DNA of 64,000 nucleotides from a virus (IMGVR_UViG_3300042564_006100:1-64000); one strand, 5' to 3'. Shown: positions 1 through 64,000, numbered from the stretch's first letter. The notes: generated from the sequence alone by a model not told the origin. Translations and numbers: made by a program.

Positions 1-201
1 GACAACCTTGATCTGACTCGCCGATCTTGCAGAGGTGTGACGGATGGGAAACCCGTTGCCAATCCAGCCAGCGCTCCCCTGCGCCCGGGGGATAGTCGGC
101 ATCCCCAAACAAGTTTGACCCTGTTAGATGCTTCTTAGACAAATCATAAGGTCATAAGAGCCTTGTAAGCACCGGTGAAAACTGGTAGAGCAGAGCCCGC
201 A

Positions 202-1242
202 ATGGCACTTTTTCTCACACGCGCCGGCCGCCAAGGCCAACACGAGCAGAAATTTCTCAACGACGGTCGAATCTACTTCACCTGGAGTGGGATGACGAGG
301 GATCTCAACGATGCGCAGGACCTTCCCGCATACTACGGGCTATTTGGAGAGATTTACCCCGAGGAGAGCAAGGGGGCTGTTCAGAATTGGGCCAGACAAG
401 GTATGCAGTTCTGCCGGGCGATCCAGCCAGGGGATTGGATTGCCCTCCCCAGCAAGTTCAACCCCACAATCCACTTCGGGAAAGTCATGGGCCCTTGTGA
501 GTATGACGCCAATGCAGAGGACATTTACCGCAATTCAAGAAAGGTGGAGTGGTTTGCGCAGGACGTCCCTCGTGACCGGTTTGATCAGGACATCCTTTAT
601 TCGTTTGGGGCGTTTCTCACCGTTTGCCAGATTCAGCGTAACAATGCCGAGGCACGGGTGAAGGAGATGGCCGCTAGCAAATGGACTGTCCCCGCCGTCT
701 CTAAGGCAACGCTTGCTGCCGGGGTTGAGGTTGGCGCGGAAGAGCTTCAGCCTGGTTCAATCGACTTGGAGACAACCGCTTACGATCAGATTTCGAAGCT
801 CATCATGGCCAAATTCAAAGGTCACGGACTGGCATCATTGGTGAAGGCCATCCTCGAAACTGAGGGGTATGTCGTCCACCAGCCGCCGGAGGGGCCCGAC
901 AATGGAGTTGACCTGTTGGCGGCACCGGGCGGCCTCGGTTTCGGCCAACCGAGAATTTGCGTTCAGGTGAAGTCTGGGGATTCGCCAGTGGAGAGGGTCG
1001 TTCTCGACCAGTTGATTGGCACCATGCAGAACCACCAAGCGCAGCATGGGCTTCTCGTTAGCTGGGGCGGTTTCAAACAGTCCATTGAGAAGGATCGGGC
1101 AGCACAGTTTTTCAGGGTCCGGCTTTGGAATCGTGATACGCTGATCTCAAACTTGCTCGCGGCATACGACCGTCTGGATGAAGAGATCCGGAGCAAACTC
1201 CCGCTGAAGCGCATCTGGTGTGTGGCAGGGGAAGAGGAATGA
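202..1242 (+). CDS. Mrr-like type IV restriction endonuclease
   Basis: C-terminal Mrr_cat-type motif (GPDNGVDL...ICVQVK...LIGTM...GLLVSWGGF); ATG 202 preferred over GTG 175. Confidence 0.85.
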   Translation: MALFLTRAGRQGQHEQKFLNDGRIYFTWSGMTRDLNDAQDLPAYYGLFGEIYPEESKGAVQNWARQGMQFCRAIQPGDWIALPSKFNPTIHFGKVMGPCEYDANAEDIYRNSRKVEWFAQDVPRDRFDQDILYSFGAFLTVCQIQRNNAEARVKEMAASKWTVPAVSKATLAAGVEVGAEELQPGSIDLETTAYDQISKLIMAKFKGHGLASLVKAILETEGYVVHQPPEGPDNGVDLLAAPGGLGFGQPRICVQVKSGDSPVERVVLDQLIGTMQNHQAQHGLLVSWGGFKQSIEKDRAAQFFRVRLWNRDTLISNLLAAYDRLDEEIRSKLPLKRIWCVAGEEE

Positions 1243-1262
1243 TCGACTCCAACTCCGAAAGC

Positions 1263-1291
1263 CCTTGATCGGAGGCACAGATCTGGCAGAT
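1263..1291 (+). promoter_or_regulatory. Bipartite promoter-like motif CCTTGAT-N15-GGCAGAT facing integrase 1
   Basis: Same 29-nt spacing at 6-34, 53765-53793 and (as CATGGAC-N15-GGCAGAT) 28073-28101, 29170-29198, 29341-29369. Confidence 0.55.
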
Positions 1292-1387
1292 GAGTGAAGG
1301 ATGGAGGAGAACTTAACCTGCAAAGCCAGCTACCGGATTTCCGGGAAGACGGTTCATGTCGGTCGGGCTTCAAATCCATCCATTCAT

Positions 1388-1631
1388 CCGGGACAGAATG
1401 ACGGGTTTTCCGACGGATTTCTGACAAAGATCCGTGTCGTCACTTGTCGTTCTGGGCAACCCGGAGACTCCAACGACCCAGTCAAACCAATGAAATCAAT
1501 AGATTACACACCGTCCGTGGGCTTCCCGCCCGATCCGCCATCGTTAAAGAGCAATCCCCCAAGTCACTCAAAATCAGTTGATTGTGACGCTAATGAAGGG
1601 ACTGCGACAGGAATTCCAGAAAGAATTCCAG
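1388..1631. other. Putative att junction (left end of prophage A): core TCCGCCATC 1534-1542 with flanking arm-type direct repeats
   Basis: Core repeated at 54035-54043 and resembles a tRNA 3' end (CTCCGCCA); TTTCyGAC x2 at 1406-1426; GAATTCCAG x2 at 1611-1631. Confidence 0.55.
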
Positions 1632-1657
1632 CACACTTGACACGGCGACCGGGTCCG

Positions 1658-2983
1658 ATGACCCGAAAACGTAAACGCAGCAGTGTCGTGGAGATCGGAA
1701 CCGGTCCCGCGAGAGTCAAGATCTACACCGTCAATCGCAAGGACGGCTACTCGATGTTCTCCCTCTATTGGAAGGAAGGTGGCCAGAGAAAGGTTCGCCA
1801 CCTCGCCTGCATGGAGGAAGCCCGCCTGATCGCTCAGCAGACCACGGTCAGACTGACGAACGGGTGGAGCGCCAGTGACGAGGTGACCAAGCGCGAACTT
1901 GAGTTGCTTCGCCACTGCGAGCGCAAAGCCCAAGAATTTGGCGTCAGCCTGACCGCTGCGATGGACGAGTGGGCCAGCGCCCGAAAAGCCGCCGGAGAAA
2001 TCACCCTCTCCGATGCCGTCCGGTTCTACGCTGCAAATCGGATTGACCTGCTCGCCGTCCGAACCATCACCCAGACAGCCGACGAGTTCGTCGAATCCCG
2101 ACGCGGCAGTGGGGTAAGCGACATTTATGTCCGGAACTGCAAGGCAAGCCTGAAGCGGTTCACAGACTGTGTTCAGGGCAACATCACGGACGTGACAGTC
2201 GCCGACATCAACCGATTCCTCAAAGGGCTCAAAGGACTTGGGCCTGTCAGCCGGAACGGAATCCGCCGCAACATCGTGACCATGTTCAGTTTCGCCAAGC
2301 GCCAGGGCTACCTCCACCCCGAACGGAAGACTGCCGCCGAGCTATCCGAGACGTTCAAACAGCCGGAGACGGAGATCCAGATCTTCACCCCGGAGGAAAT
2401 GGAACGACTGCTTTTAGCGGCCCACGCCCGAATCCTCCCCCTCATGGCCATCGGAGCGTTCGCAGGAATTCGGTCAGCGGAAATCCACCGCCTCGATTGG
2501 GAGGACATCAAGTGGGATCGCGGCCACATCGAGATCGCAGGCAAGAAAGCGAAGACAGCAGCGCGGCGACTCGTTCCGCTATCGGACAACCTGAAAGCAT
2601 GGCTTGCCCCGTGGCGCGGCGAGACTGGCAAGATCATCTCCATCACCGACTACTCAGGCGCTCTGAGCGATACTGCCGTGAAAGCCAAGATCCCCGGCGG
2701 ATGGCGGCAGAATGCCCTCAGACACTCGTTCATCAGCTATCGGGTAGCGGAGACCGGCGACGTAGCCCGGACCTCTCTGGAGGCTGGTAACTCCCCGAAA
2801 ATGATCTTCCGCCACTACCGGGAGATCGTGGACGAGGAGGCGGCGAAGGCGTGGTGGTCGATCCGTCCCCCGGAAGGATGGGTGCCTCCGGAACTCAAAT
2901 GGTCGATCAAGCAGCGATTGGAGCGCCTGTCCTGTCGTCAGGACGAGCCATGCGTTGACACAGCCAACGATGCGCAACCATGA
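1658..2983 (+). CDS. Tyrosine recombinase / phage integrase 1
   Basis: AGIRSAE, KAKT, NALRHSF, GNSPKMIFRHY catalytic motifs; frame is open from 1301 but strong similarity to integrase 2 starts at MTRKRKR (1658). Confidence 0.93.
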   Translation: MTRKRKRSSVVEIGTGPARVKIYTVNRKDGYSMFSLYWKEGGQRKVRHLACMEEARLIAQQTTVRLTNGWSASDEVTKRELELLRHCERKAQEFGVSLTAAMDEWASARKAAGEITLSDAVRFYAANRIDLLAVRTITQTADEFVESRRGSGVSDIYVRNCKASLKRFTDCVQGNITDVTVADINRFLKGLKGLGPVSRNGIRRNIVTMFSFAKRQGYLHPERKTAAELSETFKQPETEIQIFTPEEMERLLLAAHARILPLMAIGAFAGIRSAEIHRLDWEDIKWDRGHIEIAGKKAKTAARRLVPLSDNLKAWLAPWRGETGKIISITDYSGALSDTAVKAKIPGGWRQNALRHSFISYRVAETGDVARTSLEAGNSPKMIFRHYREIVDEEAAKAWWSIRPPEGWVPPELKWSIKQRLERLSCRQDEPCVDTANDAQP

Positions 2984-3249
2984 AAGCCACAATCCTCAAA
3001 CATCCCGCCCGGACCTCCAACACAAGCCAACCGCTCGAAGGAGGTGGAAGCTCGGGCTTCAATCATCCAACCCTGATCAAGAAGAAGGAACTGGCAAAGC
3101 GCCTGTCGGTGAGCACTCGATCCATCGATACCTGGGTCGCCAAAAGAGTGATCGCCTACATCCAAATCACTCCGCGGTCCTACCTGTTTGAGTTCGAGGC
3201 GGTGCTGGCCGCACTGAAGAAGCATTATCAGGTGGACGCTCGATCCTGA
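2980..3249 (+). CDS. Excisionase-like HTH protein
   Basis: LIKKKELAKRLSVSTRSIDTW; ATGA overlap with integrase; paralog at 55484. Confidence 0.8.
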   Translation: MKATILKHPARTSNTSQPLEGGGSSGFNHPTLIKKKELAKRLSVSTRSIDTWVAKRVIAYIQITPRSYLFEFEAVLAALKKHYQVDARS

Positions 3250-3261
3250 TTCCTGAGCACA

Positions 3262-3297
3262 AAAAACCCCGGACGGTGAAAGCCATCCGGGGTTTTT
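3262..3297. terminator. Bidirectional intrinsic terminator
   Basis: AAAAACCCCGGA-loop-TCCGGGGTTTTT; identical 36 bp at 55724-55759. Confidence 0.85.
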
Positions 3298-3427
3298 ATT
3301 GCTCATGCCTACTTTTTTAATGATCTCGCTGTAGCGAATTCGCCATTGCTTTTTTTTTGAAAGCGCCTACTCGGGTGCATCAAATTACATTTCATTTCCT
3401 AAATTCGAAACCTGAAAATCTGATCTT

Positions 3428-4984
3428 ATGCGAACCACAGTCACTACACTACGATCCGCCCTCCTCATTGGTGCCGCCATCGCGTGTGTCGAGAGTATCC
3501 CAGCGATGGGCACTCTCGCTCCGCTGACCACTTTCGACTCTGACGGCTGGATCGCCCCGGGGGGCACCAACCCGTACGTCACCACCGGCAACTTCGAGCG
3601 GGGCATGGGCTGGAATCCAGTCACCAAGAATCTCGTCCTGCCAAGCCGCAGCGGTGGCAACTTTGTGGCGATTATCAACGGCACCACGGGCGCGGTCGTC
3701 AAGACACTCGATACGACTGGCGTGACGGGTGGCACTCTCCCGATGATGGGTGCAGGAGTATCCAATGACGGCCAAATTTTCGTGTCCAATCTTCAGTCTG
3801 GAGCGGTTGCCCTGAGCCCTTACAAGATCTACAAATGGTCCTCGGAGAACGACACGGCCGCCCCCACGACCGCCTTTTCACAGGTGAATCCAGCAGTGAC
3901 GACGGGGGCGTGGCGTTTCGGCGACGCCTTCGCCGTCTACGGGTCGGGCACGAGCCTGCAGTTCGCCGCGGCCGGCGCCACGACGGGCACGTCGAACAGC
4001 CTGAATAACAACGGCAACTTCATGGTCGGGAAGCTGGACGGCTCCAACACCAACACGATTTACCGGGCCATCCCAAATACCCTGACGGCGAGTAACGATT
4101 ATCGCCTCAGCCTCACCTTCGTCGATGCCGACACGATCATCGGAAACCAAGGCGCGAGCGCGAAGCTCACCGACTTCGTGCCCGCCACGACCCTGAGCAA
4201 CACCGGTGCGACGATCAGTGCGGCGATCGGCTTGGGCGTTGCCGACCGACCTGTCGATTATACCTTGCTCAATGGTCGGGCTCTGCTGGCGACGGTGAAC
4301 ACGCAAAGCTCGTTGATCTCAATCTACGACATCACCGACCCCGCTGCCGCCACGCTCCTAGTGACCGGTTCCACAGTGAGTGGAGTGCTCACCGGAAACG
4401 CGAATGCGACGGGCGGGATCCATTGGGGCGAGGCGCTGAGCCCCACCTCGCAGGTGCTCTACGCGATGAGCACCAACCAGGGCATTCAAGCTATGGTCTT
4501 CACAACGGCACCCGAGCCGACTTCTTACTCCACATGGGCTTCTTCAAAGGGACTCACTGGCTCCCCTGGTTTTGAAAACGGCAAGTCCGATGATCCGGAC
4601 AACGATGGCTACAACAACCTCACGGAATTTGCCCTTGATGGAGCCCCTCTCTCGGGCGCCAACGACGGCAAGGTCATCGGCAAGGTCGCCACGGTGAGCG
4701 GCAGCAAGGTCCTTACTCTGACCCTGCCAGTCCGCGCACAGGCTAACTTCCCCGCCGGCACCGGCGACCGGGTTTCTGACCCCATCGATGGCATTGTTTA
4801 CCGCATCGAAGGTGACGTGAATCTCAGCACCTTCGCCGACACTATATCGGAGGTGACTCCAGCGCTTGACGCTGGTCTGCCTGTGCTTTCCACGGGTTGG
4901 ACCTACCGCACCTTCCGCGCTCCCGGCACTATACCTACCGTGCCTCAGGCCTTCCTCCGCGTCAAGATCAGCGAAGCTCCCTGA
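3428..4984 (+). CDS. Secreted DUF4623-like protein with verrucomicrobial C-terminal domain
   Basis: Signal peptide; ERGMGWNP...LVLPSR and LYAMSTNQGIQA; C-terminal YSTWA...DPDNDGYNNLTEFAL...FLRVKI. Confidence 0.6.
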   Translation: MRTTVTTLRSALLIGAAIACVESIPAMGTLAPLTTFDSDGWIAPGGTNPYVTTGNFERGMGWNPVTKNLVLPSRSGGNFVAIINGTTGAVVKTLDTTGVTGGTLPMMGAGVSNDGQIFVSNLQSGAVALSPYKIYKWSSENDTAAPTTAFSQVNPAVTTGAWRFGDAFAVYGSGTSLQFAAAGATTGTSNSLNNNGNFMVGKLDGSNTNTIYRAIPNTLTASNDYRLSLTFVDADTIIGNQGASAKLTDFVPATTLSNTGATISAAIGLGVADRPVDYTLLNGRALLATVNTQSSLISIYDITDPAAATLLVTGSTVSGVLTGNANATGGIHWGEALSPTSQVLYAMSTNQGIQAMVFTTAPEPTSYSTWASSKGLTGSPGFENGKSDDPDNDGYNNLTEFALDGAPLSGANDGKVIGKVATVSGSKVLTLTLPVRAQANFPAGTGDRVSDPIDGIVYRIEGDVNLSTFADTISEVTPALDAGLPVLSTGWTYRTFRAPGTIPTVPQAFLRVKISEAP

Positions 4985-5159
4985 GAGGCTTCCAAGATTT
5001 CTTTCTGTTCCGGTTACTTGCCTTCGGCACATGCGTAAATGGGGTCCTCGCGGATTCACATACGGCCAAAATAAAGCAACCCCCTTTTCCCCGCCCTCCG
5101 GTCCGACCCAATGGCTCTTTCAGGAGCCTCCCGCAGAAAGCAAATTCCTAGCAGCCCCT

Positions 5160-6660
5160 CGTATTGCGCCAATGATAAATGACACCGGAGGGGGTGAGTC
5201 GTTGCGCCAGGATTCATGACACCCGGCGCTTGGTTTGATTTTGGTTTTTCGGGGTGGTTTTGACAAGATTTTCCGCAGGGGCGGACGGAGTGGAGGCGCA
5301 GGGAGCGATAGCGACCGAAGCCGTAACGCAGTCCGCCCCTGCGGCGGCCCGCTGGGGGTGGGTCTCTCCAGCTCGCTCCATTTCCTCCTGACGGTCTTCT
5401 TCGATGCGCTCAACGATGGTGAAGATCCTTCCCAGTCGCGCTTCGATATCGGCTGCTAGGTCCATTGGGTCGAGGCCGCAGCGGGTGGCACGAAGTTGGA
5501 CTTTGGTTTCTTCGCTGACTTTGGCGCAGGCCAGGAGCCGGTCGCAGGGCGTGGCGGGGGTGTCGTATTTCTTGCGAACTTTGCTGCCTGTCCTTTGCTT
5601 TTCAATGAGTTTCATCACGGGGGTGAAGTGGTTGCGAAGGGGGAGCCAGGCCTTTTCGTAGAGCTCGTTGACTTGTTCACGGAGCTCAAGATCGCCGAAT
5701 CGCCCGTAACCTAACAATTGCCGGACGTGGGTGAAGTTCTTCTGCTCGACGTGGGCTTGGTCGTTCTTTTTGTAGGCTCGCGAACGGGTCCATTCGACGC
5801 TCCGCTTGCGCCGCAGGAGGTAGGCTTCAACCACTTCATTGAGGAATTCGCTGCCGTTGTCGCAGTCGAATCCGAGCATCGGAAAGGGCAGGCGTTTTTC
5901 AATCCGCTCAAGGCCTACGCGCACTTCACCGCCGCTGTTGCCCCAGAGCGCCGCTAACTCGGTCCATCCGCTGTGGAAGTCGGTGAGTGTCAGGCTCCAG
6001 AGGAACGCTCCGCTGCTGCTTCCTCCTCCATGCGAGACGGTGTCGGCTTCGAACCAACCCGGCTCGTCGAAGGCTTGCGGGCCGCAGCGGATCGGGACGA
6101 ATTTCTTGATCCGGTTGCTGGCTCGGCCGGTTTTGCGTCCGAGGCGACCGCTACCCGCACTGCGATGAGGGGCGGTGATGCGATCCAAGGTGCGCGGGCT
6201 GTAGCTGAGGATTTTCTCATGGATGGTGGCTTCGAGTAAGCCGTGGCGGGCTTGGTAGCTGTCCATCCAGAGCGGCAGGGTTTGCTTCAGACGCGTGCCG
6301 CAAGGCTGCTCGCTGTGTTTCCAGATGGCCACAATCACGGACTGCTCCGCCGGGCCGTAACCGGGCTTCGATCCCCGCCTTTTGGCTTTATTGCCGTGGG
6401 TGACTTGCCGGTTGAGGGCTTTGATGGTGTGTTTGCGATCCCAACCAAGCGTGTCGCTGACCTCGTCGATCATCGCACCTCTCCCCGCTCGGTTCCTGCT
6501 TGGATAACGCTCCCGGCAGCTCTCCAGATACTCTTCTTTGCTCGTATGACTCATGATCCCAGATAGTGTTTTCATCTGGGTGTCATTCTTTCTGGCGCAA
6601 CGACCGACTACAGCCGATTTCTCATCCCCTTCCCGGTGTCATTCTACTTGGCGCAATGCG
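5160..6660 (-). mobile_element. IS element (DDE/rve-type, ISNCY/IS481-like)
   Basis: Imperfect terminal inverted repeats CGyATTGCGCCAA...ATGACACC, each with a second internal copy. Confidence 0.75.
5214..6575 (-). CDS. Transposase, integrase core domain
   Basis: FEADTV, DCDNGSEF, KNDQAHVEQKN DDE motifs. Confidence 0.9.
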   Translation of the reverse strand: MKTLSGIMSHTSKEEYLESCRERYPSRNRAGRGAMIDEVSDTLGWDRKHTIKALNRQVTHGNKAKRRGSKPGYGPAEQSVIVAIWKHSEQPCGTRLKQTLPLWMDSYQARHGLLEATIHEKILSYSPRTLDRITAPHRSAGSGRLGRKTGRASNRIKKFVPIRCGPQAFDEPGWFEADTVSHGGGSSSGAFLWSLTLTDFHSGWTELAALWGNSGGEVRVGLERIEKRLPFPMLGFDCDNGSEFLNEVVEAYLLRRKRSVEWTRSRAYKKNDQAHVEQKNFTHVRQLLGYGRFGDLELREQVNELYEKAWLPLRNHFTPVMKLIEKQRTGSKVRKKYDTPATPCDRLLACAKVSEETKVQLRATRCGLDPMDLAADIEARLGRIFTIVERIEEDRQEEMERAGETHPQRAAAGADCVTASVAIAPCASTPSAPAENLVKTTPKNQNQTKRRVS

Positions 6661-6771
6661 GCCTATCCCGGAGGCATCTAATTTTTTTTGACAAATGCCT
6701 ATTGACCACATAAACGATGCGCCGACCTTACGGGGATTAATGTAACAATCTAGTATCTGAAATTTGATCAA

Positions 6772-7551
6772 ATGAAATCTAATATATCATCAGGAATGTC
6801 GACCTCATCTCTTTTTTGCGGTTCGGCGATTGGTAATGCGGTCTTCGCAATTATGGCATTCGGAGCATTCGCGTCTCCAGCCATGGGCGCGACCGTCGCG
6901 TTTGTCTCCCTCCCCACTGGTGTCACCACTGGGAGTTCATCGATCCAGTCCGGCACCACCTACACGACAAACCTCGGCTACGCCTTCAAGACCGGCCCGT
7001 CCGGGACGTTCGATATCGACTGGATGAAACTGGAATTGACGAGCAGCGCCGCTTCGGGATCAGGATCGTTCAAGATCTGGATCAATGGAACCGACAACGA
7101 CACGGCCTATTCGGCGGTCGCCAGCAGCACCGTGCACGCGGCCGACACCGTCAGTTTCACGACGCCGGCAACGTCCAACACGCCCTTCACCTTGACGTTG
7201 GCCGCCGCTGATCTCCCGAACATCAGCGCCTACTCACTCCTTCCAAACACCGCGTATTCCCTCTTCGTGAATAGTGCCTCCGGTAGCGGCATCGCCCTGC
7301 GGCGGGTACAAGGATTGGCCAACGGAACCACCAACGACCAGTACGATGTGACCAACGGCTTCACGATGCTCGATACCTTCAGAAACAACACTCCCAACTA
7401 CGCCAACAGTCAAGGGCCTCCTGTTTCCCATGCTGTCTTCGCGATTTCGTTTGGCGGTACTCCGGCAGCGGTCCCCGAGCCGTCTGCTATGGCTTTATTT
7501 TCCATCTTCGTCGGGGGCGGCCTTCTCCGTCGCCATCGCAGAAGTCGTTGA
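6772..7551 (+). CDS. PEP-CTERM sorting domain protein
   Basis: Signal peptide; C-terminal VPEPSAMALF-TM-RRHRRSR. Confidence 0.85.
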   Translation: MKSNISSGMSTSSLFCGSAIGNAVFAIMAFGAFASPAMGATVAFVSLPTGVTTGSSSIQSGTTYTTNLGYAFKTGPSGTFDIDWMKLELTSSAASGSGSFKIWINGTDNDTAYSAVASSTVHAADTVSFTTPATSNTPFTLTLAAADLPNISAYSLLPNTAYSLFVNSASGSGIALRRVQGLANGTTNDQYDVTNGFTMLDTFRNNTPNYANSQGPPVSHAVFAISFGGTPAAVPEPSAMALFSIFVGGGLLRRHRRSR

Positions 7552-7590
7552 TATCTTCGGTGTTCACAGCAACGGTGTCCAATTTTTGTC

Positions 7591-8112
7591 TCATAAGGTG
7601 GCATAAATCTTGTCGAGACGGGCTAGGGCTTGGGTCCAGGTGCGCGTGGTATCCAAATGATTTTTCAACCAGCGGATGAACTTCACGGTGCGCTGAGTGA
7701 GGCGCTGGATGGCCTTTTGGAGATCCGTCAGTCCGCCCAATCCCTTGCACTTCGAGTCCTCGTCCCGGTTGGCGAGGGTTTGCGCCTTGCGTTTGGTCTC
7801 CGCCTCGTTGCGGATTCCAGTCTCCCGGAAAATTTGTTCTTCCATGAGAGTCATCAGGTTGTGGGTTAGGCATAACAAGCGGGCCTGGCAGGTTTTCGCG
7901 TTCGCGGTGCTGGCCCAGGACTTGGTTTCGCCGAGTTTGTTTTTGAACTCGTCGAAGACCTTTTCAACATCCCAGCGGGACTTGTAGAGGAGGGCGACAA
8001 TGCCAGGGAGAATGGCGGGCGGCAGGTTCGTTAGATAGGAGTAAGCAATTCCGGTTTCCGGATCTTGGTAGATGACCCGCCGCACGCTCACGCCGGCGTT
8101 GGTGGTGACCAT
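7591..8112 (-). pseudogene. IS4-family transposase, C-terminal fragment
   Basis: YLTNLP...LYKSRWDVEKVFDEFK (YREK signature); N-terminal part missing. Confidence 0.75.
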
Positions 8113-8357
8113 CTCATCGAAAATTACGGGAGACAGAAATAATCAAATTTTTCTTGCAAACTTCGGCATGGGATTTGTGAAAGCTTGGAAATCAATACTT
8201 TGTAGATTTCAGAAAGTAGAAAGCATGCACCTGGTTGAAGGATAAAATTCCGTCACCCACGCGCCAAAAATCGCAGGCCAGAAACGCGCAAGCTATCAGA
8301 CGCGTGCCCCCGTGGCACCAACCCACCGAGCAGGACAGCGCCCACGCGGCCACCCAC

Positions 8358-8576
8358 CTAAAGATCCGCGCCACCGCCGAGCATCTGCTTCAAAACGAGG
8401 CACAAAGCATGCTCGCACAATGGAGCAAGCAAAAAACTGATTGTTTCTGTCTCCTGTAATTTCCGCGATGCGTGGGAACGGCTCGTGCGGTGGGTCGATT
8501 CATTGAAGGTCGTGCCCGACGACGGCATCGACGTGCGAGTCACGCCCTTGCGCACTTTGAGTTCACGCGTCGTCAT
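8358..8576 (-). pseudogene. Probable truncated next tail-operon gene
   Basis: ATGA-coupled to stop of 8573-9304; runs into unrelated sequence near the IS fragment. Confidence 0.35.
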
Positions 8577-9304
8577 TGCTTGCTGGCCTTCTCATAGATC
8601 TCCTCCACCCAGCCGCTCGGCGGTGAGAGCAGCCATTCGTTTTCGATGCGCCACACGTCGCCGTTCTGCGAAATCTTCGGCGGCATCGCCATCCATGTCC
8701 GGCTGCCGAAATCAATATTCGTGATCGAGTCGGGGGCGTCCGGGATGCTGGAATAGACCTTGCCGATGTCGTTGATCGCGTTCTTGGGAATCTGCTTCGC
8801 CGACCATGTGCGGGTGACGCGCGCGGTCATCACGGCGTAGGTCGAGGTGCCGAACATTGGGTTTTTCTCGCCAGGTTTGGCTTTGCCTTTGCCGCCGAGT
8901 CCGCCTTTGCCCTTGGCTTCCTTGGGCATGAACTCAGGGAACTTGAGCGGCCCACCCGGCTCCTCGTAATAGCCGCCGTAGGCCGCCTTGATTTCCTTGA
9001 GGTTCGGATGCGACTCAAGCGGCTCCTCGGAAAAATCAAAGCCGAGGTTCCATTGCTCGGTGTCTTCCGGGGCGGGTTCCTCGTCACCAGCGTATCCCTT
9101 GTAAGTCACGGTGACGATCCAGCCGTCGGTGCCGTCGTTGAGCGCCTGCCAGGTCCTCCCCTGTTCGACGAGCCCGTGAAACCGTGCATGCCCGACCGTG
9201 GTGACCTCCGCGATGCTCTTGGCATGATACGATACGGCGAATGACGAAATCATGTTTTCGTCCCTGCCGCCGCTCGCGCCTTCGAGGATGGTGTTCTCAG
9301 CCAT
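8573..9304 (-). CDS. Phage tail-region protein (downstream of tape measure)
   Basis: Position in operon; no recognised motif. Confidence 0.6.
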   Translation of the reverse strand: MAENTILEGASGGRDENMISSFAVSYHAKSIAEVTTVGHARFHGLVEQGRTWQALNDGTDGWIVTVTYKGYAGDEEPAPEDTEQWNLGFDFSEEPLESHPNLKEIKAAYGGYYEEPGGPLKFPEFMPKEAKGKGGLGGKGKAKPGEKNPMFGTSTYAVMTARVTRTWSAKQIPKNAINDIGKVYSSIPDAPDSITNIDFGSRTWMAMPPKISQNGDVWRIENEWLLSPPSGWVEEIYEKASKQ

Positions 9305-9307
9305 GGC

Positions 9308-10996
9308 TTACGCGAAAACCGCCTCCCCCGGTGTCGTGGTGTTGCCCTTGTTTTTGGTGTTGTCGTGGATCTTCTTGAGCCAGTCGGTCTGCCGCTTGTT
9401 TTCCTCTAGCAGCCCTGCGTTCGCGCTGCGGCCGAAGAGCATGTTCATGGATTGCGCGAAGGAACCGAGCTGACCTGATCCACCCGCGATGACTGCCGGA
9501 GCCGTCGGCTTTTCCGCCGCTGCCGCCATGCCGATTTGCTTGCCCGTCTTCGCCGGAGGAATGGCCGCTTTTATGCGCTCCACGGTGTCGCCGAACTCGC
9601 GCTTCATGCCGGACGTGTCGATAGCTTCCGCGGTGTTGGCGAAAGTCTCACTGAAACGGGTCTTCACGTTCTCACCGGCCTCCGCCAGACGTTGGGCGAT
9701 CTTCTGGGCGGCAGGTTCCAACAGATCACCCGCTTTCGAGAATCGCCCCGCCGCATCTTCATCGAGGATCGCCGCGCTTTCTTGAATCGTCTTCTGGATG
9801 TTGTTGAATGCATCCTCTTTGCCGAACAATTCGGCCAGCGGGCGCGCCACCTCGATGATTTCCGAGAATCCTTTTTGCAGGAAGCTGATGGCTGATAGGA
9901 AAATGCCGATGATGGCATTGCCCATTCCGCTCCAGAACTCGGGAGTCGTCAGGATTTGGAAATAAGTGACCGCCGTCTTGAAATACTCGACGATGTATTG
10001 GCCGGTGGCCGCGATGGTCGCCCGCAGCGTGGCCCACAGGAAATTCACGCTCTGCGCGAACGCCAGCTTGAGCGACGTCCAGACAAGGTTGAGTGCCTCG
10101 CCGCTGCGGAAAATCGCGACCAGGAACTGTCCGGCTTCTGCCAGCTTGGGCTTGGCCATCTCCACGAATTCAAGGAACTGCGGCGTGATGGATGCTAGCG
10201 CTGCCGCCAGTGGTTTGCCCACTTCCTCAAATCCCTGATTCAGCGCGGCCTTGATCTGGACGGACGCATCCGCAGTTGCGGCCGCCGTGCCGCCGACCTG
10301 CTTTTCGATGGCGGCGAGAACCAACGCCTGCGCCTCGTGCATCCGGTTGGATTCTGCCAGAGTCTTGATCTTCGCTTTCTCATCTTCGGTGAAGGTGATG
10401 CCCGAACGCCGCAAGGCAGCGAGGCCGTTGACCGGATCGTTGAGCGCCTTGCCAAGCTGGACGGCGTTCTGTTCGGCAGCGCCAAAACCCGCCGCCGCCA
10501 TGTCCACGGCCGCCTGGGTGGCCCGATCAAAATTGCCGCCCAGCTCGTCGGCGGTATTGGCGAGTTCCTTGAAGGTGAGGAGCTTCGCCTGGGTCATTTG
10601 AATCGCATTGCCATCGACTCCGGTTTGCAACTCGATCTTATCCGCGAGGTTGTTGAGTCGCTCGGCCACCACGTCGGACTGGTCGCCGAACAGCCCCATC
10701 GACTTGGCGATGTTGCGGACGCGGGCGTCAGCGGAATTTGCCGCCTCACCCGACAGAATCAGCTTGTAGGTCAACGCTCCAATCGCAGCACCAGCGGCGG
10801 CCACAGCGGCGGCGACAACAGCCGTTCCCTTGGCGACCGATTTCATGGCGCTGCCCATCGAAGCGAAGCCCTTGGAAGCTCCCGACGACATGCCGGCCAT
10901 CGAGTTTTTTAAGCCGCCGGTTTCCGACTTGGCACTCTTCAACGCGGACTGGAATCCAGCCGTGTTGAGTGTCAGCAGTGCGGTGAGCTTGGCCAT
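9308..10996 (-). CDS. Tail tape measure protein
   Basis: Ala-rich helical; QLGKALNDPVNGLAALRRSGITFT motif. Confidence 0.9.
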   Translation of the reverse strand: MAKLTALLTLNTAGFQSALKSAKSETGGLKNSMAGMSSGASKGFASMGSAMKSVAKGTAVVAAAVAAAGAAIGALTYKLILSGEAANSADARVRNIAKSMGLFGDQSDVVAERLNNLADKIELQTGVDGNAIQMTQAKLLTFKELANTADELGGNFDRATQAAVDMAAAGFGAAEQNAVQLGKALNDPVNGLAALRRSGITFTEDEKAKIKTLAESNRMHEAQALVLAAIEKQVGGTAAATADASVQIKAALNQGFEEVGKPLAAALASITPQFLEFVEMAKPKLAEAGQFLVAIFRSGEALNLVWTSLKLAFAQSVNFLWATLRATIAATGQYIVEYFKTAVTYFQILTTPEFWSGMGNAIIGIFLSAISFLQKGFSEIIEVARPLAELFGKEDAFNNIQKTIQESAAILDEDAAGRFSKAGDLLEPAAQKIAQRLAEAGENVKTRFSETFANTAEAIDTSGMKREFGDTVERIKAAIPPAKTGKQIGMAAAAEKPTAPAVIAGGSGQLGSFAQSMNMLFGRSANAGLLEENKRQTDWLKKIHDNTKNKGNTTTPGEAVFA

Positions 10997-11250
10997 CTGG
11001 CACTGGGTGACTTGTCAATCGAAGCCGGACTTAGTATGGACTGGAGTGCTAACAAGAAAGCTTGACTCGTTATTAGAAATTTATGGGAATCCTTTGCGCC
11101 GCATTGGATTGTCGGTAGCAGGGGGACGTTTTCGCAGTTGAAGGCGTCCTCCCTTTGATCCCGCTAGAAGTCAGCGCAGGCGAGCGCGTGAGCAGGTTCG
11201 GTGAGATTGGCCATCTGGCAACGATGGTCATGTCAATCGAAGCCGGACTT
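10981..11250. repeat. Imperfect 52-bp direct repeat (10981-11032, 11199-11250)
   Basis: CGGTGAGmTTGGCCATCTGGCA...TGTCAATCGAAGCCGGACTT twice. Confidence 0.85.
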
Positions 11251-11907
11251 CCCCTTCACGTTGGCGAAGAAATAGAGCAGCCGTTTTTCAATGGAACGGG
11301 TCTGCACCCGGAGAGCTGCATTCACCCGCGCCCGCAGGCCATTGACCTTGGCGGCCCACTCGACGGCATTGGTGATCGACGCGCTGATCTCCCCGTCACT
11401 CACCTTGATGTCGGTGCTACCGGGCGCGGCGTGGCGAGACACCCACGCGGGCACTCGGATTTTCCCAACGCTCTGCGCCGCCGTGGCCCACGCCGATGCC
11501 AGATAGCCGACCCGCGCCTTCTTCGCCTTGATCAGCTCGGCAATCAGCGCCTTCGGTGCCTTGAGCTTGGTGCCGCCCTTGGCCACGCGCATGGTCCCGC
11601 TCTTCCGCCGAGACTTGAGAACCGAGCGCATTTGGGCGACCGAATCAACATCCGCCCGCTTCGGGTCAGACACCCCGCGGAACACGGCGCGGATGTCGCC
11701 GGTGATCGCCTGTTCACCCAGCTTCTTTGCCTTCACCCCGCGTGTGCTGCCCCGGCTCGGGGGCGTGAAGTCCAACAGGTGACGGATGAAGCCACGGATT
11801 TGTTCCTTCATGAAGGTCTCGCCGTCGCGCTTCGAATAATGGGCGAGCCGGTCGGCGGCCCGCTGGAACTCGTCGACATGCAGCTTGAATTTCACTTCGT
11901 CACCCAT
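11233..11907 (-). CDS. Basic phage virion morphogenesis (HK97 gp10-like) protein
   Basis: Position in tail operon; basic; GYLASAW motif; ATG 11907 lies 15 nt after TTGACG. Confidence 0.55.
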   Translation of the reverse strand: MGDEVKFKLHVDEFQRAADRLAHYSKRDGETFMKEQIRGFIRHLLDFTPPSRGSTRGVKAKKLGEQAITGDIRAVFRGVSDPKRADVDSVAQMRSVLKSRRKSGTMRVAKGGTKLKAPKALIAELIKAKKARVGYLASAWATAAQSVGKIRVPAWVSRHAAPGSTDIKVSDGEISASITNAVEWAAKVNGLRARVNAALRVQTRSIEKRLLYFFANVKGKSGFD

Positions 11908-12154
11908 CGTCATCTTCGGCTTCGTCAATCATGCGGTCGATGAGTCCGATCAACGCGTCCGGTGCGAGTGCCTGCATCGTCTCTTCGGTGGGTGGTTCAA
12001 GCGTCCAGAGATTGGCTGCTTGGAGCGAGCAGTGGTAATACTGGAGGGCACGCGCCATCGGCAGCCGCCAGATGATGAATTCCTCGCTCCAACCGGTGTC
12101 CTTGGCGATGGTGAATACCGCGCTCGCCAGCCAGCCGGGATTCAGGACTTTCCC
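11900..12154 (-). CDS. -1 frameshift extension of tail assembly chaperone (gpGT-like)
   Basis: G GGA AAG slippery site 12148-12154; -1 frame reads VLNPGWLASAVFTIAKDTGWSEEFIIWRLP... to stop at 11900. Confidence 0.7.
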   Translation of the reverse strand, partial: GKVLNPGWLASAVFTIAKDTGWSEEFIIWRLPMARALQYYHCSLQAANLWTLEPPTEETMQALAPDALIGLIDRMIDEAEDDDG

Positions 12155-12561
12155 GGCGCATCGTCATTGCTCGACGGATACTTGCTTTCGACGCGGACGC
12201 TGGATGCGGCAAGCATCGCGTTGATCCGGTTGATTTCCGCCATCAACCCCGGGAGCATGTCGAAGGTGACGTTGAGGGAGAACTTGAGCACGCAACGATC
12301 CACGGTGTCGTCACGGACGGCGTCCGCGATGTCATCTTCATCCGCCGACTGCATCCATGCAAAGGCCATGATTTGCCGCTGCTCTTCCAAATCATCAAGG
12401 TCCAACGGCGGATCATCCTTGCCACGAGTGAACATGGTGAGCTTGAGCAGATAGGCCAGTTGCATCGAGCCCATGGTGTAGGGACGAAGCTTGAGGTTGC
12501 CGATCCGGCGTTCCCCACTGTCGATCATGCCAGTGGCCAGTTGTAATTCGCGGTCGTTCAT
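12142..12561 (-). CDS. Tail assembly chaperone (gpG-like)
   Basis: Upstream of tape measure; ends ...PGKS over lambda-type slippery site. Confidence 0.7.
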   Translation of the reverse strand: MNDRELQLATGMIDSGERRIGNLKLRPYTMGSMQLAYLLKLTMFTRGKDDPPLDLDDLEEQRQIMAFAWMQSADEDDIADAVRDDTVDRCVLKFSLNVTFDMLPGLMAEINRINAMLAASSVRVESKYPSSNDDAPGKS

Positions 12562-12565
12562 GATG

Positions 12566-13033
12566 TCAGAATTCGGAAAGGATTTGCTCGCGGGTGGCCT
12601 TGCTCGCCTCGTCAGATCCGCTCGGCACGATGGCAATGCGCTTGCCTTTGCGGATCAGCAGCATCGGGCGCATCGTCTTCACCTTGTCGAGCAGCCGGTT
12701 GTGCTGGTCATTCATCGCCCGCAGATAGGCAATCGGGTGGTTGGCGTTGGCTTCGCACCAGTCGAGCGATTCATAGCGCTTGCGGAACTCGTCGAAGGTG
12801 ATGCTTTCCGCGACCTCGATGGGCTCGAAGCTGAGTTTGGCCGCGCCGTCCATCAGCCAGGTGACGGTGCGTTTCGCGCCGTTGGGCGTCTGTTCGACCG
12901 TGTCGGAATAGGCGGCTTCGGTGGCGAACATGCCGCCGCTGGAGAGTGCCGCCGCGACCAATCGAGTGTTGCGGCTTTCGGTGGGTTTGGTGTCGTGATC
13001 GCGCACGACGCTGATGGTGGTTCCTTCTTTCAT
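12566..13033 (-). CDS. Hypothetical phage protein
   Basis: Fits operon from MKEGTTISV; upstream ORF extension overlaps other genes. Confidence 0.6.
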   Translation of the reverse strand: MKEGTTISVVRDHDTKPTESRNTRLVAAALSSGGMFATEAAYSDTVEQTPNGAKRTVTWLMDGAAKLSFEPIEVAESITFDEFRKRYESLDWCEANANHPIAYLRAMNDQHNRLLDKVKTMRPMLLIRKGKRIAIVPSGSDEASKATREQILSEF

Positions 13034-13050
13034 GGGGTGATCCTTTTTTG

Positions 13051-13392
13051 TTATGGTGCCGATGCTCCGGCCCCCGGGTGGTTGATTCCCGAGAGCTCGA
13101 ACGAGTTGTAGTCCTCGTTGGTCTGGGAGTTTTTGACTGAGGTGATGATGGTGGTGCCACCCGTGATCTGCTCGGGCACGTAGGCGGCGGAGGATCCACC
13201 TAGCAGTGATTCGGCAGCGACGCCCCGACCCTTGACCGAGAAGCTGAATGACGGGTCGTAGCGGTTGCCCGTCTCGAACGCGCCATCGCTCTTCTTGATG
13301 ATCTTGTGTTCGAGCTGTTTTTGCACGTCCACGCTCTCCACCAGGGCGGCGGTGACGCACTTGACTCCGATTTCGTTGAATGCTGCGGGCAT
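13051..13392 (-). CDS. Putative small tail tube protein (paralog 2)
   Basis: Position; shares MPAxF start and TSVK..xNxDxxSFE with neighbour. Confidence 0.5.
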   Translation of the reverse strand: MPAAFNEIGVKCVTAALVESVDVQKQLEHKIIKKSDGAFETGNRYDPSFSFSVKGRGVAAESLLGGSSAAYVPEQITGGTTIITSVKNSQTNEDYNSFELSGINHPGAGASAP

Positions 13393-13407
13393 GGGAATGA
13401 TGAAAAG

Positions 13408-13722
13408 TTAGATGTCGTCGTAGGCGGTTGCCTGAATCTCGAAGGATGGGAAATCGTCGTTGCTTTCCGTCACCTTCACCGAAGTCACGAACGCCGCGCC
13501 CTTGGTGATCGCACCGGCGGCGACATCGCCAAAATTCACGGTGCCTTTGCCGGACAGCGTGATGCTGCGGGTGATCAGCTTTTTCGGCTTGGCCACCACG
13601 GTCAGACCGAGCGAGTCCCGCAGGGTAGCCACTTCGATGGAGGCGTCGGCAGACGATTCCTGGGCGTGGCCGGTGGCGGGTGCGAGTCCGTGCAGGTTGG
13701 TGACTCCGAAGGTGGCGGGCAT
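13408..13722 (-). CDS. Putative small tail tube protein (paralog 1)
   Basis: Position; paralog of 13051-13392. Confidence 0.5.
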   Translation of the reverse strand: MPATFGVTNLHGLAPATGHAQESSADASIEVATLRDSLGLTVVAKPKKLITRSITLSGKGTVNFGDVAAGAITKGAAFVTSVKVTESNDDFPSFEIQATAYDDI

Positions 13723-13727
13723 GACTC

Positions 13728-14129
13728 TTACGGCGGGTTGTCAACCGGCGTCCAATCCACCCCGAGAATCCCCTCGATGGTGGTGAGCCAGCGGTCGTCG
13801 TCCGTCACGGCGGTGGCGTGGGCTTTCGTCCGGAATCCGCCGACCGTGAATCCACTCGCCGGAGGTAGCACACTTTCCATGATGCCCTTCACCGCATGGG
13901 CGAGTGCGGCGTGTTGGGTCCGGTTGTCGGTGGGTGACGAGACGAGAATCTTGACCGTCGCTCGATGCAGCGGGCCGACCACATTTTCAATCGAGTCTGC
14001 CAGCACGAGGATCGCATCGGATTCGGGCGGACGAATGTCGGAGGAGGTCCCGGTGAACACCTCGGGCGCGGAGACCAGTTGCGCGGAGGTAAACAGGCCG
14101 GCCAGGTAATCTTCGATGGCTTGGTTCAT
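13728..14129 (-). CDS. Putative tail terminator / neck protein
   Basis: Size and position. Confidence 0.5.
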   Translation of the reverse strand: MNQAIEDYLAGLFTSAQLVSAPEVFTGTSSDIRPPESDAILVLADSIENVVGPLHRATVKILVSSPTDNRTQHAALAHAVKGIMESVLPPASGFTVGGFRTKAHATAVTDDDRWLTTIEGILGVDWTPVDNPP

Positions 14130-14140
14130 GGTGGTGGTTT

Positions 14141-14449
14141 TCAGCGGCGGGCCACGCGGTATTCGATGATGCCTGCGCCGGGCTTGCGGTTGATCTCGTC
14201 GATCTTGTAGCGGTCGCCGCCGATCAGGATCGTGTCGTTGTAGGCGGGCTGCGGAATTGGTAGATGGGCCACGAGCAACCTCACGGTGAGTGCGCCGTCC
14301 TGGGTGAATCCGCCTTCCTCAAGATCGACGGCAAGTCCGCTGGGCGAAACCATCGCCTGATAGTCTTTGCCGCCTATTGTTACAGGGACACCGGCATCGC
14401 GGAGGATTTCAACGAATGCCTCAGCAGCGGCGGCTTGGAGCGAGTTCAT
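14141..14449 (-). CDS. Head-tail joining (gpFII-like) protein
   Basis: PAYNDTILIGGDRYKIDEI; follows capsid gene. Confidence 0.65.
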   Translation of the reverse strand: MNSLQAAAAEAFVEILRDAGVPVTIGGKDYQAMVSPSGLAVDLEEGGFTQDGALTVRLLVAHLPIPQPAYNDTILIGGDRYKIDEINRKPGAGIIEYRVARR

Positions 14450-14475
14450 GCCCGGCACGAGGTGTCAATCGACTG

Positions 14476-14513
14476 AAACAAAACACCCCCTCCGGTTTCC
14501 CGGAGAGGGCGTT
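14476..14513 (-). terminator. Terminator after major capsid gene
   Basis: Hairpin CCCTCTCCGG-GAAA-CCGGAGGGGG followed by TGTTTTGTTT. Confidence 0.65.
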
Positions 14514-14539
14514 CCCATGAACCGCATTACCCAGAAAAA

Positions 14540-15436
14540 TCAGACCGGACGGACGATGCGCTCGATGACCGGTTTGTTGCCCGTGGCGAAGCCGTACATG
14601 AGCGTGAAACTCACTTCCTGCTTGCCGAGGCGGCCGTCGTAGCGGTCACGCACTTGGATGGATAGCCCTGTGCGCGGGTCAGTGACGACGCGGATCACGG
14701 TGTCGCCGGTGTTGGTCGGGACATCCGGCACGCGGGCGGCCATGATGAGTCCCTCGCGGATGCCTGCGAATCCCACCAGGCGCTCGCCGTTTTCCGGGAG
14801 GGCCGAGTATTCGATCACGGTGAAGCCGTTCACGTCGGGCAGCAATCCGGTGACTACCACGTTACCTGCCGCAGGAGTGATGAACGCCTTGTAGAGCGCC
14901 TCGTCCTTTTGCAGGGAGTTGTAGTAGTCCGAGTTGACGAACATGAAGCGGCCCATGTCTGGGATGAATCGCTTATTGAGCTTGGTGCTGATGTCCACCA
15001 CGGAGTTACGCCCGAAGGATGCTGCGGCCACGCTGGTGTTGTTCGTGAAGTTGGCGTTGATGATGAGTGCCATGAGGTCATCACTCACCTTGCGACCAAG
15101 CGCGTAGGCCACCTTGTCGGCGTAGCGTTGGTTGAGGTCAATCTCACTGGTCGAGCGTTCCACGTCGGTGATGGCATAACCCGCGTAGGCGTGCTTGTTG
15201 ATCTTCACGCTCACGTCGACCTGTGCTTGGTCGTCGGGCACGTATCCGGTAGCAGGAACGAAGTCCTTGGCCACGGTGGGAGTGACGATGTGGGTGACGA
15301 TGTCCTGGTTGAACTTCACGCTCGCCGAGGAAAAGTCGGTGGCGATTTGTCCAAGGAGCGGGAATCGGGCCAGCAGCGTGTTGAGCGCGGTCTGGGCGAT
15401 GATGGCGGAATTAACCGTGGCGTGTGAGTTGGGCAT
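14540..15436 (-). CDS. Major capsid protein
   Basis: 298 aa after protease; HK97/P22-coat-like pattern (TxxxHxY...D, RFMFVN, TLMYGF). Confidence 0.85.
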   Translation of the reverse strand: MPNSHATVNSAIIAQTALNTLLARFPLLGQIATDFSSASVKFNQDIVTHIVTPTVAKDFVPATGYVPDDQAQVDVSVKINKHAYAGYAITDVERSTSEIDLNQRYADKVAYALGRKVSDDLMALIINANFTNNTSVAAASFGRNSVVDISTKLNKRFIPDMGRFMFVNSDYYNSLQKDEALYKAFITPAAGNVVVTGLLPDVNGFTVIEYSALPENGERLVGFAGIREGLIMAARVPDVPTNTGDTVIRVVTDPRTGLSIQVRDRYDGRLGKQEVSFTLMYGFATGNKPVIERIVRPV

Positions 15437-15442
15437 GGCAGG

Positions 15443-16726
15443 TTAGCGGGTGAAATGTTTGGCGAGGTGTTGTTGATAGAAGGCGGCAGCTTCCACGGGT
15501 TTGTGGTCAGTGACGAGCTGCTCGTATTGGGCGACGAGTTCGTTCAGGGAGCTCGCTTGAGGGGCTTGTTGGGAGTCGCCAGCCGGGGTGATGCGGGCGG
15601 GCAGCGTGGTGCCGGTGGAGGCGACGACACGGGCGACTTCGAGTTGCAGTCTGCGGTCGAAATCCGACTGAGATGCTTGGAGTGCGGTGATGCGCGAGTG
15701 CAAGGTGGCGGATTCCTGAATGGATGAATCACGCTCGGTGGTGAGCGATTCGAGCTGAGCCGTAAGAGTTTCCACTTCACCACGCAGGGCATCGAGCGCC
15801 GTGGAGTTTTCAGTGAGGAGTTCGGTTTGTGCCTGATAATCCCGCGTAAGGTCATCGACCTGCGTGCGGGCTTCGAGGAGTTGGTCTTCGAGTGCGGTAG
15901 TCATCGCACGTGTTCCCATGTCAACCGCTGCGTGATAGACCTTGAGGCGGCGCATTGCTTCGGCGCGGTCTTGGACCATGCCTGCGAGGTTGTGGCGCTG
16001 GGCTTGGCGTCCGCTGAAAGTCTGGCCTTCCATGGCCTCAGCAGGAATGGCGCGCCCTTTTGCCAACACGGCGGCGTGAAATTCCCCGGCAATTTCTGCC
16101 AGGTTCGATTGGATCAACTCGCGTTGGTCGTCGGTCAGCGGAGTGCCTGGAGCGCCCATCGCCTTGTATTTGCCGACAGAAAAAACCTCCACCTTGATGC
16201 CTGCGGCATTGATGGCTGCCGAACGATCGACCACCGCTTGCACGACACCGATGGACCCGACTTGAGCGGAGGGCGTGGCGTAAATGGCACGCGCTTGGCT
16301 GGCAATCCAGTAAGCGGCGGACGCCATCAGGCCGGATGAGAAGGCATAGACTGGCTTCTTCTTATCGAGGGCGGACACGGCAGCGGCTATCTCGGGAGTG
16401 CCGGCCACGGTTCCACCTGGAGAATCGATGTCCAAAAACACCGCTTTGATGTCGGGACGCGAAGCGGCTTCTTGAATCGCAGCTCCGATTTCCTCGGAGT
16501 CGGTCGCGCCCATCAGCACCCGGGCGAAGATGTCGGGCTTGCGGATGATGGGGCCGCTGATTGATACCGTGGCCACTCCATCTTCAACGGATAGCAGAGA
16601 GCTGGATGCTGGGTCACGGACGACTGGATTGCCGAGCGCACGGAAAGAATCCGCCGCAGCGATCATCGACCGAAGTGCATCAGGCTGAATCAGCCATTCA
16701 AGGTTTTGCAGGAGGAGCGAGTTCAC
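15443..16726 (-). CDS. S49 prohead protease with C-terminal coiled-coil scaffold
   Basis: DIDSPGG, MASAAYWIAS, VGSIGV motifs. Confidence 0.92.
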   Translation of the reverse strand: MNSLLLQNLEWLIQPDALRSMIAAADSFRALGNPVVRDPASSSLLSVEDGVATVSISGPIIRKPDIFARVLMGATDSEEIGAAIQEAASRPDIKAVFLDIDSPGGTVAGTPEIAAAVSALDKKKPVYAFSSGLMASAAYWIASQARAIYATPSAQVGSIGVVQAVVDRSAAINAAGIKVEVFSVGKYKAMGAPGTPLTDDQRELIQSNLAEIAGEFHAAVLAKGRAIPAEAMEGQTFSGRQAQRHNLAGMVQDRAEAMRRLKVYHAAVDMGTRAMTTALEDQLLEARTQVDDLTRDYQAQTELLTENSTALDALRGEVETLTAQLESLTTERDSSIQESATLHSRITALQASQSDFDRRLQLEVARVVASTGTTLPARITPAGDSQQAPQASSLNELVAQYEQLVTDHKPVEAAAFYQQHLAKHFTR

Positions 16727-16761
16727 GCTCGGGCATAGGTGTCAACGGGGAGCCGTTACAC

Positions 16762-16789
16762 AAAAAAGGCGGACCCGAAGATCCGCCTT
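16762..16789 (-). terminator. Terminator of inserted PEP-CTERM gene
   Basis: AAGGCGGA-loop-TCCGCCTTTTTT. Confidence 0.7.
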
Positions 16790-16817
16790 GAAATGCAATG
16801 CGAGTTGGAATGAACGA

Positions 16818-17729
16818 TCAACGTTTCCGGCGAATCAACATCATGCCGCCTGCGAGCATCGACAGGAGCATCGATGTGGGTTCAGGGACACTGGCGAGAC
16901 GGAACCCAAAGCTGGAGAACTCATACGTGGGGACGTCGCCGTAGCCGCCGCCGTTCGAGGAGTGCAATGGGCCGGAGCCGCCGAGGTTGACCCAAGCGCC
17001 CCCGCGAAACCCGCGAGACGAGTCGGACACAGCGTCAATCCATTCCCAGACGTTTCCTCCTTGGTCATAGGTTCTATAAGAACTTGCATCTCCGCTGTAG
17101 GTGCCTACGTCTGTTGAAGAGCCTACGGACAAATTGTAATTTGCATCTGCCGTGGTGATCGTATTTTGACCGTTCGGGTAGAGCGAGTAGGATGTAGTTG
17201 TCGCACTGTAATACGCTGCCTTATACCACTCATTCTCGTTTGGAATGTAAACTTGAGCCCCGATATTTGCTGTAATAATACCGCTAATCGCACCGTTGAG
17301 GGTGTAGGCTCCCGTCTCGGTGCTGCCATCCCCTTGGCTGTTGATCATCCAGTTGGCGAAGCGCGCCGCATCAAACCACGAGACGTAAACCACCGGGCGA
17401 TTGGCCAAGGCACTGGTCACGCTGTAAGTGTAGCTACCGGAGCTGCCGCTTTGAGTGATGCCATAGCTCGACATGCTGGAGTTGTAGAGTCCGTAGCTGT
17501 CGGTCTTAGCGGCGGCATTGAGGAACGCGCCATACTGGGTGTTGGTCACCTCGTATTTGCCAATCTGGTAAGCGTAACCGACTGCGCCGTAGCCTGTAAG
17601 TGGGTCTGCCGCGTTTCCGGCATTGCCGACGCTGACGTAATCGATGCTCACCGTGGCAAGAGCCGGAGTGATGAGAGGAACGCTGGCCAGTAATGTCAGT
17701 CCGATGGGGAAAAAACGGGAATGTTTCAT
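16818..17729 (-). CDS. PEP-CTERM protein with FGE-sulfatase (SUMF1) domain
   Basis: Signal peptide; GKYEVTN, NEWYKAAY, DQGGNVWEW, GFRLA; VPEP-TM-RRKR. Confidence 0.9.
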   Translation of the reverse strand: MKHSRFFPIGLTLLASVPLITPALATVSIDYVSVGNAGNAADPLTGYGAVGYAYQIGKYEVTNTQYGAFLNAAAKTDSYGLYNSSMSSYGITQSGSSGSYTYSVTSALANRPVVYVSWFDAARFANWMINSQGDGSTETGAYTLNGAISGIITANIGAQVYIPNENEWYKAAYYSATTTSYSLYPNGQNTITTADANYNLSVGSSTDVGTYSGDASSYRTYDQGGNVWEWIDAVSDSSRGFRGGAWVNLGGSGPLHSSNGGGYGDVPTYEFSSFGFRLASVPEPTSMLLSMLAGGMMLIRRKR

Positions 17730-17800
17730 AAATTCTTCAAAATCAATCCCCTTCTAGCCGTTCCGTCTCAAGAGGCAACCACAATTCCCAATTTTCAAAA

Positions 17801-19249
17801 TTATTTCACAGCGGTTTCAGGGACCTTCGCAAGGCTGCTTTGCTGTGTTAACGCAGCACCCGATGGCTTCCAGAGCATCTCGACCGGCACGCCGTGTTTT
17901 GCCGCCGTCTCAAGAATGAGCTTGGCATCGCTGGCCCGGCGCTCGATTTCCTCGCCGAAGTCAGCACCGAGTTCCTGGAAGTGGTCGGATAGCGTCTTGA
18001 GTCCCATTTCCACGTCCGCACGGTTCTGCTGGGCTTCCCGTCCGGCGTCCACGGTCACACGCTTGGGCGGCACGGAGGAGATTTTCCACCAGCCTTCGAT
18101 GGGCGGCAGGAGTCCGCGGTTGATCGCGTCACCAATGACGTAGGTCCACACCGGCCGGATCAGGCGGCGTTCCAGGATCATCTGGCGGAAGGAGAACCGC
18201 CTATCGGCTTTGGCGACGATCAAGCGCACGCCTGCCCCGCCGATCTTGCTGGAATCCGCCGCGAATTCGAACGGGATCACTCCAAGAGCCGAGTCGCGCC
18301 GTAGATGCTCCAGGAATCCGGTGAAGGTGGGAGACGGGCGGTTGGATTGGAAGCTCTCGATGGATTCGTCGGGTTTAAGCGCAACCAGCTTGCCGCCCAC
18401 GATCTTCTGGAGCGTGATTGGATCGCTTGGATCATTGCCACCTGCTGCGCCACCGACCACGAAATCGCCATTGTCATCAAGTTCGCCACGGGCGGTTTTG
18501 AGCACGCGAGAAATATCGGCGTTGTCCTTCACCGCATGTTTTTCCAGCGCCAACAGCTCGATCTCATCGAGGACGTGGTTGATCGAATGCTGGATCGTCG
18601 GATGCGAGCGCACGCCACCCGCCCATTCCGGCTCGTGGATGTGGAGTATTGAGGCGGATGATAGATCGCGGGAACTGCCATTATCTTCCAAGGCGCGGTA
18701 AAAGATCGGTGCGCCCCAAGCATCGAGACCGACGCCATCGAGAGTTTCCCTGGAGCCGAACTGGTCGCCGATCCGGTGGGATTCGATTAACTGGATGCGT
18801 GGTTCTCCCTCGGCGTCGTGGGTTTTGTGGACGAAGTATTCGCCGTCGATGTCGATGCCCCGGCAGACGAGCGCCTGGCATTCCTCGAAGGAAAATCGGC
18901 GAGTCACCTCGCAGCGGGCCGACCACAGGGCGAAGTAGGCTTCGGCGGCGCGGTTCCAGTCTGGACCGGCCGACTGGGCCTGCACGCGGATGCCGTCGCC
19001 GGTCGAGTAGATGGCCATGTTGGCGACCAGTTCGCGGACGAAGCCCGAGTTCTTGTGGAGGTAGCGCGACTTGCGGACGAGTTCCGAGCGCACCCCTGGC
19101 GTGAGTTCGTGCCGAGCGTCCGTGGGTGCAAACCCCGGAACCAATCCACGGCGAGACGACCAGTTGGCAGACTCGAAGGGTGATCCCCATGCCTTGGGGA
19201 CGAGAACCGGCGGCAGCCATTTGAGGGCGAAGGATTTGAGCGGATTCAT
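17801..19249 (-). CDS. Portal protein, lambda family
   Basis: LVRKSRYL..N, DGEYF, VDAGREA; position. Confidence 0.9.
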   Translation of the reverse strand: MNPLKSFALKWLPPVLVPKAWGSPFESANWSSRRGLVPGFAPTDARHELTPGVRSELVRKSRYLHKNSGFVRELVANMAIYSTGDGIRVQAQSAGPDWNRAAEAYFALWSARCEVTRRFSFEECQALVCRGIDIDGEYFVHKTHDAEGEPRIQLIESHRIGDQFGSRETLDGVGLDAWGAPIFYRALEDNGSSRDLSSASILHIHEPEWAGGVRSHPTIQHSINHVLDEIELLALEKHAVKDNADISRVLKTARGELDDNGDFVVGGAAGGNDPSDPITLQKIVGGKLVALKPDESIESFQSNRPSPTFTGFLEHLRRDSALGVIPFEFAADSSKIGGAGVRLIVAKADRRFSFRQMILERRLIRPVWTYVIGDAINRGLLPPIEGWWKISSVPPKRVTVDAGREAQQNRADVEMGLKTLSDHFQELGADFGEEIERRASDAKLILETAAKHGVPVEMLWKPSGAALTQQSSLAKVPETAVK

Positions 19250-19506
19250 TTCGGCAGGTATCCGGAGACTTGCGACACGGCGACGGTGCGAGGTTTGCCG
19301 TAAGTGGCTGGGTCGAGAATCCGCAGCGCGTGGGCGCATTCCTCAAGCACCTGATCGATGGGCATGGTGAACTGCTTGGTGGCAGAGCTGCCCGCCTCGT
19401 TCCAGGTCATGAGAGTCTTGCCCTCGATGAGAAATTCCTTCGCCCGCGACTGGATGGCGAGCACCTCGGAAATCGTGAAGCCGGTGATGAAGAGTCCGCG
19501 TGCCAT
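19246..19506 (-). CDS. Head completion (gpW-like position) protein
   Basis: Small ORF directly upstream of portal. Confidence 0.55.
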   Translation of the reverse strand: MARGLFITGFTISEVLAIQSRAKEFLIEGKTLMTWNEAGSSATKQFTMPIDQVLEECAHALRILDPATYGKPRTVAVSQVSGYLPK

Positions 19507-19509
19507 GAC

Positions 19510-19944
19510 TTATTTGCCTTTCCAGGTGGCATTGCGCCCCCGCGTGTCGATGTGGACGAAGCCGGACGATGGGTAGATGCCGAGACCGCCGGTGAACTTG
19601 TCGGCCTTGCGCCATTCGAGCAGCCGGTCATAGACACGCTGTGGGCTGATGCCGTCGAATGCGATGTCGAGAGCGGTGAACTCAAGATGCTGACTGGATG
19701 ATACTCCCCCGATCGCCTTGTTGTAGTCGGGCGATCGGTAGGAGCTCAGAATACGGCATGACTTGCCGAACGAGTCACGAAGCTCGTCCACGATGCGAAG
19801 TGCGGGCACGATGTTCTTCCAGATGCGGCGTGGAGGCAGGCTGTTCTTCACACCCTTACGCTCGCGGGCAAAGTAGCTGGTGAACTCAGCCGCACCGAAG
19901 TTACGAAATCTTTGGGCGGCAAACCAATCGATGAAAGTGTTCAT
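19510..19944 (-). CDS. Peptidase M15 endolysin-like protein
   Basis: SSYRSPDYN, SQH..ALD, FVHIDTRG. Confidence 0.88.
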   Translation of the reverse strand: MNTFIDWFAAQRFRNFGAAEFTSYFARERKGVKNSLPPRRIWKNIVPALRIVDELRDSFGKSCRILSSYRSPDYNKAIGGVSSSQHLEFTALDIAFDGISPQRVYDRLLEWRKADKFTGGLGIYPSSGFVHIDTRGRNATWKGK

Positions 19945-19947
19945 GGC

Positions 19948-20325
19948 TTACTTGGAGGTGCGGGGTTCGACGACGATTTCAAAGCGACCGTCCGGATGAA
20001 CCCGGATGCGTCCGTCCTTGCCGATGAATTCCCCGGTGACAGCGGGCGGCGTGGCGCATGAGGCGAGAAACGGGACGGTCAGAACACCCATCGCCAAACA
20101 GAACAGTCCAACCTTGAAGGACTGGTTTGGCTTGCCGTCGTCAAACAGGTCGCCGAGCACGACCACCAGTTCTTTCACGGCGAGCGCGGCGGGACCGGCG
20201 GCAAGCAGGTATTTTGCCATCGTCGGATCGAAGAGCTGGGCGATACCCGCCAGATCCAGTGCGGCGAGCGTGGACATGCCAGAACCAAGGAACGTGAGGA
20301 AGCGGAGGATGGTGACGGTCTTCAT
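19948..20325 (-). CDS. Holin-like membrane protein with internal lipobox
   Basis: Hydrophobic segments; LTVPFLASC; adjacent to endolysin. Confidence 0.5.
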   Translation of the reverse strand: MKTVTILRFLTFLGSGMSTLAALDLAGIAQLFDPTMAKYLLAAGPAALAVKELVVVLGDLFDDGKPNQSFKVGLFCLAMGVLTVPFLASCATPPAVTGEFIGKDGRIRVHPDGRFEIVVEPRTSK

Positions 20326-22142
20326 GCACCCTCGTCCGGAGTGTCAACCGGGGCGGCGGCAATGGATTCCCGGCCGACGATCTTGAGCATGGTCGCCGCT
20401 GTCGCCTGCATGGACTCACAGTCAAAAAAGTGATTCGGTCGCGAGCCGATCTGCTTCCACATCCAGTGACCCTTTTCCTTGATCCGCTGCTCGCTTTCGA
20501 GCTGCGCAAGGTAGTCGTCGTCGATGTCGTCAGGGACCTCCCAGGTCGGTCCTTGGGCGGGATCTTGGTTGCGGCGCAAGCGGGCGAGCGTGTCTTTGAT
20601 GTTGAGGTTGCTCCAGTAGTGGACGTGGCAGGACTGGCGATGCGAAAGCACGACCTTGCGCCGGGGCGAGTAGAACCGTTGGACGGTTTTGCTATCGCGC
20701 CCCTTGTGTGCATAGACCGGGCGGCGGTCGCCGATGAGTGCTACCCATCCGCGCTTGGCGCACTCACGATAGACGTCGTAGGTCGCGTAGCCGGCATCGA
20801 GGAACACGAGGCTTGGGTGAACATCAAAGCGTTCCTGTAACACGTCGATGTCGGTGAAGGTTAGAATCCGTTCGTTCCACATCAGACGACTCGATCCCTC
20901 CGCCGACCATGAGCGCACCACGGCGAACAGGTGATCCATCTGGCAGTCCACTGTGATGAAGCGCAGCGGGATGAGGCCGTTGCGCTCGGGCAGCGGGGCG
21001 GCAATCACACGTCCGCTCTTCGGCTCAATCGCGCCTTCCTCTTCCCACGTCTCGCCGCGCTTGTAGCCGGATTTGACGATCTCCAACTTGTAGTCTTCAA
21101 CATACTCGCGCCATGGCAGACCAAGTCGCTTCTGGTAGAATTGTTGGAGCAGTGAAACATCACCCTTACGCGCCGACGCCTTGGCCCGCAGGTAGAGTTC
21201 CGCGAGCTGCCCCCAGCTCATCGCGCACAGCGCGTTCCAGTGGAAGCCGACGTTTTCCTTCGAGGCTTTCGGATTCTTGGCGACGAACGCCCCGGTCGCA
21301 TTGAGTTCACGCCGTGTCCGCTCGCCGTCGTTGAAGTAGTGGTTGCACGACTCACAGCGCATTGCAGTGGTGCGCCGGACTTCGTCGAAATCCCATTCAC
21401 CGAATTCATCCCTGGCCGACTTGCTCCACTCGACGCATTCCCATTTGAACGGCTGCCGGTGATGGCACTCGGGACAGGCAAACGTCCACTCGCGCTGGTC
21501 AGTGGATTCGAACTTCCTATGGGTGTCATCGTCCTCCTCCCCGCCCTGACTCATGAAGATGCACTTCCCGAGCCAACCAAAGGCGGTCACGCGTGCCTCG
21601 GCTTCCGCCATGTGACCGACCGGCCAGCGCCACGTCTCGTCCCCGATCAACCAGCGGATCGAACGTCGCTGGAGGTTGGTCTTATTGTGCGCCCCGAGAA
21701 TCCAGAGCGTCATGCCGTTGTTGAACTGGATCGTGTTGTTCTTGCGCTTGTGGCGGTGGATGCCGGTCGGCATGAGCCGTCTCACAGGCTCGCATTGGTC
21801 GAAGAGCTTCTGCAGGCGCGACTCGGAATAATCGCGGGCGTCCTCGTCGGTTTGGTCAAGCCAGAGGGCTGGCCCCGGCAGGTTGGCGATGATGTAACAA
21901 ATCGTCAGCTCGGGCGCGGTGGTTTTGGATGACTGGACCGACGCGATGATCGAGACGAGCCGGATGCGCGGATCAACCAGCGATTCCATCACTTCACGAA
22001 TCCAAGGCGAATTGTCCGAACGGAAGCGTCCCGGGTTGGGCGAGTAGGGAATTCCCTCGATGTGGTCCTCGCACCATTGCCAGGCGGGCCGACGGTCGGG
22101 CGGTTGCCATGCTTCGCGCCAGATGTCGTGCAGCACTTTCAT
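20322..22142 (-). CDS. Terminase large subunit (gpA family)
   Basis: SVQSSKT, LIGDE, CPEC/CESC, TVDCQ, NHFFDC. Confidence 0.93.
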   Translation of the reverse strand: MKVLHDIWREAWQPPDRRPAWQWCEDHIEGIPYSPNPGRFRSDNSPWIREVMESLVDPRIRLVSIIASVQSSKTTAPELTICYIIANLPGPALWLDQTDEDARDYSESRLQKLFDQCEPVRRLMPTGIHRHKRKNNTIQFNNGMTLWILGAHNKTNLQRRSIRWLIGDETWRWPVGHMAEAEARVTAFGWLGKCIFMSQGGEEDDDTHRKFESTDQREWTFACPECHHRQPFKWECVEWSKSARDEFGEWDFDEVRRTTAMRCESCNHYFNDGERTRRELNATGAFVAKNPKASKENVGFHWNALCAMSWGQLAELYLRAKASARKGDVSLLQQFYQKRLGLPWREYVEDYKLEIVKSGYKRGETWEEEGAIEPKSGRVIAAPLPERNGLIPLRFITVDCQMDHLFAVVRSWSAEGSSRLMWNERILTFTDIDVLQERFDVHPSLVFLDAGYATYDVYRECAKRGWVALIGDRRPVYAHKGRDSKTVQRFYSPRRKVVLSHRQSCHVHYWSNLNIKDTLARLRRNQDPAQGPTWEVPDDIDDDYLAQLESEQRIKEKGHWMWKQIGSRPNHFFDCESMQATAATMLKIVGRESIAAAPVDTPDEGA

Positions 22143-22744
22143 GATTCGTGGAGGCAAAGAAGAACCTCATCAATCGCCTGTCGGCATTCCCGCTGAATGC
22201 CGGTAGCGTCGAGACCCGATAGAATCGGAGGAAGTTCGTTTTCGAACTTGGCCCGCAGGATGGAAGTCGCTCGGGCGACATGGCCGATCCACTCGCTCTT
22301 CACCTGATGGATTGGAACGTATTCGCCCCTTTTCACGGCGATGCGAAGCTCACGCTCCTCGACTTCGGCGAGCAACTTGCGCGCTTTGAGAGCCTCCTCG
22401 TTGCCGACCGGCACCTTGCCTGCCTTGAGTCCCCGCAGGCGAACGAACTCGCGCCAGTCGGCCACCGGCCACAAGCCATTGGACAGCGGCTTGGGCGCGC
22501 CATCGAGTTTCTGCCAAGTGGTGAGCGTGCGGCGGGTCACGCCTAACACAGCAGCAAGCTCGACGAGCGTCTTTGCATAGGCGAGTGATTCCTCGCTGCC
22601 GGCCGCCCGTGATTCAATGCGCGCCCGCTCGGCCACGGTGAGCGGTTTTCCCGCCGCAACTTTGCGGATTAGATTCTGCAGATCAGCCTGAAGGATCTTC
22701 TCGGCCGCCTCGGTTGAGATTCCGTCTGTAGGATTCGATTTCAA
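22139..22744 (-). CDS. Terminase small subunit (Nu1-like)
   Basis: HTH (ELAAVLGVTRRTLTTW) and ELRIAVKRGEYV; ATGA-coupled to gpA. Confidence 0.8.
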   Translation of the reverse strand: MKSNPTDGISTEAAEKILQADLQNLIRKVAAGKPLTVAERARIESRAAGSEESLAYAKTLVELAAVLGVTRRTLTTWQKLDGAPKPLSNGLWPVADWREFVRLRGLKAGKVPVGNEEALKARKLLAEVEERELRIAVKRGEYVPIHQVKSEWIGHVARATSILRAKFENELPPILSGLDATGIQRECRQAIDEVLLCLHES

Positions 22745-22797
22745 AGTAGCAGACGCAGCTGTGGCTCAGTGATCTTTTTGTTTTTGCTCAGATTGGC

Positions 22798-23520
22798 TCA
22801 AGGTTTCACCGCCACCCATCCGGCGAAATTCAGATGCCGCCAGAAGCAATCGACCGAAGTGAAGCCTTCTTCACGAAGTAACTCCTCGTTCCAGCGTGCG
22901 GTAACCGGGACCAGCACGCCTTCCAGCGACAGCCGCTTGCGGTCGATCTGACTGTCGGAATACCCATTCTCCCGCTTGATGTTGAGGAACAGGTTCACGA
23001 ACGCCTCATCGAGTTTGGCAGTCGCGCCGAGAATCTTTTCCACGAGGATGAAGGCACCGCCTGGAGCCAGTGATTCGAACACGCGGCGGATGATTTGCTG
23101 GCGGTATTCGATAGGCGTGAACTGGAGCGTGAGCACCGAGAGCACGAGGCTGGATGTCACACCAGGGAACTCGTGGCGCAGGTCGGCAGACTGGATGCTG
23201 ACGCGATTCCCGTGCGGGTGGTAGGAGAAGTTCTGACGTGCCGCCTCGATCATCGGCTCGCTGATTTCCATGCCGACGTAATCGTTGGCCGCGCCGAAGC
23301 TCGAAACGAAAGGCAGGAGCGCCTGTCCGCGGGAACATCCCATGTCGATGATGGCGGTGCCGGGTTGCACGAAGCGCCGGCCCACCTCGAAGGTCACCAT
23401 CCGCATCGCGTTGTATTGGGGGATGCTCCGCTGGAGCATGTCATCGAACACGGCAGTCACTTCCTGATCGAACTGCCAGGCTCCGCGGGGAACGACTTCA
23501 TCACGTTGGGCTTCACTCAT
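22798..23520 (-). CDS. CmoA-like carboxy-SAM synthase / class I methyltransferase
   Basis: WQFDQEVTAVFDDMLQRSIPQY, DMGCSRG, TLQF, KRLSLEGV, LNFAGWVA closely follow CmoA. Confidence 0.8.
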   Translation of the reverse strand: MSEAQRDEVVPRGAWQFDQEVTAVFDDMLQRSIPQYNAMRMVTFEVGRRFVQPGTAIIDMGCSRGQALLPFVSSFGAANDYVGMEISEPMIEAARQNFSYHPHGNRVSIQSADLRHEFPGVTSSLVLSVLTLQFTPIEYRQQIIRRVFESLAPGGAFILVEKILGATAKLDEAFVNLFLNIKRENGYSDSQIDRKRLSLEGVLVPVTARWNEELLREEGFTSVDCFWRHLNFAGWVAVKP

Positions 23521-23536
23521 GCCCGCGTGGCGGATG

Positions 23537-23989
23537 TCAACGCGGCAGGCGTTTGACGATCCGCGTGCCTTCGGTCAGGCAGGTCCCTTCAGGCGTCACC
23601 CAGAAGCACGGGATGGAGAACTTCGCATACATCTCGCGAGTCCGTGGGTTGCTCTCAATCGCGAGGTAGCGGGCATCATCGCCATGAATTGGAAACACGT
23701 CCTTCTTGAGCAGGTGCTCCTTGATCGCCGGGGGATTCCACCAACCCTTCGGCGCGAAGCACGCATCCTGGGGACGCCAGCCGGTTTGCTCCTCGATGCG
23801 GTCGAGCGTCCTGATAGTCCAGGTCTCCGGGCGGGCGGTGATGAGCACGACCGTATGCGGGCGGACCAGCTCAACCAGCCACTGCCGGTATTGCTCGTTT
23901 TCCAATCGCTTATCCATGCGGACGGGCGTGGTGCCGCGTGCCGGATTATTGGAAACCAGCGTGTAGTTGAGGTCTAGCAGGATGATCAT
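23537..23989 (-). CDS. HAD-superfamily phosphatase-like protein
   Basis: ILLDLNYTL, LITARP, K, AIESNP. Confidence 0.65.
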   Translation of the reverse strand: MIILLDLNYTLVSNNPARGTTPVRMDKRLENEQYRQWLVELVRPHTVVLITARPETWTIRTLDRIEEQTGWRPQDACFAPKGWWNPPAIKEHLLKKDVFPIHGDDARYLAIESNPRTREMYAKFSIPCFWVTPEGTCLTEGTRIVKRLPR

Positions 23990-25500
23990 AGGGTAGTCTG
24001 AAGACGTTGCGAGAAAGAGTCCATGGCGCATTTCGCGAGATCCATGCGGGTGCCGTCTGGATAGGGCAGGTTGAACTCAAACTCGATGGCGGCACGAAGG
24101 CGGGCGGGATCAACTGGCAGGGCTGACGCGCAGGCCGCGTTGATGTTGTTGGAAAAGTCATCCACCTTTACCGAGCGGAAGAATGGACCGAACAGGGAGT
24201 GGAACTCGGATTCGGTGTGATACTTCTGAACCTTGGGTTTGTCCTGAAAGTCACCGATGCGAATCCCGGGTTCGTAGTCGAGGCGGAACGCGATGTTGCC
24301 CGCGTTGCTTTCGTTCATGAACGCCTTGCCGTTGACCTGCCGCCAGCCGGATTCCCCTGCCGATGATGCGCAGGCATAGACCTTGGTGAAGGGCTTGCAC
24401 AATGCGGCGCAGAGGCAGGCGATGTGCTCGCGGTCTTCACGGAACGGCACGGAATTCAGCACACTTGCAATGAAGATGCTGGTCCATTCCTTGCCCGCCG
24501 CCACTTCTGCGAGAAAGGTGCGGGCCAGTTCCACGCTCTCCGCCTTGTTGATGCCCCCTGGTCCGAGGCGATAGGGTTCGAACGGCGTGCAGTCGATTCC
24601 GGCCTGGCGAAGGAGAAAGGTTTCGGTCAGGTGGCCGGCACCAAAGTCGAGGATCGTCGTGCCGTGCTCCTTGGTCCAGCGGGTGCGGTCAGATGCCTTG
24701 CCAATGTCGAAATCCTTGCATGGCTTCGCGCCGTGGGTGGCGAAGACGAAGCCGTTGCCAAGCTCGCGCCTCACGCGGCGTGCGCGGCGGAACGAGTTGA
24801 AGCGCAGCATGTCGGCATAGCGCGTGTGGATGTCGAAATCCATCGAGAGCAGGTTCATCATCGCCCGGGCAAACTCCGCTTCTTCGTCGGTGACGAAAAC
24901 CACGGGAGCGAACGCGACTCCCTTTTCCGCGAGCATTTCCAAACGACCGATGCCGTTGATGACGGTCAGATCCTCGCGGCAGACGATGGGCATGAGGATG
25001 CCGTGGCGATGCAGCGTGCGGGCAAGGTTGCGAGCATACTGGATCCAGCGACCGGAGTTCACCCGGCAGAGATCCTTCACGGCGACTTCCGCGGGCTTGA
25101 GGCAGCGCAGGAAGGCATCGCTGCCGACTTCCTTGTCCGGGATCAGCGCGGCGAGCGCCTGGATGTCGAGCGATTGCAGTTCGCTCGTGACCCGACCGGG
25201 CGTGCTATTGAAATCGAAATCGTTGGTCGCCCGGTTGAACACGATGTTGAGCGCCTTGCGCTGGTCGAGATCGAGCGCCTTGGTCCGGGAAACAGGAACG
25301 TGCGTGGCCCCCATGCGCGAGGCGACGAGGTGGCGCTGGTGACCGGAGAGGATTTCTCCGTCCGAGTCGGCGAAGATCGGGGCGATGAAGCCGAGCTTGC
25401 GCAGCGACAGCTCGATCAGGTCGAGACGTTCAGGAACCGCCGACCTTGGATTGTAGGTGCTTGGGCGGATAGCCTCTATGGATTCAAGGGTGATGTTCAT
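23986..25500 (-). CDS. Tandem ParB/Srx domains fused to class I methyltransferase
   Basis: YNPR...LSGHQR, INGIGR; ILDFGAG, FEPY, SVLNSV. Confidence 0.75.
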   Translation of the reverse strand: MNITLESIEAIRPSTYNPRSAVPERLDLIELSLRKLGFIAPIFADSDGEILSGHQRHLVASRMGATHVPVSRTKALDLDQRKALNIVFNRATNDFDFNSTPGRVTSELQSLDIQALAALIPDKEVGSDAFLRCLKPAEVAVKDLCRVNSGRWIQYARNLARTLHRHGILMPIVCREDLTVINGIGRLEMLAEKGVAFAPVVFVTDEEAEFARAMMNLLSMDFDIHTRYADMLRFNSFRRARRVRRELGNGFVFATHGAKPCKDFDIGKASDRTRWTKEHGTTILDFGAGHLTETFLLRQAGIDCTPFEPYRLGPGGINKAESVELARTFLAEVAAGKEWTSIFIASVLNSVPFREDREHIACLCAALCKPFTKVYACASSAGESGWRQVNGKAFMNESNAGNIAFRLDYEPGIRIGDFQDKPKVQKYHTESEFHSLFGPFFRSVKVDDFSNNINAACASALPVDPARLRAAIEFEFNLPYPDGTRMDLAKCAMDSFSQRLQTTL

Positions 25501-26153
25501 AGTCCGAGGCGGTTGCGGATTTCGTTGAGCACGCTTTCCTTGTCGAAACCGGCGTCCTGTTTCACGCGGTCGCACCACGCGATGAAGTCTTCCTGAGTGA
25601 TGCGGAAGCGATAGAGACCGACCGCGACCGTGACGTCGCTCTTGTCGAGTTCCTTGTCGTGACGGTCGTCGTCATCCTCGTCATCGTCATTCCCACCCGG
25701 ATTGAGCAGGCCCTCGATGTCGGCGGGCTCGAAGCCCGCAAGGATCGTGTCAAAGTCGATGGACTTCCACTCGCTGGCGATTTTTTCGAGTTCGTTGAGA
25801 TCGACCGAGGAAAGTTCAGCCAGCCGGTTGTCAGCGACCAGCACGGCGAGTTCATCGTTCTCGCTTGCGAAATCCTGATAGTCCACCGGCACCACCTCGA
25901 CGCCGAGCTGTTTGGCGGCCATCAGGCGGCCGTGGCCAGAAACAATTAAGCCACTCTGCCGAGACACGGTCACACATTGCCTCCATCCGAAGTAGCGGAT
26001 GTTCTTGGCGAGCAGTTCGATTTGCCGCTGCGGGTGGGTGTTGGGATTGCGCGGGTTGGGCTTCAACTCACCGACCGGAACGAGCTTGTCGAAGGAGCAC
26101 CAGACTTCGATACCATTGGCGAGAGTGCGGGCTTTGGGAGAATCATCGGTCAT
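25497..26153 (-). CDS. ParB/Srx N-terminal domain protein
   Basis: PNPRNPNTH, IVSGHGR, ADNRLAE. Confidence 0.85.
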   Translation of the reverse strand: MTDDSPKARTLANGIEVWCSFDKLVPVGELKPNPRNPNTHPQRQIELLAKNIRYFGWRQCVTVSRQSGLIVSGHGRLMAAKQLGVEVVPVDYQDFASENDELAVLVADNRLAELSSVDLNELEKIASEWKSIDFDTILAGFEPADIEGLLNPGGNDDDEDDDDRHDKELDKSDVTVAVGLYRFRITQEDFIAWCDRVKQDAGFDKESVLNEIRNRLGL

Positions 26154-26170
26154 CGCCGTGGATGCGGCTG

Positions 26171-26836
26171 TCAACAGTCGCTTGCATCCAGCCAGGATTC
26201 CAGATCGGCGAGCGCTGCCCGGACACATCCGCCAGAGCCCACCGCGATCCGCAGTGAGGTGGCTTCATCGACCGGCCAGTGGCGGCGGAGCATGGTGGCA
26301 ATGTCCTCGGTGGATGGGGCGGCGAGCTTGATCGACTGGAAGCGCGTCTGGAACCGCTCGGTGAGAAGGTCAAGTTGCAGGTTGCTGGTTCCGATGATGG
26401 CCCGTCCTGCCGGAAGGCGGTCAAGGTAGCTCAGGAGCAGATCCTGTGCATCCCGCGTGCAGCGGTCCATTTCGTTGATGATCTTCACTGAATAGACCCC
26501 GAACAGAGAGCAGGCACCCAGCGTGCCCATCCATTGTTTCACGGTCTCGACGGTGACGAGCTTGCCGTTGAATTCCTCGACGGCGAAACGCGTGCCGGAT
26601 AGAGCGTCGGCCACCATGTCCGCGATGCTAGTCTTGCCGACACCGGGTGGGCCGTAGAGCAGGATTTTCACCGGGACATCCGGATGGTCATGGAGTTTTT
26701 GCGCCTTGGTGACGAGTCGGCGGGCAACGGTGGCCGCGGGGCCGCAGAGGTCATCGGGTCCGGTAGGTCGCCACGCCAGCGGCGGGCTTGTGGGGCTTGG
26801 TGACGGGGTTGGGAGAATCTTCAAGGATCGTGACAT
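26171..26836 (-). CDS. AAA+ ATPase (clamp-loader/RarA-like)
   Basis: WRP..DD, GPPGVGKT, IINEMD, TSN, RF. Confidence 0.8.
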   Translation of the reverse strand: MSRSLKILPTPSPSPTSPPLAWRPTGPDDLCGPAATVARRLVTKAQKLHDHPDVPVKILLYGPPGVGKTSIADMVADALSGTRFAVEEFNGKLVTVETVKQWMGTLGACSLFGVYSVKIINEMDRCTRDAQDLLLSYLDRLPAGRAIIGTSNLQLDLLTERFQTRFQSIKLAAPSTEDIATMLRRHWPVDEATSLRIAVGSGGCVRAALADLESWLDASDC

Positions 26837-26990
26837 GGGGATCTGTGTTGGAGTGGGTGATGGCCCGGGCGACAGCCTCCGCGCCCTTGCGGTAGAGGGT
26901 GACGGCGAGCAGTTCGCCATTCACCCACACCGACCAGTAGCGCGTGGCGTAGCCATCGGGTTTGCGGTATTTTTCGACTGCGACCTTCAT
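26751..26990 (-). CDS. Hypothetical protein
   Basis: MKVAVEKY...YWSVWVNGELLAVTLYRKGAEAV. Confidence 0.55.
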   Translation of the reverse strand: MKVAVEKYRKPDGYATRYWSVWVNGELLAVTLYRKGAEAVARAITHSNTDPHVTILEDSPNPVTKPHKPAAGVATYRTR

Positions 26991-27325
26991 CAGAAGTTGT
27001 AGTCGTGGAACTGGCGACGGCCGGGAATGACCGGCTCGCCGTTGGTGGTTCGGAACCAACCATCCTTGCGGCGACTGGCGCGATGAACGGCCCCTTCGGG
27101 ATTGGGCGAGTATTGGTAGGTCTGCTCGGTGTTGTTCACGCAGTGGCCGGCAAATCCGCCAGGGATAAACTCGGGCTTCCAGTCGTCGAGAACGGCGGTA
27201 TCCTCCTGCATCCAGACTGTCTTGCCGCTGGGGCTGACGCGGATCACGGTGCAGGCGGTCCGGTCAGAGTAGTGGCAGACGGTCGCCCCGTCGCCGACGG
27301 TTGGTGTCCAGTCGGGGGCGCTCAT
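26990..27325 (-). CDS. Hypothetical phage protein
   Basis: VGDGATV...SDR; coupled to neighbours. Confidence 0.65.
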   Translation of the reverse strand: MSAPDWTPTVGDGATVCHYSDRTACTVIRVSPSGKTVWMQEDTAVLDDWKPEFIPGGFAGHCVNNTEQTYQYSPNPEGAVHRASRRKDGWFRTTNGEPVIPGRRQFHDYNF

Positions 27326-27819
27326 CGGCTCCAGCCCTCCCTGCGGATGCGGGTTTTGAGCGTGTTGGGTGAAAGGCCGAAGTGCTCGGCGGTCTGTTTT
27401 ACGCTGCGGCATTCAAGCCAGTAGGCTTTCACCTGTGACCAGTGGTCGTCACCATGGCCGGGATTGCCGACCTTCTTGGCTGGCGTTGGTGGCGTGGCTT
27501 CTACTGGCGTTGGTTCGGGCTCAGCCGCGTCGGCGAACGCGTCGTAACGTCCCGGGCTGGCCTCGGGGTCTGGTCTGGTGAGCGGCACGATATTCATGGC
27601 TGGCGTGGCGTTGCTGCTCTCGGCGAGGATTTCCGCGACGATCTCTCGGATCAGTGGCACGGGGATTTCGGTGATGGTGAAAACCAGTCCGTTGAGCGTC
27701 TTGCGCCCGATGGACTGCTTGAGAAACTTCAATGCCTCACCTCGGGTGCGACCCTGGTAGCGGCCTTCGAAGACGTTGGTTTCCTTGTCGTCGCAGACGA
27801 TCCAATACAGTTTATTCAT
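27322..27819 (-). CDS. Hypothetical protein with C-terminal HTH
   Basis: SVKQTAEHFGLSPNTLKTRIRREGW. Confidence 0.65.
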   Translation of the reverse strand: MNKLYWIVCDDKETNVFEGRYQGRTRGEALKFLKQSIGRKTLNGLVFTITEIPVPLIREIVAEILAESSNATPAMNIVPLTRPDPEASPGRYDAFADAAEPEPTPVEATPPTPAKKVGNPGHGDDHWSQVKAYWLECRSVKQTAEHFGLSPNTLKTRIRREGWSR

Positions 27820-27831
27820 GATGGTGTTAGT

Positions 27832-28062
27832 TCAATGGTTGGGGTTGATGACGTTGCCGTCGGTGTCGATCCGGACGCTGAACACCAGCAGTCCGAATTT
27901 GGTTGGCTTGGCGAAGTCGGCGCGGAACTCGCGGGCATGAATGCCGGCCATCAGATCGACCGGCAGGATGCGCCGGACGGTGAAGCCGTTGTGTTCAAGA
28001 CTGCGGATGCTTTGCTGCATCGCCTTGGTGGGGTATCTGTTGGTGATGGATGCTGTTGTCAT
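27832..28062 (-). CDS. Hypothetical protein
   Basis: Follows promoter motif 28073-28101. Confidence 0.5.
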   Translation of the reverse strand: MTTASITNRYPTKAMQQSIRSLEHNGFTVRRILPVDLMAGIHAREFRADFAKPTKFGLLVFSVRIDTDGNVINPNH

Positions 28063-28072
28063 AGCATCCCTC

Positions 28073-28101
28073 ATCTGCCCGTCCGATCGGGTGCGTCCAT
28101 G
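28073..28101 (-). promoter_or_regulatory. CATGGAC-N15-GGCAGAT promoter-like motif
   Basis: Three copies with identical spacing. Confidence 0.6.
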
Positions 28102-28130
28102 TCTAATTGCGTCTTTCTGTTGGAGAACTT

Positions 28131-28832
28131 TCATGACGGAAGTGGGCGGTTGATTTGGATGGTGCGGCCTTTGGTTTCACCTGCGGTGTAACTGCCCGAA
28201 TGCAGGCGGCGCGACCGGGTGTTGCGGTTGCGGAGCTTGCCGTAGTTCTCCTCGACGTAGCGGGTGATCACCGCCTGCTGGTCCACGACGACCAGTCCGT
28301 AGGTTTGCCGCTGTTCGGTGGCGTAGGATTCCTCGGCCCGTTGCTTGGCTGCTTTCAATTCAGCATTGAGCCCGTCACGCAGGCCCCGGTAGTAGGATGC
28401 CTTGTCGGGATTGGCGTGGGTCTTCTTGAACTCGTTCCAACAGCGGAAGAAGGTTTGCCGCAGGTAGTTGAAGGCGAAGATGGCGAAGTCGATATCGGCG
28501 GCGGCACCGATGATGTCCACCGGCGTTCCATTGCCGCTCGGCATCAGGATCGTCTTCACGTTGAAGTGCGACTGGAGCAGCGACAGAATCATGATGTCCG
28601 CCGGGTTAAGCGTCTTCGGCAGATCGACCTTGCCCTTGTTGACGGTGAAGCCGGTGCCGCCCGACTCGCCGCGTTCCATGCGGAGCAGTGCCGAGTCGAT
28701 GTTATGGCGGGTCATCAATTCCTGCGCCTTGGCCAGCGCCACTTTCGCTTCGTTCTCGGTGGAACCACGGGAGCGGTCAGCCAGGCGCAGGAGCTTGCGG
28801 ATTTTTTCGAGGATTTCGGATTCGGATTTCAT
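28131..28832 (-). CDS. DUF2786 domain protein
   Basis: ILEKIRKLLRLA...EAKVALAKAQELMTRH. Confidence 0.8.
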   Translation of the reverse strand: MKSESEILEKIRKLLRLADRSRGSTENEAKVALAKAQELMTRHNIDSALLRMERGESGGTGFTVNKGKVDLPKTLNPADIMILSLLQSHFNVKTILMPSGNGTPVDIIGAAADIDFAIFAFNYLRQTFFRCWNEFKKTHANPDKASYYRGLRDGLNAELKAAKQRAEESYATEQRQTYGLVVVDQQAVITRYVEENYGKLRNRNTRSRRLHSGSYTAGETKGRTIQINRPLPS

Positions 28833-28851
28833 GGGATCTCAGGGGTTGGGG

Positions 28852-29142
28852 TTAGATGTCCTCGTCGGGCAGGCCTGCGGTGATGACATCCACCGGGATG
28901 TGGGTGGAGCCGTGTGTATCGCAGAGATCGGCGTAGCGGATCTTCGCGGCCTTGAGTTCGGCGCGGGCGGTGTCGAGGTCGTCCCAGCTTTCGAGGAAAA
29001 CGCGGCGCGGGCGACCGACGAGAACCGAGCTGCGTCCGTAGGTCGAGTGACCGTAGAGCGTCGGGTTGTTTGTGCGGTAGGTTTCGCCGCGTCCGAATTC
29101 GAGAGTCAGGCGGCGGTGCTGTTTGATGTATTCGATGTCCAT
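28852..29142 (-). CDS. Hypothetical protein
   Basis: Follows promoter motif 29170-29198. Confidence 0.55.
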   Translation of the reverse strand: MDIEYIKQHRRLTLEFGRGETYRTNNPTLYGHSTYGRSSVLVGRPRRVFLESWDDLDTARAELKAAKIRYADLCDTHGSTHIPVDVITAGLPDEDI

Positions 29143-29169
29143 GGTGGTGTGTTTCTTCCAACGTCCCTC

Positions 29170-29369
29170 ATCTGCCAGTCTGACAACTTGAGTCCATGTC
29201 ATTTTTCGTCTTTCTGTCGGACCTAACGCCGGAACGAAAGACCCTCGATTGGCATATCTCTTGACCCCCACGATGCGTGCCAATTCCAAGGCATTCGGAG
29301 CGATTCAACTTCTGTCTTTTTTCCTCTAACTCCACTTAGCCATGGACGTGAGGTGGCACTCTGGCAGAT
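29170..29369. promoter_or_regulatory. Divergent promoter pair (29170-29198 minus, 29341-29369 plus)
   Basis: CATGGAC-N15-GGCAGAT on each strand at the strand switch. Confidence 0.6.
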
Positions 29370-29376
29370 ATTAACC

Positions 29377-30183
29377 ATGACAACGCCAACCATGTCCCGC
29401 CGCTTCGGAGTTGAGATTGAATTCCTCTCCACCATCACACGAGAACAGGCCGTGATGAGTCTGAGAGCCGCAGGCATCCGGGTTGAATCTTCCTACTACA
29501 CCCACGACACCACTCCCTATTGGAAGATCGTCGTGGATGGCTCCTGCGGTTATGAACTGGTCAGCCCAGTCCTCGAAGGCGAGGCCGGACTTGAGGAAGT
29601 TAGAATCGCCGCCGCCGCACTGGAAGCCGCCGGAGCCACGGTCGACAAGCGGTGCGGACTCCACGTCCACTATGATGCCAGCACGATGAACCTTCGCTCC
29701 GTCAAGAACCTCCTCAAGATATGGACCAAGTTCGAGGACGTGCTCGATACGTTTCAACCGCAGTCACGCCGGGGCAATGCCAACAGCCTGCTGGCGTCCA
29801 ATCTCTCAGCATCCTTCCATAACGCTGAAAACCACCACGAGGCCTGCCGATCCATCTTCCAGAAAATCGACGGCTGCCGGACGATGGAGCAAATCAAGGA
29901 TCTCTACATTTCCCGCTACCGCAAGCTCAACGTCCATTCCTACTTCCGCCATCAAACGCTCGAAGTCCGCCACCACTCTGGAACCACCGATCCAGAGAAA
30001 ATCACCAACTGGATTCGTCTGATGGCCCGCATGTTCGACGCCGCCGAAGCCGCCACCACCGTCCGCAACCGGCCAGTGGATACCGGCCTCGGAATGAGCC
30101 GCACGAAGTGGTTCTTCCAAACCATCGAGGCCAAGGGACTCACGAAATTCTACACCGCCCGCGCCAAGAAACTGGCCGCCTGA
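29377..30183 (+). CDS. Putative amidoligase family protein
   Basis: FGVEIE, DGS, ELVSP, CGLHVH, RYRKLN, TLEVR. Confidence 0.88.
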   Translation: MTTPTMSRRFGVEIEFLSTITREQAVMSLRAAGIRVESSYYTHDTTPYWKIVVDGSCGYELVSPVLEGEAGLEEVRIAAAALEAAGATVDKRCGLHVHYDASTMNLRSVKNLLKIWTKFEDVLDTFQPQSRRGNANSLLASNLSASFHNAENHHEACRSIFQKIDGCRTMEQIKDLYISRYRKLNVHSYFRHQTLEVRHHSGTTDPEKITNWIRLMARMFDAAEAATTVRNRPVDTGLGMSRTKWFFQTIEAKGLTKFYTARAKKLAA

Positions 30184-30192
30184 TTTCCACCA

Positions 30193-30471
30193 ATGACAAT
30201 GACCACCATGAACACCGAATACCACACCATCGACGGCGCGACGTTCTCCGCCGCCGATTCGACCGACCTGATGACCCAGCTTCGCCGGGACAGCTTCAAC
30301 CCGGCGGACGATCTGCCGTCCTACTGCCGCGCCACCGCCAGAGCGTCCAAGATGCAGACTGGAAAACCTCACCGCCCGTGGCCTCCCAAGGCACTGGTCG
30401 AAGACATGCTCGCCTCCGGCCTAGTCGCCACCGGTGAGCGGCATCCGCAATGGGGAAACTCCAACGACTGA
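30193..30471 (+). CDS. Hypothetical protein
   Basis: Co-oriented after amidoligase. Confidence 0.55.
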   Translation: MTMTTMNTEYHTIDGATFSAADSTDLMTQLRRDSFNPADDLPSYCRATARASKMQTGKPHRPWPPKALVEDMLASGLVATGERHPQWGNSND

Positions 30472-30478
30472 AACGGCC

Positions 30479-30757
30479 ATGGCATACAGAATCATGCAAC
30501 CACGCTTCCCGCTGGGAAGGACCGTCGCCACGCCCGGTGCCATCGAGCTCGGGATCGAACTGGCGTCCTACATGCACCGCCACCACTGCGGTGACTGGGG
30601 GGACCTGTGCGACGAGGACAAGCAATCGAACGAGGATGCGCTCGAAGATGGGTTCCGCATCCTGAGCTGCTACCAGGTCGGCGGCGGGAATCGGATCTAC
30701 ATTATCACGGAGGCGGATCGCAGTTCGACCTGCATCCTGCTCCCGGAGGAGTATTGA
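30479..30757 (+). CDS. Conserved mobile-element hypothetical protein
   Basis: FPLGRTVATPGA, RHHCGDWG, IYIITEADRSSTCILLPEEY. Confidence 0.75.
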   Translation: MAYRIMQPRFPLGRTVATPGAIELGIELASYMHRHHCGDWGDLCDEDKQSNEDALEDGFRILSCYQVGGGNRIYIITEADRSSTCILLPEEY

Positions 30758-31067
30758 TCCACGCGACAATCCGCTCGATGAAATCCACTTCGAGCTGGTG
30801 AGCCGTCAGCCGAATGACTGTCCAGCCTGCGAGCACGGCTTCGAGATACTTCTCGGCGTCCTTCGCGTATCCGCCGCCCCGGTTGTGCCGGCCACCGCCG
30901 GGGATGAAGATTCCGCCTTCGATTTCGATGAGCGTTCGGCTTCCCATGTGTGCGAAGTCGGCGCGCCACCGACGGGAAGTATGGAACCTCACTTCCCGCT
31001 CCAGAGGCGGACCTTGCGCCACCCTCCAGAGCAGCAGAAACCTTGATTCCAAGCGGGATGCAGCCAT
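30705..31067 (-). CDS. Vsr/DUF559-like PD-(D/E)XK endonuclease
   Basis: EVRFH...WRADF, IEIEGG, GRH, D.EKY..A...GW. Confidence 0.75.
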   Translation of the reverse strand: MAASRLESRFLLLWRVAQGPPLEREVRFHTSRRWRADFAHMGSRTLIEIEGGIFIPGGGRHNRGGGYAKDAEKYLEAVLAGWTVIRLTAHQLEVDFIERIVAWINTPPGAGCRSNCDPPP

Positions 31068-31166
31068 TTCCCTAGCACCCGGAGTCAACGTCCCGAGCGT
31101 CCGTTATGTGGGAAACGCAAAAATAAAATATCACGTAAATTGGACGAGGGTCGCAACATCCCCGCC

Positions 31167-31346
31167 TTAGTCGTTGATCATCAATAGATTCCTTGATTCC
31201 TCGGGGGTATTTGAACCCGTTTGAACCTCCGCCAGTGCGGCGGTGACGTCCGGTGTGACGTCGATGATGATGTTCCCTGGGAGATAAGCGACGAAGCGGG
31301 CCTCTTCATCGAGCAGCCGCGAGATTCGTTGGACTGGAGTGGTCAT
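31167..31346 (-). CDS. Hypothetical protein
   Basis: Short ORF after tRNA-like element. Confidence 0.35.
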   Translation of the reverse strand: MTTPVQRISRLLDEEARFVAYLPGNIIIDVTPDVTAALAEVQTGSNTPEESRNLLMIND

Positions 31347-31357
31347 GATCGAGTGAG

Positions 31358-31430
31358 TGGTTGCAGGGGCGGGAATTGAACCCGCAGAGGGCAAGGGTAT
31401 GAGGCTCGCCTGGGACCGTCCCTCCCTGCG
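31358..31430 (-). tRNA. Atypical tRNA-Met(CAU)-like gene, possibly pseudo
   Basis: Acceptor GCAGGG/CCCTGC with C1:A72 mismatch and ACCA end; T arm GCGGG-TTCAATT-CCCGC; CTCATAC loop; short D arm. Confidence 0.6.
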
Positions 31431-31436
31431 ATTGAT

Positions 31437-31628
31437 TCAGGCGTCCTTCTTCAGCTTCAGGTGGAACTCGATGTCGCCTAGCCTGCGGACCAGTTCACGG
31501 TGGCGTTCATCGCGCTCCCGCTTTGCCTTGTCGGAGCGATCCATCGCCCAGAATATGGCGGCAACGGTGCCGAAGATGGTGGCGCAGAAGCCGATGACGA
31601 AGAAGGCGTATGAGAAGAAGTCTGACAT
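31437..31628 (-). CDS. Small membrane protein
   Basis: One N-terminal TM segment, charged tail. Confidence 0.5.
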   Translation of the reverse strand: MSDFFSYAFFVIGFCATIFGTVAAIFWAMDRSDKAKRERDERHRELVRRLGDIEFHLKLKKDA

Positions 31629-31660
31629 GATCTTGTGTGGTTGGTTGTTGCGGTTCGGGT

Positions 31661-32266
31661 TCAGAGCGCCTCGTAGATGTCGAGGATCAGCTTGAAATCT
31701 TTCTTGAGTCCCTCGCGGCGGTCATCGTCCCAGTCCTCGACGGGTGCCTTGCCGGTCTCACGCGACCACCAACGACGCAGGCGGTTGAGCAGCGCGAGGT
31801 AGGTGACGTGGCCGCGGTCGGCGGGATCACCCTGGACTTCCTCCTCAGTGGCCAGGCGGCCGAAGTTGATCGACTTGCGAAGACGACGAACGCTCAGGCT
31901 GTGTTTCTCAGCCATGTCCAACCAGTGCTGTTTCTCTTCGGACGTCTTGAGTTTCGCCACTGTGGCATGCTGATACCAGTCGAGGTTTTCCTTACGTAAG
32001 GAAAACTCCACCTTGCGGGCGACATACGAATAGTTCGCCAGCGTTTGATAGGCAATGCCGGTGGTCGCCAGCGCCTCCTTGTATTTCTCGGTGTATTTGA
32101 CCTCACCGTAGTTGATCCAGTCGCCGATGATGAAACCGATAGACTTGCCGATGGGGGCGAGCTTTTGGCCTAGGTCGTCCCACTCTGCAAAGCTGAGATC
32201 TTGGTGGAACTGGATGCCGGTCGGAGTGATGGCGAATTTCGGGTCGGTGATGGCGAGGGTGGTCAT
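31661..32266 (-). CDS. LmbU-like DNA-binding protein
   Basis: IGDWINYGE...Y, TLANYSYVAR, H..VA, WLD.A. Confidence 0.6.
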   Translation of the reverse strand: MTTLAITDPKFAITPTGIQFHQDLSFAEWDDLGQKLAPIGKSIGFIIGDWINYGEVKYTEKYKEALATTGIAYQTLANYSYVARKVEFSLRKENLDWYQHATVAKLKTSEEKQHWLDMAEKHSLSVRRLRKSINFGRLATEEEVQGDPADRGHVTYLALLNRLRRWWSRETGKAPVEDWDDDRREGLKKDFKLILDIYEAL

Positions 32267-32808
32267 GGTAAGGAGTGGCGGTTTCGTTTGAGTTGGGCCT
32301 TCTGGTATATCCTGCGTGCTCGGGTGCTCCGCATGGCCCTTGAAGGTGGAAGATTCAGCCTTTCCGTGATGTCAACGCATCGCTTCGAGACGGCGGCTCG
32401 GGTGATGCCGTGACGTTGGGCAATCTCAGTCATCGTCTCGCCGTCATAGGCGCTGAGTCCGAGAGCGATGGCCAGGCACTCGATGGTGAGGCGCGTGTTA
32501 CCTTCGGACAGCAGATCGGCAACGAAGTGGCGCAGGACGTCAGTGACGTTGCGCGTGCCCGTCGCTTCGTGGACTTCCTGATCGTGATCAACCAAGGCCG
32601 CGATGTCCGGCGTGTGGCTGGCTCGCGATGATTCGGCCATGTCGTGATCAGGCGCACCGTTGCCGTGGCGTTGAATCCATGGTTTCAGCAAGCCAAGCTT
32701 TTCAGCTTCCCGGCGCTCAGCGAGGGACATCGAATCGACCCACGCCTGATAGTCCCGCTCGTATTGGGCGTCCTTGGCGGATTGCCGCTTGGAGTAGTCG
32801 TCCTTCAT
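32263..32808 (-). CDS. HTH DNA-binding protein
   Basis: TMTEIAQRHGITRAAVSKR. Confidence 0.65.
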   Translation of the reverse strand: MKDDYSKRQSAKDAQYERDYQAWVDSMSLAERREAEKLGLLKPWIQRHGNGAPDHDMAESSRASHTPDIAALVDHDQEVHEATGTRNVTDVLRHFVADLLSEGNTRLTIECLAIALGLSAYDGETMTEIAQRHGITRAAVSKRCVDITERLNLPPSRAMRSTRARRIYQKAQLKRNRHSLP

Positions 32809-32824
32809 CGGGATTCCTCCTTTC

Positions 32825-33104
32825 GGACACGTCCGGACACTTGGCCCTTAGTGTCCGCAACGTGTCCGAAGCTGGAGCCCTTATAAAATAAGGGTTTCGG
32901 ACACATGGACACTTTGGACACTAAGTATATATATGTATATGTGTCCGCACACACACGCATGCGCACACACGCGCTACGTGTAATGGTTTTTCGTCCCACA
33001 ACGCGTCCATGTGTCCGACGAATCGACATGCCGTTTGATATTAACGACTTGTGACTCGGACACGTTGTGTGGACACTAGCGAAATTGGCCACGTTAGCGT
33101 GTCC
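32825..33104. repeat. Putative replication origin: 12 GGACAC/GTGTCC repeats around AT-rich core
   Basis: Directly downstream of primase-helicase; TA-rich tract 32922-32940. Confidence 0.6.
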
Positions 33105-33114
33105 GAATGGGAGC

Positions 33115-35295
33115 TCAGAAAGGTTCTTGATCATTTTCATTGGGGATTTCCTGGTTGCGGTCGCGGAGGATCGTCCACGACCGGGTGCGCTGGCGGGCGG
33201 TATCGCGCCCGTAGTTGATTGGGTAGCCTTGGCCCTTGAGTTGCCCGAGGCGGCGTCCGATCTGGTCGGGCGTGTATTTGGCAGCGACGTGCTTGGTGGA
33301 CTCGTCAGCCATCATCTCAGCGAGCAGGTCGGTTGCCGTGCCCGTCCATTCGCTGAGGCCCGGGTTGGAGAACCACGAGCGCAGGAACCGCTCCAGCAGC
33401 TCGATGAAGCCCGCCGTGTTGCCCGACTGGCGTGCGGTCTCGATGAGTGCCGCGTGGTGGTAGCAACGCACTCCAAAGCGCACGTCGCCTTGGCAGTGGA
33501 ACGGAGGGTCGTAATCGCGCAGCCAGCGGGCGAAGGCAGGCAGTTCGGCGCGGATGTGATCCGCTGCATCAGTGAAGTTGCGTTCCGCCGTGCGGATGCG
33601 GAACAAACAAATTTTGTCGAGGATGCTCATCTCGACGTCCGGCAGGATGCGGATCGATTCGGGGTCCGCATTGCAGGTGATCACCACCCGACCGGCCCAC
33701 GGCAGCATGATCTGGTCGCGGAATTTCGGATGGTATTGGAACGCGTAGTTCGCCGGGATCTTCTTGAGCATCGCAGAGTAGAGCTGCTGCTTCTTTGGGT
33801 CCGACGACGGCACCGTGTCGTCCACCGACCAGACGCCCACCTCGAAGAGTTCCTTGTTGAACCGTGATTCACCCAGCAGGTAATCGGAGGCATCCATGTG
33901 GCCGCCGAACAGGCCGCCGATGAGGACGTTGGAAACCAGCGTCTTCCCCTGGTTCACGTCACCGGCGAGGAAGATCGCCTGGCCGTTCTTCGGCTTGCCA
34001 GCAAGCGCGTGGCGGTAGGCGTAGGCCATCCACGACAGGAAGAAGTCGAGTTGCTCGTCCGGGTCGAACAATCCCGCGAGGAAGTCAGCAATCCACGGGA
34101 AACCGTCGCCCCACTCACCAACGCCGGCCACCGGCTCGATGATGCGAGATCGGCTGATGTTGAGATACCGCTTTCCACCGAAATGGATGAGGTGGTCGCG
34201 GCGGAACACGAAGGGCGCGGCCCCGTCGAGACATCGGTTCTGGTGGATTTGTTCAAGCGCGATGTCGAGTGGGGATGCCGTCGCGCCGCCCGGTCGTTCG
34301 TCGGAGATCGTGTGTGCGACCCGCAGGTGGAGCGAGATGTCTGCCTTCTTGAAAAGACGCCAGACACCACCAATCTGGAGCCAGTAATCGCGGCCGTCGA
34401 ACCACGTGCCATTGATCGCGGCACCGATGGTGGATGCCCGAAATTCGTCGGTGAATTTCCTGCCAAAGATTTCGCCCCAGCTGACGAATGGCTTCGGGCC
34501 GGTGAAACATTGCATCCCGCTCGGCCTGACAATCGCGGCACCCGGGCTGTCGGCGCTTTCGTCCCAGAAACGAGGCCCGCGGGCACCGTCTTCGAATGGC
34601 CCAGGCCAGCGGCCGGGGAATCGACGCTCCAGTTCGTCCGCCACACGCTCAAGCGGGACTGTCTCGCCGAGGGCACCCCAGTCGGCATTCTTCGATGCTT
34701 GGATCGCCCACGATTGCAGCAGGTCCACCGAAAAGAGCGTAGAGTGGAGAACCTTCCATCCGTCGCCGCAGTGGTAGTATTGGACCGGGCGTTCGAGCGC
34801 TTCCTCGTCAAGCCCGGGCAGCAGTTTCTTGAGCTTCAGTTCCTTTTTGAACCTAGACACCATTGCCTTCTGTGCCTTCCGATCGAACACCGGCAGCGGA
34901 GCCTCGAACAACCAGAGGGCGCGGGCGTTCCCCGAGAAGGTCGAGCTCACCATGTTCGGCGGATACTCAGGCGACGCCCGCTTAAGGAACGCATCCATCT
35001 CCCCCGGAGCCACCTTGGCGTCGTAGTCGGCGACCAGAGCGTGCATGAACTGCGGTGGATTCTGCTCACTCACGCGCAACGCCACATTCGCACCCTCGTA
35101 GCCGGAGAAGAACAGGCTGTGGGTCGATGGATCGGAGCACCACTTCCGGTATCCCTCCTTGTCGAGGCCGGGAGGAACGGTGCGGGCACCATTGAGCAGC
35201 GGCGACCAGGGTTCGCCAGTGGTGATCCGGTGACTCGATAGATTTTCGAGACAGAATACTTGCGGGAAATTTTGGGTGGGTGGAAGGGAGTTCAT
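33115..35295 (-). CDS. Primase-helicase (N-terminal primase-like, C-terminal P-loop DUF5906/VirE-like)
   Basis: ADYD, TFSGNAR; GDVNQGKT, VDD, ITCN. Confidence 0.8.
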   Translation of the reverse strand: MNSLPPTQNFPQVFCLENLSSHRITTGEPWSPLLNGARTVPPGLDKEGYRKWCSDPSTHSLFFSGYEGANVALRVSEQNPPQFMHALVADYDAKVAPGEMDAFLKRASPEYPPNMVSSTFSGNARALWLFEAPLPVFDRKAQKAMVSRFKKELKLKKLLPGLDEEALERPVQYYHCGDGWKVLHSTLFSVDLLQSWAIQASKNADWGALGETVPLERVADELERRFPGRWPGPFEDGARGPRFWDESADSPGAAIVRPSGMQCFTGPKPFVSWGEIFGRKFTDEFRASTIGAAINGTWFDGRDYWLQIGGVWRLFKKADISLHLRVAHTISDERPGGATASPLDIALEQIHQNRCLDGAAPFVFRRDHLIHFGGKRYLNISRSRIIEPVAGVGEWGDGFPWIADFLAGLFDPDEQLDFFLSWMAYAYRHALAGKPKNGQAIFLAGDVNQGKTLVSNVLIGGLFGGHMDASDYLLGESRFNKELFEVGVWSVDDTVPSSDPKKQQLYSAMLKKIPANYAFQYHPKFRDQIMLPWAGRVVITCNADPESIRILPDVEMSILDKICLFRIRTAERNFTDAADHIRAELPAFARWLRDYDPPFHCQGDVRFGVRCYHHAALIETARQSGNTAGFIELLERFLRSWFSNPGLSEWTGTATDLLAEMMADESTKHVAAKYTPDQIGRRLGQLKGQGYPINYGRDTARQRTRSWTILRDRNQEIPNENDQEPF

Positions 35296-35600
35296 TTGCA
35301 GTAGCGGTTGGTGACAATGGCTTCGGCGGCGAGCGGGCAGCCGGTGAGCCAGTCGGGGGTGATAGACATGATTCGCTCGATCTCACGTGGATCGGTGCCG
35401 GGCGTGACCTCGCACACTGCCTCGTCGTGGACGTGGAAGACGACCTCGACTCCCACCCTGTGCAGCCGCAACAGGGATTCACCGAAGACATCGCGGGCCA
35501 CCGCCTGGACGCAATTAGAGACGATAAAGGGTTTTCCATCGCCGCCGCGAACGGTGAAGCGGCGGCGGGGACCGGCATTGAGAATATCGTAAACTTTCAT
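35292..35600 (-). CDS. Split-intein C-half (29 aa) fused to family A DNA polymerase C-terminus
   Basis: MKVYDI...FIVSN then CVQAVARD...HVHDE (PolA motif C). Confidence 0.88.
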   Translation of the reverse strand: MKVYDILNAGPRRRFTVRGGDGKPFIVSNCVQAVARDVFGESLLRLHRVGVEVVFHVHDEAVCEVTPGTDPREIERIMSITPDWLTGCPLAAEAIVTNRYCK

Positions 35601-36235
35601 GGTTGGATTCGGTTGGTGTAGTTGGGTTCGATCAACAGCTTGTCGGCGGGCCAGCCGCTCTTGATTCGATAGAGAATGGTCGTGACCCCGACGCCGAACC
35701 GCTCAGACGCTTCCGCCACAGTCATTCGCCCAACCGGTGTGGCGATTGCCACGTTGTTCCGCTTGTTCCGGCACTGCGTCTTGCGTGACGCCCAGCGGCA
35801 GTTCTCCTTTGAATAGCCGCCGTCGTTGTTGATTCGGTCGAGACTGAGGCCAGGCGCATAGCTGCCGCCCATGTCGCCCCAGAAGGGCTCGAAGTTCAGC
35901 CACTCAGGACAAACACAAACGCCCCTGCCGCCATAGTTCTTAAATGCCCGGTGTCGTGAGTTACGGCACCTTGCCAGCATTGAACTCCAGACGGCAAACG
36001 CCGGGTGCCGGGACATCGAATGGGTGGACCGTTTTTCGCTTATGGCGGAGGCAAAGAGCGGGCAGCGGTGTGAGCAGAAGCGGGCATTCCGTAGTTCCGT
36101 GCCGACCTTGACGGTCGCACTGCCGCAGACGCAGCGAACCTCCCAAAGCGAGTGGTGACCATCGGTGCCGCATGCAGCAAGCACCGTGAGATGACCGAAC
36201 GTTTGGCCGACGAGTGACAGTCTAGGCTTCGGCAT
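35597..36235 (-). CDS. Free-standing HNH-type homing endonuclease
   Basis: GQTFGHLTV, WSSMLARC, YGGRG, LDRINNDGGYSKENCRWA. Confidence 0.88.
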   Translation of the reverse strand: MPKPRLSLVGQTFGHLTVLAACGTDGHHSLWEVRCVCGSATVKVGTELRNARFCSHRCPLFASAISEKRSTHSMSRHPAFAVWSSMLARCRNSRHRAFKNYGGRGVCVCPEWLNFEPFWGDMGGSYAPGLSLDRINNDGGYSKENCRWASRKTQCRNKRNNVAIATPVGRMTVAEASERFGVGVTTILYRIKSGWPADKLLIEPNYTNRIQP

Positions 36236-38021
36236 AATATTCCGCTGCCTCCTGGTGAGTGGTTTCCGCCGAGGCCAGCCAACCGGCGCGTGTCAGCACC
36301 TTGTGGTCGGGAGTGACGCGCACACCTCCGAAATCAATGGTTTCGCGGTCGCCCTGCTCGACGACGCCGGAGTGAGTAACCCACTCGACGCCATCCCAAA
36401 CGAGATCGTCCTGTCCGACTTGCTCGATGGGCATCCATCCGGAATTGGTGAGAACTTCCGTGCCTTCGCCCAAACAGTTCTCACACAATTTTCCGCCGTA
36501 GAAGGGAATCCGGCGACTGCCGCGCTCGACGCGGGCGGTCCATCCACCGGATGACCTAACATCGCGGTAGGTCAGTTTTCGCCCGGACGGGAGCTCGACG
36601 ACAAAGTCACCACCTGAGGATCGTTTGAAGTCGTTCTGCAGTTGGTTCCACAGCGCAGTGATTTTGCGGTTCGACCCGCGGAACGACTCAACAGTGCGGG
36701 TCGCTTCCTGGGAGCTGATCGTGATGCCGGCCATGGTGCGGGCGACTTCGACGAAACGCTCGGGGCCGCACCCGTATCCCAGACCGAGGACGCGGGCTTT
36801 CGCCAGCGAGTAGAGCTCGGCGTTCTCCTTCTTCAGATTGCCGCCAGTCCACCCCATCGTGGCGCGGGCGTGCGCCTCGTAGAGCGGGACGCCATCGGCA
36901 AGTTGATCCAGTAGGACGGTGTCGCCACAAAGCCACGCGAGCACCCGTGGTTCGATCTGCGAGAGGTCACAGATGATGAACTCCTTGCCGGGGCGTGGCA
37001 CGATGCACCCGCGAAGGTCGGCACCGTAGGATTCCCCGCGTGGCAAATTCTGGCAGTTGAATCCGGAGTCGCCGCTCCACCGACCGGTGTGGGCACCAAA
37101 ATATTTGAGACCGAAGCCCATGCAGCCATCCGTCGGGCGAATCCGATCCTTCATCACCCGGAGCTTCTCACGCAGCGCGTTGGTTTTGCGGAATGTCCGC
37201 ATCGCAGCGACCCACGGAAACTTCTCGCCGTGGATATTCTCCCATGCAGCACACGCTGGGTCGTCTTCGGAAGTGGACGGCGGCGGTGGGATAGAGTTGG
37301 CCCGGCAATGTTCTCCTAGGGATTTAATCGAGAGCACGGCGGCATCGCCATCGGCCCACGGGATGTCGTTGCGGGCCTGCCACATCACAAGGTCGAGGGA
37401 GGCGACCGCCTGGTCGGCGAGTTCCGTGTCGATGCGGACGCCGCGCCAGCCTGACGTCATCGTCAGATGGGCAAGCTCGCGTTCGTTTTCCGGCCACTCA
37501 TGCGAGTGCTGCTGCCAAAGGTCGAAGCAGGTCCGGGCGTCCCGAATGACGTAATCCCGCATCTCGTCGGCGCGGCCGGCGTCCACCGCGTCCTGCCAAG
37601 TCCTGCCTTTCATCCAAGTGCGCAGGTCCTTGGTGACATCGACGCCGAGGAGCTCACGGGCCGCGCCAGCCAGATTCCGTGGCGCTCCGAGATACACCGA
37701 AAGGTTGGCCGTGCATCCACCACCGGCAAACTCGATATGGTCGGGAATCACGCCGTCGCGGGCGAGCTTTGCCAGCACGAGTCCGTCCCACGAAAGGTTG
37801 TGGGCAACGATGAACTTGCCGTGGAGCAGGCTCCAATCAAAGTCCTTCGGGTGGCCGGCCCATTCGATGCCCTCACCGACAACACCCATGAGGTAGATGT
37901 CGCACCTGGGGTCGTTCAAATAGTGCCACTGACCGAGCGACTTGATGTCGCAGCCCTTGCCGTAGAACGACTCAAAGTCCACGGCGACGACAGACGGCAT
38001 GGAAGTTGAATCAGTTTCCAT
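36222..38021 (-). CDS. Family A DNA polymerase N-part fused to split-intein N-half (84 aa)
   Basis: DFES exonuclease, HTGRWSG, QNLPR, DLSQIEPR, KARVLGLGYG; then CLGEGTEVLT...TPDHKV. Confidence 0.9.
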   Translation of the reverse strand: METDSTSMPSVVAVDFESFYGKGCDIKSLGQWHYLNDPRCDIYLMGVVGEGIEWAGHPKDFDWSLLHGKFIVAHNLSWDGLVLAKLARDGVIPDHIEFAGGGCTANLSVYLGAPRNLAGAARELLGVDVTKDLRTWMKGRTWQDAVDAGRADEMRDYVIRDARTCFDLWQQHSHEWPENERELAHLTMTSGWRGVRIDTELADQAVASLDLVMWQARNDIPWADGDAAVLSIKSLGEHCRANSIPPPPSTSEDDPACAAWENIHGEKFPWVAAMRTFRKTNALREKLRVMKDRIRPTDGCMGFGLKYFGAHTGRWSGDSGFNCQNLPRGESYGADLRGCIVPRPGKEFIICDLSQIEPRVLAWLCGDTVLLDQLADGVPLYEAHARATMGWTGGNLKKENAELYSLAKARVLGLGYGCGPERFVEVARTMAGITISSQEATRTVESFRGSNRKITALWNQLQNDFKRSSGGDFVVELPSGRKLTYRDVRSSGGWTARVERGSRRIPFYGGKLCENCLGEGTEVLTNSGWMPIEQVGQDDLVWDGVEWVTHSGVVEQGDRETIDFGGVRVTPDHKVLTRAGWLASAETTHQEAAEYYAEA

Positions 38022-38394
38022 GCTGATTGTCTGGATGAGAGCTACGAACGATCAGTTCTAATGTCCGATCCGCGTCTTCATTGAAGTCGAGGTCAGGCTG
38101 GCATTCGCTCCGCGCCTGCCATGCTCCAGCCAAAAGGCCACAATCGAGAAGGCTGAGGCCATTGACCACATGATCCGCAATCCGACGGCACCTGTCCTTC
38201 GCGCATATAGCCACAAGATCCATGGCGAGGCGCTTTGATCGCGGCAGTCCCTCGTTTGATGCAATTTCTTCTCGAAGAAGTTCCCACTCAGCATTGAGCT
38301 CTGCAGCTCGGATTAGAGCGTCGAGCAACGATCGCTGAATTTCGTCAGCATTTAGTGGAAGCGGTTCTGGGTGGTCTGTGTTAGCCATACCCAT
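38011..38394 (-). CDS. Hypothetical protein
   Basis: ORF between hairpin 38403-38436 and polymerase. Confidence 0.45.
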   Translation of the reverse strand: MGMANTDHPEPLPLNADEIQRSLLDALIRAAELNAEWELLREEIASNEGLPRSKRLAMDLVAICAKDRCRRIADHVVNGLSLLDCGLLAGAWQARSECQPDLDFNEDADRTLELIVRSSHPDNQHGN

Positions 38395-38454
38395 AAATGC
38401 GACACGACCGGCCGGGATTGGCCCCGACCGGTCGTGAAGTAGTCAGTTTCTGAA

Positions 38455-39195
38455 TCAGCCGACGAGCGAGAGCGCGAAAGCGGCGAATGGATCAGTGTGA
38501 CGCACCCCGTGGCGAAGCACTGGGACGTGAACAAAGTTCATCCCCAGCTTTTCGCGGCGCGAGGTCAGCGACCACTCACCGAGGTGGAGTCCATCGCGCA
38601 ACGCGAACTGCGAGGCGGTGATGATCGTCTTGCCCGCACGGGTGAAGGCGGTGGAGCGCAGCGTCCAGAGAGCCAGTCCGTAGTCTGCGTCTCCAAAGCG
38701 ATGCGGGAACATCGGATGCTCCGGGAACGGCGAGCGCACCAGGACAAGCGCGTTGAGGATTGGCGAGAACGGCGGGCGTTGGTTGTCGCGCCAGTCGATC
38801 CAGCCGCCTGCAGCGCGGACTTCCTCCAGGGTGTCGAACACGCGGGGCATCTCCTCGCCGCCATAGGGGACGTATTCTTGGTATTGCTTTCGGATCCGCA
38901 ACACGGTGAGGGAAACCGGCTGAGTTCCGTCCGTGAGCGTAACCTCCTTGTTATAGACGAAGGCTCCCGGTTGGAACGTCTCCGACAGCGGGCCGACTGA
39001 CTGGACGAGGTTGAGGCGCGGCAGAACAAAGTCCTCCGGCAGAAACTCACCTTCGAGCGGACGGGACGGCAGCGACGAAAGCGAGGTTTCTTCGTGGTCG
39101 TGGGATTCCTTCAATACCGGGGTGACCGGAGCTTGAACGGTATCGGTGATAGCCGCAGGAGCGGCTCCTTCAGTGCGTTTGAACGATGTCAACAT
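38455..39195 (-). CDS. Putative ssDNA-binding/annealing protein
   Basis: DFVLPRLNLVQ; position between exonuclease and PolA. Confidence 0.55.
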   Translation of the reverse strand: MLTSFKRTEGAAPAAITDTVQAPVTPVLKESHDHEETSLSSLPSRPLEGEFLPEDFVLPRLNLVQSVGPLSETFQPGAFVYNKEVTLTDGTQPVSLTVLRIRKQYQEYVPYGGEEMPRVFDTLEEVRAAGGWIDWRDNQRPPFSPILNALVLVRSPFPEHPMFPHRFGDADYGLALWTLRSTAFTRAGKTIITASQFALRDGLHLGEWSLTSRREKLGMNFVHVPVLRHGVRHTDPFAAFALSLVG

Positions 39196-39241
39196 GATGT
39201 TAGTTTGCTTGATGGTCTGGTTGTTTGTGTTAGTCGCCCGT

Positions 39242-40348
39242 TCACTTACGTGTCCGGGTGAGAAAGGTGGATTCGCCGCCGGCCTCGTAGGCACCGACAG
39301 CCGCGAGGGCTTCGCAGAGTTCGTGTTTTGCCTTTGCTTTGCCGCCACGTGGGGCGTTCGCCGCAACTGCGTCTTCGAGCTTCGTCAGGCTGACATCGCA
39401 GCAGGCAATGAAGAGGTCGGGTTCGACGCGGTCCCGGACCACCCCCCACGCGGCCAGCGCGTCATTGATCTTGCGATTGCCTGAGCGAGTCCGCAGCTCG
39501 TGCCGTGGGATCTCGACACCCGAGAGGCGCATCTTGAGCGCGTGGTGGCGCACGCTTTCACACCACTTCTCCATCACGCGGGCGACCTGAAGTGCCCGGG
39601 CCATCACCGAAGGGTCGGTAATGTGGGATGGGCGGACCTCTTCAGGGAGGACAAGCTCGTCTGAGTAACCGGAAGCAAGCTTCAAGGCGTCGTTGTGGAG
39701 CGCCGCACACGTCGCCTTCTTGCGGCAGTAAAGGCATCCATCAGTTGGTCGGAGCTCGGGCTCGGGCAGCGAGGCCCGGGCGATAATCGTCTCAATCCGA
39801 AGCCTCAGCCGGAATTCATCGGCGCGGGTGTATCTGGCGGTGGAAACCTCGTCGCGACGCGGGAGCAGGATGTGGACATTGACCGCCTGAACGTCGGGGA
39901 GCTTCTCCAACACGCCCAGCGCGTAGCACTGCATCTGAACGTTTTCCTCGGCATCGGCCACCGGGTTGCGGCCGAATTTGAAGTCAATCAGGTCAGCGAC
40001 GGTGCCTTTGGCTGAAACCATCACGAGGTCGGCAGTGCCGAAGGTGAGTCGGCTAGCGATTTCGAGCTTCACCTCACGCATGATCATGACCTCGCCATGG
40101 ACACGGGCATCAGCCTCGATGCTGGCAGCATAGTCGCGGCACATGCCGACGACCTGGAGCTGCTCGTCATCAAGCCCGTCGTCGTTGCCGGTTTCAAGGG
40201 CGAGGTGGCAACGGGTGCCTTCCTCGCTCGCCACCGATGGAGTGGAGTCGGATCGATAGCCCGGGCAGACTTCTTTGAGTGCGAGCGAACTTGGCGAGTG
40301 TTCGGCATGGGGCCGATCCTCGGCGGGGGCGGTGATGATCTCAGTCAT
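39242..40348 (-). CDS. Cas4-like PD-(D/E)XK exonuclease (DUF2800)
   Basis: HSPSS..C, EGT..H, FGTAD, IDFKFG, QMQCYA, CLYC...C. Confidence 0.85.
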   Translation of the reverse strand: MTEIITAPAEDRPHAEHSPSSLALKEVCPGYRSDSTPSVASEEGTRCHLALETGNDDGLDDEQLQVVGMCRDYAASIEADARVHGEVMIMREVKLEIASRLTFGTADLVMVSAKGTVADLIDFKFGRNPVADAEENVQMQCYALGVLEKLPDVQAVNVHILLPRRDEVSTARYTRADEFRLRLRIETIIARASLPEPELRPTDGCLYCRKKATCAALHNDALKLASGYSDELVLPEEVRPSHITDPSVMARALQVARVMEKWCESVRHHALKMRLSGVEIPRHELRTRSGNRKINDALAAWGVVRDRVEPDLFIACCDVSLTKLEDAVAANAPRGGKAKAKHELCEALAAVGAYEAGGESTFLTRTRK

Positions 40349-41685
40349 ACCATCTCCTGCGCTACCGGCATTTGAAGTTGGCCCTGCAAATCTCCGTCGT
40401 TGAGGGTGTCGATCTGAGCGAGCTTCGTTGCGACAGCATCACAGGCATCCTCCTCACAGGTTCCGGCAGCAAAGACGATGCGCTGAATTGAATGAGCACC
40501 ACCCGCACGATGGACGCGACCGAGGGCCTGTCTAAGATCCTGCGCGGAATACGTGGGCGAAATAAGCGAAAGCCTCGGTTTCCCACACGTCGGGTCATGC
40601 AAACTCACACCCACTCCACCGGCGCGGATATTGCACACGATGAAATCCTCCTCGTTGTTCTGGAAACTAAAAATCGCCCGTTGGCGTTCCGATTCTTTTT
40701 GGTTTCCACGAATGACGCAGGTGGTCCCCAAAGCCTTCGCAACCTCATCGATCGTCGAGTCAAAGTTGACGAAAATGGCGACCGACATCCCTTCTTCGAC
40801 GCCATCCTTGGCCATCGCGACAATCGCTTTTGTTTTAAGCGACTCAATCTCTTGCCGTGCCCGCAGGAGGATCGTTAGGTGGTTCGCTTTGGAAGCGTCC
40901 ATCTGGTTGGCGAGATCATCCAATTCCTGATCGTCCTCAACAGCCATTGCCCGATTGAGGTCTCTCTTCATTCGATCATAGACCGCCTGAATTTTCCGCT
41001 CCGCGCCGGTGTCCACTGGCTCGGCGATGATCTGGGTTTTAGGGAACTCAGGAATATCCGCGATCCTGAGACGAGAGCCGGGGCCTCCAGGCCTGAAGAT
41101 TCGCCCGTGCAGCTGCTCCAAGGCATAAAGGTCGCCGTCAAACTCCATGCCGAACCGCCCCTTCGACACCCCATGGCGGGTCGCCCAGCCCCAGTAATCG
41201 AAAACACGATGAAGTCCGAGGGCGTAGCCGATCGCCCGCATCTCAAGCGGGTTGGACGCCGCTGTCGCCGAGCACATGAGAAGCCGAAGACCCTGGCGCT
41301 TCGCGCCGATCAGCATTTCAGCGGCCTTGCTGCTGCGCGCCTTGCACCGCTGTGCTTCGTCAAACACGACTAAGGTGTTCGGCGGGACCGACCAGATGAA
41401 TTGGTCGCCAACGAAGCGCCCATAGGGGGTCTTCCCGAGCCGGATCTGCTCATAGTTGGTGATCGCGACAACCGGAGCGCCGAAGGCAGCGGCCACCTTT
41501 CGCCACGCAGGAAGGACGGCTTTCGGTGCGACCACGAGCAGGGAGTATCCGCCCTCCCTCGCGACGTGTGCCGTGACGTAGGTTTTTCCGACTCCCGGAT
41601 CGCTCGCGTCGAGCGCAACACGGTTCTGGCGGACGGATTCAAGGACACGCTTTGCGTGCTGTATTTGGAATGGTAGTAGGTCCAT
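40345..41685 (-). CDS. SF2 (SNF2-like) helicase
   Basis: PGVGKT, DEAQ, SAT, QALGRVHR. Confidence 0.88.
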   Translation of the reverse strand: MDLLPFQIQHAKRVLESVRQNRVALDASDPGVGKTYVTAHVAREGGYSLLVVAPKAVLPAWRKVAAAFGAPVVAITNYEQIRLGKTPYGRFVGDQFIWSVPPNTLVVFDEAQRCKARSSKAAEMLIGAKRQGLRLLMCSATAASNPLEMRAIGYALGLHRVFDYWGWATRHGVSKGRFGMEFDGDLYALEQLHGRIFRPGGPGSRLRIADIPEFPKTQIIAEPVDTGAERKIQAVYDRMKRDLNRAMAVEDDQELDDLANQMDASKANHLTILLRARQEIESLKTKAIVAMAKDGVEEGMSVAIFVNFDSTIDEVAKALGTTCVIRGNQKESERQRAIFSFQNNEEDFIVCNIRAGGVGVSLHDPTCGKPRLSLISPTYSAQDLRQALGRVHRAGGAHSIQRIVFAAGTCEEDACDAVATKLAQIDTLNDGDLQGQLQMPVAQEMV

Positions 41686-41779
41686 GTCCTCTCACTGCGG
41701 CGACCACCAACCGATTTGGCCCCTGATGCTGGACAAAAATTGCACCCGCCTCGGTGGCCCGAAGCGGGTGCCGCAAGCG

Positions 41780-42355
41780 TCAAGCATCGCGCAGCCAGGC
41801 CATCGCGTGCTGGAGACGAGTCAAGCGGATGCGGGCCATCTTGCGTGATATCCCAAGATCACGAGCGGCTTCCGAGAGATTGCCGCCGCTTGCATCGAGC
41901 TTCTCAGCCATATCACGGAGTTCGCATGGCAGATTCGCCAGAGCGTCATCCAGATCCATCGACATCTCACGGCGCTCGGGCCACGAAGCCGGCCGACCGA
42001 AGGCGACGTCGAACGCCTTTGCCAGATCCATTAGATCAGAAAGGCACTCATTCTCGTCATCGGAATCTGAGGCAAAGTCGTTCATAGAGAACGCCACTTG
42101 CCGCCAGTCACGGCACGCCCGTTCCTGTCGGCGGAGCAGGTCTATCATCGCGTGTTTTACAATTTGGCAGACCGCAGCCTCCAAGATAGCTTCGTCCAAA
42201 CCTTTCAGCGATCGCCACACCTTGAGATGCAGCTCCTGCTCGATGTCTGGAACGTCCGAGGCAGTGAAGCCGTAACGTCCAATTAGTTTTTTTACTTCCC
42301 GTCCAATGACGGCGACGATGTGCGGGTCGAGGCCCGTGTAGTTGTTAGTTTTCAT
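41780..42355 (-). CDS. ECF-like sigma-70 family factor
   Basis: DIEQEL...IDLLR region 2; ALANLP...LSEAARDLGISR region 4. Confidence 0.7.
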   Translation of the reverse strand: MKTNNYTGLDPHIVAVIGREVKKLIGRYGFTASDVPDIEQELHLKVWRSLKGLDEAILEAAVCQIVKHAMIDLLRRQERACRDWRQVAFSMNDFASDSDDENECLSDLMDLAKAFDVAFGRPASWPERREMSMDLDDALANLPCELRDMAEKLDASGGNLSEAARDLGISRKMARIRLTRLQHAMAWLRDA

Positions 42356-42431
42356 CCGGCCTGGGTGGCCGGGTGTCAAAAGGTGGTTGTTGGGATGGCG
42401 CGGATGGCGACTGTGCGGATGGTGCCGAAAA

Positions 42432-42490
42432 CAAAAGGGCAGGCCGTCGTGGATCGCTTACTGCGACACCCACAACGACCTGCCCCTTGG
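42432..42490 (-). other. Long stem-loop upstream of sigma gene
   Basis: 42437-42452 pairs with 42470-42485, inner TCGC/GCGA hairpin. Confidence 0.5.
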
Positions 42491-42535
42491 GCCCGGCCTA
42501 TTGTCTGGTTAGTTAGATAATTTACGGACTGATGA

Positions 42536-42856
42536 TTATGCAGCCACTTCGCGGATCATGCGAAACGGCAGGCCACCCTTGACTTCGAGCGTGAGGAGTT
42601 CACCGCTCCCGATTTTTTCGAGCTGCTGGAACAGCTCGACGTGCTCTTTCTTCATGACGAAGTCGGCCAGTCCCGCTTCACGGCGCGGCCCGTCTGCTGC
42701 GCCGAATTTGGTTTCGGCGATAATCTTGGCTCCCGGGCCGAACACCGGATCGCCGCTGACGACGGTGAGGTGGTCGATTCGGGAATACGGATACTCCTGC
42801 ATGACGCGCAGGAGGTTTTGGCGTGCGGCAGAGAGGCCGCGGAATGATTGGTCCAT
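42536..42856 (-). CDS. Hypothetical protein
   Basis: LSAARQNLLRVMQ...LEVKGGLPF. Confidence 0.65.
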   Translation of the reverse strand: MDQSFRGLSAARQNLLRVMQEYPYSRIDHLTVVSGDPVFGPGAKIIAETKFGAADGPRREAGLADFVMKKEHVELFQQLEKIGSGELLTLEVKGGLPFRMIREVAA

Positions 42857-42948
42857 GTTGTTTTAGTGGTTAGGTTCGAATGGAGGCCGCGTTGTTGATA
42901 GACCCGTGTCCCGTGCGGCCTGCCTCGGGCCGGAACACGGGAAAGAGG

Positions 42949-43290
42949 TCACTCGGGGGAGCCGGGGAACTCGCGGCTCAGGTCTGCGGCGGCGCACTCA
43001 CCCGCATCGGCGTCGTTTTCGTTGGCGAGGTCGGCCAACTGCCTGGCGCGCTCGTCTCCAGGTTGAGGACGATCCTCGCCCGAAAGCCAGGCGCGCACCT
43101 TGGCTGGAATAAACCGCACCATGCCACCGACCAAAATTGCCGGGAGGCCTTGCTGGCGGAGGGTGAATACTTGACGCTCCGAGCAACGGAGGTATCTGGC
43201 AACGTCTGGGGTTGACCAGAGGACTTCGAGTGAATCAGGCGGATTTTTGCGGAAGTGGTTTGTAGGCTTCATGAATTTGCTGGGGTTCAT
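42949..43290 (-). CDS. Excisionase/Cro-like HTH protein
   Basis: WSTPDVARYLRCSERQV...GLP...VRF. Confidence 0.75.
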   Translation of the reverse strand: MNPSKFMKPTNHFRKNPPDSLEVLWSTPDVARYLRCSERQVFTLRQQGLPAILVGGMVRFIPAKVRAWLSGEDRPQPGDERARQLADLANENDADAGECAAADLSREFPGSPE

Positions 43291-43299
43291 GGAGCTGGG

Positions 43300-43335
43300 C
43301 GGACAAACCGTGTCCGAATCCGGACAAACCGTGTC
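43300..43335. promoter_or_regulatory. Operator-like direct repeat CGGACAAACCGTGTC x2 (21-bp period)
   Basis: 43300-43314 and 43321-43335, quasi-palindromic. Confidence 0.55.
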
Positions 43336-43341
43336 TTTGTG

Positions 43342-43376
43342 AAAAAAAAGAGCGGCCGTAATGGCCGCCCTTTTTG
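43342..43376. terminator. Bidirectional terminator-like hairpin
   Basis: A-tract, GCGGCC-GTAAT-GGCCGC, T-tract. Confidence 0.65.
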
Positions 43377-43404
43377 AACTCGGGGGTAGATGGAAGCTGA
43401 TTTC

Positions 43405-44679
43405 TCATGTCAGCCATTGCAGCCGTGGCTGCTCTTTTGGAGGCGAATAGCTGAAGCTTGTGCAGCGAATAATTGTTGTATCGAGGTGCCCTACCAAATC
43501 ACCAAGGCTTGAATCCTTGTGTTGGATTATCCAGCGATCTATTGATCTTTTCAGCGTTTCGGCTTCTTTGGTCACATCGTCATTCTCAAGTTTCACGATT
43601 CCCTTAAAATAATCGGAGAGTCGGTTGTTGCTGCAAAAGTCCTTCCACTCTTTTTCTGCTTCCTTATGTTCGCTACTGCCTTTACCAAAATCACTTTTGG
43701 CTCGTATCACTTCTTGCATGATTTCTCTCCCATCAGCCTGTTGCTCTGGCGTCAGATCCTTAATCGTTCTGGCGGAGGTTCCTTTTGATCTTTGATACGC
43801 TTGATCCGTGGTTTCCGCCTTACGGTTGAATAACCGGTCATCAGATGTGGCGTTCAATTGATTCGTGATCTCCGACGCTGTGAATTCTTTTCCGGGATTT
43901 CTGAGGAGTAACCAAATGCGATCCATAGCAACCCCATGCGGGAGAGCAACCGGAGTCGTCGTGTTGAAACCCACCTCCCAGGAATTCGAACCTTTGACTC
44001 TGCGGAAGAAGTATCCAGATTTCCTGCCCGCGCCCTCGTCAGGAAGTCGTGCCAGTTCGAGATCCAAACTCTCTTCGGTGGTAATCTGGTAAAGATTCTC
44101 CAGAAACAACCCCTGCTTTCCCAATCGCGACGCCTCGGGTGCGGCGACAGTATTCGTAAATGGCAGCAGAAGAAGGTGCTGATAGCCTGCTCCGTCGAGA
44201 TCAAGCGTCCTGATCGCGGCTAACAATTTTTCAGTTAAGGCCGGGCCTGGGTAGTAGAGGATACGAAAAAGCCTTCCACTTAGGGATGTCGTGCCAACTG
44301 TCCAGAGTTGCCCCTCCGTGCTGACCTCGCGTTCTGTGCCGCAGAGACGTGCGATCCACCTAGCCATCCCCTGATGGCTGAATCGGAGACGCTCTACTTC
44401 GGTCGCCTCAACCTTGATCCAGTCACGTCCCGGGTCTGACAGGTCTACCAAAAACAAGCCGCCAGCGGTTTTTCGGACCGCGACGCGCCCAAATAATGGG
44501 TGATCCATTTCTTCGGCCACTCCGATCTTCCCCAGAACCTTTTCAATACGGAGAAGATCGAAGCCAACCGGTGAAATTGCCTGCAACTCGGCAACAGTGA
44601 AGCACGGGCTGGTTGTTTGGCCTGCGCGATCAACAAGTAACCGCATCAGGCTCCGGAAGGAGGAGGACATTGGCGTCAT
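43405..44679 (-). CDS. Hypothetical protein, possible C-terminal winged helix
   Basis: 424 aa ORF; IWLLLRNPGKEFTASEI. Confidence 0.6.
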   Translation of the reverse strand: MTPMSSSFRSLMRLLVDRAGQTTSPCFTVAELQAISPVGFDLLRIEKVLGKIGVAEEMDHPLFGRVAVRKTAGGLFLVDLSDPGRDWIKVEATEVERLRFSHQGMARWIARLCGTEREVSTEGQLWTVGTTSLSGRLFRILYYPGPALTEKLLAAIRTLDLDGAGYQHLLLLPFTNTVAAPEASRLGKQGLFLENLYQITTEESLDLELARLPDEGAGRKSGYFFRRVKGSNSWEVGFNTTTPVALPHGVAMDRIWLLLRNPGKEFTASEITNQLNATSDDRLFNRKAETTDQAYQRSKGTSARTIKDLTPEQQADGREIMQEVIRAKSDFGKGSSEHKEAEKEWKDFCSNNRLSDYFKGIVKLENDDVTKEAETLKRSIDRWIIQHKDSSLGDLVGHLDTTIIRCTSFSYSPPKEQPRLQWLT

Positions 44680-45787
44680 GAAGTTTTGAGATAATTTGAG
44701 AGGTGTCAGCCCCCCGTTTGAACTCGATCTTGTTTGGCGAGGTGAGGATGACTTTACGGCGGCGGGTGACCCCGTCGACGGGCATTTTCAGGGTAACCCT
44801 TCGTATTGATGCCTGACGGACCGTATCCAAGCGCTGATCACGCCGCAGGATCTCAAGTATGTCGGAACCGGTGATACGGTAACGGGCCATCATCTCATCA
44901 TGTGCCGGGGAGTAGTCCACTTCAGTGAGGAGAGTGCGATCCTCCAGCGCCTCAGGTAGATCTGGGTCTTCAGCAAAGAGCTCCGACAACTGCAGAATGG
45001 AAGACGCACCGGACCATTCATAGGCACCCGGATCTGCAAGGAAGGACTCTGCAAATGCGCGCCGCATAGGATCGGTCAGCCGACCGTAACCGGAGCGAAT
45101 GCCCAGCATGCCGGTGGCTGGTTCAAAAAGAGCGGCATCGAACTGGAGGTCCCTTGCCTCTTCCCTGGAAAGGCTAGGCGAGGTTTCCGTGCCGCTGAGT
45201 CGACGCTGGGCGCGAGGTGATTTCTCAAAATAAAACCCGATTGTGAACATCTCGGTATCCTCGAACCGGCGTAGTAAGATCCTGCGGCTGCCGAATTTAC
45301 TGCCGCAGCTGGCGGCAATGAGGGTCCGAAACGTATTGGTGGCGGTATTCAAATCGGTGACCAGTGTGACGGGGCGGCAAGGTTTGAACATCTGCAGCGA
45401 ATCGCATTTGCGCACCTCATCCAAGCTCAACGCCGTTTCAAAAAGGTCGCGCCGTGTGGAAAGAACGTGGAGTGCAAGGCATTCGGAGGTCAGACCAAGC
45501 GTGTACGGGCTGGACAAGCGTGAAGCTCGGAGAGCCGCTAGGATTTGATCGTGACCTTCAGGGGAGGTCATTTCCCACGCTTCCACCATACCAGACGTCA
45601 AAACGCGGTATTCCTCAGGAGAGCAGGTGCCCAGATGAGCTGAGAATGCGGCAGCGGAAACGACGGGTCGGGCCACTGTCAGGCCTGCGGCGGGTATGGA
45701 TTGGAGGTATTCTTCGAGAATTTCCTCGTGCCCTGCAAGGGTATGAAGGAAAGCCTCATGGTCGAAGTGGTTCAGGTTACGTGACAT
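44630..45787 (-). CDS. Hypothetical protein
   Basis: 385 aa ORF overlapping next gene. Confidence 0.6.
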   Translation of the reverse strand: MSRNLNHFDHEAFLHTLAGHEEILEEYLQSIPAAGLTVARPVVSAAAFSAHLGTCSPEEYRVLTSGMVEAWEMTSPEGHDQILAALRASRLSSPYTLGLTSECLALHVLSTRRDLFETALSLDEVRKCDSLQMFKPCRPVTLVTDLNTATNTFRTLIAASCGSKFGSRRILLRRFEDTEMFTIGFYFEKSPRAQRRLSGTETSPSLSREEARDLQFDAALFEPATGMLGIRSGYGRLTDPMRRAFAESFLADPGAYEWSGASSILQLSELFAEDPDLPEALEDRTLLTEVDYSPAHDEMMARYRITGSDILEILRRDQRLDTVRQASIRRVTLKMPVDGVTRRRKVILTSPNKIEFKRGADTSQIISKLHDANVLLLPEPDAVTC

Positions 45788-45959
45788 TGTTTTGGTTATT
45801 TGCTTAGGGGCGACACGTCGCAACCGCAGGAACGTCCTGCGGTATAGCTTGCACCGCGCGACAGAATTTTCACGATTTTGCTTGAATGGTCAAATGGTTT
45901 CTGAAACTTTCCTTCCACAGTGCTCGCTATACTGCGTGCATCGATATCCAATCTCCCGC

Positions 45960-46568
45960 GTGAACCCCATCTACAAACACCCCACGATCAAGGATCTCGC
46001 ACAGGTCCGGGCCGGCTACCAGACCCGGAAAGAGGTGAAATCCACCCCGACCGGGTCGCATGCCCTACTCCAAATCCGAGACTTCAACGACGAGCGCACC
46101 CGGATCGATCTCGAAAACATCGTTCGCATTGAGCCGGGGGCAATCAACGAGGACCAAGTGCTCCGCGATGGAGACGTGATCTTCCTCTCGAAGGGCAGCA
46201 AGAATTTCAGCTTTGCGCCATCCTCTCTCCCTGAGCCCGCGCTGGCGGCATCATATTTTTTCATCCTCCGCCCGTCACATTCTTTATCCTCCGACTACCT
46301 CGCATGGTTCCTGAACCTGGAGAGCACCAAAGACCACTTACGTAAATATGCGACTCAGGGCGCGCACATGTCTGTTGTTCGTCGGGACGTTCTCGAAAGC
46401 TTGGAAGTCCCACTGCCGGATTTGGAGACCCAGCAAAAAATCGTCGAGCTTGCCACGCTTGCCGAACGGCAGCATGCGCTGCACGCGGAACTTGCGGAGA
46501 AGAAGAAGAGCCTAGCGACTGCCGCATGCCTTAAAGCCGCCAAACAATCTACCAACCAAACACAATGA
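45960..46568 (+). CDS. Half-size type I R-M specificity subunit-like protein
   Basis: Single TRD, LEVPLPDLETQQKIV; ATGA-coupled to hsdM. Confidence 0.75.
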   Translation: MNPIYKHPTIKDLAQVRAGYQTRKEVKSTPTGSHALLQIRDFNDERTRIDLENIVRIEPGAINEDQVLRDGDVIFLSKGSKNFSFAPSSLPEPALAASYFFILRPSHSLSSDYLAWFLNLESTKDHLRKYATQGAHMSVVRRDVLESLEVPLPDLETQQKIVELATLAERQHALHAELAEKKKSLATAACLKAAKQSTNQTQ

Positions 46569-48073
46569 CCGACCAACAAATTAAAGACGAAATCTTCAAC
46601 GTCGTGTGGAGTGCCTGCGATACCTTTCGCGGCGTCATCGATCCCAGTGGCTACAAGGACTACATCCTAACGATGTTGTTCGTGAAGTACCTGAGCGACG
46701 TCCGGAAGTCGAAGCTCGAAGAATACGAGGTGAAATACAAACGCGATCAAACCCGCATTGATCGGGCCATGTCCCGGGAGCGCTTCACTGTTCCCGAGGA
46801 TTGCACCTTCGAGTTCATCTACTCCAACCGTGATGACAGCAACATTGGCCAAGTCATCAACACCGTCCTAGAGAAAATCGAAGACGCCAACAAGGCCAAG
46901 CTCCACAACGTCTTCCGCAACATCGACTTCAACAGCGAGTCCAACCTTGGTAAGACCCGCCAGCGCAACCAGCGACTCAAGACGGTGCTGGAGGACTTTG
47001 CGAATAAGAAGCTCGACCTTCGGCCCGAGCGCGTGGGCCACATGGACATCGTCGGCGACGTTTACGAATACCTGATTTCCCGGTTCGCGGCACAGGCTGG
47101 AAAGAAGGCTGGCGAGTTTTACACCCCGGCTGAGGTATCCGAGACCCTCGCCCGCTTGGTTGCCCCTCAGGACGGCGACCGCATTTGTGATCCAACCTGC
47201 GGGTCGGGCTCGCTCCTCGTCAAGGCCTCAAAGCAGGTCCCCACGAAGAACTTCTCGCTCTTCGGTCAGGAGATGAACGGTAGCACATGGGCGCTGTGCA
47301 AAATGAACATGTTCCTGCACGAAGTCGATGCCGCACGCATCGAGTGGGAAGACACGATCCGCCACCCGATGCTAGTCGAGAATGACGCCCTGATGAAGTT
47401 TGACGTCGTCATCGCCAATCCACCTTTCAGTCTCGACAAGTGGGGGCAGGAGATCGCGGCCAGTGATCAATACGACCGCTTCCACGCCGGGATTCCACCG
47501 AAGAGCAAGGGCGACTGGGCCTTCATCAGCCACATGATTGCCACCGCGCTTGAGGGCAAAGGGCGAGTCGGCGTCGTCGTCCCTCACGGTGTCCTCTTCC
47601 GTGGCGGGCAGGAGGGAACGATTCGTCAATACATGATCGAGCAGAACTACCTTGCCGGGGTGGTCGGCCTGCCTAGTAACCTATTTTATGGAGCCGGAAT
47701 CCCAGCGGCGCTACTGATCTTCGATAAGAGCCGAACGACCGGGGCGAAGGAGGACGTCTTCTTCATCGACGCCTCTCGCGAGTTCGAGCAGGGCACCAAC
47801 CAGAACCGACTGCGGCCGCAGGACATGAACAAGATCGTCGAGACCTTCCAGAAGCGGACCGTCATCGACAAATACTCCTACCTCGCAAGGTTCGACGAGA
47901 TCGCGGAGAACGACTACAACCTGAATATCCCGCGCTACGTCGACACCTTCGAGCCCGAGGCAGAGATCGACATGGCGGAGGTACAGAAGGACATCGGTCA
48001 CATCAAAAAGGAACTGGCCGAGGTTGAGGCGCAGATGGAAATTTACCTGGAGGAACTCGGATTCAAACCATGA
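46565..48073 (+). CDS. hsdM: Type I R-M methyltransferase subunit
   Basis: GEFYTP, DPTCGSGS, ANPPF, NLNIPRYVD. Confidence 0.95.
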   Translation: MTDQQIKDEIFNVVWSACDTFRGVIDPSGYKDYILTMLFVKYLSDVRKSKLEEYEVKYKRDQTRIDRAMSRERFTVPEDCTFEFIYSNRDDSNIGQVINTVLEKIEDANKAKLHNVFRNIDFNSESNLGKTRQRNQRLKTVLEDFANKKLDLRPERVGHMDIVGDVYEYLISRFAAQAGKKAGEFYTPAEVSETLARLVAPQDGDRICDPTCGSGSLLVKASKQVPTKNFSLFGQEMNGSTWALCKMNMFLHEVDAARIEWEDTIRHPMLVENDALMKFDVVIANPPFSLDKWGQEIAASDQYDRFHAGIPPKSKGDWAFISHMIATALEGKGRVGVVVPHGVLFRGGQEGTIRQYMIEQNYLAGVVGLPSNLFYGAGIPAALLIFDKSRTTGAKEDVFFIDASREFEQGTNQNRLRPQDMNKIVETFQKRTVIDKYSYLARFDEIAENDYNLNIPRYVDTFEPEAEIDMAEVQKDIGHIKKELAEVEAQMEIYLEELGFKP

Positions 48074-49323
48074 GTGATCGGAACAAAAACAAGCCCGGCT
48101 ATAAGGAGACCAAAGCTGGGTGGATGCCAAGCGATTGGCAGTGTCGAACCTTGGATTCGATAGCAACCCGCCTAACTGGGCATACCCCTGACAACAATGT
48201 TCCGGAGTACTGGAACGGTGGAGTAAAATGGGTTTCTCTGGCCGACTCAGATCGTCTTGATCGAGGCTTGATTCTTAGCACCGACAAGGAAATCAGCGAT
48301 CTGGGCATCAAGCACTCCTCTGCCCGTCGACTGCCATACGGCACGGTAGTTCTGTTGAGAGATGCTTCGGTCGGAAAGGTCGGGATTCTTGCTCAAGAAA
48401 TGGCTGTTAGTCAGCACTTCGTGGCATGGGTCTGCGGTGGAGAACTTGAGAACCGCTATCTCTACTACTGGCTATTGTCGCAACGGAGGCTTTTTGTTCG
48501 CGTGGCTGTAGGCACCACCATCGTCACAATTGGAATGCCATTTTTCGCTAAGCTCACGGTGCCTGTGCCACCCCTGCCCGAGCAGATTGAAATCGCTGAC
48601 ATTCTCACCACCTGCGACGAGGTTATTGAGAAGACGAGCGCGCTGATAAACTCAAAGAAGCAGCAGAAAAAAACACTCATGCATCAACTACTCACCGGTA
48701 AGAAACGCCTGCCAAGGTTTGAGGGGGAGTGGACCAAGGTTGTGCTGGCTAATCTTTGCACACGACTGAAGGAGGTTGCAGAGAATCCCGATGGATACCC
48801 CGTTCTCAGTATTACAGCCAGAACTGGATTCGTTTCCCAGGAAGATAAGTTCAGCCGCGTGATCGCGGGCAAGCAGGTTGAGAACTACGTTGTACTGAAG
48901 CGTGGAGATTTCGCTTACAACAAAGGAAACTCTTACCTGTATCCACAAGGCTGTGTCTATCAGCTATCAGAATACGATGAGGGTCTTGTTCCCAATGTTT
49001 TTTACTCATTCAGGCTCGATGAAGCGTGTGCGGATGCTGATTTCATCAAGCAGTACTTCCTTGCGGGCTTGCACAACAAGGATCTGTACCGCTGGATCAA
49101 CTCCGGGGTGCGGAACAATGGATTGCTTAATTTGAACGCATCGGATTTTTTCAAACTGCCGATCAGTCTCCCACCACTGCCTGAGCAGAAAGCCATTGGA
49201 AATGTTTTCCGTGAGGCTGACACCGAGATCAGAGCGCTCGATGCGAAGCTGAAGTCACTCAAGCAGCAGAAAAAAGCACTGATGCAAAAACTCCTCACTG
49301 GCCAAGTCCGCGTGAAGGTCTGA
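48070..49323 (+). CDS. hsdS: Type I R-M specificity subunit
   Basis: Two TRDs, PPLPEQ x2, LMQKLLTG. Confidence 0.93.
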   Translation: MSDRNKNKPGYKETKAGWMPSDWQCRTLDSIATRLTGHTPDNNVPEYWNGGVKWVSLADSDRLDRGLILSTDKEISDLGIKHSSARRLPYGTVVLLRDASVGKVGILAQEMAVSQHFVAWVCGGELENRYLYYWLLSQRRLFVRVAVGTTIVTIGMPFFAKLTVPVPPLPEQIEIADILTTCDEVIEKTSALINSKKQQKKTLMHQLLTGKKRLPRFEGEWTKVVLANLCTRLKEVAENPDGYPVLSITARTGFVSQEDKFSRVIAGKQVENYVVLKRGDFAYNKGNSYLYPQGCVYQLSEYDEGLVPNVFYSFRLDEACADADFIKQYFLAGLHNKDLYRWINSGVRNNGLLNLNASDFFKLPISLPPLPEQKAIGNVFREADTEIRALDAKLKSLKQQKKALMQKLLTGQVRVKV

Positions 49324-49335
49324 CCCCACCAAATC

Positions 49336-52300
49336 ATGGAATACGCAACGCATTATCAGACCCCGAGCTACCTTGAAAAGGTGCAGAGCCAGCTTCCGGC
49401 TTTGCAGCTGCTCATCGAGATGGGGTGGGAATACCTGCCGCCGGAAGAATGCAACCGCCTGCGTGGAGACCGGTTAGGAACGGCCATTCTGGAACCGATT
49501 CTACTCGACTTCATCCGCAAGAACGGGCGCTACACCTTCAAGGGACGGGAGCATGTCTTTACCGAGAACGCTGTTGCCAACGCAGTTCAGGTGCTCAAAG
49601 CCTTCCGAGCCACCGGTGCAATTCACCAGAACGAGGAGGCCTACGACCTACTCTGCCTCGGCACCAGTGTGCCACAGACGGTGGATGGTGACACCAAGAG
49701 CTTTTCCATTGGCTACATCGACTGGAAGCACCCGGAGAACAACCGTTATCACTGTACCGCCGAGTTCAAGGTTGAGCGAGTTGGCCTGCAAAAGCACTAC
49801 ATCCCGGACATCATCCTATACGTCAACGGCATCCCGCTGGTGGTGATCGAATGCAAGCGGAGCGCCTACAACGACCTCAAGAAACAGCCAATCGATCTGG
49901 CGATTGACCAGTTGCGCGGCTACCAGCAGAAGGATGGCATCCCCCAGGTTTTCCTCTATTCGCAGCTCCTTCTCGCCCTCGCGCGAGACAAGGCGGAATA
50001 CGGCACCACTGGCACGCCTCGGAAATTCTGGACGGTGTGGAAGGAAGACGGATTGGACAAATCGATCCTTGAGCTGATCCATCGCCCCATGAAGGAAGGT
50101 TCGCCACTCCTCGATGCGCCCTTCCAGCAGGAAGCTGCTGAGTTTCTAAAACTCCACAACGGGAGACGGGCCATTTATGCGCAGGACCGAGCCCTCTACT
50201 CCCTTTGCCGGCCCGAGCGCCTGCTACAGCTGACCTACCAGAATATCGTTTACGACAACGGCACCAAGAAGATTGCCCGCTACCAGCAGTTCTTTGCGGT
50301 GGCAGACATCTTGAGGCGGATCCGCAGCGGCGGGTCGTCCGAGCCTAGGGCTGGCGGCGTGGTCTGGCAAACCCAGGGCAGTGGGAAGTCGCTCACCATG
50401 GTGATGCTGGCCAAAGCCCTTGCGCTAGCCCCAGATGTTCTCACACCCAAGGTGATTCTCGTGACCGATCGGATCGACCTGGACGACCAGATCTGCGGCA
50501 CCTTCCGTGCCTGCGGTCTGGAACCCGAGCAGGCCAGCACTGGCGAGCATCTCGTCAAACTCATGAACGATGACAAGGCTCACGTCGTAACCACTCTGAT
50601 CCACAAGTTCGAGGCAGCGACGAAGAACCGCGGACTGGCGGAGGTCTCCCGCGATACATTCGTCTTGGTGGATGAAGCCCACCGAAGCAACTACTCAGAG
50701 CATCATGCTCGGATGAAAATAGCGCTAAAGGGGGCCTGCTTCATCGCCTTCACCGGAACGCCGCTGGCGAAGGACGCGAAGAAAAATACCTTTGGCAAGT
50801 TTGGCGCTTTGTTCACTCCGCCCTACACAATTTCGCAAGCGGTGGCCGACGGAGCGGTGACGCCACTTCTCTACGAGGCCCGACATGTCCCCCAAAACGT
50901 CGATCAAGGGCCGATTGACAGTTGGTTTGAGAAGTTGACGCTTGGATTGAACGAGAAGCAGCGGGCTGACCTGAAGCGAAAGTTTTCCTCCGCGAGGCAA
51001 TTGAACAAAGCTGAGCAGAAGGTGCGCATGGTCGCATGGGATGTCACCCGACACTACGTAACGACCTACCAGGGAACCGGTATGAAGGGCCAGCTGGTGG
51101 CTCCCGACAAGGCTACTGCGCTACTCTACAAGAGCTTCTTCGATGAGTTTGACCAGGTTAGCACCGAGATCCTGATGTCCGGGCCGAACACCGCTGAGGG
51201 CGAGGACGGCAAAAAGAAGGAAGTCTCCACGCACGAGAAGACGTTCTGGAATCGAATGATGGACCGCTATGGCTCCGAGGATAAATACAACAAGCAGCTG
51301 ATCAATGCATTCAAGAAGGGTGACGAGCCAGAGATCATCATCGTGGTCGATAAGCTGCTCACTGGTTTCGACGCACCCTGCAACGCGGTTCTATACCTCG
51401 CCAGGACCCTGAAGGGGCACACCCTGCTGCAGGCCATCGCGCGGGTGAACCGTCTTTTCGATGGCAAAGAATACGGTCTCATTCTTGACTACAGCGGCGT
51501 GATAGAGGAACTGGACGAGGCAATTGATTTCTACTCTCAACTCGCCGATTTCGATGAATCGGATCTCGCGGAAACCGTGCACACCGTTGAGGAGGAAGCT
51601 GCCAAGCTTCCGCAGTATCATTCTGATCTCTGGGAACTCTTTGCTGCTCTAAAAGGAAGCGCCGACCCGGAAGTGTTTGCCCAGAGCCTGCGCGATGAAG
51701 AAAAGCGCAACCGGTTCTATGAGCGCTTCAGCCTCTTCGCTCGAACTCTTTCGATGGCGCTGTCATCCACCACTTTTCTGACGAACACGCCGGAGAAAAC
51801 AGTCCAGCGCTACAAGACAGACCTGAAGTTCTTCGCCAACCTAAGGGCTGACGTTTCCATCCGATTCCAAGAGCGCATCGATTTCTCCGAGTATGAACCC
51901 AAGATCCAGAAGCTGCTCGACACGCATGTGGGTGCCGGGGAGATTGTGAAACTTTGCGAACCGATCAACCTGTTTGATGCCAAGGAGCGCCAAGAGGTGC
52001 TGGAGGACCAGGGGAAGAGCGCGGAGGCCAAAGCTGACATGATTGCCTCGGCCACGCAGCGCACAATCGAGAAGGAGATGGAGAAAGATCCCGCATTCTA
52101 CACCAAGTTCTCGAAGATGCTTCGGGACGTGCTGGAGGCTCTCCAACAGAAGCGGATGGAGGCTATCGAGGCGCTGGAGAAAATCAAGGACATCGCAACC
52201 AAGGTAGCTACCCACACCGACGACAGCATCCCCGAAGAACTCGTAACCCGCGACATGGCTAGACGATACTACGGAGTGATCCGGGAAGAAGTCCGCGAAC

Positions 52301-52533
52301 ACAACGCCCAGCCCAAGGCTGCGATCCGGATTGCCATGGAGATCCAGAGCCGAATTGGGGATCACAAAATACGGGACTTCCGGGATAATCCCGATGCCCT
52401 GAACCGGATGCGGAATGAAATCGACGACGTGTTCTTCGAGGTGATCGAGGAGATGGGGCTCGAGATCCCATTGGACGTTCAGGATAAGTTGATCGACAAG
52501 TGCATTGAAATCACGATCGCCAATGAGGACTGA
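49336..52533 (+). CDS. hsdR: Type I R-M restriction subunit
   Basis: PD..IECK, QGSGKS, DEAH, FTGTP, QAIARVNR. Confidence 0.95.
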   Translation: MEYATHYQTPSYLEKVQSQLPALQLLIEMGWEYLPPEECNRLRGDRLGTAILEPILLDFIRKNGRYTFKGREHVFTENAVANAVQVLKAFRATGAIHQNEEAYDLLCLGTSVPQTVDGDTKSFSIGYIDWKHPENNRYHCTAEFKVERVGLQKHYIPDIILYVNGIPLVVIECKRSAYNDLKKQPIDLAIDQLRGYQQKDGIPQVFLYSQLLLALARDKAEYGTTGTPRKFWTVWKEDGLDKSILELIHRPMKEGSPLLDAPFQQEAAEFLKLHNGRRAIYAQDRALYSLCRPERLLQLTYQNIVYDNGTKKIARYQQFFAVADILRRIRSGGSSEPRAGGVVWQTQGSGKSLTMVMLAKALALAPDVLTPKVILVTDRIDLDDQICGTFRACGLEPEQASTGEHLVKLMNDDKAHVVTTLIHKFEAATKNRGLAEVSRDTFVLVDEAHRSNYSEHHARMKIALKGACFIAFTGTPLAKDAKKNTFGKFGALFTPPYTISQAVADGAVTPLLYEARHVPQNVDQGPIDSWFEKLTLGLNEKQRADLKRKFSSARQLNKAEQKVRMVAWDVTRHYVTTYQGTGMKGQLVAPDKATALLYKSFFDEFDQVSTEILMSGPNTAEGEDGKKKEVSTHEKTFWNRMMDRYGSEDKYNKQLINAFKKGDEPEIIIVVDKLLTGFDAPCNAVLYLARTLKGHTLLQAIARVNRLFDGKEYGLILDYSGVIEELDEAIDFYSQLADFDESDLAETVHTVEEEAAKLPQYHSDLWELFAALKGSADPEVFAQSLRDEEKRNRFYERFSLFARTLSMALSSTTFLTNTPEKTVQRYKTDLKFFANLRADVSIRFQERIDFSEYEPKIQKLLDTHVGAGEIVKLCEPINLFDAKERQEVLEDQGKSAEAKADMIASATQRTIEKEMEKDPAFYTKFSKMLRDVLEALQQKRMEAIEALEKIKDIATKVATHTDDSIPEELVTRDMARRYYGVIREEVREHNAQPKAAIRIAMEIQSRIGDHKIRDFRDNPDALNRMRNEIDDVFFEVIEEMGLEIPLDVQDKLIDKCIEITIANED

Positions 52534-53266
52534 GCCGGCAGAGTGGATACTCGTATATGGCGAGCGGCGCATCCCCTACCAACTTCGATTCTCGGACCGA
52601 AAGCGAATGCGCATCGTAGTGAAGCCGGATCTGAGTGTCATGGTAGATGTGCCGAATGGATTCAACGAGGACGAGGTCAGGGATGCCCTGCGCTCGAAGG
52701 CCCGATGGATCGTACGGCAACTTGGCGAGTTTGAAGACTACCTCCCGCTACCGACACCCTACAAGTTCATCAGTGGCGAAACCTTTGTTTACCTGGGTCG
52801 GCAATACCGACTGAAAGTCGAGCAAGGGGCGAAAGCACCTGCAAAGCTCCGTGGGCGCTTTCTTCATGTCACAGTTCCGGAAAGGGCTGATGATAAAGCG
52901 GTTCGCTCTGCCGTTGATTCCTGGTATCGTGAGCGGGCAGACGACGTTTTTCGCCGCTACCTCGCAAGTTGCATGACTGTGGCTGGCCGCCACGGGGTGA
53001 ATGAGCCTTTCCTTACGATCCGGGAAATGCGCACTCGGTGGGGGAGCTGTAGCGCTGCTGGCCGAGTGACTCTGAACCTTCGTCTCATCTATGCCCCGGT
53101 CCACTGCATCGAGTATGTGGTGATGCACGAGCTCTGCCACCTAGTCCACCACGACCACTCGCCGCAGTTCTTTCGACTCCTGACCCGCTGCATGCCCGAC
53201 TGGAAGAAGCGGCGAGCTGTTCTCAGCCGCGTGGTTATTCCCATTCAGCCGCCACCAAAAGCCTAA
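52523..53266 (+). CDS. YgjP/M48-like zinc metallopeptidase (DUF45)
   Basis: RWGSC, HELCH, HSPQF. Confidence 0.9.
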   Translation: MRTEPAEWILVYGERRIPYQLRFSDRKRMRIVVKPDLSVMVDVPNGFNEDEVRDALRSKARWIVRQLGEFEDYLPLPTPYKFISGETFVYLGRQYRLKVEQGAKAPAKLRGRFLHVTVPERADDKAVRSAVDSWYRERADDVFRRYLASCMTVAGRHGVNEPFLTIREMRTRWGSCSAAGRVTLNLRLIYAPVHCIEYVVMHELCHLVHHDHSPQFFRLLTRCMPDWKKRRAVLSRVVIPIQPPPKA

Positions 53267-53576
53267 ACCTCGCGTGCTTCTCTGATTACGCACCTTTTTT
53301 GGGCAAGCATTGCCTTGCGCCCCGCACTGGATTCTGCTGAGGTCCGCCCATGGAGTCCAACGGATCAGATTCTCACAACCAGCCCAATGCGGACACATTT
53401 TGCGACCCTGTCTCGTTCTCGGGCGGATTTCTCGTTGGGGTCAAGCCGCCTCTCTGGTTCACCCCTCACCACATCGTCACGATGATACAGGGAATGGAAT
53501 CGAGGATTGTTGCCAATCCGCCATTTGGGGCACCGACACGGGACTGCTGATTTCACCTGATTGGGTTCATGGGCGG

Positions 53577-53720
53577 TCATCCCACCCTCATCCGCTCAAT
53601 CGCCGCCGCCACATCCACCACCCGGAACCGGACGGCCTTGTCCATTTTGAAGTAGGGGATCAGGCCACCCACGCGCCAGTTCGTGAGCTGGCAGTCGCAG
53701 GCTTTGAGGTTGCTATGAAC
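53577..53720 (-). pseudogene. Excisionase-like HTH remnant
   Basis: NWRVGGLIPYFKMDKAVRF with no clear start. Confidence 0.45.
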
Positions 53721-53764
53721 GTGGTGGAGGCTAATCCGTGCGGTTGAGGTTACTACCGAAATGA

Positions 53765-53793
53765 CCTTGATCCGACTCGCCGATCTGGCAGAT
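53765..53793 (+). promoter_or_regulatory. CCTTGAT-N15-GGCAGAT motif facing integrase 2
   Basis: Near-identical to 6-34; related to 1263-1291. Confidence 0.55.
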
Positions 53794-53888
53794 GTATGAC
53801 GGATGGAAGAGAACCTGACCAGACATGCTGACTCCCGGATTCGTGGGAGTGCGGCGGTGCTCGGCAAAGGTTCAAACCCTCTCATGGT

Positions 53889-54135
53889 CCGGGACAGAAT
53901 CCCCGGATTCCATGAGAATTCCATGAAAACCGCCGTGTCGCTAGGCATCGCCCTTCGCCACCGGCAAACAACCAACACGCACAAGAGCCAGTAAATATGA
54001 GCAAAAGCAGACAAGCAGGTGGGGTCCTAACCCCTCCGCCATCTGGTTGCTCAATCGACGCAACTGATACGCCATCAACAACTTGCGAGCCTTCAGAGCA
54101 AACCGGGACAGATTTTCCTGACAGTTTTTCTGACA
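53889..54135. other. Putative att junction between prophage A and B
   Basis: Core TCCGCCATC 54035-54043; ATTCCATGA x2 53906-53926; TTTyCTGACA x2 54113-54135. Confidence 0.55.
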
Positions 54136-54158
54136 AGTTGACTCGAAAGCCGGGGTCT

Positions 54159-55487
54159 ATGACCCGGAAACGCAAACGCCGTAGCAGTGTCGTGGAAATC
54201 GGCAACGGTCCCGCGAGAATCAAAATCTACACGATGAACCGTCGGGATGGTTATCCCGAGTTCACGCTTTCATGGAAGGAGGCGGCCAGGCGCAAGACGC
54301 GCAGCTTCTCCTCGATGGACGAAGCACGGATGATCGCCCAGCAGATCAGCGTCCGTCTGACCAATGGCTGGACGGCCGCCGATGAAGCGACCCGCCGCGA
54401 CATCGACCTGCTCCGCCACTGCGAGCAAGTAGCTCGTGAGCATGGAGTCGGTCTTTCCGCCGCGATGGACGAATGGGCCAGCGCACGGAAAGCCGCAGGT
54501 GAAATCCCACTGTCCGATGCGGTGCGGTTCTATCAAGCAAACCGGGCAGATCTATTTGCCGTCCGCACCAACGTCCAGGTAGCCGCCGAGTTCGTCGTGT
54601 CGCTGAAACGCAAGGGCGTGAGTGCCATCTATGTTCGGAACGCGACTAGCAGCCTCAAGCGGGTCACCGATGCCATGCCGGGAAATATCGCAGATGTCAG
54701 CGTGGCCGACATCAACCGGTTCCTCGACAGCCTCAAGACGCTTGGGCCGGTCAGCAAGAACGGCATTCGGCGCAACCTCGTTACGATGTTTGGATTCGCC
54801 AAGAAACAGGGATACCTCCATCCCGACCGGAAAACTGCTGCGGAACAGAGCGACTCGTTCAAGGAGCCTGAGAAGGAGATCGAGATTTTTACGCCGGACG
54901 AGATGCGTGACATCCTGCTCGCCGCCCACGCCCGCATCCTGCCGCTCATCGCCATCGGCGGATTTTGCGGAATTCGGTCTGCCGAGGTCGAACGCCTCAC
55001 CTGGCAGGACATCAAATGGGATCGCGGCCACATCGAGATCGCCGGCCACAAGGCGAAGACGGCGGCGCGGCGACTCGTCCCCCTCCCCGAGAATCTCAAG
55101 GCGTGGCTTGCGCCATGGCGTGATGAAACCGGCCCTATCCTCACGATCAGCGATGTATCGGGTGCCTTGGGTGATACCGCAGTGAAGGCGAAAATCCCCG
55201 GCGGATGGCGTCAGAATGCCCTCAGACACTCGTTCATCAGCTATCGAGTATCACTGACAGGCGACGTAGCTCGAACCTCTCTGGAGGCAGGCAACTCCCC
55301 GAAAATGATCTTCCGCCACTATCGGGAAATCGTGGATGAGGAAGCCGCCCGGACATGGTTCGGGATGACGCCTCCCGATGGCTGGATGCCGACGGGACTC
55401 AAGCACAGCCTGCGGGAACGGATGTGGCGCTTGCTGGCACAAGATGGGACACCGCGTGTTGACAGCGATAACAGTGAGCAATCATGA
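54159..55487 (+). CDS. Tyrosine recombinase / phage integrase 2
   Basis: Close paralog of integrase 1 with the same catalytic motifs. Confidence 0.93.
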   Translation: MTRKRKRRSSVVEIGNGPARIKIYTMNRRDGYPEFTLSWKEAARRKTRSFSSMDEARMIAQQISVRLTNGWTAADEATRRDIDLLRHCEQVAREHGVGLSAAMDEWASARKAAGEIPLSDAVRFYQANRADLFAVRTNVQVAAEFVVSLKRKGVSAIYVRNATSSLKRVTDAMPGNIADVSVADINRFLDSLKTLGPVSKNGIRRNLVTMFGFAKKQGYLHPDRKTAAEQSDSFKEPEKEIEIFTPDEMRDILLAAHARILPLIAIGGFCGIRSAEVERLTWQDIKWDRGHIEIAGHKAKTAARRLVPLPENLKAWLAPWRDETGPILTISDVSGALGDTAVKAKIPGGWRQNALRHSFISYRVSLTGDVARTSLEAGNSPKMIFRHYREIVDEEAARTWFGMTPPDGWMPTGLKHSLRERMWRLLAQDGTPRVDSDNSEQS

Positions 55488-55711
55488 AAACACTCACTCA
55501 CACCACCAACGATCCGGCGACGAAGAACGATCCCATTCTGATCAAAAAGAAGGAACTCGCAAAACGGCTCTCAGTCAGCCCCCACACGATTGATGCGTGG
55601 GTTCAGCGTCGTGAAATACCGTGCATCAAAGTGACTCCTCGACTTTATCTCTACGAAGTCGAGGCAGTCATGGACGCCATCCGGAGGAAATACGGAACCA
55701 ACGCCGCCTGA
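55484..55711 (+). CDS. Excisionase-like HTH protein
   Basis: LIKKKELAKRLSVS. Confidence 0.8.
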   Translation: MKTLTHTTNDPATKNDPILIKKKELAKRLSVSPHTIDAWVQRREIPCIKVTPRLYLYEVEAVMDAIRRKYGTNAA

Positions 55712-55723
55712 TTCCTGAACACG

Positions 55724-55759
55724 AAAAACCCCGGACGGTGAAAGCCATCCGGGGTTTTT
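55724..55759. terminator. Bidirectional intrinsic terminator
   Basis: Identical to 3262-3297. Confidence 0.85.
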
Positions 55760-55766
55760 CATTGGT

Positions 55767-55955
55767 TCACTTTCGCCTCAGTTTTCGAGCCATGCTGACG
55801 AGCGACATGATACCGACGGCCAGACCCACAAGTAGAGATGCCACCCGCAAAGTCCATTCGACTTGCTCTTGAAGAGACGTGATTACACCGAGCACCGGAG
55901 AAGCGATTCCGACGATGGCCTTGAATGTGTAGTCGATGTCGATTGGGTGGCGCAT
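55767..55955 (-). CDS. Small two-TM membrane protein (holin-like)
   Basis: Two hydrophobic segments, basic C-terminus. Confidence 0.55.
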   Translation of the reverse strand: MRHPIDIDYTFKAIVGIASPVLGVITSLQEQVEWTLRVASLLVGLAVGIMSLVSMARKLRRK

Positions 55956-55973
55956 GGCGACTGGTGGCCGGTG

Positions 55974-56354
55974 TCAATCGCCCTGCGGCTGATAGGGTCC
56001 CTCTCCCACGGTGATGGTGCCATCCGGATTCATCGTGAACTCGTGGGTTGGCCGTACGATGTCCGGCAAGACTTCGTCCAGTGCTGCAATGGAGTCGATC
56101 ACCTCGGTGAGTGCGCCATGCGCCTGTGCGATACGAACAGCATCGGTGCCGAGAGCGTCCACAGCTTGCTGCGGAGTGAGTCTAGGATGGTGCCAGATTC
56201 GGCTAGCGCCCTGCTTTTGGATCTGGCAGAGCCGTTTGTATCCTTCGCGGGCGTCGGCGAGAACGGCGGCACGAAGCCGCGATGCCTCACGGGCCAAGCT
56301 GATTTCCGGCACTTCGGGCGAGGCCGGGGTGGCGAAGATTTTGGTGTTGCTCAT
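55974..56354 (-). CDS. Hypothetical phage protein
   Basis: ATGA-coupled operon member. Confidence 0.6.
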   Translation of the reverse strand: MSNTKIFATPASPEVPEISLAREASRLRAAVLADAREGYKRLCQIQKQGASRIWHHPRLTPQQAVDALGTDAVRIAQAHGALTEVIDSIAALDEVLPDIVRPTHEFTMNPDGTITVGEGPYQPQGD

Positions 56355-57484
56355 GGTTTTCTATCGGTTCCGGTTTGTTTTAGAATGGCGATCTCACGCG
56401 AGACGCCGGGTTGGTTGAATTTGCCGATCGAGTCGGCTGCACGGGTGGCGGATCCGCTGAATCCAACCCTTGTCAGTTGGCATCCGGCCCGGTGGAGCAG
56501 GTCGCAGGCGAAGGCTCCGGTGGTCAGGTGGTTGCTGAGCGGCTCTGAAATCCGCCGGATTTCGACGTGCTTACCGCAGATCACGGGGAGTTGATGCCGC
56601 AGCCAGTCGCCGGTGCCGTTGTCCCGGACAATTACCAGGCGGGCCTTTGCCGCGACTTCCTGCGTCGCCGGGCTGATGCCATGCTGTTGAAGGTGAGGGT
56701 TTGCGATCAGGAATAGAACGTCGGCTCGTCCCCCGTCCCAGCCGTGGCAGTGATTGATCCATGCCACCGGGAACTGTTGAGGGATGGGCAAACCGTCCGG
56801 CCGTGCTACGAGTGTGATCGGCCCGCAAAGGCCGGCGTTGCACAGCGCCGCCACACAGGCAGATGAGTCCGCCTGGCCAAGCGGATTGGTGACCAGCGCG
56901 GTTCTGGCCGCACAAAGACACGCCTGCTCGTATTCCTCTTCGGTGTCGATTTGAAGGCTGTTCAGGTGGCTGTTCGTGACCGGGATGACGTTGGAGAAGT
57001 CTCCGACCATTCCCGCAGGAAAGATTGCCACGCAACCGTCCCACAGGAGTTCCTCTCCGGTGTTCTCGCCACCGATGACGAAACGGTGGACATGCCGCGA
57101 GCTGAGGACGGTCGCATCCGGATGCTGGACCGCTGCTTCAAGACACCGGCGGAGGATGCCGTCGCTCCGGAATGGACTGGTCGGTTGGAGCAGGACGCAC
57201 TGCCGCCCGGTGGTGCCGGTGGCTTCGAGCGCATGCCTGATAGAATCAGCGTGCGAGCAGTCTGCGGTGGCCAGGTAATCTGGGCGTTTCACCGCACGCG
57301 CACCGTGACGACGGGCGATGTCGAGCAGTTCCGGAATGTCGGAAGTGACCACCGTTTCGAGTCCCGCTTCGAGAGCGTGAAGGATCGACCACTCCGCGAG
57401 CGGACGACCTTCCAGAGGAAGCATATTCTTGAAGCGGAGCCTCACGCTGCCCGCACGAGCTGTGATGACTGCGACCGGTTTCAT
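56351..57484 (-). CDS. Acylneuraminate cytidylyltransferase (NeuA-like) fused to GT29-like domain
   Basis: ITARAGSVRL..KN, LQPTSPFR, QIDTEEE; C-terminal LTTG...VGF. Confidence 0.7.
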   Translation of the reverse strand: MKPVAVITARAGSVRLRFKNMLPLEGRPLAEWSILHALEAGLETVVTSDIPELLDIARRHGARAVKRPDYLATADCSHADSIRHALEATGTTGRQCVLLQPTSPFRSDGILRRCLEAAVQHPDATVLSSRHVHRFVIGGENTGEELLWDGCVAIFPAGMVGDFSNVIPVTNSHLNSLQIDTEEEYEQACLCAARTALVTNPLGQADSSACVAALCNAGLCGPITLVARPDGLPIPQQFPVAWINHCHGWDGGRADVLFLIANPHLQQHGISPATQEVAAKARLVIVRDNGTGDWLRHQLPVICGKHVEIRRISEPLSNHLTTGAFACDLLHRAGCQLTRVGFSGSATRAADSIGKFNQPGVSREIAILKQTGTDRKP

Positions 57485-58710
57485 ATCATCGGGAGGGTTG
57501 CGGTTTTGAGCGTGCCAGCGGCGTTTACATAAATTGTCAGGCTCCCGCTGATCGCCGAGTAGGCGAACATCATCATGCCCGGCGGGATGGTGCCTGGGGC
57601 GTGATTGAAGACCGCGCCACCATGCAGGGCCGTCGGGCTGAGTCCGTGGCCGTCGGTGACTGAGAACTGCATGACGTTGGCTCCACCCCACACATGACCA
57701 CTCAGACGGGGGCCGGTGCTGCCGTAGGGGGCTACCTCCAGCCGGCCATAGCCGTGCATCGTGTTCGTGTCTCCGGTGACTACCCCGTTGCCAATCGCGA
57801 TGCAGTTGAGTCCTTCGGTTCGCGCACCGAACCCAAGGGCGATGCCGTGGCTGTAGGCCATCGTGTTGTTGCCAATCGCTACCGCTTCCCCATGGCTCAC
57901 CGATCCGAAACCGACTGAAACTCCGTAGCCTGTAGCAAGCGCACCAATAAGGGTCGCCGATCCGTGGGCGATGGTGTTATTGCCTACGGCGACCCCATGA
58001 GTAGTTACTTGGATGCCATGAATCGCTTGGAGAGCAGGCAGACGAGTCGCTGGCACAAAACCATGTGCATCCAGTTCGGCATAGCCGTGCGGCATCCCCT
58101 TGCGACTGGTCAGTTCGACCAATTGCGGAAGCTGGCCGACAGGCAGGGTGCCGCTGGAATCCAGCTCGGCATACCCGTACGCCGCACCCTTGCGACTGAC
58201 CAGTTCGATGGATGTAGCTGCCGGATAGGCGGGATCGGCGTCGGTGGGCACGCCTTCGGTGCCGCGGTTCACGTCATTCTCGACGACCACAAGAAAGGTG
58301 CGCGTGCTGGTCGGTTCACCCGCGCCTTCGCGCCAGGTGATCTCCCCCATCAAGGTAATTTCGGGAAGCTCCTCTGCCGTGGGTGAGCCGATGTTGAGCG
58401 CCGAGTTGAGTTGCAGCGTGTTGAAGCCGAGAGCGCATTCGTATTTGGGTGTGTCGTCGCCCTCCGATGGCATCGACCAGTCTGCTGTGTGCGCGAGATA
58501 GGACCGGTCGAACTGATTGCGCGGCTTGATACCGATCTGGATTTCCAGAGTGCCCGGATCGCCTATCGTGACAGGTGTAATGCCGTTTAGGAGAAAGGCC
58601 ACCTGGAGGCGGGCGTAGTCGCCACGTTTGAAACGGAGGGTGTTGACCGCGCTACGCTGGCCCGGTCCCTGGATAAGTTGGAGCGTTTCAAGATCGACGT
58701 GGAGCTTCAC
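57481..58710 (-). CDS. Tail fibre-like protein with YadA-head-like repeats
   Basis: Duplicated SRKG...GYAELD..G; repeated VAVG/VAIG/IALG units. Confidence 0.65.
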   Translation of the reverse strand: MKLHVDLETLQLIQGPGQRSAVNTLRFKRGDYARLQVAFLLNGITPVTIGDPGTLEIQIGIKPRNQFDRSYLAHTADWSMPSEGDDTPKYECALGFNTLQLNSALNIGSPTAEELPEITLMGEITWREGAGEPTSTRTFLVVVENDVNRGTEGVPTDADPAYPAATSIELVSRKGAAYGYAELDSSGTLPVGQLPQLVELTSRKGMPHGYAELDAHGFVPATRLPALQAIHGIQVTTHGVAVGNNTIAHGSATLIGALATGYGVSVGFGSVSHGEAVAIGNNTMAYSHGIALGFGARTEGLNCIAIGNGVVTGDTNTMHGYGRLEVAPYGSTGPRLSGHVWGGANVMQFSVTDGHGLSPTALHGGAVFNHAPGTIPPGMMMFAYSAISGSLTIYVNAAGTLKTATLPMI

Positions 58711-58734
58711 GCCCATGCGTGCCTGTCAACCGGA

Positions 58735-59292
58735 TCACTTGGCTGGCCATTTGCGCAGCGGGCATGTCTGGGATCTGAAACGTGCCTTGGCATCGACAAA
58801 ACACCCGCAGCGGGCGCAGGTCCGGTTCGACCGAAGCTGGTTGCACGATACACAGACGGCAAGCCGTGCGGCCACTTGCTGTGCGGTCAGAGTCGGTTGG
58901 CCTTGGACCATGGCCTTGGTTTCCGAACCAATCGCCTTGGCCAAGCTGCCAGCCCTCTTGAGCAATCCCGGTGGTGCTGGCTGGTTGGCGTTGGCATGCG
59001 CCGATTTCCGCGATTTCACTCCACTCCGCCAAGATGATGCGCGTGCAGCGATCATGTCGCCGCCATGGGTTGCTAGAGTCGCTTCCACAACCGACAAAGC
59101 AGCGTTGAGTTCCTTGATGAAGGCATGTCCCGCCTGCGACATCATGCCGTTGGGCAGAAACATTCCTTCGCGTTGCACAGCGTGGAATGCCCGATGTGAT
59201 TTCACCGGCATTGCCGATTTCAGCAAAACGCGAAATTGCGGGTCTTCCTGAAACGACTGGAGGCACGAGGGGATGAGGTCTTTCTTGTCCAT
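58735..59292 (-). CDS. Hypothetical protein with C-terminal Cys cluster (DUF6171-like)
   Basis: RLAVCVSC...CARCGC...K...CPLRKW. Confidence 0.65.
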   Translation of the reverse strand: MDKKDLIPSCLQSFQEDPQFRVLLKSAMPVKSHRAFHAVQREGMFLPNGMMSQAGHAFIKELNAALSVVEATLATHGGDMIAARASSWRSGVKSRKSAHANANQPAPPGLLKRAGSLAKAIGSETKAMVQGQPTLTAQQVAARLAVCVSCNQLRSNRTCARCGCFVDAKARFRSQTCPLRKWPAK

Positions 59293-61193
59293 TATCCGAA
59301 GCAGCTTGGGTAGTAGGTTCCATTTTCCGCCGTGAACGATCTGCGGAACGACGGGCTGCAATCCCCGGCGGTTTCGCAATAGCCGTCGCAGCAGCCGTTG
59401 CCGACATTGTTGCAGTTGTCCCCTTCGTCGGAGTCATTCGGGATGCAGTTTCCCGCCGAGGCGCAGGTGATACAGGAGCCATCGTCGTCGCTGATCTCCG
59501 GATTGTAATTGGCCGCGTAAGGGTTCGTGCATCCCGATCCGCACATTTTCGGGAACTTGAACTCGTGCTGATCGTTGGACTGCAACTTCTTGATTGGGAG
59601 GTAGGCGTTGGCGCGAATCAGGACGGATTTTCCCAAATCCTGCTGCACCGGCACCGAGTAGTCGATGGACTGCCCTGGAGTCATGTTGGGATTGTCGATC
59701 TTCTTGCCGTGGACATAGACCGACACCCAATAGGTGCCGTTTGCCTCCGGTGAAGGAGCCGCACCAAGAGTCACCCGGAATCCAAGCTGGATCTGGAACG
59801 GCGGTGCCGTGCCGTCAAGGAAGCACGGTGGATGCCACGTCACGTTCTCAATGGTGATCTGTGCTGGTTGAAGTGGCGGCGGAGGGGGCGGCGGCGGAGG
59901 GGGCGGCGGCGGAGGGGGCGGCGGCGGAGGGGGCGGCGGCGGTGGCGGCGGTGGCGGGATGAATACGCAGGCGTAAGTTGGGCATCCCCTGGCATCCATG
60001 CCTGTGACAACCCGCACGGTCCCGGCAGGACAGTCCGGTAGCGGAGGGCATCCGACCGGAACGCAAGCATAGATCGGGCACCCGTCTGCATCGACTCCGG
60101 TTTGCACGCGCACCATGTTTGGTCCGCAGATGATAGGCTCACCACAAGGGTTTCCGATAGGCTCGCACGGACCCCATATCACGCAGCCGTTTTCATCAAC
60201 TCCTTTGCCTATGGAGACTTCACCCGGAGGACATGCGGGAGGATCACCGCAGGCGACGGGCACGCAAGCATAGGTAGGACACCCCTTCGCATCTTGCCCG
60301 GTAATGACGAGTCTGCTGCCCACACCGCACATCGGCGGGTTAGGACAAGGTGGCTGGCAATTCCACAACGCACAGCCGACATCATCGAAGCCGATGGCAA
60401 CCGCGATCTGTCCGTCTGGACATACGGGCGGGTCGTCGCAAAACACGGGCTGGCAAGCGTAGGTAGGACAGTCTCGCTCATCCCTGCCCGTTTCTATCAC
60501 CTTCGAGTCGGGTCCACAATTCGGCGGATCGCCACATGGTTGACGGTCATCCGGGGCACAATACCAGATCGCACAGCCGAGGTCATTGAAGCCGCTGACT
60601 CGCGCAGTGAATCCTTCCATGCACGCGGGCGGGTCGTCGCAAAACACAGGTTGGCAGAGATAGATTCGGCAGCCGCAGGTATCGAAGCCTCCGGTCACGA
60701 GCTTGAAGTTTGGTCCGCAATTTGGCGGAACTTCGCATGGGGTGGCGCAATCGTCAGGATCGACAGGCGGGTAAATCGGCGGAACGACCGGGCACTCGGC
60801 GGGTGGCGGGTTTCCTCCGGTTGGTGGGATAAACGGACTTGTGATAGGTGGCGAATCGACGGGCGTCGGGTATTGCGCCTTTCCCTGCTGATCCCATCCG
60901 TCATAGACGGTGCCGCACTGTGGCGAATAAACCGTCCAGTCGTAGGCAAGAAACTCTTCAACGCCGAAGTCGGCGTTCCGAACCACTCGGCTCACCGCAG
61001 CTCCGGTGGTGGTCGAAGACTTGGTCAGGTAGGTGAGATGAAACAGTCCGTGATGATAGACGATCCACCGTTGCGAGGTCGCATGGTTGAACGGATCGGT
61101 GACGGGGTCAGCCCATCCGTTCCGGCGCACCGCCCAACCTCTGCGTGCGTATTCAGCCGCCAGCGGCCAAATCATGCCATGTCCCACGCTCAT
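59292..61193 (-). CDS. DUF2829-like N-domain plus Cys/Pro repeats and polyproline
   Basis: Eight 4-Cys repeats, 28-Pro tract, GCTNP.A.NY...DDGSC. Confidence 0.7.
   Translation of the reverse strand: MSVGHGMIWPLAAEYARRGWAVRRNGWADPVTDPFNHATSQRWIVYHHGLFHLTYLTKSSTTTGAAVSRVVRNADFGVEEFLAYDWTVYSPQCGTVYDGWDQQGKAQYPTPVDSPPITSPFIPPTGGNPPPAECPVVPPIYPPVDPDDCATPCEVPPNCGPNFKLVTGGFDTCGCRIYLCQPVFCDDPPACMEGFTARVSGFNDLGCAIWYCAPDDRQPCGDPPNCGPDSKVIETGRDERDCPTYACQPVFCDDPPVCPDGQIAVAIGFDDVGCALWNCQPPCPNPPMCGVGSRLVITGQDAKGCPTYACVPVACGDPPACPPGEVSIGKGVDENGCVIWGPCEPIGNPCGEPIICGPNMVRVQTGVDADGCPIYACVPVGCPPLPDCPAGTVRVVTGMDARGCPTYACVFIPPPPPPPPPPPPPPPPPPPPPPPPPPPPLQPAQITIENVTWHPPCFLDGTAPPFQIQLGFRVTLGAAPSPEANGTYWVSVYVHGKKIDNPNMTPGQSIDYSVPVQQDLGKSVLIRANAYLPIKKLQSNDQHEFKFPKMCGSGCTNPYAANYNPEISDDDGSCITCASAGNCIPNDSDEGDNCNNVGNGCCDGYCETAGDCSPSFRRSFTAENGTYYPSCFG
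59874..59957. repeat. Polyproline-coding repeat (15-bp unit GGAGGGGGCGGCGGC x4)
   Basis: Seen directly. Confidence 0.9.
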
Positions 61194-61642
61194 TGTGTGC
61201 TTGTGGGTTGGAACGTCCTGCGGATGTCCTCATACAAAGGGACAATCGGGCAGGTTCCATAAACGGCGTTCGGATACATCGGATCAATCGCGGGGGCTGT
61301 GTCAGCAGGGCGCGGGTAGGGCTTCTTGCCCTGCCAACGGTCGCCGCCATAGCCATAGCCGCCCTGCATCTCCAGGCACGCAGGAGTAAGCACGGTCCAG
61401 TCTTCGGCATAGAAGTCCTCGACGACGAAGTCCGTGTTGCGAATGACTCGAGTCGCCTTGTTGCCGGTGACGACTTGTCGGTAGAGCAGCCAGAACAACG
61501 CGTTTTGATAGACGACCCACCGCAGGGCACGTCCGGTGTCGCCGAACAATTCGAGCTCATCCCATCCGGCACGACGCACCGCCCACCCGCGACGGGCGTA
61601 TTCGGCGGCCAGAGGCCAGATCATGCCGGTGCCGTAGGTCAT
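61190..61642 (-). CDS. DUF2829/Tad2-like protein
   Basis: ARRGWAVRRAGW...EDFYAEDWTV. Confidence 0.55.
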   Translation of the reverse strand: MTYGTGMIWPLAAEYARRGWAVRRAGWDELELFGDTGRALRWVVYQNALFWLLYRQVVTGNKATRVIRNTDFVVEDFYAEDWTVLTPACLEMQGGYGYGGDRWQGKKPYPRPADTAPAIDPMYPNAVYGTCPIVPLYEDIRRTFQPTSTQ

Positions 61643-62385
61643 GGGTTCGGAACGAGGTCGCGGTCGATGGCGAGGCGGAAAGTCTTGGACGAGCGGATGA
61701 CCTCGTCGGAGAGAGCACCCGGTTCGAGGTAGTCCACGCGCCACTCGATTTCGGCGATGGAGTCGAAGGTGGTCTGATAGTCGGCCTGATAGTTGGCGAG
61801 CGCGTTGAGGAGATCCGGCGTGTCGAGATCGACTAGGATGCGGTAGCGCGGGCGGTCGCTGGTGCCGATGATTTCCAAGCCGCCATTGCTCTGAACCAGC
61901 ACCGTCTCACCTTCGAACTCGCGGATGTTCATGATGATGGATGCCATCGCCATCGTTTGCAGTTCCTCGCCCTTGAGGAATCCGATGTCGAGAAACACCT
62001 TGTCGCCGTATTTGAGGAACATCACCGCCTGGCTGGCCTGCGATGATGAAGGCGTGATGCCCGGAACCGAAACCGCGCCTGATCGCAGGTCGATGTTCAC
62101 CTCGATGCCGATGCCATCGTTGAAGTTGGTGTCCTCAATGCCCATGGCCACCTCCAGCGGGGTCGAGGGGCCGGTAGCATTGCTGGCGATAACCTTCACG
62201 AGATAGACGCCAGCGGAGATTGCCGCTCCACTGACAAGACCGGACGAGTTGATCGACATGCCGGACGGCAGGCCATCAGCGGTCCATGATGTCGGCGTGT
62301 TGGTCGCCTGCATCTGATATTCGAAATACTGCCCTTTGCGATAGCCGAGGACGGAGGTGGTGTTGGAAATGACGGGAATGGCCAT
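61639..62385 (-). CDS. Putative Ig (He_PIG) domain tail protein
   Basis: GLPSGMSINSSGLVSG...VIASN. Confidence 0.7.
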   Translation of the reverse strand: MAIPVISNTTSVLGYRKGQYFEYQMQATNTPTSWTADGLPSGMSINSSGLVSGAAISAGVYLVKVIASNATGPSTPLEVAMGIEDTNFNDGIGIEVNIDLRSGAVSVPGITPSSSQASQAVMFLKYGDKVFLDIGFLKGEELQTMAMASIIMNIREFEGETVLVQSNGGLEIIGTSDRPRYRILVDLDTPDLLNALANYQADYQTTFDSIAEIEWRVDYLEPGALSDEVIRSSKTFRLAIDRDLVPNP

Positions 62386-62387
62386 GA

Positions 62388-64000
62388 TTATTGGATGGTT
62401 ACTTTGCCGAGGCTTTCAGGTTCATCGCCGGTGAGAGTTGCCTTGAGTCCGTTGAACGCGACAAGTCCGCGGGGATCGGTCTGGTGGTCATCGGTGTCGA
62501 AGCGAACGAGACGGCCGCGCAGGATAAAGTTGGCGGTGGTCATCGTGGTTTCAGTCGCCTCGGTGGCTCCGTAGATCACACGGTCCACGACGCAGGTATC
62601 GACGGAATTGACCGGCTTGCGGACGATGCGCAGGCCGAAGCCGTGCGATGACGGAACACTCGTCAGCATGAAACTGTGATCGAGTGAAGGAGGCAAGAAC
62701 GTGACATCCGCGATGTTGCTCGGGCTTGGCGGGTTGCCCGATGGCAAGCCGATGTCGATGGCGACGCCCCAATGAACGAGGGTGTTCGAGTTGAACACGG
62801 CGGCGACAAACGAGAAATCGAGCGAGAGCCGCTTGCCGAGTCGCAGTTGCTTGCCGTTGACGTGGATGCGGAACAGCTCGCGGGAGAAGTCCGTCGGGTA
62901 AAACACCTGCTCGCCCGCGATGACCTGTTCGACCTGATAAAAACCGCGCCCGTCCCATGCAAAGAATCCCGGCGCGTTGAGCTTGGTCGAGCGGCGGCCG
63001 AGATAGCCGGGAATCACCAGTGGCGCTGCGGTGTTGGTGTATTCGTAGATCACGCCGGACTGCGGGACAGTCGGCAGCGCGGCAACCGTGGTTGTGACCA
63101 GCGGATCGACATGCACGGCGGGCAGCAGGCCACCCACTCGCGGAAGGTCGGCGGGTTTGATCGACGGGACATCCTTCGCCTCGATCTTCTGGCGCGTCGG
63201 AAACACCTCAAAGAGTTCCGGCAGTTCCCACGCGGCGATGACGGTTTGTGAAGTGGAGCTGACGCCGGGTGGCGAGGTAGGGATGAATGTTTCCAGGTCT
63301 TCGACGCGCTCGCCAAGGTCATCGAGGATCAGTTGCAGCCCTTCGATTTGAGCAATGGTGTGACCGTGCGCCTGAAATGCGGACACCGGGCCTGCGGTGG
63401 AGATAATGACGACGTATCCATTCACCGCGGGCGGTTCGGCAAACGTGATGCTGAGATCATCCTCGCCATCGAGCGTGACGGCCAGTGGTTCGACGATGGC
63501 GCGGCTTCCTCCGTTCTGGCGCACGGTGACATGAAGATCGCGGGTGCCGAGGTTGTGACTGATGGTGAAGTCCGAGTTCACGCCATCACCGATGGGCGCG
63601 ACGTAGTGCTGTGAGCCGGTGATAATCTGGTCGGGCGTGAACGGCACATACGTCCTGCCATAGGGCGGCCGTAACCAGTCGATGTTGGCGGCGGTTTCGA
63701 GTCCCTCCCAGTTGAGTTCGCGAATCAGCGAGATCGGAGCGCGGAACGGCGTGAGCGTGTAGGTCTTGTCAGGGTCGTTCTCATCTTGAATTGCGACTTC
63801 GATTTCCAAGTCGGGCTTTAATTCGGGAGCACCACGCAATGCAGCGGCGATTTCGGCAGTGTTGAGATCGAGGATGACCGTCGGATCGCCAGGCGGTGCG
63901 GAAAACACAGCGACTTCGATCAACTCCTGGTCAATGCCGGCCATCTCGCCGTTGAAGGTGATGTGGGCGATGTTGGTCGCCGGGTTGCTGACGGAGAAAG
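62388..64000 (-). CDS. Large tail protein (5' partial)
   Basis: Frame appears open to window edge; FTISHNLGTRD motif common in tail proteins. Confidence 0.65.
   Translation of the reverse strand, partial: FSVSNPATNIAHITFNGEMAGIDQELIEVAVFSAPPGDPTVILDLNTAEIAAALRGAPELKPDLEIEVAIQDENDPDKTYTLTPFRAPISLIRELNWEGLETAANIDWLRPPYGRTYVPFTPDQIITGSQHYVAPIGDGVNSDFTISHNLGTRDLHVTVRQNGGSRAIVEPLAVTLDGEDDLSITFAEPPAVNGYVVIISTAGPVSAFQAHGHTIAQIEGLQLILDDLGERVEDLETFIPTSPPGVSSTSQTVIAAWELPELFEVFPTRQKIEAKDVPSIKPADLPRVGGLLPAVHVDPLVTTTVAALPTVPQSGVIYEYTNTAAPLVIPGYLGRRSTKLNAPGFFAWDGRGFYQVEQVIAGEQVFYPTDFSRELFRIHVNGKQLRLGKRLSLDFSFVAAVFNSNTLVHWGVAIDIGLPSGNPPSPSNIADVTFLPPSLDHSFMLTSVPSSHGFGLRIVRKPVNSVDTCVVDRVIYGATEATETTMTTANFILRGRLVRFDTDDHQTDPRGLVAFNGLKATLTGDEPESLGKVTIQ

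Follow-up and report, generated by a model that had tools for sequence, protein, structure and literature searches.

A family A DNA polymerase of a Verrucomicrobia prophage encoded in two pieces, with a predicted split intein and an intervening HNH-like gene

We describe a family A DNA polymerase gene that is broken into two pieces, each carrying one half of an intein, with a gene for an HNH-like endonuclease between them. The sequence-level support, namely the anatomy of the locus, homology, precise insertion, recurrence and purifying selection, makes it probable that this is a two-piece polymerase trans-spliced to 588 aa with a homing HNH gene between its parts; we infer from it the splicing, the activity and target of the nuclease, and the coupling of its translation to that of the C-terminal piece. 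All positions refer to the window, that is the whole stretch of 64,000 nucleotides that was analysed (IMGVR_UViG_3300042564_006100:1-64000). The element is integrated as a prophage in a freshwater bacterium of the Verrucomicrobia; integrases are encoded at 1301-2983 and 53997-55487, and the contig carries two related prophage regions in tandem. The carrier prophage could be defective. A blastn search against the phage collection gave no match.

Layout of the fractured locus

The locus contains three tightly coupled open reading frames (ORFs), all on the minus strand, in the order PolA-N plus N-intein (IntN), HNH-like gene, and C-intein (IntC) plus PolA-C. Its features are as follows:

36222-38021, minus strand: PolA-N plus IntN ORF, 599 aa
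36477-38021, minus strand: N-extein of the family A DNA polymerase, 515 aa, with an exonuclease-like N-terminus and motifs A and B, ending ...FYGGKLCEN
37052-37057, minus strand: empty second intein site in the polymerase, GFN/CQNLP (a slash marks an insertion point here and below)
36225-36476, minus strand: predicted N-intein, 84 aa, net charge -12, with block A (CLGEGTEVLT) and block B (TPDH); stop codon at 36222-36224
36248-36253, minus strand: AGGAGG, a hexamer resembling a Shine-Dalgarno sequence, 12 nt upstream of the HNH start codon and within the IntN coding sequence
35597-36235, minus strand: free-standing HNH-like endonuclease gene, 212 aa, +1 frame
35292-35600, minus strand: IntC plus PolA-C ORF, 102 aa
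35514-35600, minus strand: predicted C-intein, 29 aa, net charge +4, with block F (VYDI) and block G (FIVSN)
35295-35513, minus strand: C-extein, 73 aa, beginning at Cys+1 (CVQAVARD) and carrying motif C (HVHDE)

Both polymerase pieces are read in a common frame, with 2421 nt between their starts; relative to them, HNH is in the +1 frame. Five stop codons interrupt the intein frame between the two halves, and the stop that ends IntN comes after block N4. The PolA-N piece and the HNH ORF overlap by 14 nt, the HNH stop and the IntC start overlap as ATGA (35597-35600), and the C-extein stop (35292-35294) overlaps the start of the primase gene. The first-pass annotation had proposed the three ORFs with their positions and frames, an HNH gene in another frame overlapping both neighbours, and intein halves of complementary charge, and all of this was confirmed. 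A scan for promoters and terminators from 35.3 to 38.0 kb revealed no internal signal on the coding strand across PolA-N, HNH and PolA-C.

Intein-free alleles and the insertion site

The N-extein matched Pfam DNA_pol_A (8.5e-18) and the PHROG DNA-polymerase profile phrog_17 (2e-59), and the C-extein matched phrog_7766 (9e-21). Alignment to phrog_17 ran up to profile position 1142 in the N piece and resumed at 1148 in the C piece (1148-1231), the profile thus being contiguous across the break. When the 84 and 29 intein residues are removed, the remaining 515 and 73 residues add up to 588 aa. Uninterrupted alleles, likewise of 588 codons, are collinear with this product, and two of them (L005 and L006) are 85-87% identical to the N-extein at the protein level. 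Both results bear out the joined product predicted at first pass, with the junction GGKLCEN-CVQAVARD. A search for uninterrupted alleles had also been suggested there, and three that are intein-free and syntenic (L002, L005 and L006) proved exactly collinear at ...KLCEN/LVQAVARD, with the whole 113 codons and the HNH gene absent. The +1 residue is Leu in the empty alleles and Cys in every intein-bearing allele. As judged by these alignments, the intein is inserted precisely and in frame at a conserved host site, and its removal is predicted to restore the host protein exactly.

With regard to the second intein site, which is empty in the window, two near-identical relatives (P0002 and P0008) carry a LAGLIDADG-type intein there, and a contig from one metagenome run (X24) diverges at 37054 into sequence encoding the start of such an intein.

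Intein identity and splicing residues

The APSE-1 dpol intein shares 53% identity with IntN in its N part (E 9e-23) and 54% with IntC in its C part, and the phmmer matches of IntN in the PDB are inteins only. The Hint-domain profile comparison proposed at first pass gave a divided answer: neither half reached the threshold for a Hint family in Pfam (Hint_2, E 0.035) and the 29-residue IntC gave no Hint match at all in that search, whereas the PDB matches and the fold of a close relative both pointed to a Hint domain. This relative, the mini-intein L058, is the closest contiguous one (67% identity in IntN and 90% in IntC). Its AF2 model (pLDDT 82.6), a single chain that served as a proxy for the fold of the window's two halves, matched only inteins in the PDB by Foldseek at E<=0.001, the matches including DnaX, DnaB, Npu DnaE, MchDnaB-1 and AceL NrdHF.

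The residues required for splicing are conserved. Cys1, which directly follows ...KLCEN, is invariant in the family alignment A5, as are T55 and H58 of the block B motif T-x-x-H, present here as TPDH. VYD of block F, the terminal Asn and Cys+1 show little or no variation in the family alignment, and N29 and C30 (FIVSN/C) do not vary among 14 split C pieces. The terminal Asn is preceded by Ser (VSN) and not by the usual His; in relatives this residue is H, S or F. Together, these comparisons support the view that the window halves are a natural split class 1 intein homologous to the APSE-1 dpol intein.

It should be underlined that the replacement of the penultimate His by Ser also fits a different explanation, according to which splicing has been lost and the intein halves act as a non-covalent clasp that holds the polymerase fragments together, as in NrdA of phage Aeh1; split enzymes that assemble unspliced are indeed documented (PMC2677866). 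We nevertheless consider a clasp unlikely, because Cys1, T-x-x-H, the block F Asp, the terminal Asn and Cys+1, that is all class 1 splicing residues, are retained, because the consistent exchange of Leu for Cys at +1 is sensible only for splicing chemistry, and because the penultimate Ser is also frequent among contiguous members of the family, in which splicing must occur in cis.

Recurrence and selection

The same fractured layout was found in the phage L007, the polymerase of which is only 58% identical to that of the window. In L007 the stop of IntN falls at the corresponding codon, and the AGGAGG hexamer and the ATGA overlap are kept. Between these two split lineages all five segments are under purifying selection, at a dS of about 1-1.5, which is saturated. 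The dN/dS values were 0.25 for IntN, 0.16 for HNH and 0 for IntC, whose protein is 100% identical in the two lineages with 14 synonymous and 0 non-synonymous changes. Further split N pieces are present in P0004 and P0005, and split C pieces starting with M-x-VYDIL form at least 13 distinct protein clusters. Moreover, more than 60 related loci have a contiguous intein with the HNH gene nested out of frame and both frames open. Judged by these loci, the out-of-frame HNH gene is the norm of the family and the split state appears to be a rare derived form; the split in the window and in L007 may have a single origin, for which the shared stop position and the identity values are the grounds.

One could also picture a decaying gene, namely the polymerase of a defective prophage that was broken by nonsense mutations in the intein and no longer functions. 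The element is integrated, two related prophage regions stand in tandem and the majority of family members are contiguous, all of which would agree with decay. Yet the five segments are under purifying selection even at saturated dS, with IntC free of non-synonymous changes, the stop position, the Shine-Dalgarno hexamer and the ATGA overlap are conserved, there are many independent split N and C pieces, and the sequence is present in 24 lake metagenome runs, so that we regard decay as quite improbable. Among the public runs listed as carrying the sequence there was no RNA data set. The comparison with relatives indicates instead that the fractured arrangement is inherited and maintained and not a one-off lesion.

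Metagenome support for the break

Contigs from four independent public lake-water runs, belonging to four studies, span both junctions with zero inserted or deleted letters. Since both junctions are bridged without indels in all four runs, assembly error is ruled out; the contigs show the split frames and not the single continuous frame that the first-pass annotation had raised as the counter-case. The layout is real and kept by selection.

These contigs also bear on the explanation that the stops are artefacts, or that frameshifting fuses IntN, HNH and IntC into a canonical HNH-containing intein. [quoted passage not shown] Fusion would require two efficient shifts, and because the intein frame is open in contiguous relatives such shifts are unnecessary. 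We therefore give this explanation very little credence.

The HNH-like protein

The protein encoded between the halves shows a Cys cluster towards its N-terminus, a D-R...N...N core in the middle, with the family-invariant residues D133-R134, N145 and N157, and a C-terminal helix-turn-helix. It is 42% identical to the nested APSE-1 HNH ORF and matches PHROG families annotated as HNH (phrog_374 'HNH endonuclease', 5e-55, and another, 3e-49). No HNH match was obtained in Pfam or NCBIfam, or by phmmer against the PDB, and in the family alignment the canonical first catalytic His is missing and no His of the core is invariant. The best structural match (VIA) of model residues 72-160, a moderate one, was to the HNH enzyme PacI (Z 6.7, rmsd 2.1 A over 75 residues), and Foldseek returned nothing significant for the model, its top row being I-HmuI with E 0.41. 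The intervening gene presumably encodes a homing nuclease of intein-free alleles. Phage group I introns often host HNH genes, but such an intron, carrying this gene and removed at the RNA level, was rejected as hardly conceivable because no Rfam family was found over 35000-38300 at E<=1, the intein blocks encoded on either side of the HNH gene would stay in the protein, and the intein-free alleles lack all 113 codons together with the HNH gene.

Proposed mechanism

We propose that the replication operon encodes the polymerase as PolA-N(515)-IntN(84) and IntC(29)-PolA-C(73). The acidic IntN and the basic IntC would associate to form the Hint fold, and class 1 trans-splicing would proceed by an acyl shift at Cys1, attack by Cys+1 and cyclisation of the terminal Asn, yielding a product of 588 aa with the junction ...KLCEN-CVQAVARD..., in which motifs A and B would be joined to motif C. 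The HNH protein would be translated from its own AGGAGG/ATG start. Its presumed targets are the intein-free alleles (...GAAAAC/CTCGTCCAG...) of co-infecting relatives; once these are cut, the intein and HNH cassette would be copied in along with the Leu-to-Cys change at +1. As no Shine-Dalgarno sequence is visible for the IntC ATG and this ATG overlaps the HNH stop, translation of the C piece is probably coupled to that of HNH. The split form probably originated from a contiguous intein with an out-of-frame nested HNH gene through a nonsense mutation just behind the HNH start.

More tentatively, the pair of 84 and 29 aa might be an efficient trans-splicing intein that functions with Ser in place of His ahead of the terminal Asn and is smaller than the split inteins in use (gp41-1 is about 125 aa), and the selfish HNH gene might be indispensable through its coupling to the C fragment. 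The essential C fragment would then be made only by ribosomes that have just translated HNH, which would explain the strong purifying selection on the nuclease gene (dN/dS 0.16) and why it did not decay after fixation.

Comparison with known systems

The intein of DNA polymerase P45 of the Hamiltonella phage APSE-1, with its nested HNH ORF P46, resides in the same host protein family and replication module as that of the window; intein and nuclease are homologous in the two systems, with HNH in the same +1 frame. APSE phages vary in the presence or absence of the intein (PMC7313666). In APSE-1, however, the intein frame runs uninterrupted through the HNH gene, giving a contiguous cis-splicing precursor of 993 aa, whereas the frame in the window is split, and the penultimate intein residue is His in APSE-1 and Ser in the window. 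The APSE-1 insertion point (GGKS/CENICQ) lies three codons upstream of that in the window (GGKLCEN/CVQ), and the window intein is therefore not an allele of the APSE-1 dpol intein. We also rejected the idea that an APSE-type insertion three codons upstream left behind the Cys of ...KLCEN, since the intein-free L005 and L006 also have CEN and split relatives have VEN or AEN.

The fractured genes described by Dassa in 2009 (gp41-1, gp41-8, NrdJ-1, IMPDH-1 and DnaE) resemble the window in that split-intein halves of complementary charge sit on adjacent gene pieces, with a free-standing endonuclease gene on the same strand between them and the break at the insertion point of the endonuclease domain (PMC2677866). 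They differ in their endonucleases, which are GIY-YIG or Vsr-like, the same role being predicted there for HNH, and in their hosts, which are helicase, RNR, IMPDH and Pol III alpha and include no family A polymerase (PMC2677866). The overlap of the HNH ORF with both halves likewise distinguishes the window from these genes. In phage Aeh1 of Aeromonas (nrdA-a / mobE / nrdA-b) a free-standing endonuclease gene of HNH type similarly interrupts an essential phage gene, leaving two ORFs that are transcribed together, but there no intein is involved and the NrdA halves assemble non-covalently (PMC2677866).

An HNH-fractured polymerase has already been described in the Pseudomonas jumbo phage MIJ3, where PolB has a putative split intein with the HNH gene orf154. 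That polymerase belongs to family B and its intein is unrelated (Ser1, HN/S), and the MIJ3 report is without a population or selection analysis. A preprint on contiguous inteins describes homing endonucleases in a frame other than that of the intein, as in the window's family, although the nuclease there is endonuclease VII-like and the inteins are contiguous. It explains the out-of-frame endonuclease by invasion of the intein by a free-standing endonuclease gene and predicts split inteins as an outcome, which the window illustrates.

Significance

The interpretation of the locus as a natural split intein with a free-standing HNH gene, first made at annotation, is supported by homology, splicing residues, precise insertion and recurrence under purifying selection. 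The suggestion made with it, that the split intein may be new, holds for the example but not for the kind, which was known from Dassa 2009 and MIJ3, and the intein is one of a large family already on record. The searched literature yielded no previous description of a family A polymerase with a split intein, and as far as it shows this would be the first naturally split one in such an enzyme. The 113-residue Cys1/Cys+1 pair, with its strongly complementary charges, is a candidate compact orthogonal tool for protein ligation, as are its contiguous relatives of down to 110 aa. With its relatives the locus makes up a full natural series, from alleles that lack the intein through contiguous mini-inteins and contiguous inteins enclosing an HNH gene in another frame to the split form. 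This series lends direct sequence support to the model in which inteins are invaded by free-standing endonuclease genes, which can convert a cis-splicing element into a split one.

Organisation of the split polymerase gene

The first-pass annotation had described a fractured family A DNA polymerase gene with a split intein and a free-standing HNH endonuclease gene between the halves. All three ORFs that it had called were recovered on the minus strand with identical boundaries:

36222-38021, minus strand, PolA-N followed by the N-intein half (IntN), 599 aa
35597-36235, minus strand, HNH ORF, 212 aa, +1 frame
35292-35600, minus strand, the C-intein half (IntC) followed by PolA-C, 102 aa

PolA-N and PolA-C share a reading frame, relative to which the intervening HNH ORF is in +1, and straight translation in the polymerase frame meets five stops between the intein halves. 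PolA-N matched Pfam DNA_pol_A and PHROG phrog_17, the latter to profile position 1142, and the phrog_17 match picked up at position 1148 on the C piece, leaving 84 + 29 residues unmatched at the break in the profile search. Since motifs A and B lie on PolA-N and motif C (HVHDE) on PolA-C, neither piece can act as a polymerase by itself. The observation was confirmed, and its interpretation as a split intein is supported.

With regard to the break itself, the window DNA was present in 24 lake or aquatic metagenome runs. Contigs from four of these runs, which belong to four different studies and do not include the likely source, spanned both the IntN-stop/HNH-start and the HNH-stop/IntC-start junctions without insertion or deletion, so that the stops hold in independent data and an assembly or sequencing artefact is ruled out.

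Identity of the intein and the nuclease

Searched by sequence against the PDB, IntN (84 aa) matched inteins only (Mtu RecA, N. equitans split Pol intein, DnaB), at a borderline E of ~0.01. The intein in polymerase P45 of the Hamiltonella phage APSE-1 (L001) was clearly homologous (IntN 53% identity, E 9e-23; IntC 54%), and the HNH ORF embedded in it is 42% identical to that of the window. The splicing residues Cys1 (CLGEGTEVLT), block B TPDH, block F VYDI, the terminal Asn (FIVSN) and Cys+1 are all present, at positions invariant or nearly so in the family alignments; the penultimate intein residue is Ser and not His, as in several contiguous relatives. The fold was examined by proxy on the 146-aa mini-intein of L058, the closest contiguous relative (67% identical in the IntN part, 90% in the IntC part). 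Its model (pLDDT 82.6, linker disordered) retrieved only inteins among the Foldseek matches at E<=0.001 (11/11), and the weaker rows were mostly intein or Hint-superfamily structures, including the split inteins Npu DnaE, gp41-1 and NrdJ-1.

The middle ORF matched PHROG families annotated as HNH endonuclease (best E 5e-55). Its family alignment (A6; window 35600-36235) has an N-terminal four-Cys cluster (CxC...CxC), an invariant core D-R ... N-C-x-W ... N and a C-terminal helix-turn-helix, and neither the canonical first His nor any invariant His was found in the core in this alignment. Among 48,000 chains, the closest structural match to the AF2 model (pLDDT 83.5) was PacI, a restriction enzyme and an unusual member of the HNH class (Z 6.7, rmsd 2.1 A, 75 residues); Foldseek placed the HNH homing enzyme I-HmuI first, without significance. 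We describe the nuclease as HNH-like, with a putative activity and target.

Insertion site and intein-free alleles

Uninterrupted alleles were sought and found in syntenic polymerase genes of L002 (~62% identical in the N-extein) and the IMG/VR loci L005 and L006 (85-87%). These have 588 codons and read ...FYGGKLCEN|LVQAVARD..., exactly collinear with the joined window exteins apart from the +1 residue, where the empty alleles have Leu and all intein-bearing alleles have Cys.

A second intein site, GFN|CQNLP (37052-37057), is empty in the window and already has Cys at +1. Near-identical relatives (proteins P0002 and P0008) carry a LAGLIDADG-type intein there, so the lake population is polymorphic for it; a contig of one lake run (X24) departs from the window sequence at 37054, inside this site. 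Comparison of the window with L001, L063, L075/L076, L224-L227 and P0050 showed homologous inteins at either of two positions within one polymerase segment, GGKx|CEN and xEN|C[VT]Q, which are three codons apart. The family also occupies sites around motif B and others in SNF2 helicases (L047/L048, P0015-P0021), so the cassette shifts target sites.

Recurrence of and selection on the split state

The polymerase of L007, from IMG/VR, shares with that of the window only 58% identity in the N-extein and 47% in the C-extein, yet its layout is the same: IntN stops at the same codon, AGGAGG lies 12 nt upstream of the HNH ATG, and the HNH stop and IntC start overlap in ATGA. Between the two loci (Nei-Gojobori; dS ~1-1.5 for N-extein, intein halves and HNH), dN/dS was 0.25 for both the N-extein and IntN, 0.16 for HNH, 0 for IntC (14 synonymous, 0 non-synonymous changes) and 0.52 for the C-extein. 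Protein searches yielded other split N pieces with an identical end position (P0004, P0005, P0006) and at least 13 distinct clusters of ~102-aa C pieces starting M-x-VYDIL...VSN|C. The shared layout, the purifying selection and the further split pieces indicate that IntN, IntC and the nuclease gene are in all probability functional genes in the split state and not debris.

The intein family

An alignment scan with the C piece gave 80 metagenome loci for classification, and IMG/VR loci were classified likewise. A contiguous intein with an out-of-frame HNH gene inside was found at 17 loci where the HNH homologue was strong and 27 where it was weaker, at more than 20 IMG/VR loci, in APSE-1 and in the SNF2-helicase intein L047. 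At the contiguous nested-HNH loci the intein and HNH frames had zero stops and the third frame 1-17. This arrangement is the family norm. The nested gene covers the ~200-codon intein middle in the +1 frame, but in +2 in the weaker-matching clade. The examples (L059, L062, L066, L067, L070-L072, L075, L080, L081, L086, L119, L001, L047; L221-L245) form a large set of dual-coding homing endonuclease genes inside inteins.

Contiguous mini-inteins, 110-187 aa long, occupy another 23 loci; natural examples of no more than 110 and 113 residues are those at L117:2808-3137 and L088:1944-2282, respectively. In L058:3150-3587 (protein P0008) the linker in the intein frame, ...GVSRSTILYPEPEY..., resembles the HNH C-terminal GVGVTTILY...EPNY, which suggests that this mini-intein arose by an internal HNH-gene deletion that re-fused the halves.

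Split forms are rare: the window, L007, probably the partial L057, and L219 and L220 at the motif B site. L219:3019-5792 (and L220) represents a second fractured family A polymerase, independent of the first, that contains an intein of this family; its junctions read ...YAKAR|C ... AHN|CLGLGFG, and IntN and IntC are in different frames, both overlapped by a 281-aa HNH-like ORF. Because the family is mostly contiguous with a nested HNH gene, the window form is probably derived. It would have arisen from a cis-splicing, HNH-overlapped intein by a nonsense mutation directly after the HNH start, together with an ATG heading block F; the nonsense position just behind the HNH start is common to the window, L007, P0004 and P0005.

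Operon and prophage context

On the minus strand, the genes belong to a tightly coupled operon (helicase, PD-(D/E)XK exonuclease, two small ORFs, PolA-N, HNH, PolA-C, primase), whose coding strand shows nothing resembling a terminator within the PolA-N/HNH/PolA-C stretch. ATGA stop-start overlaps connect HNH to PolA-C (35597-35600) and PolA-C to primase (35292-35295), and no Shine-Dalgarno sequence is visible ahead of either downstream start.

Two prophage-like regions, related to each other, lie on the 103.8-kb contig, together with two integrases (1301-2983 and 53997-55487) and a type I restriction-modification system (~46.5-53 kb). Window 8540-32800 is 72-92% identical in nucleotides over ~24 kb to contig 66600-91750, outside the window; the two regions differ in their replication modules, and the fractured polymerase occurs in the first but not in the second. 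Long contigs of Verrucomicrobiota genomes carry the closest relatives of the terminase (88-94% identical).

Mechanism and relation to known systems

The best-supported reading, which we consider probable, is that IntN and IntC would splice the exteins in trans to a 588-aa polymerase, that the HNH protein would serve as mobility factor, and that translation of the C piece would be coupled to that of HNH. A non-covalent clasp formed by the halves is improbable, given the complete set of splicing residues and the replacement of Leu by Cys at +1. Gene decay is somewhat less probable still, in view of the purifying selection and the recurring split layout. Artefact or recoding is very unlikely, since independent contigs agree and HNH and IntC each have their own start signals, and least likely is a group I intron, for which Rfam gave no match at E<=1 in 35000-38300.

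Dassa et al. 2009 (PMC2677866) defined fractured genes as split inteins with an intervening free-standing endonuclease; their nucleases were GIY-YIG and Vsr-like and the hosts helicase, RNR, IMPDH and DnaE, whereas the window has an HNH-like nuclease in a family A polymerase. HNH was predicted there to be capable of the same role. An HNH-fractured gene has already been described for the family B polymerase of Pseudomonas jumbo phage MIJ3, with a putative split intein unrelated to that of the window and the HNH gene orf154. A 2025 preprint (bioRxiv 10.1101/2025.01.02.630785) described contiguous actinophage inteins that contain out-of-frame endonuclease genes, and the intein of the APSE polymerase is a known one whose presence varies (PMC7313666). 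The literature searched yielded neither a split intein in a family A polymerase nor a description of the HNH-nested intein family as such. This kind of fractured gene is already known, and the window adds another example. Its added value is modest: the candidate split intein is very compact, and the natural series around it leads cleanly from nested-endonuclease inteins to fractured genes.
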